From positions 1 through 28,396 of the forward strand of contig PRDJ01000069.1 in NCBI GenBank assembly GCA_003345555.1: a stretch of DNA of 28,396 nucleotides. Direction: 5' to 3'. This document shows, piece after piece, positions 1-28,396 of the stretch (positions within the stretch are counted from its first letter, which is position 1; each line of letters starts with the position of its first letter). The DNA comes from Candidatus Thorarchaeota archaeon (lineage in GTDB: Archaea; Asgardarchaeota; Thorarchaeia; Thorarchaeales; Thorarchaeaceae). Made by a program: the position numbers and the translations under genes. The notes beneath the pieces were generated by a model that ran no database searches, was not told the origin of the DNA, and saw only the letters and a program-made list of their open reading frames with translations.

Positions 1-2
1 AA

Positions 3-209
3 GCCAGCCGAGTCTGGAAGGATCCGATCGTGACAGAGGTCAAACCATTCGACAAGTTCTACCGGGCAGAGGACTATCACCAGAACTACTACCGCAGGAA
101 CCCGGATCAGGCTTACTGTCGCCTAGTGATTCAGCCCAAGCTCAACAAGTTTCAACACGTATTCAGGTTGAAGCTCTCGGGCGAAGAAGTCGACCGTCTC
201 CGGGGTTGA
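3..209 (+). CDS. msrA: Peptide-methionine (S)-S-oxide reductase MsrA, 3' end (partial, runs in from left edge)
   Basis: Not in ORF track. Frame 3 reads [50 protein letters not shown]...*; IVTE, FYxAExYHQxY and YC are the MsrA C-terminal signatures. Confidence 0.93.
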
Positions 210-247
210 GGACTTGAATGATGGTCGAATACTCAGAGAAGAGAGTG

Positions 248-919
248 TCAGTTGTCCGTTCGCAGTTCTGAATCATTGCTTGGATTGGCTTCCCTCTTTC
301 TAGAAATTCTTGGAAAGAATCGGCCAGTCTGCTCCATGTACTCTCGATACTTGTCACCGAATGTCTCGAGCAGCATCTGTTCTTCTTTTCTCGCTACGAA
401 TGGAAACGGAATGATGAGGAGTATCGCGAAACAAATCACGAGGGAGTTGGCAGTCACCAAAGCCATCCCCAATGAGAAGCCGGTCAAGACTGTGTACATT
501 GGGTGGCGGACTCTCGCGTATGGCCCAACCATAATCAGAGAGTGGCTCTCCCTTATCTGCAGACATGGTGAGTACTGTCGGCCAAGTGTTCGATGAATCC
601 AAGCCAGCAGAGGTATGTTCGTCAGTGCCACGAAGACACCGAACCATCGTCCGAACTCCGGATAGTCGGGTATCTGTGTCCACGCAAACAATGAGAGATT
701 GAGCATGTACAGGATTATGGAGCCAAAGTATCCGACAATGGCGATGCTGATGACTGCCTCTGCCTTTCCGAAGGGTCTTCGTTCCTTGGCAGCTTTCTCA
801 GGTCCTGTACGTTTCAATTTCACGAACCGATAGTACACTCTCACACTCGCGAATAGCGCATACAGCACAACAAAGAGAATCCTGTAGAATGATTCATCAG
901 CCATTACTCTGACAGTCAC
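248..919 (-). CDS. Isoprenylcysteine carboxyl methyltransferase (ICMT/Ste14) family membrane methyltransferase, copy 1
   Basis: Hydrophobic N-half; GPYARVRHPMY and EEQMLLETFGDKYREYMEQTGRFFP motifs. Start is either GTG 919 (GTGA overlap with the upstream stop) or ATG 904 (MADE, shared with the other copies). Confidence 0.88.
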   Translation of the reverse strand: MTVRVMADESFYRILFVVLYALFASVRVYYRFVKLKRTGPEKAAKERRPFGKAEAVISIAIVGYFGSIILYMLNLSLFAWTQIPDYPEFGRWFGVFVALTNIPLLAWIHRTLGRQYSPCLQIRESHSLIMVGPYARVRHPMYTVLTGFSLGMALVTANSLVICFAILLIIPFPFVARKEEQMLLETFGDKYREYMEQTGRFFPRISRKREANPSNDSELRTDN

Positions 920-2454
920 CTTTGTGCCACTTGATGCCTCTGGGCTTTCCTGACCAGAATCTCGAACCGACCACCAGTTGGTGTGTCCTTGTACTCGAGA
1001 CTGCCCCCATAGGTCTTCAGCAGGAGTTTCGTGGAGTAGATATCAAGACCCATTGTTGTTCTTGATGGATCCAATGTATCGACAAGTGAAGCACGAATGT
1101 CACTTGACAGAGGCCTGCCTTCGAACTCTATGTGGGCCGTTATGAAAGAGCCAGTCTCCGTAAGCCTGACGCTGATTTTGGGTTTCGCGGTCTCTTGGGC
1201 TCGGGCGATATACATAATGATGTTGAAGGGAACGGTGCCCATCAGGTCATCACCCAGCACGGAGTCGTCGCCGTCGAGCTCTGACACTGTTATTTCGGGT
1301 GCTCTTGATCCGAGGCGGCTTCTCACGTCTTGGATGGCAACACTGAATGCTGCGTTGATATCCACAGACACTAGATCCTTTGATTTTCTCTCCTTGATGC
1401 GAGTCAAGACGTGCACTTGCCTGTTGATTGCCTGAACATCATAGACAAGGGCAACGGCCGATTCTCTCAGTCTTGCTATTTCCTCTGGATTGGGCGCAAG
1501 TGTGAGGAGCTCAAGGTACGTAGAGAGCTCTTGAAGCAGGTTGCCGACCTTGTGACTCCATATGCTGAGGTAGTACTCACTCTCTCTTCTTGACTCGTCC
1601 AGCTCACTGGTTCTGTTATCTAGGAGCGTCTTCAGAGCTCTGAATGGGTCAATGACGACATCCATTACGGTTGCCAGACTGATTAATGCGAACCCTGCGA
1701 AATAGGCGAAGTGCCATTCAACCTCGAGTACAGTGGATGGGTTTGTGAGCATTGACGCAAGTAGGCCCGAGGTGATAAAGAGGATCATCATTAGCCCCAG
1801 TGCAAGACAGGAAATCACCCGGTGTGTCTGCCAAACTCTGAAGGACTTCACCATGGATAGAACTAGGACGACAAGAACAGACAAGAAAAGAGCGAGTCCG
1901 TCTGGTGTGAACTCAAAGGGGCCTAGCTCAGACGACGCCACCGTGATGAACTGAACCGGGCTGAAGACTGCAATCGATGCGAGGATGGGACCAACCACTG
2001 CATTCGCAAACAAGACCCGTATTTTCTCGCTTCTCCCTACTGGTGATTCACCGGCCAGTGAACCAAGCAGGGGGGAAATCCCCACGATTAAACCCAGGAA
2101 CAGAAGCATGACCCTATTCCTATTCCGATCAACGAATGGTGACAAACCAGCAAATGCTGGACTTGTAATGAGGTAGAACCCGGCTGCGATGATTGCATCT
2201 ATGGATAACATGACGAACAAGAGGTCTCTGAAGAGGTGCTCCTGCTTGTATCGCTCAAGCGAGTAGATGAATAGGACTCCAGCAGCGACCGAACCTCCCA
2301 ATGTGTCTAAAGTCAGCCAGAAGATAATCTGTCCTTGAGTCAGCTCGACCCATATTAGGCCGGATAGAATGAAAGCGACGTGAATGGCCATGAACAATAG
2401 GAAAAGCATCAGGATTCCGTAGATGATTCGTTGTCGGCTGTTGGATTCTGACAT
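916..2454 (-). CDS. Multi-TM (about 8) sensor with HisKA-like helix and degenerate HATPase_c domain (histidine pseudokinase candidate)
   Basis: About 8 hydrophobic segments, then YLSIWSHKVGNLLQ (H-box-like). The C-terminal GHKL-like fold has altered N, G1 and G2 boxes (NIIMY, FEGRP, GLDI...YGGSL). Confidence 0.72.
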   Translation of the reverse strand: MSESNSRQRIIYGILMLFLLFMAIHVAFILSGLIWVELTQGQIIFWLTLDTLGGSVAAGVLFIYSLERYKQEHLFRDLLFVMLSIDAIIAAGFYLITSPAFAGLSPFVDRNRNRVMLLFLGLIVGISPLLGSLAGESPVGRSEKIRVLFANAVVGPILASIAVFSPVQFITVASSELGPFEFTPDGLALFLSVLVVLVLSMVKSFRVWQTHRVISCLALGLMMILFITSGLLASMLTNPSTVLEVEWHFAYFAGFALISLATVMDVVIDPFRALKTLLDNRTSELDESRRESEYYLSIWSHKVGNLLQELSTYLELLTLAPNPEEIARLRESAVALVYDVQAINRQVHVLTRIKERKSKDLVSVDINAAFSVAIQDVRSRLGSRAPEITVSELDGDDSVLGDDLMGTVPFNIIMYIARAQETAKPKISVRLTETGSFITAHIEFEGRPLSSDIRASLVDTLDPSRTTMGLDIYSTKLLLKTYGGSLEYKDTPTGGRFEILVRKAQRHQVAQR

Positions 2455-2664
2455 CTAATTCGAATGCCAGAGCTTTTTCCGGGCAATAAGGTTACTGTGA
2501 GTGAGCTACGAGCTTGCCCGTGTCATCAGGAAGAAATCTTAGGATTGCCAACTCTTCAGTTGTCTTGGAAATCCATATATCAGCGATAGCAGGACTTCTA
2601 CTCAGATTGCTCGCAGTGACGCTGTCGAGGAGAGTGTGTCAAGCATGATAGTTGAGGTTTGTCC

Positions 2665-3144
2665 ATGACGTATCTCAGAGAGAGGAAGGAAATCCTCGAC
2701 CTAAACTTCTATCTCTGGAGAATAAGGGACGAGCGCAGAGGGGAGTGGAAGAAGGAGGTTCTATTGATTGGTGATGAACATGCCCTCGAAACCATGGTTG
2801 AGAGTTTGCTTGGCCTGCTGGACAGCTATTATAGATACGGGACCGGCACGAGGAGATACAAGTGCAATCAGCCGCGGGATTTCGACCACGTCGCCTATGG
2901 TCGCCAGCACCATGTCAGGATTGAGTGGTTGGAGAGTCTCGTAGTGAAGATCGCTTCAGAGGTTCCCAACGAAGAGATGTACACTCTTGAAGGCAAGAAT
3001 GTGGGGATTCGAGTGAATCCCACGACTCTGAACCAGATAATTGCGGGCGCCCGCGCTCAGTTGGATACAGGCAAGAGGTACGGTCATGGATCGCCTGCTG
3101 CCTGTGGACTGCGGTTCTCACCTGACTGGCTCGGCGTTGAATAG
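2665..3144 (+). CDS. Hypothetical soluble protein (159 aa)
   Basis: Open frame with protein-like composition; GAGGT SD at 2654-2658 favours ATG 2665 over TTG 2659; fills the gap between flanking genes. Confidence 0.65.
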   Translation: MTYLRERKEILDLNFYLWRIRDERRGEWKKEVLLIGDEHALETMVESLLGLLDSYYRYGTGTRRYKCNQPRDFDHVAYGRQHHVRIEWLESLVVKIASEVPNEEMYTLEGKNVGIRVNPTTLNQIIAGARAQLDTGKRYGHGSPAACGLRFSPDWLGVE

Positions 3145-3170
3145 ACACACTGCCATTGTCGGGAAAGGCC

Positions 3171-3893
3171 CTAGAGCTGTAACTCTGTCATCCTGCCCAC
3201 AGCCGGGAGCGCGACGTTGACGGCTCTTATCTGGCCAATCCTAGTGGCGGGTCTGGCAGAAACATGGACATGCCCGTAGACTATCACGTCTGGCTCAGCA
3301 TTCTGCACGGCCTTTGACACCCACCACGAGAACGCGTCAGGATGAGTCCCGTTTTCAGTTTCAAGAAGGGGACAGTAGTGCATCAGCAGAATCGTGTATA
3401 TACAAGTCTTGGCCGCCTCGGTGAGAAGTCTTGACAGATTCTCAATGCGTTTCTCGAAGACCTTACCAATGGCGCGAACGCCTCGGCTTCTTGGTCGTTC
3501 GTCACTACCGATTAGAGTTGGTGCTCCTACAATCCCTACCGTTGCCACCTTCAAATCGACTCTGAAAGCCTGCTCATCGAGAAATGTCACTCTGTCCCCA
3601 AGAAAGCGAAGGATGTCCGGCCTGACTTCTTCGTTCTCATCATTCCCAAAGCATGCGACAATCGGAATCCGACTGCCAAAGTGCGAGTCGATGGCATCTA
3701 TGATGTTCCCGTATTCGGAAACCTTTCCTGAGTCTATCATATCTCCTGCAAGTAGCAGGAGGTCTGGTGCATCACACTTCGACAAGGATTCTCGGAACTC
3801 TGCCAAGTACCTCGGGCTGTGGACGTCTGCAACGGCTGCGACCCGCAATCTTGACTTAGCGGATCTTTGTGGCGAATCTGGCACATATCTCAA
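3171..3893 (-). CDS. Calcineurin-like metallophosphoesterase
   Basis: Motifs DVH, LAGD, FGNDE (GNH-position variant), MHY, GHVH in canonical order. Confidence 0.88.
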   Translation of the reverse strand: MRYVPDSPQRSAKSRLRVAAVADVHSPRYLAEFRESLSKCDAPDLLLLAGDMIDSGKVSEYGNIIDAIDSHFGSRIPIVACFGNDENEEVRPDILRFLGDRVTFLDEQAFRVDLKVATVGIVGAPTLIGSDERPRSRGVRAIGKVFEKRIENLSRLLTEAAKTCIYTILLMHYCPLLETENGTHPDAFSWWVSKAVQNAEPDVIVYGHVHVSARPATRIGQIRAVNVALPAVGRMTELQL

Positions 3894-3971
3894 CCTGTAT
3901 GCTGCGCATGTATATCTATCCCGGATTCCTGCAGTGGCTGGTCAAACCCCTGAACCAGACGTTCACAGCGG

Positions 3972-5033
3972 TCATGTCCAGAAAACCGTCTCCTCATCGA
4001 CTTTCTTGCTGAGAAGTTTGCCTTTCTCCACTCTACGTTTTACATTGGCATAAATCATCTTCTCTCGGCCGCGCGTTCTGGCGTCTTTCTTCACAAGCGC
4101 AGTGACAATCTCATCGATGGTCCTCTTCTTTGACGATTTGAAGAAGCCGCTGACAATTAGGTCGTCGATGGCTTTTGAGGGTGACCATGCATCTGGGATC
4201 TTGCTCATACACTCCTTTCGAGCCTCTGTGAATCCAGCTTCGAGATCCTCTATCGACATACCAACGGCATCAATGCTGTGCAAGTCCCCGACTCCCAGAC
4301 CCTTCCCAACGAAAGACCTAATCAGGTCATTCTTCCTGACATCTATGCCAGCCAGATGAAGTCCCAATGTCTCCACAGCCACTGCGTCCCTGCCCACCAG
4401 CAGTACGTCTGTCTGAACGGTGACGCTCTTTTCTTTGAGAGAGTGTGTGAAGTAGGTTGCATCGAGGACAGCAAGGTCTATGCCACCGATTGCTTCGTAG
4501 AGCGTGGTTAGAAGAGAGTAGAAAATCTCGCTCTTGTGGTACTGAACCTTCTTGTTCGTCGGTGTGAGACCGAATAGGTTCTTCAGAATGTTGCCCCTCT
4601 CATACGTTCTCATCACATGGGTATCCACAAAGACCTTCGGTTTCAAGATGAGTCTAGATACATTAACAGTGACTTCTCTGATGGGATTCGGTATGCGGAT
4701 TGTTGCGGTATCAGTGTCTTGTGATAGATTGACCGGAACGACGCTGTCCAAGAACAACTGCCTCCATATCTGAAGTCTCTCCATTCCACCGCCTTGGTAG
4801 TTGTCGCTCTCAACAATGTACCTCTTGGGTGAACGTCGGAAGCTGTGGAGGATTCCAGAAACAGTATCAACGGTGGAGTACCCGTCTTTCGCAGGGGTAT
4901 AGACTCCAACCTTGACGACAAGTTCTCTGTCAGGAACATCGATGTCATCGATGCCGCCTATGAGTTTACAGGCCTTCTGAACTGCCTCAGTCCGCTCGAC
5001 CCGGAGATCTACCGCTGCCACGACAGGGTTCAT
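3972..5033 (-). CDS. DUF362-family protein with C-terminal winged-helix-like extension
   Basis: LVVKVG...TVDTV...IVESD, LKNLFG, GGIDLAVLD and DAVAVE pattern typical of DUF362; basic 65-aa tail (LIVSGFF...RTIDEIV...RRVEKGKL). Confidence 0.7.
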   Translation of the reverse strand: MNPVVAAVDLRVERTEAVQKACKLIGGIDDIDVPDRELVVKVGVYTPAKDGYSTVDTVSGILHSFRRSPKRYIVESDNYQGGGMERLQIWRQLFLDSVVPVNLSQDTDTATIRIPNPIREVTVNVSRLILKPKVFVDTHVMRTYERGNILKNLFGLTPTNKKVQYHKSEIFYSLLTTLYEAIGGIDLAVLDATYFTHSLKEKSVTVQTDVLLVGRDAVAVETLGLHLAGIDVRKNDLIRSFVGKGLGVGDLHSIDAVGMSIEDLEAGFTEARKECMSKIPDAWSPSKAIDDLIVSGFFKSSKKRTIDEIVTALVKKDARTRGREKMIYANVKRRVEKGKLLSKKVDEETVFWT

Positions 5034-5253
5034 TCATCTCACCATCCGCCAGGGGCGTCGGAGAGTTCCGTGTATTATCCATTCCACTGAATAGCTCTAC
5101 GCTACGAGTTTCGCCCCTTACGCACTAGTCTGATGCCAAATGGAACTTGAATCGACTGTCTCTCCCGTACACGCTGATTGATTTCATGCCTCAAGCTAAG
5201 TGATTCTGCAAAACCCTTTATCCTTTCCAGACTAGTATTCACTGGGGGAGAAT

Positions 5254-5787
5254 ATGGACAGAAAGCGGGGCTCGGAACGAGTCTACGTAGCTGTTGATTC
5301 CTCAAAGGTCGTGCGATGCGGGTGGTGTGGGGCCGCACAGAGCAGTCACTGGGTTTCAGCCAAATCTGGACAGTATTGTTCACCTGAGTGTCAGAGTGCA
5401 GACACCGCGCTTAGTTATCTCTGTGGTTTCATCGTTATGCAATGCATGGTGATTCGAGCAGCTTTGCCTCTTCTTGTGCCGTCGTATTCGGGACTAGCCA
5501 CGTCATTCCTGCTATTGGCGTTGATACCGGTATCGTTTTTCCAGATATTCTCGATACACATGCTTCGCTTGTTCTGGAAGGGATTGCGGTGGCGAAGAGC
5601 AATCCCCAAACAATCGAGGAGCGAAGATGTGCCTCTCGCGTCAGCTGTTTTGGCCGCTCGTTACATCGTCGCCCCGCTTTCCCATCCGCTCAATCAGTGT
5701 ACTTTCGCATTCTCGAACTCCCAAAAGACTAAGCTCATGCGGACTGAACGACAGTCAATATGCTTGGCTACGTCTATCGACGCCTAG
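5254..5787 (+). CDS. Zinc-finger (CxxC...CxxxC, TRASH/MYM-like) membrane protein
   Basis: CGWCG...YCSPEC followed by two hydrophobic segments; GGGAG SD before the ATG; its stop overlaps the convergent kinase stop (CTAG 5784-5787). Confidence 0.6.
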   Translation: MDRKRGSERVYVAVDSSKVVRCGWCGAAQSSHWVSAKSGQYCSPECQSADTALSYLCGFIVMQCMVIRAALPLLVPSYSGLATSFLLLALIPVSFFQIFSIHMLRLFWKGLRWRRAIPKQSRSEDVPLASAVLAARYIVAPLSHPLNQCTFAFSNSQKTKLMRTERQSICLATSIDA

Positions 5788-8069
5788 GACTTTGGCTCCC
5801 CTAGGGCCGGCTCCCGGATGTCCTTCGGCGGCTGAATGAGTGCAGGAAACACTAGGACAAAAGCTGTGCCCTTGGAGAAATCGCCTTCAACTCTGTCCTC
5901 GATGCCTACGCTACCACCAAAGAACTCAGTGAGGGCTTTGACAACCGAGAGTCCAAGACCTGATCCTTTAGCCCCCCTCATGTAACGGTCAAACAGCGAC
6001 TCTCGACGGTCGTAGGGAATACCTGGCCCGTAGTCGACGACACGCACTTCCCAGTAACTCTTCTTGTTCCTTTCAATGGGTGATACCAAGACATCAATCC
6101 TTGGCCCGACAGAGTGTTCAACAACATTCCTGAAGAGGTTCATGAATACGTCGTGAAGCAGGTCGTTTGCAAGGATGAAGCACTCGCCCTCGGCCTTGTT
6201 CAGATTAAGTGTCATATCTTGAGAACGAATCGCTTTCGTCAGGCGGTCGAATGATTCCGTAATACATTCGACGATGTCCGTTGGTTGGAGATCTCCTGCC
6301 TCCTGAGATTCCACTTGGGATAGCCTTCGGACATTCTTGGCAAGATGATCCGCGTCTGCGAGGACTTTGTAAGCTTCATCTAGTGCCCTCATGCGCATCT
6401 CTTCTGGTGCAATCTGGAGGCGTGCAATCTCAACGGCTGAAAGAATGGCCTGGTGGTAATTCGACATGTCATGTGCAAGGACATCCCCGTAGACACGGGC
6501 ACGTCTACCCGATTCCTCGGCACGAACGAATGCCCCCATGTAGAGATAACCCATAATGGCGGGTCCCGCCAGAAGACCGAGCAGTAGCAGAATCTCTCCG
6601 GCCCACCATCCGACTGTCCACTGGAGGAATATCGATCTCAACACATTCTGGATAATCCAAAGGCTCAGGAATCCGACCGAAAGCGATTCAACCGTCATCT
6701 GTCCATGGTTCGCTGCAGCCAAGAGAAATGCAAGATAGAGAAACTCCCCGAAGGTGATGGCGTTCAAGGCGAGCTCAATACCACCACCTATGGGAAGATC
6801 TTGGAGGGAGGGATTGGAGCCTACTGCGACAGCTCGAATGATTTCCCCCGTCGCCAAGAGACAGATTCCTCCACCAAAAATCAGCCAAATCCTTCTTTTC
6901 TGTGACTGCGCGTTGTCTCTTGACGGGCGGTCATCGAACCATCTTATGGATTGAACAAGAGCAAGTATCGACAACGAGGTGACCAACATCGCAGGGAAGC
7001 CTCGGGAATAGGGAATGAGCTGGCTCAACGCCGCGTCGCGTAGACCCGTCATTGTCAGGAATAGGAAGATGAGCGCTATGGGAAACTGATACCTCCTGTC
7101 AGTCCTCCTTGCGGAAGTGAAAATCATTATTGCAAATGCACCCGACACGCACATGGAACCTATTCTCGAAAGGGTATAGGCTCCCTCGTTAATGTAAACA
7201 ACCCCGGGCGCGATTGATTCTGCTAGGAGAGCAACAAGGAAGGGAATAGGCATCAGCAGTATGATGTACAAGTCAAAGATGAAGGCCGGCTGTCTACGAG
7301 TGCCGAACTTGGCTAGGAACGTTGGCGCTAGAGACAGATAGATCTGAACAAACGCAACCAACTGCAATATCATGGTCAGAGCCCAAATCGGACCCGGATA
7401 GAACAGTCCAATCATGGAGGGCACGGGCGACAGCGCCAAAACGATGCACGCCAGAGGCATTCTTACCCGACCAGAAAACGGGAAGAGCGGTCCGACTTGA
7501 ACGATGGTCCAGTACACTCCAAGCAGAAGAACGATTGATGCGGCGCCAAGCCAGAATCCAATCGTGACAATGGCTTCTGTAGAGAGGCTTGGGAATATCA
7601 AGAGCCGCAGTGTAGCAGTCAGTAGTAACGGCACTACCAAGAGAAGCGAGAGCAACTCGATTCCTCTCCTGCCAGTTGGGACCTGTCCTCTTTCGTGCAA
7701 GATTAGGGCAAGAAAGAACACTGCTCCGAAACAAGACGTCTTCAGAAGCTCTGAAGTGATTGCGGACGATGTCACTTGAATAAAAGGCAATGATTGAAGC
7801 AGAAGATGCTCGATGGCAGCCTCGAGCTCGATAATCGCGTAGTAAAAGAATCCTACCACAACAAGAACTGGTGCAGAAGGTCTATCACCTCGCTGGTGCA
7901 ACAGGACCAGCGCGCCGCAGATTATCGCGGAAGAGACGGCCAGAATTTCATACCCTACCGTTACGAGGTAGCTTTCCCAAGCGAGGAGGCCGATTAGGAA
8001 CAATAACGCAGCAACGGAAACGGTCACCAAACCTACAACGAGTGACTGCTTCCATATCTGCCCCTGCAT
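5784..8069 (-). CDS. Multi-TM sensor histidine kinase (intact HisKA + HATPase_c)
   Basis: About 14 hydrophobic segments; H-box DVLAHDMSN, N-box NLFRNVVEH, G1 VVDYGPGIP, F-box LFDRY, G2 GSGLGL. Confidence 0.92.
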   Translation of the reverse strand: MQGQIWKQSLVVGLVTVSVAALLFLIGLLAWESYLVTVGYEILAVSSAIICGALVLLHQRGDRPSAPVLVVVGFFYYAIIELEAAIEHLLLQSLPFIQVTSSAITSELLKTSCFGAVFFLALILHERGQVPTGRRGIELLSLLLVVPLLLTATLRLLIFPSLSTEAIVTIGFWLGAASIVLLLGVYWTIVQVGPLFPFSGRVRMPLACIVLALSPVPSMIGLFYPGPIWALTMILQLVAFVQIYLSLAPTFLAKFGTRRQPAFIFDLYIILLMPIPFLVALLAESIAPGVVYINEGAYTLSRIGSMCVSGAFAIMIFTSARRTDRRYQFPIALIFLFLTMTGLRDAALSQLIPYSRGFPAMLVTSLSILALVQSIRWFDDRPSRDNAQSQKRRIWLIFGGGICLLATGEIIRAVAVGSNPSLQDLPIGGGIELALNAITFGEFLYLAFLLAAANHGQMTVESLSVGFLSLWIIQNVLRSIFLQWTVGWWAGEILLLLGLLAGPAIMGYLYMGAFVRAEESGRRARVYGDVLAHDMSNYHQAILSAVEIARLQIAPEEMRMRALDEAYKVLADADHLAKNVRRLSQVESQEAGDLQPTDIVECITESFDRLTKAIRSQDMTLNLNKAEGECFILANDLLHDVFMNLFRNVVEHSVGPRIDVLVSPIERNKKSYWEVRVVDYGPGIPYDRRESLFDRYMRGAKGSGLGLSVVKALTEFFGGSVGIEDRVEGDFSKGTAFVLVFPALIQPPKDIREPALGEPKS

Positions 8070-8266
8070 AGTCTTCTTTCATAGAGAAGCTAGTAAAGTT
8101 ATAATGCTTCTTCGACCAAACCGACCGATTATCACGGCCCATAGCGAACGATTTTCTGCTTCGGGACCTATCACTATCGAGCTGCACTGCGTTCTATAAT
8201 AGGCTAATATCGCGCAGAAGCGGAATAGGCACAGACATAAGAACCAGTATGAGTGGCGTGCATTAG

Positions 8267-8959
8267 GTGACTTCGTTGAGTATCTCGATACGGCACCTGG
8301 GACATGCAAGCGTTCTAATCAAGATAGGCGCACAGAACATCTACATCGACCCGTCCACCAAAGAAACCGGTCTACGCAAAGAAGACTTCGGGCCTTCTGA
8401 CCTGACACTGGTGACACACAGCCACCTGGACCATTGCGACCCCGACCTGTTGAAGAAGATTCGGAAAGGCGGGACACCAATCATTGCTCCTGAAGCTTGC
8501 CGTAAGGAGCTGAGCAAGCTCGGCGCTGTATGGCCTCTACAACCGGGAGAAATCATGAAGATGGGGAATGGAATCCTGATCAGGGCTGTTCCGGCGTACA
8601 ACATAACGAGAAAGAAGCCCTCAGGAGAACTGTTTCATCCCAAGGACTTCGGGGCTGGCTTTGTGCTTACTATTAATGAGAAAAGAATCTACCATGCTGG
8701 AGACACCGACCTGATTCCGGAGATGAAGCAATTGGAGAAGCTGGCTGGCAAGATAGATGTGGCTTTGATTCCATGTGATGGTTTCTATACGATGGACGTC
8801 GAGGAGGCATCTGAGGCGGCCATTGCAGTCAACCCGAAAGTGGTCATTCCTATTCACTTCAGGTCTGCAGATCCTAAAGCGTTCAAACAGAAAGTTGAGA
8901 GCAAGTCATCCATCAAAGTCGTCATTCTTCAGAAGGGTGAAGAGTACTCACTGGAGTAA
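8267..8959 (+). CDS. Metallo-beta-lactamase fold hydrolase (UPF0173/Lactamase_B_3-like)
   Basis: HLGHAS, YIDP, THSHLDH, YHAGDT, DVALIP, IPIH motifs. Confidence 0.92.
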   Translation: MTSLSISIRHLGHASVLIKIGAQNIYIDPSTKETGLRKEDFGPSDLTLVTHSHLDHCDPDLLKKIRKGGTPIIAPEACRKELSKLGAVWPLQPGEIMKMGNGILIRAVPAYNITRKKPSGELFHPKDFGAGFVLTINEKRIYHAGDTDLIPEMKQLEKLAGKIDVALIPCDGFYTMDVEEASEAAIAVNPKVVIPIHFRSADPKAFKQKVESKSSIKVVILQKGEEYSLE

Positions 8960-9271
8960 ACACTCTGCCTTCAGAGCCTTCAGCAAAATTCGCCATAGCG
9001 GCTTCCTTAGTTCTTTCTATAGAGGGCTGGACGGACATCTTACCCTGCACACGTGAGTATGAAACAGATTGCCGTGTCGAAACTGAAGGGTGGCTTATGG
9101 AGGTCGCATCGACAACATGAGCAGAAAAGGAATAGTAGGCAATGTCTGCTTCTTTGTCTGCGCGGCAAGTGGTCATGTCGAAGAGTCTACCGCCAATCCT
9201 TATATTAAATCAAAGCAGATAGTACCCTGCCATCCAACGGGGCATCGTTGTCGATGGAGGGAAGCCCGGCG

Positions 9272-9937
9272 ATGCGTAATCTCATTCTCTCTGTCATAGC
9301 GGCAGTAATGGTTGGCTCACTACTTGCCCCGCCAGTCGCTGCCTCAAACAATCAAGGACTGTATTGGGGATTCTCTGCAGGACAGAGGGTCGACTACGTG
9401 GTTTCTAGTTTGAACATAGCAGACAACTCCACGGAGACTATTGAGAAGCGTTATTATGTCGTGGTCGAGTCACTGCCTGAGATACAGGAGACTATTGTGA
9501 CTCTCCGTGATTTGCCTACCACCCCTAATTGCTCGACCTATTGTGAGAACGGTACTGAAACGGAAGATCCAGCTTACCTGTGGTTAGTGCTGCCAGTAGG
9601 AAACTGGAGCTTGCTCATCAGTCTCTGGTTATCAGAGCAGTCGGTGACAGAGGATAATATCATAGATACATCAACCCTTGCAGGCTTCAACTTTACAGAC
9701 GTTGGCAAGAAATCGATATCCACGTACTTGGAGATTTACCAGAAATCAACAGGTGTTCTCTACAACTATGTGTCCACACTCAACTACACCGGTCCGCCCC
9801 ATCCGCACTATAGCAGCGTAGAGATATCTCTGATTGACAGCAGCAGTTGGCCAATCGTCCCTGTCGCTGTCGGTGGCGCAGCTGTTGCCGGAGCTGTCGT
9901 CGTGGTAGCTATTATTCTGAGGAGAAGACAGCATTAG
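9272..9937 (+). CDS. Secreted/surface protein with signal peptide and C-terminal TM anchor
   Basis: MRNLILSVIAAVMVGSLLAPPVAA signal-like N-terminus after a GGAGG SD; several N-x-S/T sequons; C-terminal hydrophobic helix followed by RRRQH. Confidence 0.8.
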   Translation: MRNLILSVIAAVMVGSLLAPPVAASNNQGLYWGFSAGQRVDYVVSSLNIADNSTETIEKRYYVVVESLPEIQETIVTLRDLPTTPNCSTYCENGTETEDPAYLWLVLPVGNWSLLISLWLSEQSVTEDNIIDTSTLAGFNFTDVGKKSISTYLEIYQKSTGVLYNYVSTLNYTGPPHPHYSSVEISLIDSSSWPIVPVAVGGAAVAGAVVVVAIILRRRQH

Positions 9938-9939
9938 GC

Positions 9940-9960
9940 CGCGTTCCTAAGGGGGACGCG
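9940..9960 (+). terminator. GC-rich hairpin just after the surface protein stop
   Basis: CGCGTTCC-taagg-GGGACGCG, 8-bp stem with one G:U pair; no strong U-tract. Confidence 0.35.
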
Positions 9961-10254
9961 CTTCCAAGGATTCCTAGCTTTCCAGTAATATCGAGACTCG
10001 CGTTTTTGCGATGAAAGGACTCCTCTCCGGATTCCTTGCGGTAGCGCTCCCGAGTAGGCAGTGCCGAGCCCAGCAGGCAATCCAACCCCTTGGGGCAATC
10101 TTGATTTGAATGATACAGAAGAGAGCGGAACCTCTTTCAATCCTCAGCAAGACTACGTCTGCTTCCGTTGCCTGTGGGGTAAACCGTCGGTCCAAAGAGC
10201 CTATCTGCCTATGCTAATCGATGATATGAACCGACGAAAGGGGCATAGAGCACG

Positions 10255-10261
10255 TATTTAA
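10255..10261 (+). promoter_or_regulatory. Probable TATA box for ywbE
   Basis: TATTTAA ending 27 nt before ATG 10288; no SD in between, so the transcript may be leaderless. Confidence 0.4.
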
Positions 10262-10287
10262 CACCATCATGATTCGCGTCGTTCACT

Positions 10288-10524
10288 ATGAACACCGAAA
10301 CCGATGGTGCTGGAACACGTCGCGAGAACATCCGCCCGGGTCTGGTGGTCGATGTGATTCTCAAGAAGGACCAGTCCACAGGCAAGTTGACCCGGGGTGT
10401 AGTCAGGGATATTCTTACCAGCTCCCCCGTTCATCCTCGTGGCATAAAGGTCCGTCTCAAGAACGGGCAGGTCGGTAGAGTAAAAGCCATTGTCAAGGGG
10501 CAGTCCGGGAAGTCGGGAACGTGA
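10288..10524 (+). CDS. ywbE: YwbE family protein (DUF2196)
   Basis: RENIRPGLVVDVILKKDQSTGKLTRGVVRDILTSSPVHPRGIKVRLKNGQVGRV matches the YwbE consensus as I recall it. Confidence 0.9.
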   Translation: MNTETDGAGTRRENIRPGLVVDVILKKDQSTGKLTRGVVRDILTSSPVHPRGIKVRLKNGQVGRVKAIVKGQSGKSGT

Positions 10525-10563
10525 GGTCTTCTCTGGTCCCTCCGGTGAGGTCGTGAGAGTGCT

Positions 10564-11328
10564 ATGCCCGGACGAAGTACGAATCATGGCTTTGGGCGTC
10601 GACGACGAGGCTATGCCGTAGCTGCGCTGGTGGGGTTAGATAGCCATCGCGCGGCCCTTTGGATCGTCTACAGTGAATCAATCAAACAACACGGCTCAAT
10701 CGAACGCCCGGTGGATTCCGATAGCAGCAAGCAGGCTGTCCTCTACAACTTCTACAATGCCATCATTGCCAAGGTGAAACAGATTCTTTCGACTGGTCTC
10801 GCCAGCCTTGTGGTAGCCAGCACAGGGGTCGACGCCGGGCTTGCCGAGAGTCTCATCGCCCACATACGCAAGCATCACGGATACCTCCTGCAATCTATTC
10901 GCATGGCAAGTATTACCGGCAATGCGATGACAGTCAACGCCGCAGGAGCACTAGTCAAGACGGACGCCTTCCAGTCGGTCGCCAACGATGTCACCGATCA
11001 GGAATCGGATGCCCTCGTTCGAATGCTTGATGCTAGGCTCTCTGATAGTACCGGACAGGTGACCGTCCTCTTCTCGCTTGAAGAGATTGACCGATATTTC
11101 AGGAATCTCTCCAAGGCCGGCGAAGCCGCTGTCGAATATCCGGAATCCGTGCTCATGACCGACGCATTCTGGGCTGCACGAAAGAATGATGCTCGCCTCC
11201 AACGGGTGATGGATGTTGCCAGGAACGCATCAGTGAAGATCCGTGTCCTGCGCAGTGATGGAAAGGCCGGGACACGCGTCGCCCAGCTTGGCGGCCTTGT
11301 CTGTTTCACGAAACGGAGAGTTCGGTAG
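10564..11328 (+). CDS. Pelota/aRF1-like protein containing only the middle and C-terminal domains
   Basis: beta-beta-beta-helix start (VAALVGL...ALWIV...LYNFYNAII...LVVAS) resembles eRF1_2; C-terminal VLMTD...KIRVLRSDGKAGTRVAQLGGLVCF resembles the Pelota/eRF1_3 end. No GGQ, NIKS or PGF motif. Confidence 0.68.
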   Translation: MPGRSTNHGFGRRRRGYAVAALVGLDSHRAALWIVYSESIKQHGSIERPVDSDSSKQAVLYNFYNAIIAKVKQILSTGLASLVVASTGVDAGLAESLIAHIRKHHGYLLQSIRMASITGNAMTVNAAGALVKTDAFQSVANDVTDQESDALVRMLDARLSDSTGQVTVLFSLEEIDRYFRNLSKAGEAAVEYPESVLMTDAFWAARKNDARLQRVMDVARNASVKIRVLRSDGKAGTRVAQLGGLVCFTKRRVR

Positions 11329-11466
11329 TTCAAAGGGCCGTCTCTTCCGGTACAGTAGATACATCACCAGACATTCGCAGAACAGACTAACACTTGGTCT
11401 ATCGTGTCACCTGTCGAGTACTTTTTAGGACTGGAATACTTTCAGCAGCGTTGGCTGTGCATAAGC

Positions 11467-12300
11467 ATGGGTCTTCGGGTTTCGGAACTTAGGCGCGATT
11501 TCGTCGGAAATCACCGCGAAGTCACGACGTCAGATGGCATTACTCTGTTCCTTAGAGCTTGGGAGCCTTCACCGGAAGATGCTGGGAATACCGCTATCCT
11601 GATTTTTCACGGGATTACTGCTCATAGCGGACCCTACGAATTCATCGGAGTACCCCTTTCTAAGGCAGGCTTCCCAACGTTCGGTCTGGATCTCCGCGGC
11701 CATGGACTGTCCGATGGAAATAGAGGTGATTGTCCGAGCAAGAAGCGATTCGCTCTGGACCTCTGTGAAGCTCTGTCATTCTTGAAGGAAACATATCCGC
11801 GAGTCGTCACCTTAGGTCATAGCCTTGGAGTATTGTCATCGTGGATAGTGATGGACATGTGTCCAGAGAAGATTGATGGAGCCGTCCTCCTGTCGGGGGC
11901 TCGCACCATCAGACCCGGATTCATGCCCAAATTGAGTTCCTCAACAAAGCTAAAGATCGCGCTCAGTTCGATCATCTCTCCGGGCAGGCCCGTCATTAAG
12001 TATCGTCGCGAAGGAATGACGGGGCTCGATGACCCGCTCTTTACATTCAACTACACCTTGCGCTTCATCAGATTGGTGAACTTGGCCGGGATCAGATTCA
12101 GCCATAGTCTCGACATCCCAGTGTTCGTCGGTGTTGGAGATCAGGACGAGTTGTTCTCAGTAGAGTCGGTCAGAGAACTGTACAATGAGATTCCTTCCAA
12201 GGACAAGCAGTTTTATGTACAACCCGGGGCGAAGCATGCCGTGTTTCCCAAAGGCAGCTGGACACCGATGATAGACTGGCTGAAGGAACGCTTCGTTTGA
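11467..12300 (+). CDS. Alpha/beta hydrolase, lysophospholipase/monoglyceride lipase-like (Hydrolase_4)
   Basis: FHGITAHSG, DLRGHGLS, GHSLG nucleophile elbow, GDQDE, AKHA; ATG 11467 preferred over 11404. Confidence 0.9.
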   Translation: MGLRVSELRRDFVGNHREVTTSDGITLFLRAWEPSPEDAGNTAILIFHGITAHSGPYEFIGVPLSKAGFPTFGLDLRGHGLSDGNRGDCPSKKRFALDLCEALSFLKETYPRVVTLGHSLGVLSSWIVMDMCPEKIDGAVLLSGARTIRPGFMPKLSSSTKLKIALSSIISPGRPVIKYRREGMTGLDDPLFTFNYTLRFIRLVNLAGIRFSHSLDIPVFVGVGDQDELFSVESVRELYNEIPSKDKQFYVQPGAKHAVFPKGSWTPMIDWLKERFV

Positions 12301-12318
12301 GACCGCCTTGGGCTCTTG

Positions 12319-13071
12319 GTGACGGAATTGGAGTCTAGAACCCCTGACGAACTTGATCTATTGGCCAATCAGAGAAGCATTTTGCGCGTTATGCGCAGAA
12401 GCCATCGCTTCCTAATGGCTTACGTATTCTCCCCAGTGTTCGCGATTTACATCCCCATGATATGGGTCATCTTGCTCGTTGCCATGATGGGTCTTCCCCC
12501 CGGGGGCCTCTCAATCGCCATGATTATCATTATCATCCCCGTTGTCATTGCCCCGCTCATATACAAATTTACAAAAGAGAAATTCGGAACTCTTCGGCAA
12601 GCTGGGGCAGCTCTCAAAGAGATTGAAGATTCACTCGGTGAAAAGGACATAGCAACGGGTTTGGCCTCGTATATCTTTCTCATCTTTGATGTGCTCCGAC
12701 CTGCTGATGGTCGAGACGCCACGCCGTCAGAGAATGAAGTTGAGAAACTCCGTAGGCATCTAGCAAATCTGACAAAGACGGTCATTGTTGAAGTAATATC
12801 TCAGGGCGTACTGTATGCATTTCTCATCATCGGCTTTTTGATTCCTGAATTGGTATCTGCCATACAAGGAGGACGCCCTCTTCTTGTTCCACTAAGCGCT
12901 CTTACTATCATACTAGTCATTCTGGCAGCTCGTTGGTTCACCTTCTTCTATTGGCGGCTTTTGGTTAGACGATGGCTTCGCTTCTATCAAGGCTTCATTG
13001 CCTGGGGGCAAGAACTAGAACGGAAACTCTCCAATCCAACCAATAACCATGACGGGAGGCCGCCCTCATGA
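12319..13071 (+). CDS. Hypothetical membrane protein (about 4-5 TM)
   Basis: Two hydrophobic hairpins separated by a soluble linker. GTG 12319 chosen because the decayed copy at 24.5 kb has ATG at the homologous position. Confidence 0.75.
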   Translation: MTELESRTPDELDLLANQRSILRVMRRSHRFLMAYVFSPVFAIYIPMIWVILLVAMMGLPPGGLSIAMIIIIIPVVIAPLIYKFTKEKFGTLRQAGAALKEIEDSLGEKDIATGLASYIFLIFDVLRPADGRDATPSENEVEKLRRHLANLTKTVIVEVISQGVLYAFLIIGFLIPELVSAIQGGRPLLVPLSALTIILVILAARWFTFFYWRLLVRRWLRFYQGFIAWGQELERKLSNPTNNHDGRPPS

Positions 13072-13412
13072 TCCCGCCAACCATTCATCTTCGCGAGTGG
13101 ACCGCAAGTTCACGGAGAACGAAGTATGAGCGGTGGGTGGAGCTCCTCGAAGCCTGTGTATGGGGGCCACGAACTCAGAGCTGGCTAATGAGACACTCAG
13201 GACTAAAGACCCAGATGATCAAGGAGGACCTGCAATTCCTCCTCGGTGCTGGTCTGCTTGTACAAGTTGACGAGCCGGAGGCTGGCGTCTATGTGTTCAA
13301 GACTACTGAGAAGGGTCGGGAGGCTCTTGCCCAGTTCTACAGACTTGTGACTCAGTTCTTCAGAGAGAAGCATGATTCAAAACATGCAGTTCTGTTCCTC
13401 ATCATGAGTTAG
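13068..13412 (+). CDS. Archaeal winged-helix transcriptional regulator (COG3432/HTH_45-like)
   Basis: RRTKYERWVELLEAC...LQFLLGAGLL...FKTTEKGREAL; ATGA overlap with the upstream membrane gene. Confidence 0.82.
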   Translation: MIPPTIHLREWTASSRRTKYERWVELLEACVWGPRTQSWLMRHSGLKTQMIKEDLQFLLGAGLLVQVDEPEAGVYVFKTTEKGREALAQFYRLVTQFFREKHDSKHAVLFLIMS

Positions 13413-13450
13413 GAAGCAGACAGTAGCTATGGACCTTTTTCCCACAGTCC

Positions 13451-13458
13451 ATTATATA
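13451..13458 (+). promoter_or_regulatory. TATA box upstream of ABC system 1
   Basis: ATTATATA ending 33 nt before ATG 13491. Confidence 0.5.
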
Positions 13459-13490
13459 GTAAATCCTCGAGGCTTTTCACGTGAATAATC

Positions 13491-14261
13491 ATGAAGACTG
13501 AGAATCTCTCAATCATTACCGAGGGACTAACAAAGTCCTTCGGCTCAGTGAAGGCTGTGAGTGGCCTGAACCTTCGTGTTCCAGTCGGGACACGCTTTGC
13601 GCTTCTTGGACCGAACGGAGCAGGCAAGACCACGACAGTACGCATGCTCGCTGGTCTGATGAAGCCAACAAGAGGGAGCGCATCTGTCTGCGGATATGAC
13701 ATCATCTCTCAAAGGGACGAAATAAAAGCAGTAGCGGGTCTCCTGCCAGAAACCCCCGGACTCTACTCAAAACTCTCTGCTGCTGAATTCCTTGAGTTCG
13801 TTGGAGCACTCCATCATCTCCATGGGGATGTTCTCCATAGGCGAATCGATGCTCTGCTCTCAATTCTGGGACTTGAAGGCAGACAAGACAACTTGCTGGA
13901 ATCATACTCTTCAGGGATGAAGCAAAAGGTCCTCATCGCTTCAACACTGCTGCACGAGCCCAGAGTCGTGTTTCTGGATGAACCGACCTCAAAACTTGAT
14001 CCCTCCGCTAGTGTGCTGGTGAAAGACTTGATCCTTGCACTCGCAGAAGAGACCGATACCACCTTTTTCATCTGCACTCACATTACGAGCTTTGCACAGG
14101 ATGTGTGCGATGCCATAGGTATCCTCAATGAGGGCGAGCTTGTGACTGTAGGAACACCAGATGCAGTCGTTGAAGCAGCTCACGTACGGAGTCTCGAGGA
14201 AGCCTACTTGAAGATAGTCGGCGGGAAGATAGATCGCGAAGCACTGTTGGCATGGAGGTGA
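13491..14261 (+). CDS. ABC-2 type exporter ATP-binding subunit
   Basis: Walker A GPNGAGKTT, signature YSSGMKQK, Walker B VFLDEPT, H-loop CTH. Confidence 0.95.
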   Translation: MKTENLSIITEGLTKSFGSVKAVSGLNLRVPVGTRFALLGPNGAGKTTTVRMLAGLMKPTRGSASVCGYDIISQRDEIKAVAGLLPETPGLYSKLSAAEFLEFVGALHHLHGDVLHRRIDALLSILGLEGRQDNLLESYSSGMKQKVLIASTLLHEPRVVFLDEPTSKLDPSASVLVKDLILALAEETDTTFFICTHITSFAQDVCDAIGILNEGELVTVGTPDAVVEAAHVRSLEEAYLKIVGGKIDREALLAWR

Positions 14262-15907
14262 CCGCGTTGGATGGAAACTGGTTTCATATTGCAAGGGCCG
14301 AATTCCAAGTCCAGACAAGCGGCATCAGGACGCATAGGAGGATAGTTGTATCGGGTTCCATTGTTCTGGGAATCATATGGGCCCTCTTGATTGCTCCAAC
14401 TCTGATAGGTTACGTTCTCACAGAAGTCCTTGAGATTCCTCGATTGGCCGTTGCCATGGTAATGCCTGGCCTGATGCGGGCCGGAATCATGTTCATCTGG
14501 CTAATCCTCCTGATTCCATCCCTGTCAAACGCCTTGCAGGAAGTGAAGGTGGGACAATGGGAGATTCTGCTCAGTAACCGAGTCAAGACCCGTGAGATAC
14601 TGGTTGGCACATTCGTAGGCAGGCTGGCTATCTACGGGCTTTGTGTGCTCTATCTAGCTCCTCTCTTGGTTGCACCCTTCGCCCATGCGTTGGCGGTATC
14701 ATCCGTTGGACTGGCCTTGATGTACTTCACAGTCTTTGTGGTCACTGTGAGCACCATATGGTTGTCCAATCTTGTAGGCACAGCAATTCAGTCAAAGCTG
14801 GGAGCATCATCTCGGGGAAAGGACCTTGCCAAGGCGCTAGCGCTTGTTCTGAGTCCTGTGGCAGTCTTTCCTCTTTTGGGACTACAGCTCTTTGCTCCCA
14901 TGATGTCCGAGATTCTGGGCTTGGATGTCTTCTTGCTGTTCCCGTTCACTTGGGGTGCAGATTTGGTGACACAGATTGCAGTAATATTCAACGGGATTGG
15001 TCCATCCATGGAAGGTCTGGTCGCGGTTTTGGGTCTTGGCCCATCTTTGAGTCTTCTGCTTCTGGGAGGCTTCAGCATTTTTGTTGTCCTCCTAGGACTC
15101 TATTCTGCCGACCGTTTCTTCATAATCGGTGAAGGCGCAAGAACTGAGTCTGTGACGACCATACACAGGGAGAACATTGTCCTACGCGGTGTCCGCCGGA
15201 TCTCAAGTGGATCGTTTGGCGTTCTTATTGTGACCGGGCTCAAGGACTTTGGTCGAAAGGCAGAGAATCTAGCCCGCCTAGCCCTACTGATGGCCCTTGC
15301 CTTGCTGCTCCCTTTCTTCGTCTTCATCAGAGCAGGGGAATTCGAGTTGACCTCAGTCGCCATAATGATGTCGCTAATGCTCGGCTTCTTGGGTGTCCAA
15401 GTCTTCGGTGGTGTTGGGTTTCTCGAGTCAAAGGATCAGCTGTGGACAATTCAGGCCACCCCACACGGTGTCCAGAGATATGTGAAAGCAAAGGCCATTC
15501 AATGCATACTTCTCATCGTTCCAGTTGTCCTCCTTCCAAGTGTCCTCTATGCAGTGGTGCTAAGACTCAATCTGAGTCGAATCCTATTCCTACTGTCAAC
15601 ATCTTTCATTAGTTGTCTAGGTGGTGCGTTCGTTGGAATAGGAATTGCAGCAGGCAATCCGACGTATGAAGACACCAAGAGTGGAGCGTACATAACCAAC
15701 ATCGTGGAGGGAATGGGACTGGTTGTCGTATCCTCCATGTCGTATCTGATTGCCGGTATTGCTCTCTCGATGCTTGGGTTCAATGACTTGATGAACTACA
15801 TACGGACATCAGAAAGTCTTTACATCTTGGCTCAGGTCATGCCTCTTCCGATCATTGGTCTGCTAGTGATTCTAATTGGACAACACCGATTATCAAATCT
15901 GGAATGA
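14252..15907 (+). CDS. ABC exporter permease, about 12 TM (two fused ABC-2-like halves)
   Basis: Overlaps the ATPase stop; two repeats of amphipathic helix plus TM bundle (FHIARAEF... and LIVTGLKDFGRK...). Confidence 0.82.
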   Translation: MEVTALDGNWFHIARAEFQVQTSGIRTHRRIVVSGSIVLGIIWALLIAPTLIGYVLTEVLEIPRLAVAMVMPGLMRAGIMFIWLILLIPSLSNALQEVKVGQWEILLSNRVKTREILVGTFVGRLAIYGLCVLYLAPLLVAPFAHALAVSSVGLALMYFTVFVVTVSTIWLSNLVGTAIQSKLGASSRGKDLAKALALVLSPVAVFPLLGLQLFAPMMSEILGLDVFLLFPFTWGADLVTQIAVIFNGIGPSMEGLVAVLGLGPSLSLLLLGGFSIFVVLLGLYSADRFFIIGEGARTESVTTIHRENIVLRGVRRISSGSFGVLIVTGLKDFGRKAENLARLALLMALALLLPFFVFIRAGEFELTSVAIMMSLMLGFLGVQVFGGVGFLESKDQLWTIQATPHGVQRYVKAKAIQCILLIVPVVLLPSVLYAVVLRLNLSRILFLLSTSFISCLGGAFVGIGIAAGNPTYEDTKSGAYITNIVEGMGLVVVSSMSYLIAGIALSMLGFNDLMNYIRTSESLYILAQVMPLPIIGLLVILIGQHRLSNLE

Positions 15908-15965
15908 TCCTTGAATGGACGTCTGCAGAGACCACAACTTCGCATGAACTACAGGTGGAGTCTAG

Positions 15966-16874
15966 CTAAGCCCTGCCGGTCACTCCCTTAACCGCGTGCC
16001 TAATCAACCCAAAGACCGAGTTCAGAGTTATGCCGTCAGGGTCTCGCCGAACAGGATAGCCAGCGATGCCTAGACCTGCCACCTTAGGATGTCGGAACAT
16101 CCTCTCAAGAGCTGGGCCGAGCTGTGCGACGGTAGGTCCTCCCTCTGCCGGCAATCCATGTCCCGGGATTTCCTTAGGGTCAAGCACATCGATGTCAGCA
16201 TGGATATAGATGGTGTCTGTGATCTTACCGAGGCGGTCGATTTGCTGATCGATAACGGGCCTCAGTTTCCGAATATCCTCCACCGTAATATGCTCTATGT
16301 CGCTCCTGTCGATGATCTCTTGCTCAAGAGGATCTATGTCCCGAACTCCGACCATTGTGATGTATCTAGTGGGGAGCGCGACCTTCAGTCCGCACTTCAC
16401 CCTCAGTCGTTCCAAGCAAAGCCCTGCTGCAATAGCCACAGGCATCCCTGCAAGGAGTCCACTCAGGGTGGTGTCTGGTGTATTGATATCGCCATGAGCA
16501 TCCATCCATATGAGACCAACCCTGAGCGGTCTCGCACTCGGCCCTGATTTCTGGAATCCCGCCAGCATTCCCATCAGACCATTGCAGTTTGGAAGTAGCC
16601 CGATTGTGAACATCCCCTGCCGTACTTGGTCGGCCACGATGTCTGCTAGATGGCGAGAAGCGAGCCCCAGCCGATTCCACGCACCATATTGATTCGCTTC
16701 TTCGGCAGTCAACTCAGCAGTCCTTGACTCTGCAATAACGCATCCACCAGTTTCAAGAATCTTCTTGAGTCCACCTTTCTCGATTGCATCAGGTGCCGAG
16801 TTCAGCCCTTCAAGGATCTCATCACCGCTCTGAGCAAGCTTGGCAATTCCAATTCGAAGAGGCGCATTGACCAA
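15966..16874 (-). CDS. Arginase/ureohydrolase family protein with atypical metal-site residues
   Basis: WMDAHGDINTP, GMPVA, VGVRDID, HADIDVLDP motifs; GGDH replaced by LPNC and GNLHG by GLLAG. Confidence 0.85.
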   Translation of the reverse strand: MVNAPLRIGIAKLAQSGDEILEGLNSAPDAIEKGGLKKILETGGCVIAESRTAELTAEEANQYGAWNRLGLASRHLADIVADQVRQGMFTIGLLPNCNGLMGMLAGFQKSGPSARPLRVGLIWMDAHGDINTPDTTLSGLLAGMPVAIAAGLCLERLRVKCGLKVALPTRYITMVGVRDIDPLEQEIIDRSDIEHITVEDIRKLRPVIDQQIDRLGKITDTIYIHADIDVLDPKEIPGHGLPAEGGPTVAQLGPALERMFRHPKVAGLGIAGYPVRRDPDGITLNSVFGLIRHAVKGVTGRA

Positions 16875-17423
16875 CAGATCTCACCTAGAGCCCTTTGCAC
16901 ATTCTAACAAACCTCTCGGCCTTTAGAATCTCCGTTTAAGCGCAACAGCTGTGAGATGGCGAGACAAGTCGGGGATCTTGCCCTGAACCTATGAGTGCAA
17001 AATGCAGTCTAGACGGTCTTCCCGGAACATGTGTGGGCACAGAAGGCATAGCAAGACTGCAAGAACGGTCATCTCTGGAACGGCGAGGTCTGCATAGCCT
17101 CTTCAATTAGACATCAAGAGGCTCCTCTGTGTGCATGTGTCAGGCAGGAAAGTGTCAAGCAGATTATCTTAGAACCGGGTGACAAGGCCGCTTGGGCCTC
17201 TGTCAGCCCTGTAAATGAGCCGCTCGTAGCTGGCATTCGTATCGTGACTGTGCCCGTCACAGGAACCGCGCTGTCAGCAAGCCGCCACAGGTACGGAATC
17301 ATCGTGCTGCCCTGAACCGTCCAGCCTGCAACCATGAAACCCTCTGACCCACATGACACCACACTGAAAGCTCTGTCTGCAAGGCAAGAAGTCAGGTCCG
17401 AGCAGTTCTTGGCCCAAGACAAT

Positions 17424-17781
17424 CTACCAGTCTATCGTCACTCCACAGAACGGACAACTCATGTTCTTGAGCTTGAGAGCCGATAGTTCCATCGAACGGA
17501 GACATAGGTCACCGACGGAAGGCCAGCAAGCACAATTGGATCGAGCAGAATATTGAGTTGGACGTCAATACGGAATGGATAGTCGCGATTGCCAGAACCC
17601 AGACCATGATGCCAATGGCTCCAGCCGCAATCGAAATGAAGAGATCTTCCTGGTATCCAATCAGGAAGAGAACTACTATGCAGTACTCGACGTACGCACC
17701 GGCAGCAGGGCATGATGACGAATCAAGAACAATGTAGATTGCGTCCGCTAGGATCGTGAGTACAACAAGAACGTGTTCATG
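17424..17781 (-). pseudogene. Probable decayed membrane + zinc-ribbon gene
   Basis: A start-less 90-codon hydrophobic frame (17781-17509: HVLVVLTILADAIYIVL...LFISIAAGAIGIMVWVLAIATI) and, in another frame, ...SMELSALKLKNMSCPFCGVTIDW* ending at 17424. Confidence 0.3.
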
Positions 17782-17817
17782 TCACGGATGAGTCTGCAAT
17801 GCAAACCACGATATGGC

Positions 17818-17852
17818 TCAAAGATTGTCCACTTCTTATATTCATTCTATGC
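17818..17852 (+). repeat. Duplicated promoter block, copy A (upstream of DUF998)
   Basis: TCAAAGATTGTCCACTTCTTATATTCATTCTATGC, 33/35 identical to 18737-18771; contains a TTATAT TATA box. Confidence 0.9.
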
Positions 17853-17874
17853 GAGTTCGTAATCGTGATTCACG

Positions 17875-18513
17875 ATGTTACAACCCGGTATCACAGTAGC
17901 TAATCTGACGAAAAGCTTCGAGTCAAAGGGATTCGATAGGACAACGCTAGGCGGCACTCTTCTCTATGTGGGTGGTATTCAATGGCTGCTAGGCATTCTT
18001 CTTGCCGAGTCATGGAATCCAGGCTATGATAGCAGGATAGATTATGTGAGTGATCTTGGAGTTGGACCTACGGCGCTCATTTACAACGTGTCCGTTTTTC
18101 TGTTAGGACTCTGCATGTTTCTGGGTGTTGTCCTTATGATGGAATCCATTAAGAGCAGAGTTCATGCAGGTCTTCTTACCATTTCAGCGATTGGAGCGAT
18201 AGGAGTGGGGATATTTCCCTATACCATGCAACCATGGCACAGTATCTTCACTCTAATCGCTATCCTGTTTGGGGCTCTTGCAGCAATATCCTCCTATCAG
18301 ATACAAAGGGCACCCATATCCCATGTTTCGGTGGTTCTAGGACTGCTTTCATTGACCGCATCAATCGTCTTCCTTCCGTACCTAGGGCTTGAAGTTGGTT
18401 CAACTGAAACATTTCTTGGAATGGCAAAAGGTTCAATGGAACGATGGGCAATCTATCCGATTCTTGCATGGCTAATCGGCCATGGAAGTTACATTGCTCG
18501 AGCTCGGGCCTGA
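17875..18513 (+). CDS. DUF998 family membrane protein
   Basis: AESWNPGY...YVSDLG, GAIGVGIFP...WHSIF, GSMERWAIYP pattern; about 6 TM. Confidence 0.85.
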   Translation: MLQPGITVANLTKSFESKGFDRTTLGGTLLYVGGIQWLLGILLAESWNPGYDSRIDYVSDLGVGPTALIYNVSVFLLGLCMFLGVVLMMESIKSRVHAGLLTISAIGAIGVGIFPYTMQPWHSIFTLIAILFGALAAISSYQIQRAPISHVSVVLGLLSLTASIVFLPYLGLEVGSTETFLGMAKGSMERWAIYPILAWLIGHGSYIARARA

Positions 18514-18569
18514 AGGACCCATCTGAGCTCGGTATTGACAACATGCGAACGCAGAAACATACGATAGGA

Positions 18570-18600
18570 ATGGAGCTAAGCTCCATCCTCTTTTTCTTTC
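18570..18600 (+). terminator. Hairpin plus pyrimidine tract after DUF998
   Basis: ATGGAGCT-A-AGCTCCAT (18570-18586) followed by CCTCTTTTTCTTTC. Confidence 0.6.
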
Positions 18601-18736
18601 ATTTCAACCAGACACGTGAGTGAGTGGTCTCACGTTTCACTTTCTCGGGTTTGAGCGAAATCGATGAGGGTAATCGCACCCCTAGGCACTCATCAAGACT
18701 AGACAGTCAAGTTTGCCACACAGACTTCCATGCTGT

Positions 18737-18771
18737 TCAAAGATTGTCCACTTCTTATATTCACTCTACGC
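18737..18771 (+). repeat. Duplicated promoter block, copy B (upstream of ABC system 2)
   Basis: TCAAAGATTGTCCACTTCTTATATTCACTCTACGC; begins 58 nt before ATG 18795 (copy A begins 57 nt before ATG 17875). Confidence 0.9.
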
Positions 18772-18794
18772 ACGATGATAGCCCGTGAAAAACA

Positions 18795-19541
18795 ATGTCT
18801 GAATCTGCCATTACAGTAACTAATCTAACAAAACGGTTCGATGATGTTACAGCTATTGAGAATCTCAGTCTAGATATCGGCTGGGGTGAGTTGTTTGGTG
18901 TCCTCGGACCAAATGGTGCAGGCAAGAGCACGCTAGTGAATACTCTGAACACTCTTCTGAAACCCACAGATGGATCGGCAACGGTCGATGGTCATGATGT
19001 TGAGTTCGATCCAGAAGCCGTCCGAGGAGTAATCGGCGTCTGCCCTCAGGAACCAGCCTTCTATCGGTTTCTCACGGGTCAAGAGAACATCACACTGATG
19101 GGTGAGATGCATCTCGTGCCTGAAGCTGTCCTCAAGGAAAGGGTCAGGGCCATGGTGGAGAAGATAGGCATGGAGGACCACATCAATAGACGTGCTAAGG
19201 ATTACAGCGGGGGAATGATTCGTCGAATCAGTATGCTAATGGCGTTAGTCAACGACCCGAAGATAGCATTGCTGGATGAACCCACGGTGGGGATGGATCC
19301 GAATTCCCGTCGAGCGGTGTGGGACTTCATTCGCGAGCTGAAATCTCGGGGCAAGACCGTTATCCTAACTACGCACTACATGGAAGAAGCTCAGGAGCTC
19401 TGTGACAGAGTTGCCATTATTGACGAGGGACATCTAATCGAGCTTGGTTCTCCTGCAGAACTAATAGAGAAACACAAGGCGAAGAACCTTGAGGAAGTCT
19501 TTCTGAATCTAACTGGGAAACAGCTCAAGGAGGCTGTCTAG
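18795..19541 (+). CDS. ABC exporter ATP-binding subunit (DrrA-like)
   Basis: GPNGAGKST, YSGGMIRR, LLDEPTVGMDP, TTHYMEEA. Confidence 0.95.
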   Translation: MSESAITVTNLTKRFDDVTAIENLSLDIGWGELFGVLGPNGAGKSTLVNTLNTLLKPTDGSATVDGHDVEFDPEAVRGVIGVCPQEPAFYRFLTGQENITLMGEMHLVPEAVLKERVRAMVEKIGMEDHINRRAKDYSGGMIRRISMLMALVNDPKIALLDEPTVGMDPNSRRAVWDFIRELKSRGKTVILTTHYMEEAQELCDRVAIIDEGHLIELGSPAELIEKHKAKNLEEVFLNLTGKQLKEAV

Positions 19542-19543
19542 AG

Positions 19544-20704
19544 ATGAATGCTAGACGAATAATAGCGCTGACAAAGAAGGAGCTAAGGAAGACCACAAGA
19601 GAGCCAGCGGTTCTCTTCCTTGTGATACTGTTCCCAATCACGGTTACATTCGTATTTGGTCTTGCATTTGGCGGGATCGGAGGAGGAGGAACGACAAGCT
19701 TCGATGTGGGGCTGTTGAATCTTGATGCTACAAGTCCTCAAGCAGATTGGAGTCTTGCATTTGTTGACAACCTGACTACATCTGACGTCTTTGTCATGCA
19801 TGCGTTTGCTGACAATGATTCTGGGCACTCAGCGCTGCTTCAGGGTAATCTTGATGCATTCATCATCATTCCGGAGGGATTTGGTGACAGTGTTGCATCT
19901 TACTATGGGTCACCGTTCGACCCAAGTGCATGGACAAACTCGACTATTGAGCTCTACGTCGACAGTGGGTCTCTGATGGCGGTGTCGGCTATCCCTCCTC
20001 TCGTCCAAGAGGCTTTGATGAAGGCTATCTTCGGAAATGATGCAATGGCAATTGGTCTGCCTGTTGAGATTGGAAGCCCGGGTCTAGTGGAGTCAAGCAC
20101 GTTCACTCAATGGGATTTCATGGCTCCCGGAATGTTTGCCTTCGCCAGTATATTCCTTACAATGATTGTGGCTCAAACGATAACTGGCGAGAGGGATGAA
20201 GGCCTCTTGAAGAGACTAAAGACAACTCCCGCTTCATCGGCGGACTACATGATCAGTCAGACCGCATCTTACATGGTGATTGCGGCACTGCAGGTAGCAT
20301 TAGTCCTGACAACATCGTTCGCAATCGGATATCGGCCGGGAACTGGAGTTGCAGGAGTTGTATTCACATTTGTGATCGCTGTGGCGTTCTCACTGGTGGC
20401 AGTTGGTTTCGGTCTGATTTCTGCGACACTCTGCAAGTCTGCTGAAGCGGCAACTGGCGTGAGCTTCATTTTCATCATGCCCCAGATGTTCTTGGGCACA
20501 TTCATGCCACTAGGTGGAGCAGCAGAAGCCATCTCCAAGTTCGTTCCAACCAAGTATGTCACTGAAGCAATAACGACCCTATTCCTGAGAGGCGCACCGA
20601 TAACAACACCTGTTATCTGGATTAATCTGGCTATTGTATCACTTGCCGGATTATTGCTCGTAGCTGTGGGAACCGTCTTGTTTGAGAGATATGGTTCTCA
20701 CTAG
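19544..20704 (+). CDS. ABC-2 type permease with large extracytoplasmic loop
   Basis: KKELRKTTRE, one TM, long loop, then FMAPG, ERDEGLLKRLKTTP, PQMFLG and further TMs. Confidence 0.92.
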   Translation: MNARRIIALTKKELRKTTREPAVLFLVILFPITVTFVFGLAFGGIGGGGTTSFDVGLLNLDATSPQADWSLAFVDNLTTSDVFVMHAFADNDSGHSALLQGNLDAFIIIPEGFGDSVASYYGSPFDPSAWTNSTIELYVDSGSLMAVSAIPPLVQEALMKAIFGNDAMAIGLPVEIGSPGLVESSTFTQWDFMAPGMFAFASIFLTMIVAQTITGERDEGLLKRLKTTPASSADYMISQTASYMVIAALQVALVLTTSFAIGYRPGTGVAGVVFTFVIAVAFSLVAVGFGLISATLCKSAEAATGVSFIFIMPQMFLGTFMPLGGAAEAISKFVPTKYVTEAITTLFLRGAPITTPVIWINLAIVSLAGLLLVAVGTVLFERYGSH

Positions 20705-20730
20705 GAGTCCCGCTAGGGACTCCCCTTTCT
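20704..20730 (+). terminator. Hairpin terminator after ABC system 2
   Basis: GGAGTCCC-gcta-GGGACTCC perfect 8-bp stem starting at the last base of the stop codon, followed by CCTTTCT. Confidence 0.6.
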
Positions 20731-20786
20731 ATTATAGTTATTAAGAGCCAACGATGAATAAGATTGAACAGATTTGAGGTGAGCCA

Positions 20787-21470
20787 ATGAGTTCTGATGT
20801 AGACAAATCGGACAACGATGTGATTACAAGAGCGAGACGACTTCTTCTACTCGCAGATCTGATTGATAATTACCCACAGGTAGTATCGCGCAGAGTGGCA
20901 GGCTTGGTCTACATCCTGATTGGTGGCGGGATTTCATTCGCCACATTGATATTCATGTCACTTCAGGACTTGCTTGGTCCTGGAGATCCCTTTCTGACGA
21001 ACATAGGATTCGTCATACTCGGCCTTGTCGCTTCATGGATCATTGGCTTTAGACTGATTGTTCCGCTTACACGCTCATACCCAGTACAGCCTAGCGCATC
21101 CGAAGGTGGAAAAGCAGCCTCTGCACTTTGGGGAGTTCTTGGGACAGCCATTGTGTTATTATCACTCGTGATATTTCAGATGGGACTGGCGGAACTATTC
21201 CCACCGACACTCCAATTCATAATGGGCTGTGGTTTCACAATCACTTATGTCTTCGGAAAGAGAGCAAGCAGTTACAACTTCTACTCCAGAGAACACGTCT
21301 ACTTCGCAATTGCGATATTCCTCAGCATGATTCCAATGCTGATCGTTCCTGCTGCTGCATACGTGGTTCTGATTGTAGTGGACATGGGGGGAATCTATGC
21401 TATTGGCATACATATGCTGATCACTGCTGAAGGACTTCTGGTGGAGAGTGAAGGGCAGGGATACGGTTGA
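20787..21470 (+). CDS. Hypothetical membrane protein (about 6 TM)
   Basis: GAGGTGA SD; six hydrophobic segments; TTGA overlap with the downstream regulator. Confidence 0.8.
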   Translation: MSSDVDKSDNDVITRARRLLLLADLIDNYPQVVSRRVAGLVYILIGGGISFATLIFMSLQDLLGPGDPFLTNIGFVILGLVASWIIGFRLIVPLTRSYPVQPSASEGGKAASALWGVLGTAIVLLSLVIFQMGLAELFPPTLQFIMGCGFTITYVFGKRASSYNFYSREHVYFAIAIFLSMIPMLIVPAAAYVVLIVVDMGGIYAIGIHMLITAEGLLVESEGQGYG

Positions 21471-21817
21471 GTCTTGATGGGGAACTCCTGTCAACGTTGG
21501 TCGGACTCATGGAAGAAGACAGCGAAACCATGGTTCCCGCACGCCTCTCCCTTCTGGTCTATCTCTATTTCGCACGGCATGCAACGTTTCCTGTCCTTCA
21601 GAAGAAACTTGGTTTCACATCAGGCAATCTATCAAGTCACCTCAGAAAGCTGGAGGAGCTGGGTCTGATTCAAATATCAAAGAGCTTTGTGAAACTAAGA
21701 CCAACAACCTTCGCTGTCCTGACGAAGGAAGGAGCAGAACGCCTGAGAAGCCAGATGGTTCGAATGCGTGAGTTGGTATCAATGGTTGTGGACAAAGAAA
21801 CCAAATCCGAGGAGTAG
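21467..21817 (+). CDS. Winged-helix transcriptional regulator (ArsR/MarR-like, HTH_34 type)
   Basis: RLSLLVYL...FPVLQKKLGFTSGNLSSHLRKLEELGLI...KSF...PTTF..LT.EG. Confidence 0.88.
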   Translation: MSLDGELLSTLVGLMEEDSETMVPARLSLLVYLYFARHATFPVLQKKLGFTSGNLSSHLRKLEELGLIQISKSFVKLRPTTFAVLTKEGAERLRSQMVRMRELVSMVVDKETKSEE

Positions 21818-21942
21818 TCTTCGCAGCTTCAAGGGATTGGGAACCTTGCCCACGTAGGCCATCTCGATACATGTGTTGTTGGATGCCGGAATCGACTGGC
21901 CTTAAGTCCTCAGATGCGATTGTCTATGACAACAACATCTCA

Positions 21943-22131
21943 CTAGACACAACCCTGCGTCACGCTAGTTTCTGAGAAGCATCTTCCTGCCTTTCCGAAG
22001 GGCTTTCGTTCCTTCTCAGCCTTTTCTGGTTCAGCAAGTTTAGGTTTTACGAATCGGTAATAACCTCTCACAATGAAGAATAGTGCATACAGTGAAACGA
22101 AGGGGACTCTGTAGAATGCTTCATCAGCCAT
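21943..22131 (-). pseudogene. Truncated ICMT-family gene (first 48 codons only)
   Basis: MADEAFYRVPFVSLYALFFIVRGYYRFVKPKLAEPEKAEKERKPFGKA is 45/48 identical to copy 3; similarity stops abruptly at 21987. Confidence 0.9.
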
Positions 22132-22165
22132 AGTCCTAACCACCACTTACATGCTGACAAGACAT
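21987..22165. repeat. 179-bp direct repeat, copy L (ICMT 5' end plus SD region)
   Basis: Ungapped hand alignment to 25164-25342 gives 159/179 identical (about 89%). Confidence 0.9.
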
Positions 22166-22303
22166 ACTGGCGAGTCAAGATAGATACTGGCAGTCGCTTT
22201 CTGAGCTTGTCAGTCAAGCGATCAAATGCCCTCTCATGTAATAGGCTCGCGAGATGGTACGCCCACGACCGTGAGCTGGACATCCCAGCTGCCAGCCCGT
22301 TGC

Positions 22304-22903
22304 CTACTCTTCTCTGATGGCAGTGAGGGCTGCAACTATGATCCGAGTGAGAGCGCCTGCCAGCTCCTCGTCTGATACGCTTAATCCATCATGGAGCACT
22401 TGCCTGTGGGTTGTGGAGTCGACTATGTGGAAGACGATGCTCCCCCACTTCTGCAGTTTCTCACTGTTTTCGCGTCCGGTCAGCTTGCTGAGGATAGACG
22501 TTACAGAGTCCGAGCCGATAGAGAAGAGATGTTTCCCGAGCTCGGCGGTTTCAGCGTCCTCAAGGACTGCCATCTCGAAGGCGGCGATGTTTGACGAAAC
22601 CCGCCGGTGTCCCTTGATGAACCTCAACAGAGCCCTGCGAAGCAAGATGGGTGCGTTCTCGGGCGTAGCTCCCCCTAGTTCCTCTGAGAAGACCATTTCC
22701 CTCATGTCCTCAACTGCCTTCCAAGCTATGTCGGGCTTACCGCCGGGGAAGTACTTGTAGAGGAGGCCGATGCTCACTCCAGCCTCTGCCGCGATTTGAT
22801 TTGTGGTAGTGGCGGCGTATCCCTGCTTCTTGAACAGAGTGTTGGCTGTGTTGAGTATTGCGGCTATCTTTGTCGTCTTGTCTCGTCGTCTAGGCTGGGC
22901 CAT
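22304..22903 (-). CDS. TetR/AcrR family transcriptional regulator
   Basis: ILNTANTLFKKQGYAATTTNQIAAEAGVSIGLLYKYFP is the canonical TetR N-terminal HTH. Confidence 0.95.
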   Translation of the reverse strand: MAQPRRRDKTTKIAAILNTANTLFKKQGYAATTTNQIAAEAGVSIGLLYKYFPGGKPDIAWKAVEDMREMVFSEELGGATPENAPILLRRALLRFIKGHRRVSSNIAAFEMAVLEDAETAELGKHLFSIGSDSVTSILSKLTGRENSEKLQKWGSIVFHIVDSTTHRQVLHDGLSVSDEELAGALTRIIVAALTAIREE

Positions 22904-22928
22904 CAGTATACTGAAACCAGCACGCCTT

Positions 22929-22971
22929 TAAGTGAGTTTCGCTCACTAAATAAGTGAGCAAGACTCACTAA
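22929..22971. promoter_or_regulatory. Two tandem palindromic operators, AGTGAG-N5-CTCACT
   Basis: 22931-22947 AGTGAGtttcgCTCACT and 22953-22969 AGTGAGcaagaCTCACT, 22-bp period, both flanked by TA...AA, lying between divergent TetR and esterase genes. Confidence 0.85.
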
Positions 22972-23004
22972 GAGGTGTGAGAAACGACTGAATCGTCGCT
23001 TGGG

Positions 23005-24231
23005 GTGGCGAGAGCACCAAGAAGCATCGGAATATTCAAGGACGCCGAAACCGACTGGGCATTCAACCGGACATTGGCCTTCATGAGCGAGAAGGCTGCC
23101 GAGATCGGGGAGTGTCTCTATACTGCCCGCCTGATAGACGAGCGGGATGGCGACAGCTGGATTGACGAGTGGGCCAATCTTGGGCAGCGGGTGGAGGCCC
23201 TCGGCGACGAATCCCTGAGGAATGGACACACAGTGAGTGCTCGTGAAGCGTACCTTCGTGCATCGAACTACTGGAGAACCGCCGAGTATGCCTGCACTCC
23301 TAGCCACGCCCGTTTCCAGGAAACTTGGCAGAGGAGCGTTAGCGCCTTCAGGAAAGCTTGTCCTCTGTTCAGGCCAGAGATTCAGGTGTTAGAGGTGCCG
23401 TTCGAAGGAAAGATGCTGCCCGGCTACTTCATGCGGCCAGATGATTCAGTCAGAAAGAGGCCCACCATGTTTGCGGTTGGCGGAAACGATTCCTCGCTCG
23501 AAGAGATACTCATTGCGACAGGGTTCTCTGCAGTCCGCAGAGGTTACAACTTCTTCACGTTCGAATATCCTGGTCACCGTGGGGCGGTCCATCTCTACCC
23601 TGACTGTGTGAAGCGATCCGACTACTCTGCTCCCTTCAGTGCCGCTTTCGACCTACTCGGTAACCTGCCAGGGGTGGATGACCGGATGGCTCTGTCAGGG
23701 TACAGCTACGGCGGGTACGTGGTTTCACAGGTTGCCACCCGCGAATCCAGAGTAAAGGCTCTCATACCCGACAGTCCCATCATGGACGTGCCCGGTTTGC
23801 AGAGGAGCAGCCGGTTCAGTCGGGCTTTCAGACGCATGCCTCGTGGGCTTCTGGAAAGCGCAGTTGATAGGAAACTGCGCAAGACCCCCGTGTTAAGGGG
23901 GCTTGTCTATTACACCATATGGTCATGGGGCTGTCCAAACTTCGGGGAATGGGTTGACTGGAAGACGAAACTGGAGAACGTTATTACCGACGAGGTGCAC
24001 AAAATCAAGTGCCCTACCCTCGCTCTGGTTAGCGCGCACGAGGGGGCATTCATGGTGGAGCAGGCCAAGTCCTTCATGGAGAAGATTGGTTCCGCTGAGA
24101 AGATGCTCCACTTGTTCACTCAGGAACAGGACGGGTCATACGACCATTGCCAGCTCGACAACATATCGCGCGGGCAGCAGGTTGTTTATGACTGGCTGGA
24201 CGACATCTTCGACTACAAGTATGTGGGGTAG
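23005..24231 (+). CDS. Alpha/beta hydrolase, FrsA / 2,6-dihydropseudooxynicotine hydrolase-like esterase
   Basis: AREAYLRASNYWRTAE, VPFEGKMLPGY, GGNDS, FEYPG, GYSYGG nucleophile, DHCQ. Confidence 0.88.
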   Translation: MARAPRSIGIFKDAETDWAFNRTLAFMSEKAAEIGECLYTARLIDERDGDSWIDEWANLGQRVEALGDESLRNGHTVSAREAYLRASNYWRTAEYACTPSHARFQETWQRSVSAFRKACPLFRPEIQVLEVPFEGKMLPGYFMRPDDSVRKRPTMFAVGGNDSSLEEILIATGFSAVRRGYNFFTFEYPGHRGAVHLYPDCVKRSDYSAPFSAAFDLLGNLPGVDDRMALSGYSYGGYVVSQVATRESRVKALIPDSPIMDVPGLQRSSRFSRAFRRMPRGLLESAVDRKLRKTPVLRGLVYYTIWSWGCPNFGEWVDWKTKLENVITDEVHKIKCPTLALVSAHEGAFMVEQAKSFMEKIGSAEKMLHLFTQEQDGSYDHCQLDNISRGQQVVYDWLDDIFDYKYVG

Positions 24232-24310
24232 CACTTCATCCAACTCCTGCGCTTTCCGTACTCAGTGATTCTTGTTGACCCAATCCAGCCTATTCAGAGG
24301 CCAACCATCA

Positions 24311-24600
24311 AGATTCCTTCCAAGGACCAAGAGTCCTACATACAGTCCGGGTCGAAGCACACTGTATTTCTTAAGGGCAAGTGGACATCGATGATAAACT
24401 GGCTAAAGGAACGGTTCGATTAGGGGCTCTTTCCCGGCATCGTCACTGGCGTGGGGTCTAGCACTTTTCTAGGACAATGCCATTGAATATGCATCCCGCT
24501 TCGCTTGAGGCCGATCTGGGCTCTTGATGACGGAATTGAAGTCTACTCCCCCGAACAACTCGATCTATTGGCCAGTCAATGAAGCATTTTGCGCGCTATG
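24311..24600 (+). pseudogene. Decayed remnant of the lysophospholipase 3' end and the downstream membrane gene 5' end (source 12188-12393)
   Basis: 24311-24423 aligns ungapped to 12188-12300 (87/113). 24497-24600 aligns to 12289-12393 with a 1-nt deletion and an AGA>TGA nonsense change. Confidence 0.85.
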
Positions 24601-24657
24601 GACGGCACGGTGTTGGTCACCACGACCGCTGAATCTCACTGAAGCAGATAAGTGCTT

Positions 24658-25308
24658 TCACTCGGAGCCAATAGAGTGCTCTTGACTTTCGTCCTTTTTG
24701 TTTCTAGATACCTTTGGGAAGAAGCGACCAGTCCGCTTCATGTACTCCCGGTATTCATCACCGAATTCCTGCAGCAGCATCTGTTCTTCTTTTCTCGCAA
24801 CGAATGGAAACAGTATGATGAGCATAATTGCGAAACAGATAATCAGGAGGTTGGCAGTGACCAGAGACATACCCAATGAGAAACCGGTCAACACGGTATA
24901 CATTGGATGGCGGACCCTTGCATATGGTCCACTCGTGATCAGTGAGTGACTCTCCTTTATCCGTAAACAGGGCGAGTATTGTTTTCCTAGTGTTCGATGA
25001 ATCCAAGCCAACAGAGGTATGTCGGCTAGTACCACTAGGACACCAACCCACCGTACGGTTTCTGGATAGCCGGGTATCTGTGTCCATGCGAACCATGGCA
25101 AGTCTAGCAGGTATAGGATTATTGAGCCAAAGGAACCAAGAATGACACAACTTATTGCTGCTTCTGCCTTTCCGAAGGGCTTTCGTTCCTTCTCAGCTTT
25201 CTCTGGTTCGGCAAGTTTCGGTTTTACGAATCGGTAATAGCCTCTCACAATGAAGAACAGTGCATACAATGAAACAAATAGGATTCTGTAGAAGGTCTCA
25301 TCAGCCAT
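24658..25308 (-). CDS. ICMT/Ste14 family membrane methyltransferase, copy 3 (full length)
   Basis: GPYARVRHPMY, EEQMLLQEFGDEYREYMKRTGRFFP; ATG 25308 (MADE) chosen by comparison with the other copies; about 78% aa identity to copy 1 by hand count. Confidence 0.88.
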   Translation of the reverse strand: MADETFYRILFVSLYALFFIVRGYYRFVKPKLAEPEKAEKERKPFGKAEAAISCVILGSFGSIILYLLDLPWFAWTQIPGYPETVRWVGVLVVLADIPLLAWIHRTLGKQYSPCLRIKESHSLITSGPYARVRHPMYTVLTGFSLGMSLVTANLLIICFAIMLIILFPFVARKEEQMLLQEFGDEYREYMKRTGRFFPKVSRNKKDESQEHSIGSE

Positions 25309-25342
25309 AGTCGCTACCACCACCTGCACGCTGACAAGACAT
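25164..25342. repeat. 179-bp direct repeat, copy R
   Basis: Partner of 21987-22165. Confidence 0.9.
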
Positions 25343-25731
25343 GCCGCGACTAAGTAATTTGTGGATGGAGCAATGTTTCCATCCTCTTCATCTCGCGCGC
25401 GAGAATCCTGTTTCACGACATCAGCTACACTCATGGATGAACCAGTGGTCCCGACATGGATTCATCGTGCTGGCCTCTGCACGATCACTGTGTTCGAAAT
25501 CAGGGAAGCCGTCGAAACTGACAGTGTTCGCCTCGTTCAGATACATCATCAGGACGTTTAGAAGGTCAAGTGAGGGAGCTGGCACCTCTACATGTAGGTC
25601 GAGGAACTCCCTATCACACTCGGGAACAACATCTCTGTGAGTGTCCAGTCTGGATCGGAACTGGAGGCAAGAATCCAAATGACAACCTTCTTTTGACTCA
25701 CCTCTGCGGTCAGGCTGGAGAACTGCACCCA

Positions 25732-26439
25732 GTGAGAACATCCGATGCGCTACTGCTGCTGAGCATGGCCTTGCTCACAGTCTATGGAATGCTCGCGATA
25801 TTGCTTCCTGAGTCCACCGGATTCTTACTCCTAGTCTACGACTGGCTGCTGCAGATATCCATCGCCTTGGGATATCCCGGCGATTTCCTTGTACCACTGG
25901 TGGGAAATGCCATCATCATTGTACCCTTTCCTTACATGGGTGTTCCATTCATATTGGGTGGCGTAAGAGACCCCGTCACATTCGACTTCGTCTTCGACCC
26001 GACACTCGTGGGTCTGGTTGCCGGGTTGGGCGCGATGATTGGGGAGATGGTATGCTATCTCACAGGGCGGCTTGGTGGGAAACTGGTAGATGAGAACCAG
26101 ACAAGTGGTTTCTCAGCCTTTGTGAAACGTCATTCCATAGCCACTCCCCTAGCGGTCCTCATCGTGGCCGCGACACCTCTTCCAGATGACGCGGTAATAA
26201 TACCACTCGGGGCGGTCAAGTATCCATGGTGGAAGGTTGTGCCACTCTTACTTGTAGGCAAGAGTCTGGAGTTGACTGCAATTGCCTGGGCGGGCCGATT
26301 GAGTCTCGATTGGATAGCGGGCTGGTTGGGGGCAACCGAGTCTGCAGGCATACTGGGAACGATAACAGAGGTGGCCGCAATGGCGTTGGTCGTGCTTTCT
26401 CTTTATCTCGTAGCACGGATCGACTGGACTCGATACTAG
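25732..26439 (+). CDS. VTT/DedA (SNARE-associated) domain membrane protein
   Basis: GNAIIIVPFPY, GLGAMIGEMVCYLTGRLG, AATPLPDD...IPLG...GK motifs; GTG 25732 follows a GGAG SD (the track's start at 25570 is probably too long). Confidence 0.85.
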   Translation: MRTSDALLLLSMALLTVYGMLAILLPESTGFLLLVYDWLLQISIALGYPGDFLVPLVGNAIIIVPFPYMGVPFILGGVRDPVTFDFVFDPTLVGLVAGLGAMIGEMVCYLTGRLGGKLVDENQTSGFSAFVKRHSIATPLAVLIVAATPLPDDAVIIPLGAVKYPWWKVVPLLLVGKSLELTAIAWAGRLSLDWIAGWLGATESAGILGTITEVAAMALVVLSLYLVARIDWTRY

Positions 26440-26580
26440 ACAGGCTCCGACTTCACTCTCCATTCTCTCTCTGGCGGGGCAAACAGAGAGCAAGAAGGAT
26501 TGTGCTCTAAAGGTCAATCCAAAATGATTCTCAGAAGAAAAATAAGGAACAAGATCAATGATTTCTCTCCGGGTTGAACT

Positions 26581-28290
26581 ATGAATGCGCTACAACTTAT
26601 TAGATCCAGTAGAAAAGCGAAGGCACTGCTTGTCGGTGTCATTGTCCTAATACTTGGTATTGTTTCGACTTTCTCTTTGACATACTATGCGGATGCTGAA
26701 CATCCCTATACAATCGTGCATCACACACTTGAGTCCGGTGATGGAACTCTCATTCAAGCACTAGTGTATACGCCGGTTGACACTTCCAGCACCTGTCCGG
26801 GTGTTGTAGTTGGACATGGGTTCTGCGAAAACAAGCAATACATGCAACCACTGTCGATCGAGCTTGTAAAACGAGGCTTCGTGGTTGTAAACATTGACTT
26901 TCGTGGACATGGATCTTCTGAAGGTTATCTGAGTGATTTTGAGCGGAGCAATGGACTTGTCCTGGATATGCTGGCCGGAGTGGAATACCTAGAAGACCTA
27001 GGATTTGTAGATAGAATCGGATTGGCAGGGCACTCAATGGGTGGCGGCACCTCGATGCTCACTGCATCACAAAATCCAACGAGGATTAATGCAACGGTTG
27101 CTATTGGAGCGCTTTCGACGTTCTCTTCAACTGGCAATATCTCTAGTGTGCCAAACCTTCTTGCTGTATTCGCCTTATACGACCAGGGGATAACCCGGGA
27201 TGAAGGTCTAAGTTTCCTGAGATCATACACAGGACATGAGGATGTTGAGATTGGTACCCTATACGGGAATTTCGGAGATGGGAATGCCACAAAGGTGTCT
27301 ATAAGTCCATACTCGGAGCATCTCCTAGAGCCAATTGACTCTTCGATCATCTATGAAGCAGTTCAGTGGTTTGAGTACGCTTTCAATGGAGCGCCAGGAA
27401 CAGATGTCCGGATAACTGCACAATACCTCATCGTATCCCTCATCGTTTCACTCACTGGATTGCTTCTAGTTCTGTTCACATTCGTATCATACTTGGGAAG
27501 TTACATCTTCAAAGGAAGACAGGTACATCCTAGAGCATTGGAGGATAGTGGGAAGTCCCCACTCAGGCCGATTCTGGGATACTTGCTCGCAGCATTCATG
27601 GCCTTTGCTCTCTTGATCCCATCCTCTGCCTTCTTTATGGATGTCGCGCCTATTACTATGTTCAACTCTGTCTTTGCGGGTCAGGCCGTCGGACTTGCCC
27701 TTGGAGTTGTAGTGGTGTCAATCCTTCTTTCATACAAAGGTGGTAGATTACAACTGCAGAGGATACTAACAAGAATCAAGGAGATGACATCGACTTCACC
27801 CTACTTATCACTGGTGTATGGAGTCATCACTGGAATAGTGAGCATAAGTGCATTAATAGCTGTATTTGACTGGAGTATCGTAGCCTCGATGCCCACTACA
27901 AGAGAAGTCGGAGTCATCTTCTCACTTGTGTTTCTGCTGTTTCCATTTTTCTTCCTGAGGGAGTTCTATCTACGTGGTTTCATTCAAGAACGCCTAGAGT
28001 ATTCCAGTAGGATCAGAGAGTACTTCACAATGCTGGTTATTGCAGTACTCATTGACACCTTGGTATTCATTCCTGTCATGATGATTGGTTGGCAATCGGT
28101 ATCTCTCTCCTTCGTTGCTCTGGCTCTGACAGCTGTGACTCTGTTCATAATCTTCCAACAGGTACTGACTACATGGGTCTACATGAATTCAGGTCGGAAT
28201 ATCCTTGGATCGACTGTCTTCTACTGCATCCTTTTCGCGTGGATGGTGATTTGCTTCTATCCATTTGGTCAACCCATGATGCTTCTGTAG
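26581..28290 (+). CDS. Membrane-anchored alpha/beta hydrolase fused to a C-terminal multi-TM domain
   Basis: N-terminal TM, VVVGHGF, DFRGHGSS, GHSMGG, EHL; about 8 C-terminal TMs. Confidence 0.85.
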   Translation: MNALQLIRSSRKAKALLVGVIVLILGIVSTFSLTYYADAEHPYTIVHHTLESGDGTLIQALVYTPVDTSSTCPGVVVGHGFCENKQYMQPLSIELVKRGFVVVNIDFRGHGSSEGYLSDFERSNGLVLDMLAGVEYLEDLGFVDRIGLAGHSMGGGTSMLTASQNPTRINATVAIGALSTFSSTGNISSVPNLLAVFALYDQGITRDEGLSFLRSYTGHEDVEIGTLYGNFGDGNATKVSISPYSEHLLEPIDSSIIYEAVQWFEYAFNGAPGTDVRITAQYLIVSLIVSLTGLLLVLFTFVSYLGSYIFKGRQVHPRALEDSGKSPLRPILGYLLAAFMAFALLIPSSAFFMDVAPITMFNSVFAGQAVGLALGVVVVSILLSYKGGRLQLQRILTRIKEMTSTSPYLSLVYGVITGIVSISALIAVFDWSIVASMPTTREVGVIFSLVFLLFPFFFLREFYLRGFIQERLEYSSRIREYFTMLVIAVLIDTLVFIPVMMIGWQSVSLSFVALALTAVTLFIIFQQVLTTWVYMNSGRNILGSTVFYCILFAWMVICFYPFGQPMMLL

Positions 28291-28396
28291 ATGGATGTGT
28301 TCCTATACAAATCACAGGAGTCCCGAGACCGCGGGCTCTCATATGGAGCGATAGCTCGGCTGCTGTACAAGCGATTCGGAAGATCTTGGGATATCA

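Follow-up and report, generated by a model that had tools for sequence, protein, structure and literature searches.

Pelota/Dom34 is viewed as one uniform rescue factor with three domains. Its Sm-like N-domain probes the mRNA channel, and the module formed by its middle (M) and C-terminal (C) domains binds the factor site of the large subunit, domain 3 of aEF1A/Hbs1 and ABCE1. The RNase H-like fold of the M domain and the L7Ae-like fold of the C domain are also found in non-ribosomal RNA-binding proteins. In Dom34, the PGF motif immediately precedes helix alpha4, which together with helix 3 touches switch I and II of Hbs1 (PMC5187420). The Dom34 clade of the aeRF1 superfamily, as surveyed in 2019, comprises only three-domain proteins (PMC6514570). 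The survey also includes acVLRF-1 and the domain-reduced baeRF-1 clades, which are bacterial and group with aRF1, not with Dom34 (Burroughs and Aravind 2019, PMC6514570). Balon, another relative of aeRF1, is described in PDB titles as a hibernation factor on 70S ribosomes, in some entries with EF-Tu.

We analyzed a stretch of 28,396 nt from a Candidatus Thorarchaeota archaeon (contig PRDJ01000069.1; hereafter the window), in which ywbE is followed by a gene for a 254-aa protein with M and C folds and no N-domain. We refer to this protein and its family as tPelota, a name coined here.

The ywbE–tPelota locus

The original prediction placed ywbE and the 254-aa gene 39 bp apart on the same strand behind one TATA box. 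Both open reading frames were confirmed, as was the box, which is conserved (Table 1). The same element, CAC-R-T-R-TTTAAC, is present at this distance from ywbE in five independent related loci (L003, L004, L011, L012 and L015). The TATA-like box, whose role as a promoter is putative, implies a leaderless or near-leaderless ywbE transcript. No TATA-like element was found in the 39-nt spacer. Spacer length and most spacer bases are kept across loci whose proteins are only ~60% identical. One small RNA-library contig, the only match among the sequencing runs, spans positions 10354-10573 with 0 mismatches and gives a weak hint of read-through transcription from ywbE into tPelota. Read from these signals, the two genes form a predicted bicistronic ywbE-tPelota operon in the clade of the host genome, with the SD-like element in front of tPelota, the second gene.

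Table 1. Positions of genes, signals and protein regions of the ywbE–tPelota locus in the window
Feature	Position	Strand	Remarks
TATA-like box TATTTAAC	10255-10262	+	~30 nt 5' of ywbE ATG
ywbE	10288-10524	+	78 aa; YwbE/DUF2196; predicted small SH3/Tudor/Sm-like beta-barrel; pI 11.3
ywbE–tPelota intergenic spacer	10525-10563	+	39 nt, fixed length
SD-like AGGTCGTGA in spacer	10548-10556	+	7 nt 5' of tPelota ATG
tPelota gene	10564-11328	+	254-aa ORF
tPelota residues 1-17, Arg-rich tail RRxRRGY in the N-domain's place	10564-10614	+	pLDDT <50 at residues 1-13
tPelota residues 18-143, middle domain, eRF1_2-type, RNase H-like fold	10615-10992	+	structural matches, hhalign
HxRKHH motif (H100, R102, K103, H104, H105), family-specific	10861-10878	+	invariant or nearly invariant in family alignment
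tPelota residues 145-254, C-terminal domain, eRF1_3/Pelota-C type	10996-11325	+	profile, fold

The tPelota frame is closed five codons 5' of the ATG (open frame of 259 aa), and thus an N-domain is not hidden by a wrong start. A read-through fusion of the two genes was considered and rejected: they are in the same frame, and every locus has one or two further in-frame stops in the spacer.

Family, domains and motifs of tPelota

Profile and fold agree that the larger protein has Pelota-like M and C domains, as had been predicted from the sequence. The pelota model TIGR00111 was matched by 32 of 33 family members (model positions ~137-348), whereas the aRF1 model TIGR03676 was matched by only one. 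The best family member scored E 4.4e-9 against TIGR00111, and the host's tPelota 19.8 bits, which is below the cut-off of 177.65. A PDB search with the family profile matched only Pelota/Dom34 chains; a match of the single sequence to cystathionine beta-lyase (E 0.5) was discarded as chance. hhalign aligned tPelota 16-250 with residues 131-356 of the host's Pelota (probability 86%, E 4.7e-6). Pfam gave no match to the 254-aa protein alone. Among the 33 members, PF03465 (eRF1_3) was matched by 16 and was the only model to recur in more than two, and no acVLRF1 or baeRF model (PF18859, PF18854 and relatives) was matched at E <= 1.

The AF2 model of tPelota (pLDDT 85.9) had its top fold matches in Dom34/Pelota (Foldseek E ~1e-12; Z 13-14), followed by aRF1, eRF1 and Balon. 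Residues 18-252 align structurally to Dom34 141-376 and to human Pelota 135-369. Of the separate domains, M matched the eRF1 M domain (2hst; Z 10.7, model 13-140) and C the human Pelota C domain (5eo3; Z 11.0, model 145-254). Because the Pelota, aRF1 and Balon folds are nearly tied (Z 12.6-14.1), the affinity to Pelota rests on the sequence scores, which are weak (19.8 bits).

GGQ, PGF and NIKS are all absent from the 254-aa sequence, and GRRRRGY occupies residues 11-17 of a tail with a pI of 12, in which R15, G16 and Y17 hardly vary among family members. These absences and the leader were as originally predicted. At the positions aligned with PGF, the host's tPelota has TGV, and other members have PAR or PMK. 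Family members have a short, variable loop where the GGQ loop would be; since tPelota lacks a GGQ-type catalytic loop, it should not hydrolyze peptidyl-tRNA, in keeping with the non-catalytic protein that had been proposed. The family alignment contains 17 invariant columns, none of them with a nuclease-type acidic residue. HxRKHH would sit on the helix after the PGF position, the presumed equivalent of Dom34 alpha4. The C-terminal motif G-x-R-x-x-QLGGLxC is invariant and aligns to LGGIAA of Pelota.

The lack of an N-domain is a property of the whole family. Full-length profile matches among 1.84 billion representatives are ~215-275 aa long and start at profile position 3-8, and no family member among them has an N-domain. 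One match, P0306 (2761 aa), was not accepted as a relative because its sequence is repetitive and of low complexity; the 87 extra N-terminal residues of P0264 are a low-complexity extension, probably from a mis-called start. The nearest protein outside the family is a full-length Pelota (E 6e-11). tPelota occurs in 90 of 400 genomes of the host's Asgard-type phylum, closed genomes and the single-contig genomes G135, G138 and G143 included, and also in records named Bathyarchaeota or Bathyarchaeia. The separate full-length pelota that was to be checked for is present in the host genome (287 bits, above the cut-off, with PGF), together with a GGQ-bearing aRF1. A search of that genome for a stand-alone Pelota N-domain gene found only the canonical Pelota. 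The literature searched contains no description of the family or of the ywbE–tPelota pair. Judged by its sequences, tPelota is a discrete, uncurated and so far undescribed family without an N-domain.

Apart from YwbE, no conserved neighbors of tPelota were found within 1.5-5 kb, only overlapping-frame artefacts. No neighbor other than YwbE thus points to translation, which weighs against the explanation favored below.

YwbE and its linkage to tPelota

The 78-aa protein is a full member of the YwbE/DUF2196 family, whose models are 61-62 positions long, and scores above both curated cut-offs: 102.1 bits against PF09962 (E 1.6e-29, cut-off 25, model positions 2-61) and 103.7 bits against TIGR03833 (cut-off 63.4, model positions 2-62). 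Its AF2 model (pLDDT 84) has four strands and best matches Tudor, SH3 and Sm barrels (Z <= 4.8), consistent with the small SH3/Sm-type barrel that had been predicted; Foldseek found no PDB match to it at E <= 1e-3. YwbE is mainly bacterial, and it is fused to NUDIX, DsbA/thioredoxin, CPCC, GNAT and cyclophilin domains. We conclude that YwbE is, as modeled, a generic SH3/Tudor/Sm-like barrel whose core role would be independent of Pelota. Copies linked to tPelota belong to the same archaeal family as stand-alone copies, carry a short N-terminal extension (MNTETD...) and form a lineage apart. In family f1 these two YwbE lineages are distinct, and genome G362 carries both.

Linkage of the two genes is confined to some lineages. 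Of 42 genomes that carry both, 11 have them adjacent and 30 have them unlinked, with distances of 112 kb and 530 kb in two closed genomes. A further 48 genomes have only tPelota, and 40 have only YwbE. All same-strand pairs fall in one strongly supported clade of the tPelota tree, where 12 of 13 members have the pair with changed flanks. In the f13 clade the genes are adjacent but convergent; both the tPelota clade and the YwbE lineage involved differ from those of the same-strand pairs, suggesting that the genes came together twice, independently. Down to ~38% protein identity, the same-strand pair has persisted with its spacer length and promoter while the flanking genes have changed. These comparisons support the view that, within the Thor-type clade, adjacency does not reflect chance. 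The original caution that it might do so is not borne out in that clade, where the pair outlasts its flanks. The neighborhood proved conserved in one same-strand and one convergent clade, but not elsewhere: at three distinct Bathyarchaeia-type loci there is no YwbE within 5 kb of tPelota. In family f22, tPelota is present in 22 of 28 YwbE-bearing genomes and 39 of 107 YwbE-less genomes (odds ratio 6.4), and these genomes are related and not independent. A complex prediction for tPelota and YwbE scored 0.00 in two runs without controls and weighs neither way on binding.

Roles considered for tPelota and comparison with known systems

We favor the explanation, which we consider reasonably probable, that tPelota is a selectively maintained paralogue of Pelota/Dom34, composed of an Arg-rich tail followed by M and C domains and serving an accessory role. 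Having Pelota M and C folds is the starting point, and everything beyond that is what we infer. tPelota would have lost the Sm-like N-domain and the PGF, with which Dom34 contacts the switch regions of its delivery GTPase. The retained M-C module could be used for docking on the ribosome or on factors, and the basic tail and the HxRKHH helix may supply new contacts with RNA or protein. Such a protein could bind factors or ribosomes and would not read the mRNA channel in doing so; vacant or idle ribosomes and free large subunits are examples of possible targets. Against this, the N-domain and PGF are two of the contacts that place Pelota on the ribosome, so that tPelota, having lost them, possibly never enters the A site, and its M and C folds are not exclusive to ribosomal proteins. 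tPelota is probably an accessory ribosome- or factor-binding protein; it is accessory, and not a replacement, because canonical Pelota and GGQ-bearing aRF1 co-exist with it.

A role in the A site would be restored if YwbE bound tPelota and gave it an Sm-like barrel in trans, rebuilding a three-domain Pelota-like factor, as originally predicted. The operon with its fixed 39-nt spacer in one clade, the second, convergent adjacency in a separate tPelota clade and YwbE lineage, the strongly basic character of YwbE and the co-occurrence in f22, albeit among related genomes, all fit this idea, and Pelota N-domains do appear in the fold list of the YwbE barrel. However, their scores (Z 3.1-3.5) are below those of Tudor, RimP and Sm barrels (Z 3.5-4.8) and are tied with those of dozens of unrelated barrels; hhalign gave a probability of 0.2%, and at ~55 residues the conserved core of YwbE is shorter than Pelota N (~130). 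Most genomes that have both genes have them unlinked, many genomes have only one of them, and the Bathyarchaeia-type loci have no YwbE nearby. YwbE is never fused to eRF1-type domains, and no fused YwbE-tPelota exists among the 1.84 billion representatives. To our knowledge bacteria lack Pelota, and YwbE is ~70% identical across domains; thus, its invariant surface serves another partner. We consider it very unlikely that YwbE supplies the missing domain, and it is just as improbable that in Thor-type lineages the YwbE barrel and the Arg-rich tail together replace the Pelota N-domain to give a two-piece A-site rescue or hibernation factor. It is possible, although somewhat doubtful, that the two proteins are partners without domain complementation, acting in a shared process such as translation stress or dormancy and co-regulated where linked, with YwbE keeping its own, more general ligand. 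The two independent neighborhood arrangements, the separate lineage of tPelota-linked YwbE in f1 and co-occurrence enriched also in genomes with unlinked genes are consistent with such a partnership, as are the presence of Balon among the fold matches and the hibernation-factor genes that neighbor baeRF-1, a group of bacterial aeRF1 relatives (PMC6514570). Yet the co-occurrence tests correct neither for relatedness nor for genome completeness, most tPelota genes are alone with no conserved neighbor, and the fusion partners of YwbE suggest nucleotide or redox chemistry rather than translation. A functional tie in some lineages is nonetheless plausible, though not one in which YwbE is a stand-in N-domain.

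tPelota might also work off the ribosome, either as a free RNA-binding or processing protein built of RNase H-like and L7Ae-like domains with a basic tail or as a decoy that titrates aEF1A or ABCE1 away. The loss of both ribosome-positioning features, the new invariant basic/His motif with the Arg tail and the resemblance of the M domain to YqgF and sugar-kinase RNase H-like folds (Z 8-9) would suit such a role. We think it unlikely, as tPelota still shares its inter-domain architecture and C-terminal LGG motif with ribosome-bound relatives, and its invariant columns contain none of the acidic residues of nucleases. For the gene pair itself, a neutral accident, in which ywbE and tPelota were juxtaposed once and hitch-hiked without any functional relation, would explain why all same-strand pairs are in one tPelota clade and why the genes are unlinked in most genomes with both. 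It is hard to reconcile with a pair, spacer length and promoter kept at ~38% protein identity despite changed flanks, or with the differently oriented adjacency in a second clade, and we regard it as quite unlikely.

If tPelota is an accessory Pelota paralogue, conserved, non-catalytic and without an N-domain, it would extend the archaeal translation quality-control toolkit. Roughly one in five of the genomes sampled from the Asgard-type phylum has it alongside canonical Pelota and aRF1. For YwbE, which is extremely conserved in bacteria and archaea and has no known function, the pair also offers one of few clues from gene context; were the two-piece A-site factor true, it would give YwbE its first function, on the ribosome.

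Among known systems, Pelota/Dom34 (TIGR00111, COG1537) is the best sequence-profile relative of tPelota, and IMG automatically names members 'stalled ribosome rescue protein Dom34'. Both have M and C folds in the same order, without GGQ and with the C-terminal G-x-x-L-x-x-LGG kept. tPelota differs from it in lacking the Sm-like N-domain, in not conserving PGF, in its new Arg-rich tail and HxRKHH motif, and in scoring well below the cut-off. From aRF1/eRF1 (TIGR03676), it differs in lacking the GGQ loop, NIKS and the stop-codon-binding N-domain. In contrast to acVLRF-1 and baeRF-1, whose Pfam models it does not match, its profile and hhalign affinity is to Pelota. Balon (PDB 8v9j, 8rd8) has M and C folds like those of tPelota (Z 11.5-12.6) and is likewise a non-catalytic aeRF1 relative, but it is bacterial and has no sequence-level match to tPelota. 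Structural alignment of the model to Balon starts only at about residue 90, so Balon has an N-terminal part that is absent from tPelota. tPelota would be an archaeal parallel to Balon, a bacterial aeRF1 relative that acts in hibernation.

Organization of the ywbE-tPelota locus

As originally predicted, ywbE and the gene for an N-domain-less Pelota-type protein (tPelota, a name that we also use for its family) are two ORFs on the same strand, with 39 nt between them in the ORF listing of the window. An element of TATTTAAC recurs at equal distance from ywbE in five independent related loci. The spacer is of fixed length in the related loci compared and contains no TATA-like element. In the usual layout of archaeal operons, a leaderless first gene is followed by a second gene led by a Shine-Dalgarno (SD) sequence, and we infer from the arrangement of these elements that ywbE and tPelota are probably organized in this way.

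Coordinates of the ywbE-tPelota gene pair and its putative expression signals
Feature	Position	Strand	Remarks
TATA-like TATTTAAC	10255-10262		~30 nt upstream of the ywbE ATG
ywbE	10288-10524	+	78 aa
SD-like AGGTCGTGA	inside the 39-nt spacer		7 nt upstream of the tPelota ATG
tPelota gene	10564-11328	+	254 aa

A 220-nt metatranscriptome contig (wetland library, run X8) matches 10354-10573 with 0 mismatches, covering the 3' part of ywbE, the whole spacer and the first 10 nt of the tPelota gene. As a hint of co-transcription this contig is only weak: it could derive from carried-over DNA, and the match extends just 10 nt past the spacer. The two genes also share a reading frame (10522-10566), and in every close relative the spacer measures exactly 13 codons. 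A read-through YwbE-tPelota fusion is unlikely because the spacer is always interrupted by one or two additional stop codons in frame.

A discrete family of Pelota-type proteins without the N-domain

Residues 11-17 of tPelota are the predicted Arg-rich leader, GRRRRGY, and the 254-aa sequence contains no GGQ, PGF or NIKS. Upstream of the ATG the frame stays open for only five codons (259 aa in total); therefore, the absence of an N-domain is not an artefact of the start codon or of a frameshift. The single sequence has no Pfam match and a sub-threshold match to the pelota model TIGR00111 (E 4e-4) at model positions 137-348 of 351, the part beyond the N-domain. Its relatives, close and distant, number 54 and are 219-270 aa long. 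Searched against the PDB, the profile of the family alignment (A1) finds Pelota/Dom34 chains only, across their middle (M) and C-terminal (C) domains. The pelota model was touched by 32 of the 33 A1 members and the aRF1 model by one; eRF1_3 was touched by 16 of the 33 in Pfam, with no acVLRF1 or baeRF model among the Pfam matches of these members. In hhalign, residues 16-250 aligned with residues 131-356 of the Pelota from the same genome (86% probability, E 4.7e-6).

The AlphaFold model of tPelota (pLDDT 85.9, with disorder limited to residues 1-13) gave archaeal Pelota, yeast Dom34 and human Pelota as top Foldseek matches (E ~1e-12), ahead of aRF1, eRF1 and Balon, a hibernation factor of bacteria. 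A second structural alignment placed residues 18-252 on Dom34 141-376 and on human Pelota 135-369 (Z 13-14). Each of the two domains proposed earlier was also matched separately, the eRF1 M domain by residues 13-140 (Z 10.7) and the Pelota C domain by residues 145-254 (Z 11.0). Together, the profile, hhalign and structural matches indicate that tPelota is most probably a Pelota-type M-C module behind a 17-residue Arg-rich tail, and we hold this assignment of family and fold with high confidence.

An exhaustive search of 1.84 billion representative proteins with the tPelota profile gave only 165 matches at E <= 1e-3. All full-length matches are ~215-275 aa and start at profile position 3-8. An N-domain is absent from all of them, and no fusion of tPelota to YwbE was found among these representatives. 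The nearest protein outside the family is an ordinary Pelota of 382 aa that carries PGF (E 6e-11). tPelota is present in 90 of 400 genomes of the window's phylum, including several single-contig genomes, and further members come from records named Bathyarchaeota or Bathyarchaeia and, in one case, Thorarchaeota. Members are annotated as "hypothetical protein" at NCBI and automatically as "stalled ribosome rescue protein Dom34" in IMG, and a literature search found no paper describing the family. The tPelota proteins form a discrete and conserved family in which the M and C folds of the Pelota type are present but an N-domain, a catalytic loop and PGF are absent. tPelota supplements the canonical factors instead of replacing them: the window's genome also encodes the anticipated separate full-length Pelota (287 bits, over the cut-off, with VIAGPGF and LGGIAAILRF) and an aRF1 with GGQ. 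No stand-alone Pelota N-domain gene was found in this genome.

One genome (G153) has two tPelota copies ~7 kb apart on the same strand of one contig (C172:7738-8469 and 15296-16030). Short contigs from two DNA runs match the window only at 11277-11317 (41 bases, 4 differences, unlike flanks), which encodes the conserved QLGGLVCF end of tPelota; they probably stem from the tPelota gene of a relative. A cluster of ~232-aa "eRF1 domain 3" proteins in the ESM Atlas, commonest in Nitrososphaerota, may be a further N-domain-less Pelota-like group outside the tPelota family.

Relationship between YwbE and tPelota

We compared the positions of the two families in the same 400 genomes. YwbE is present in 82, 42 of which also have tPelota; tPelota occurs alone in 48 genomes and YwbE alone in 40, families f8 and f10 among them. 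The pair is adjacent and on the same strand, with YwbE first, in all seven f1 genomes with both genes and in both f23 genomes. It is adjacent but convergent in two of three f13 genomes; a putative two-gene sugar cassette separates the genes in the third. At locus L059, from an f13 genome (G089:C283, 866-2697), tPelota and a convergent ywbE, directly adjacent in its relatives, are separated by ORFs of 339 and 270 aa, which from sequence alone we read as probable SIS-type and PfkB-type sugar genes. The genes are unlinked in all seven f21 genomes (separated by 112 kb in one closed genome and by 530 kb in another), all 22 f22 genomes and the single f20 genome. No YwbE lies within 5 kb of tPelota at three distinct Bathyarchaeia-type loci, and tPelota has no conserved neighbour other than YwbE.

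In the tPelota tree, a single clade with strong support holds all the same-strand pairs, which make up 12 of its 13 rows, and the convergent pairs lie in another clade. Within the same-strand clade, the flanks differ and the pair, putative promoter and spacer are kept down to ~38% protein identity. In this clade, tPelota and a particular YwbE lineage form a conserved two-gene unit; overall, the genes are adjacent in 11 of the 42 genomes with both. The longest branch of the clade, L033 (G324:C30:21218-21952), is its sole member from a genome without any YwbE (91% complete). The YwbE tree is poorly resolved; it sets the tPelota-linked f1 YwbE apart from stand-alone f1 YwbE (support 95) and places the f13 copies in the other half. 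One genome (G362) has two YwbE genes 12 kb apart, L011 (C8:76070-76249) and L040 (C8:88330-88509), of the tPelota-linked (HPRG) and stand-alone (HLGD...HPHG) types, the latter common in f1 genomes without tPelota.

The product of ywbE is, from its profile matches, unambiguously assigned to the YwbE/DUF2196 proteins (PF09962, E 1.6e-29; TIGR03833, 103.7 bits, cut-off 63.4). The original prediction was that YwbE is an SH3/Sm-type barrel that could supply the missing N-domain in trans. The YwbE model (pLDDT 84) is a small four-stranded barrel with no Foldseek match at E <= 1e-3 and a weak list of SH3, Tudor, LSm and Hfq domains. A Foldseek-independent search gave a best Z of 4.8 (Tudor), with Pelota N-domains at Z 3.1-3.5 amid unrelated barrels (RimP, Sm, KOW, S4e, eIF5A), and hhalign of the YwbE profile with the same genome's Pelota N-domain gave 0.2% probability. 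Therefore, the barrel was predicted correctly only in a generic sense, and no specific likeness to the Pelota N-domain emerged from these searches. No test that we ran favors YwbE as the N-domain, and we consider this role very improbable.

A looser functional partnership in some lineages is more likely, although still doubtful. The two arrangements involve different lineages of both genes, a pattern that chance adjacency would not readily produce and that suggests some functional tie. In f22, where the genes are unlinked, tPelota is found in 22 of 28 genomes with YwbE and 39 of 107 without (odds ratio 6.4, ignoring relatedness and genome completeness). The YwbE alignment has 25 invariant columns, and YwbE of the window's archaeon is ~70% identical to bacterial YwbE; on this conservation, whatever partner the YwbE surface serves would have to be present in bacteria as well. 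Longer YwbE-domain proteins are fused to NUDIX (many), DsbA/thioredoxin-like, Cys-rich CPCC, GNAT acetyltransferase, cyclophilin, HAD and GIY-YIG domains; none is fused to an eRF1-type domain. Such fusions recur among proteins P0327-P0445, and the partners may be a lead to YwbE function.

Possible role of tPelota

The retained M-C module of tPelota could dock as in Pelota, at the large-subunit factor site, domain 3 of aEF1A/Hbs1 and ABCE1. The Arg tail, whose R-G-Y end is conserved across the family, and the helix predicted just past the PGF position, which carries a conserved HxRKHH motif, might provide new RNA or protein contacts. tPelota would then act on ribosomes (for example, vacant or idle ribosomes, or free large subunits) or on aEF1A/Hbs1 and ABCE1, without reading the mRNA channel. 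We give such a ribosome-associated role about an even chance.

A survey of the aeRF1 superfamily (PMC6514570) describes domain-reduced forms only in the aRF1-related baeRF-1 and VLRF-1 clades. The loop of tPelota at the GGQ position is short and variable, with no conserved Gln, so that tPelota is predicted to be non-catalytic, as Pelota is. The PGF of Dom34, described as highly conserved in all species, contacts switch I and II of Hbs1 (PMC5187420); at this position the window's tPelota has TGV, whereas other family members have PAR or PMK. The conserved C-terminal G-x-R-x-x-QLGGLxC of the family aligns with LGGIAA of Pelota. Thus, tPelota and Pelota/Dom34 have in common the GGQ-less loop and the C-terminal LGG, whereas of the two only Pelota/Dom34 has a conserved PGF.

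Follow-up and report, generated by a model that had tools for sequence, protein, structure and literature searches.

Two copies of the palindrome GTGAG-N5-CTCAC lie between a gene for a TetR-family regulator and a divergently oriented hydrolase gene in the 28,396-nt stretch of DNA analysed here (the window), and they are almost certainly the sites at which the adjacent TetR is predicted to bind. We further consider it likely that they are its operators, through which the regulator would repress both its own promoter and that of the hydrolase. The initial annotation of this DNA had already cast the palindromes as operators of the neighbouring TetR, and as a prediction this is borne out by comparison with other genomes, in which the sites are conserved at orthologous loci and stay with the TetR clade even where its partner gene is a different one. 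Read from its sequence, the locus is a well-supported, ordinary local switch of the TetR type.

Two palindromes in a divergent intergenic region

The regulator and hydrolase genes are separated by 101 bp (from the ATG at 22903 on the minus strand to the GTG at 23005 on the plus strand), or by 80 bp if the ancestral start of the hydrolase is used. Within this interval every element picked out in the initial annotation, i.e. the twin palindromes 22 bp apart, TTTAA, TAAATAA and a 12-bp palindrome, was recovered at the position reported for it (Table 1). The strict inverted repeat of each site consists of AGTGAG and CTCACT, and the outer flanks are imperfect (TAAGTGAG versus the reverse complement TTAGTGAG). 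In the window sequence the two cores are 22 bp apart, start to start.

Table 1. Coordinates of the genes and sequence elements at the TetR/hydrolase locus, numbered from the first letter of the window.
Feature	Position	Strand	Remarks
HTH_34 winged-helix protein gene	21467-21817		1.1 kb away; outside the repeat-bracketed module
Direct repeat, left copy	21987-22165		179 nt; 89% identical to the right copy; the pair brackets the two-gene module
TetR-family regulator gene	22304-22903	minus	199 aa; PF00440 TetR_N
12-bp perfect palindrome	22903-22914		TCAGTATACTGA; first base shared with the TetR start codon (CAT 22901-22903, minus)
TATA-like box	22926-22932		CTTTAAG (CTATAAG in two lineages); overlaps the outer flank of operator 1
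TTTAA	22927-22931		Overlaps the flank of operator 1; read from the sequence
Operator 1 (predicted)	22929-22949		TetR-gene side; TAAGTGAG-TTTCG-CTCACTAA; core AGTGAG-TTTCG-CTCACT at 22931-22947
Inter-operator spacer	22948-22952		Part of TAAATAA (22947-22953); A/T-rich; variable in length and sequence
Operator 2 (predicted)	22951-22971		Hydrolase side; TAAGTGAG-CAAGA-CTCACTAA; core AGTGAG-CAAGA-CTCACT at 22953-22969
Shine-Dalgarno-like motif	22972-22977	plus	GAGGTG; upstream of the hydrolase; pairwise identity 0.80
ACG in place of the orthologues' ATG start	22984-22986	plus	From the alignment; preceded by an in-frame TGA (22978-22980)
FrsA-like/SMU_737-like alpha/beta serine hydrolase gene	23005-24231	plus	408 aa from GTG 23005
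Direct repeat, right copy	25164-25342		179 nt; 5' end of an ICMT/PEMT-family methyltransferase gene (24658-25434, minus)

Such a pair of sites is well beyond the chance level. The pattern AGTGAG-N5-CTCACT is matched twice in the window as against 0.11 matches expected, none of 100 shuffled sequences reached two, and nowhere in the 2.28-Mb genome (93% complete) other than at operators 1 and 2 is there an exact copy. A weight-matrix scan of the genome likewise placed both sites (29.3 bits each) far above the next one (15.0 bits), which scored lower than the best match in a reversed-genome control (18.2 bits).

The 12-bp palindrome, also raised in the initial annotation as a further site, is a different case. 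It is indeed present and abuts the TetR start codon, but perfect 12-bp palindromes occur eight times in the window, where the genome rate predicts 5.9 per 28.4 kb, and positions 22904-22919, which take in most of it, have no invariant column among 16 in the orthologues, with a mean pairwise identity of 0.43. Being both at chance frequency and unconserved, it was rejected as a third operator.

Conservation at orthologous loci

Ten metagenomic orthologues of the TetR were recovered (55-83% identity), and seven non-redundant lineages were compared: the window (L014), L015, L016, L017, L018, L019 (equivalent to L020, L048 and L056) and L021 (equivalent to L051 and L057). These lineages, whose TetR identities range over 57-100% with the window counted, have relatives among themselves and cannot be counted as entirely independent. 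Three genomes of the same genus (83-88% complete) yielded no orthologues. Every orthologous locus long enough to show it kept a divergent hydrolase partner, and TetR and hydrolase are the only genes common to the lineages, the flanking genes being different. Conservation of the motif upstream of orthologous TetR/esterase pairs, which had been set earlier as a check on the operator reading, was seen at every pair recovered.

Both palindromes lie upstream of TetR in all seven lineages, although the L016 contig ends inside operator 2, after its GTGAG. The GTGAG pentamer is present in 26 of 26 half-sites across these lineages (consensus half-site T-W-R-GTGAG-Y); the GTGAG and CTCAC cores of operator 2 are invariant in all six lineages with full contig coverage, and 17 of the 21 columns of operator 1 do not vary. 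Operator 1 also keeps its place, its GTGAG starting 38 nt from the TetR ATG in 7/7 lineages. Elsewhere between the genes, mean pairwise identity falls to 0.43 near the ATG, to 0.59 across the spacer that separates the operators and to 0.52 past the Shine-Dalgarno-like motif. High-scoring sites within approximately 4-6 kb around each TetR gene were confined to the position upstream of TetR.

What is not conserved is the distance between the sites. From the window it had been argued that a period of exactly 22 bp puts the two operators on the same face of the helix, but the start-to-start spacing in orthologues is 22, 22, 23, 25, 25, 26 and 26 bp (24 bp in a paralogue clade described below), such that helical phasing is not kept. 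A same-face, cooperative operator spacing was therefore rejected. The element TAAATAA fared similarly: it is present at 22947-22953, but as a conserved element it does not hold up, as the gap from the CTCAC of operator 1 to the GTGAG of operator 2 measures 7-11 nt in orthologues and its sequence varies (only one of the five columns at 22948-22952 is invariant).

The motif follows the regulator

Paralogous regulators paired with other genes offer a view of which partner the motif belongs to. Thorarchaeal TetRs at approximately 33% identity are found beside a SAM-dependent methyltransferase gene (L010, L049, L050, L054 and L058-L060), and these have two upstream sites: AAAAGTGAG-N5-CTCACTTTT, scoring 24 bits, and a copy with one mismatch 24 bp off, scoring 18.5 bits. 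Upstream of another of these TetRs (L022), whose partner is a protein of the metallo-beta-lactamase fold, there is one site of 17.4 bits and a second copy with one mismatch. A Hodarchaeote homologue with an FrsA-like partner (L052) carries the variant TTAGTGAC-N5-GTCACTAA, of which one copy scores 13.2 bits and the second was read by eye. More distant TetRs either lack the motif or have other palindromes.

Across the TetRs that share the motif, the segment IGLLYKYFPxGK is invariant except that the first G is an A in L022; we assign this segment to the recognition helix on the basis of where it falls within the TetR_N match. By these comparisons, the motif tracks the regulator rather than the target gene. 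That it is co-inherited with TetR across different partners is the strongest argument for the adjacent TetR as the protein that would bind the sites.

A single locus in this genome

The initial annotation had offered the palindrome as a ready motif for defining the regulon, an expectation that the genome did not support, since searches with the exact pattern, with one mismatch and with a matrix found no further site that stands out from the controls. Six sites with one mismatch occur elsewhere in the genome, which is not clearly above the four found with a backwards-read control pattern, and a half-site weight-matrix scan of the 93%-complete genome found nothing above control beyond operators 1 and 2. 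As far as can be read from the DNA, then, TetR and the hydrolase form a self-contained module, the predicted regulon of which is a single locus in this genome.

The regulator and its partner

The regulator is a genuine TetR-family member, as judged from its TetR_N match (PF00440, residues 16-54; 51.8 bits, cut-off 24) and from its AlphaFold model (nine helices, pLDDT 80.9), which has the all-alpha, two-domain fold of the family with a C-terminal domain for ligand and dimerisation. A Foldseek search with this model gave 110 PDB matches at E<=0.001, and the 40 listed are all TetR-family regulators, including EthR, FasR, FadR and MtrR, with TM 0.6-0.7. Bacterial FadR structures are among many equally good fold matches. 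Assigning a ligand class from the fold was rejected, as the proteins matched are generic repressors of the TetR family and their ligands are diverse.

The divergent gene had been labelled an esterase. It is best described as an FrsA-like alpha/beta hydrolase, in that the fold family is supported by both PDB 3fnb (SMU_737) and PF06500, while 'esterase' is a guess at family level and the label does not carry beyond that. The match to 3fnb (E 1.3e-31, residues 11-404) is full-length, takes in the N-terminal helical region and aligns the GYSYGG of the hydrolase to the nucleophile motif G-x-S-x-G. More distant are PDB 2jbw, a DHPON hydrolase (E 3.3e-14), and FrsA itself, the NCBIfam model of which gives 30 bits, far under its cut-off of 477 bits. 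Pfam assigns Hydrolase_4 and Peptidase_S9 to the window protein and the FrsA-like family PF06500 to its orthologues. The relative 2jbw is a C-C bond hydrolase. Many anaerobic archaea and bacteria have relatives at >50% identity, which bear generic names only, and we know of no member of the FrsA-like/SMU_737-like family this close to the window hydrolase for which a substrate is known.

The window hydrolase is 77-79% identical to the partner hydrolases of L017, L018, L019 and L021, and the start of the gene appears to have changed. In L017, L019 and L021 the GAGGTG motif sits 6 nt before an ATG; the alignment places an ACG at this position in the window (Table 1), where the first canonical start after the in-frame TGA is the GTG at 23005.

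Promoter layout

The setting of these genes is archaeal, as had been assumed in the initial annotation: the same genome encodes an archaeal RNase P RNA (144.6 bits), and the titled orthologue contigs are Thorarchaeota MAGs. A bacterial sigma-70 promoter was rejected, given the archaeal genome and the absence of any match to sigma-70-like promoters between 22200 and 24400.

A candidate archaeal promoter element adjoins operator 1. The TATA-like box CTTTAAG has four of five columns invariant at 22926-22930, with a pairwise identity of 0.89, and conservation runs three to four bases past the operator 1 half-site, which is not seen at the corresponding positions outside the remaining three half-sites. 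The box is 28 nt from the TetR ATG without indels in seven lineages, with no Shine-Dalgarno motif in between, and lies approximately 57 nt from the ancestral hydrolase ATG retained in orthologues. In the genome as a whole, GGTG is enriched approximately 11 nt before start codons, and A/T-rich hexamers peak at -60 to -46 in genes with a Shine-Dalgarno motif, with a smaller bump at -30 to -26 in genes without one. Both box-to-start distances fit the organism, because they match these genome-wide A/T-rich peaks.

On this evidence CTTTAAG may well act as a TATA box, although it is a modest match to the archaeal TATA consensus and part of its conservation could stem from the operator alone, because TAAG is also the flank of the operator 1 half-site. 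A box 28 nt from an ATG that lacks a Shine-Dalgarno motif has the geometry of a leaderless gene, and the tetR mRNA is probably leaderless. A literature search found no paper joining Asgard archaea, transcription start sites, TATA and leaderless transcripts.

From this layout we tentatively suggest, as a possible arrangement on which we keep some reserve, that CTTTAAG is one symmetric TATA box serving two transcripts, a leaderless tetR mRNA to its left and a Shine-Dalgarno-led hydrolase mRNA to its right, with both operators on the hydrolase side. The repressor would then occlude the BRE/TATA region for tetR and form a block at the start site for the hydrolase. In Pyrococcus furiosus one TATA box gives rise to two transcripts that diverge from start sites separated by 49-50 bp (PMC6640164). 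By likeness to this BRE-TATA-BRE arrangement, a CTTTAAG box 28 nt from the TetR ATG predicts a hydrolase start approximately 50 bp off, at operator 2. The two cases differ in that the second P. furiosus transcript is mostly a non-functional antisense RNA, while in the window each direction would serve a conserved gene, with one repressor acting on the two.

Alternatively, the palindromes could be TetR operators that flank the TATA box, which would be the A/T-rich spacer element TAAATAA, serving the hydrolase alone or both directions. The spacer is A/T-rich in most lineages, and in the paralogues whose partner is a methyltransferase a strong TTTTAAATA stands between the operators, both of which favour such a placement. 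However, the variation of the spacer in length and sequence noted above is hard to reconcile with a promoter element, the spacers of L017 and L018 are poorly TATA-like, and a start approximately 26 nt downstream of the spacer would land within or after the conserved GAGGTG. CTTTAAG is, in contrast, better conserved and stands at a fixed distance from the TetR ATG. We therefore regard the spacer as an unlikely TATA box.

Protein sites or hairpins, and which protein

Each palindrome could fold into a 6-bp stem with a 5-nt loop. The two might be RNA or DNA hairpins, such as a stem-loop in the 5'-UTR of the hydrolase or a terminator-like element, and not protein sites. A terminator scan did flag 22969-22953 on the minus strand, and sub-threshold Rfam matches to miRNA precursors lie over 22921-22979 on both strands. 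However, the latter reach 31 bits where the gathering score is 86, and reflect the palindromic layout, and the fold energy is ordinary (z = -0.82). No covariation was seen: none of the five core pairs shows any variation, losses of outer pairs are not compensated, and 401 of 500 shuffles reached the observed covariation score (0.036). Moreover, with CTTTAAG as the TATA box, the layout that we prefer, operator 1 would precede the likely start of either transcript, and the invariance of GTGAG in every half-site, along with co-inheritance with a DNA-binding protein across partners, fits protein recognition. A hairpin function is in our view very improbable, and an RNA hairpin or riboswitch-like element was rejected for want of covariation, for its ordinary fold energy and because the Rfam matches are below threshold.

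If the palindromes are protein sites, their adjacency to TetR could still be incidental and the binder a different protein, either a global regulator or the HTH_34 protein encoded 1.1 kb off, which is a second small DNA-binding protein. This, too, has very little to commend it: a motif found nowhere else in the genome is unsuited to a global factor, the motif tracks TetR paralogues with different partner genes, and the HTH_34 gene is absent from the genes common to orthologous loci and lies outside the module bracketed by the direct repeats, for which reasons it was rejected as the binder.

Proposed mechanism

With the adjacent TetR as the predicted binder, one dimer would occupy each palindrome, its two helix-turn-helix motifs reading T-W-R-GTGAG-Y half-sites centred 10 bp apart. 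A repressor bound at operator 1 would cover the BRE/TATA region of the tetR promoter and so block TBP/TFB, thereby limiting its own synthesis. Operators 1 and 2 together would span the hydrolase promoter from its TATA-like box to the Shine-Dalgarno motif, over the expected start, such that their occupation would block the recruitment of RNA polymerase or initiation. A small ligand, presumably accommodated in the C-terminal domain, would release the repressor; the substrate or product of the hydrolase, put forward for this role in the initial annotation, is one candidate. That the regulator represses rather than activates seems the better reading, even though some TetR-family proteins, such as FasR, are activators, which counts against repression.

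Relation to known systems

The layout resembles that of the Tn10 tetR/tetA pair, in which two tandem palindromic operators in a divergent region each bind a TetR dimer, leading to autoregulation and repression of the target. The window appears to set such a twin-operator divergent region on an archaeal promoter. Tn10 differs in being bacterial: its promoters are of the sigma-70 type, its operator (tetO) measures 15 bp and its target gene codes for an efflux pump. The window as read from its sequence has a TATA/BRE-type promoter, a GTGAG half-site with a 5-bp spacer and an alpha/beta hydrolase as the predicted target.

Among characterised systems, the nearest is FadR of Sulfolobus acidocaldarius (Saci_1107; PDB 6el2/6en8), an archaeal repressor of the TetR family that has (semi-)palindromic operators, is autoregulated and acts on genes of the hydrolase/lipase type (PMC6449355), and which shows that the bacterial-type TetR fold can work on archaeal TBP/TFB/RNAP. 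FadR acts at four sites in a 23-gene cluster, most of them >130 bp from promoters, and responds to acyl-CoA as its ligand; the site used for autoregulation is found downstream of where transcription starts and leaves TBP/TFB binding unhindered (PMC6449355). In contrast, the window locus has two sites at one divergent promoter, one of which abuts the TATA-like box. The window TetR itself matches 6el2 weakly (E 0.0067) and in the HTH region only.

Asgard archaea are the closest prokaryotic relatives of eukaryotes, and to our knowledge almost nothing is known experimentally about their gene regulation. Against this background, the locus provides a sharp prediction: one regulator, two sites of 15-21 bp, one target and a set geometry with respect to a TATA-like box. 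If true, the shared-TATA arrangement would make it the first defined set of repressor, operator and promoter in the Asgard archaea. Being compact (approximately 80 bp) and orthogonal within its genome, it might also provide a genetic switch once the ligand is found, and, given that the genome has no off-target sites, use as an inducible-promoter part is conceivable.

Translation start of the hydrolase

In the orthologues of the divergent FrsA-like hydrolase on contigs L017, L019 and L021, an ATG lies 6 nt downstream of a conserved GAGGTG, a Shine-Dalgarno-like motif, while the window and contigs L014 and L015 carry ACG in its place. L018 also has ACG at this position, yet has an ATG two codons earlier. 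In the window, an in-frame TGA precedes the ACG, and the first canonical start is a GTG with no obvious Shine-Dalgarno motif. Either the N-terminus of the window hydrolase is predicted to be seven codons shorter, or the non-canonical ACG would serve as translation start.

Crude start-codon statistics over the whole genome of the window's Thorarchaeote placed a GGTG peak at about -11 relative to start codons, and suggest that Shine-Dalgarno motifs are in frequent use in this organism. A/T-rich boxes lay mostly 46–60 nt upstream of start codons, with a minority class at -26 to -30 that is consistent with leaderless mRNAs.

Coordinates of the features discussed
Feature	Contig	Position	Remarks
Region from GAGGTG to the hydrolase start	window	22972-23007	
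In-frame TGA	window	22978-22980	
ACG in place of ATG	window	22984-22986	
First canonical start, GTG	window	23005	
Direct repeat, 179 nt	window	21987-22165 and 25164-25342	copies 89% identical
Two operators with TTTTAAATA, AGGAGG and in-frame ATG	L054	2890-3001	
Two copies of TTAGTGAC-N5-GTCACTAA	L052 (JAEOTY010000296.1)	2830-2920	~49 bp apart
AAGTAAG-N5-GTTACTT	L061	434-456	~88 nt upstream of TetR gene

Probable operators of related regulators

Among the TetR paralogues paired with a methyltransferase gene, a strong TTTTAAATA separates the two operators in L054, and likewise in L010, L049, L050 and L058-L060; past the second operator come AGGAGG and an upstream in-frame ATG. These elements suggest that this clade has an operator, shared TATA box, operator layout and a TetR start codon that precedes the aligned one by 14 codons.

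The TetR on the Hodarchaeote contig L052 (~30% identity) is partnered with an FrsA-like hydrolase. Its half-site differs from the Thorarchaeal one by a single base (GTGAC for GTGAG), even though VSIGLLYKYFP is preserved without change. L061 encodes a Thorarchaeal TetR that is more remote (E 4e-26 to the profile); the palindrome ahead of its gene may be an operator drifting together with its regulator.

Distribution and possible mobility of the module

Of 87 Thorarchaeia genomes, just 3 contained true orthologues of the TetR; a search of three same-genus genomes found none. The genes flanking the TetR-hydrolase pair vary from lineage to lineage, and in the window the pair is enclosed by the 179-nt direct repeat, whose source is the 5' end of an ICMT/PEMT-family methyltransferase gene. 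Given the bracketing repeat, the sparse orthologues and the differing flanks, the two-gene module looks laterally mobile, or inserted in the window with target duplication.
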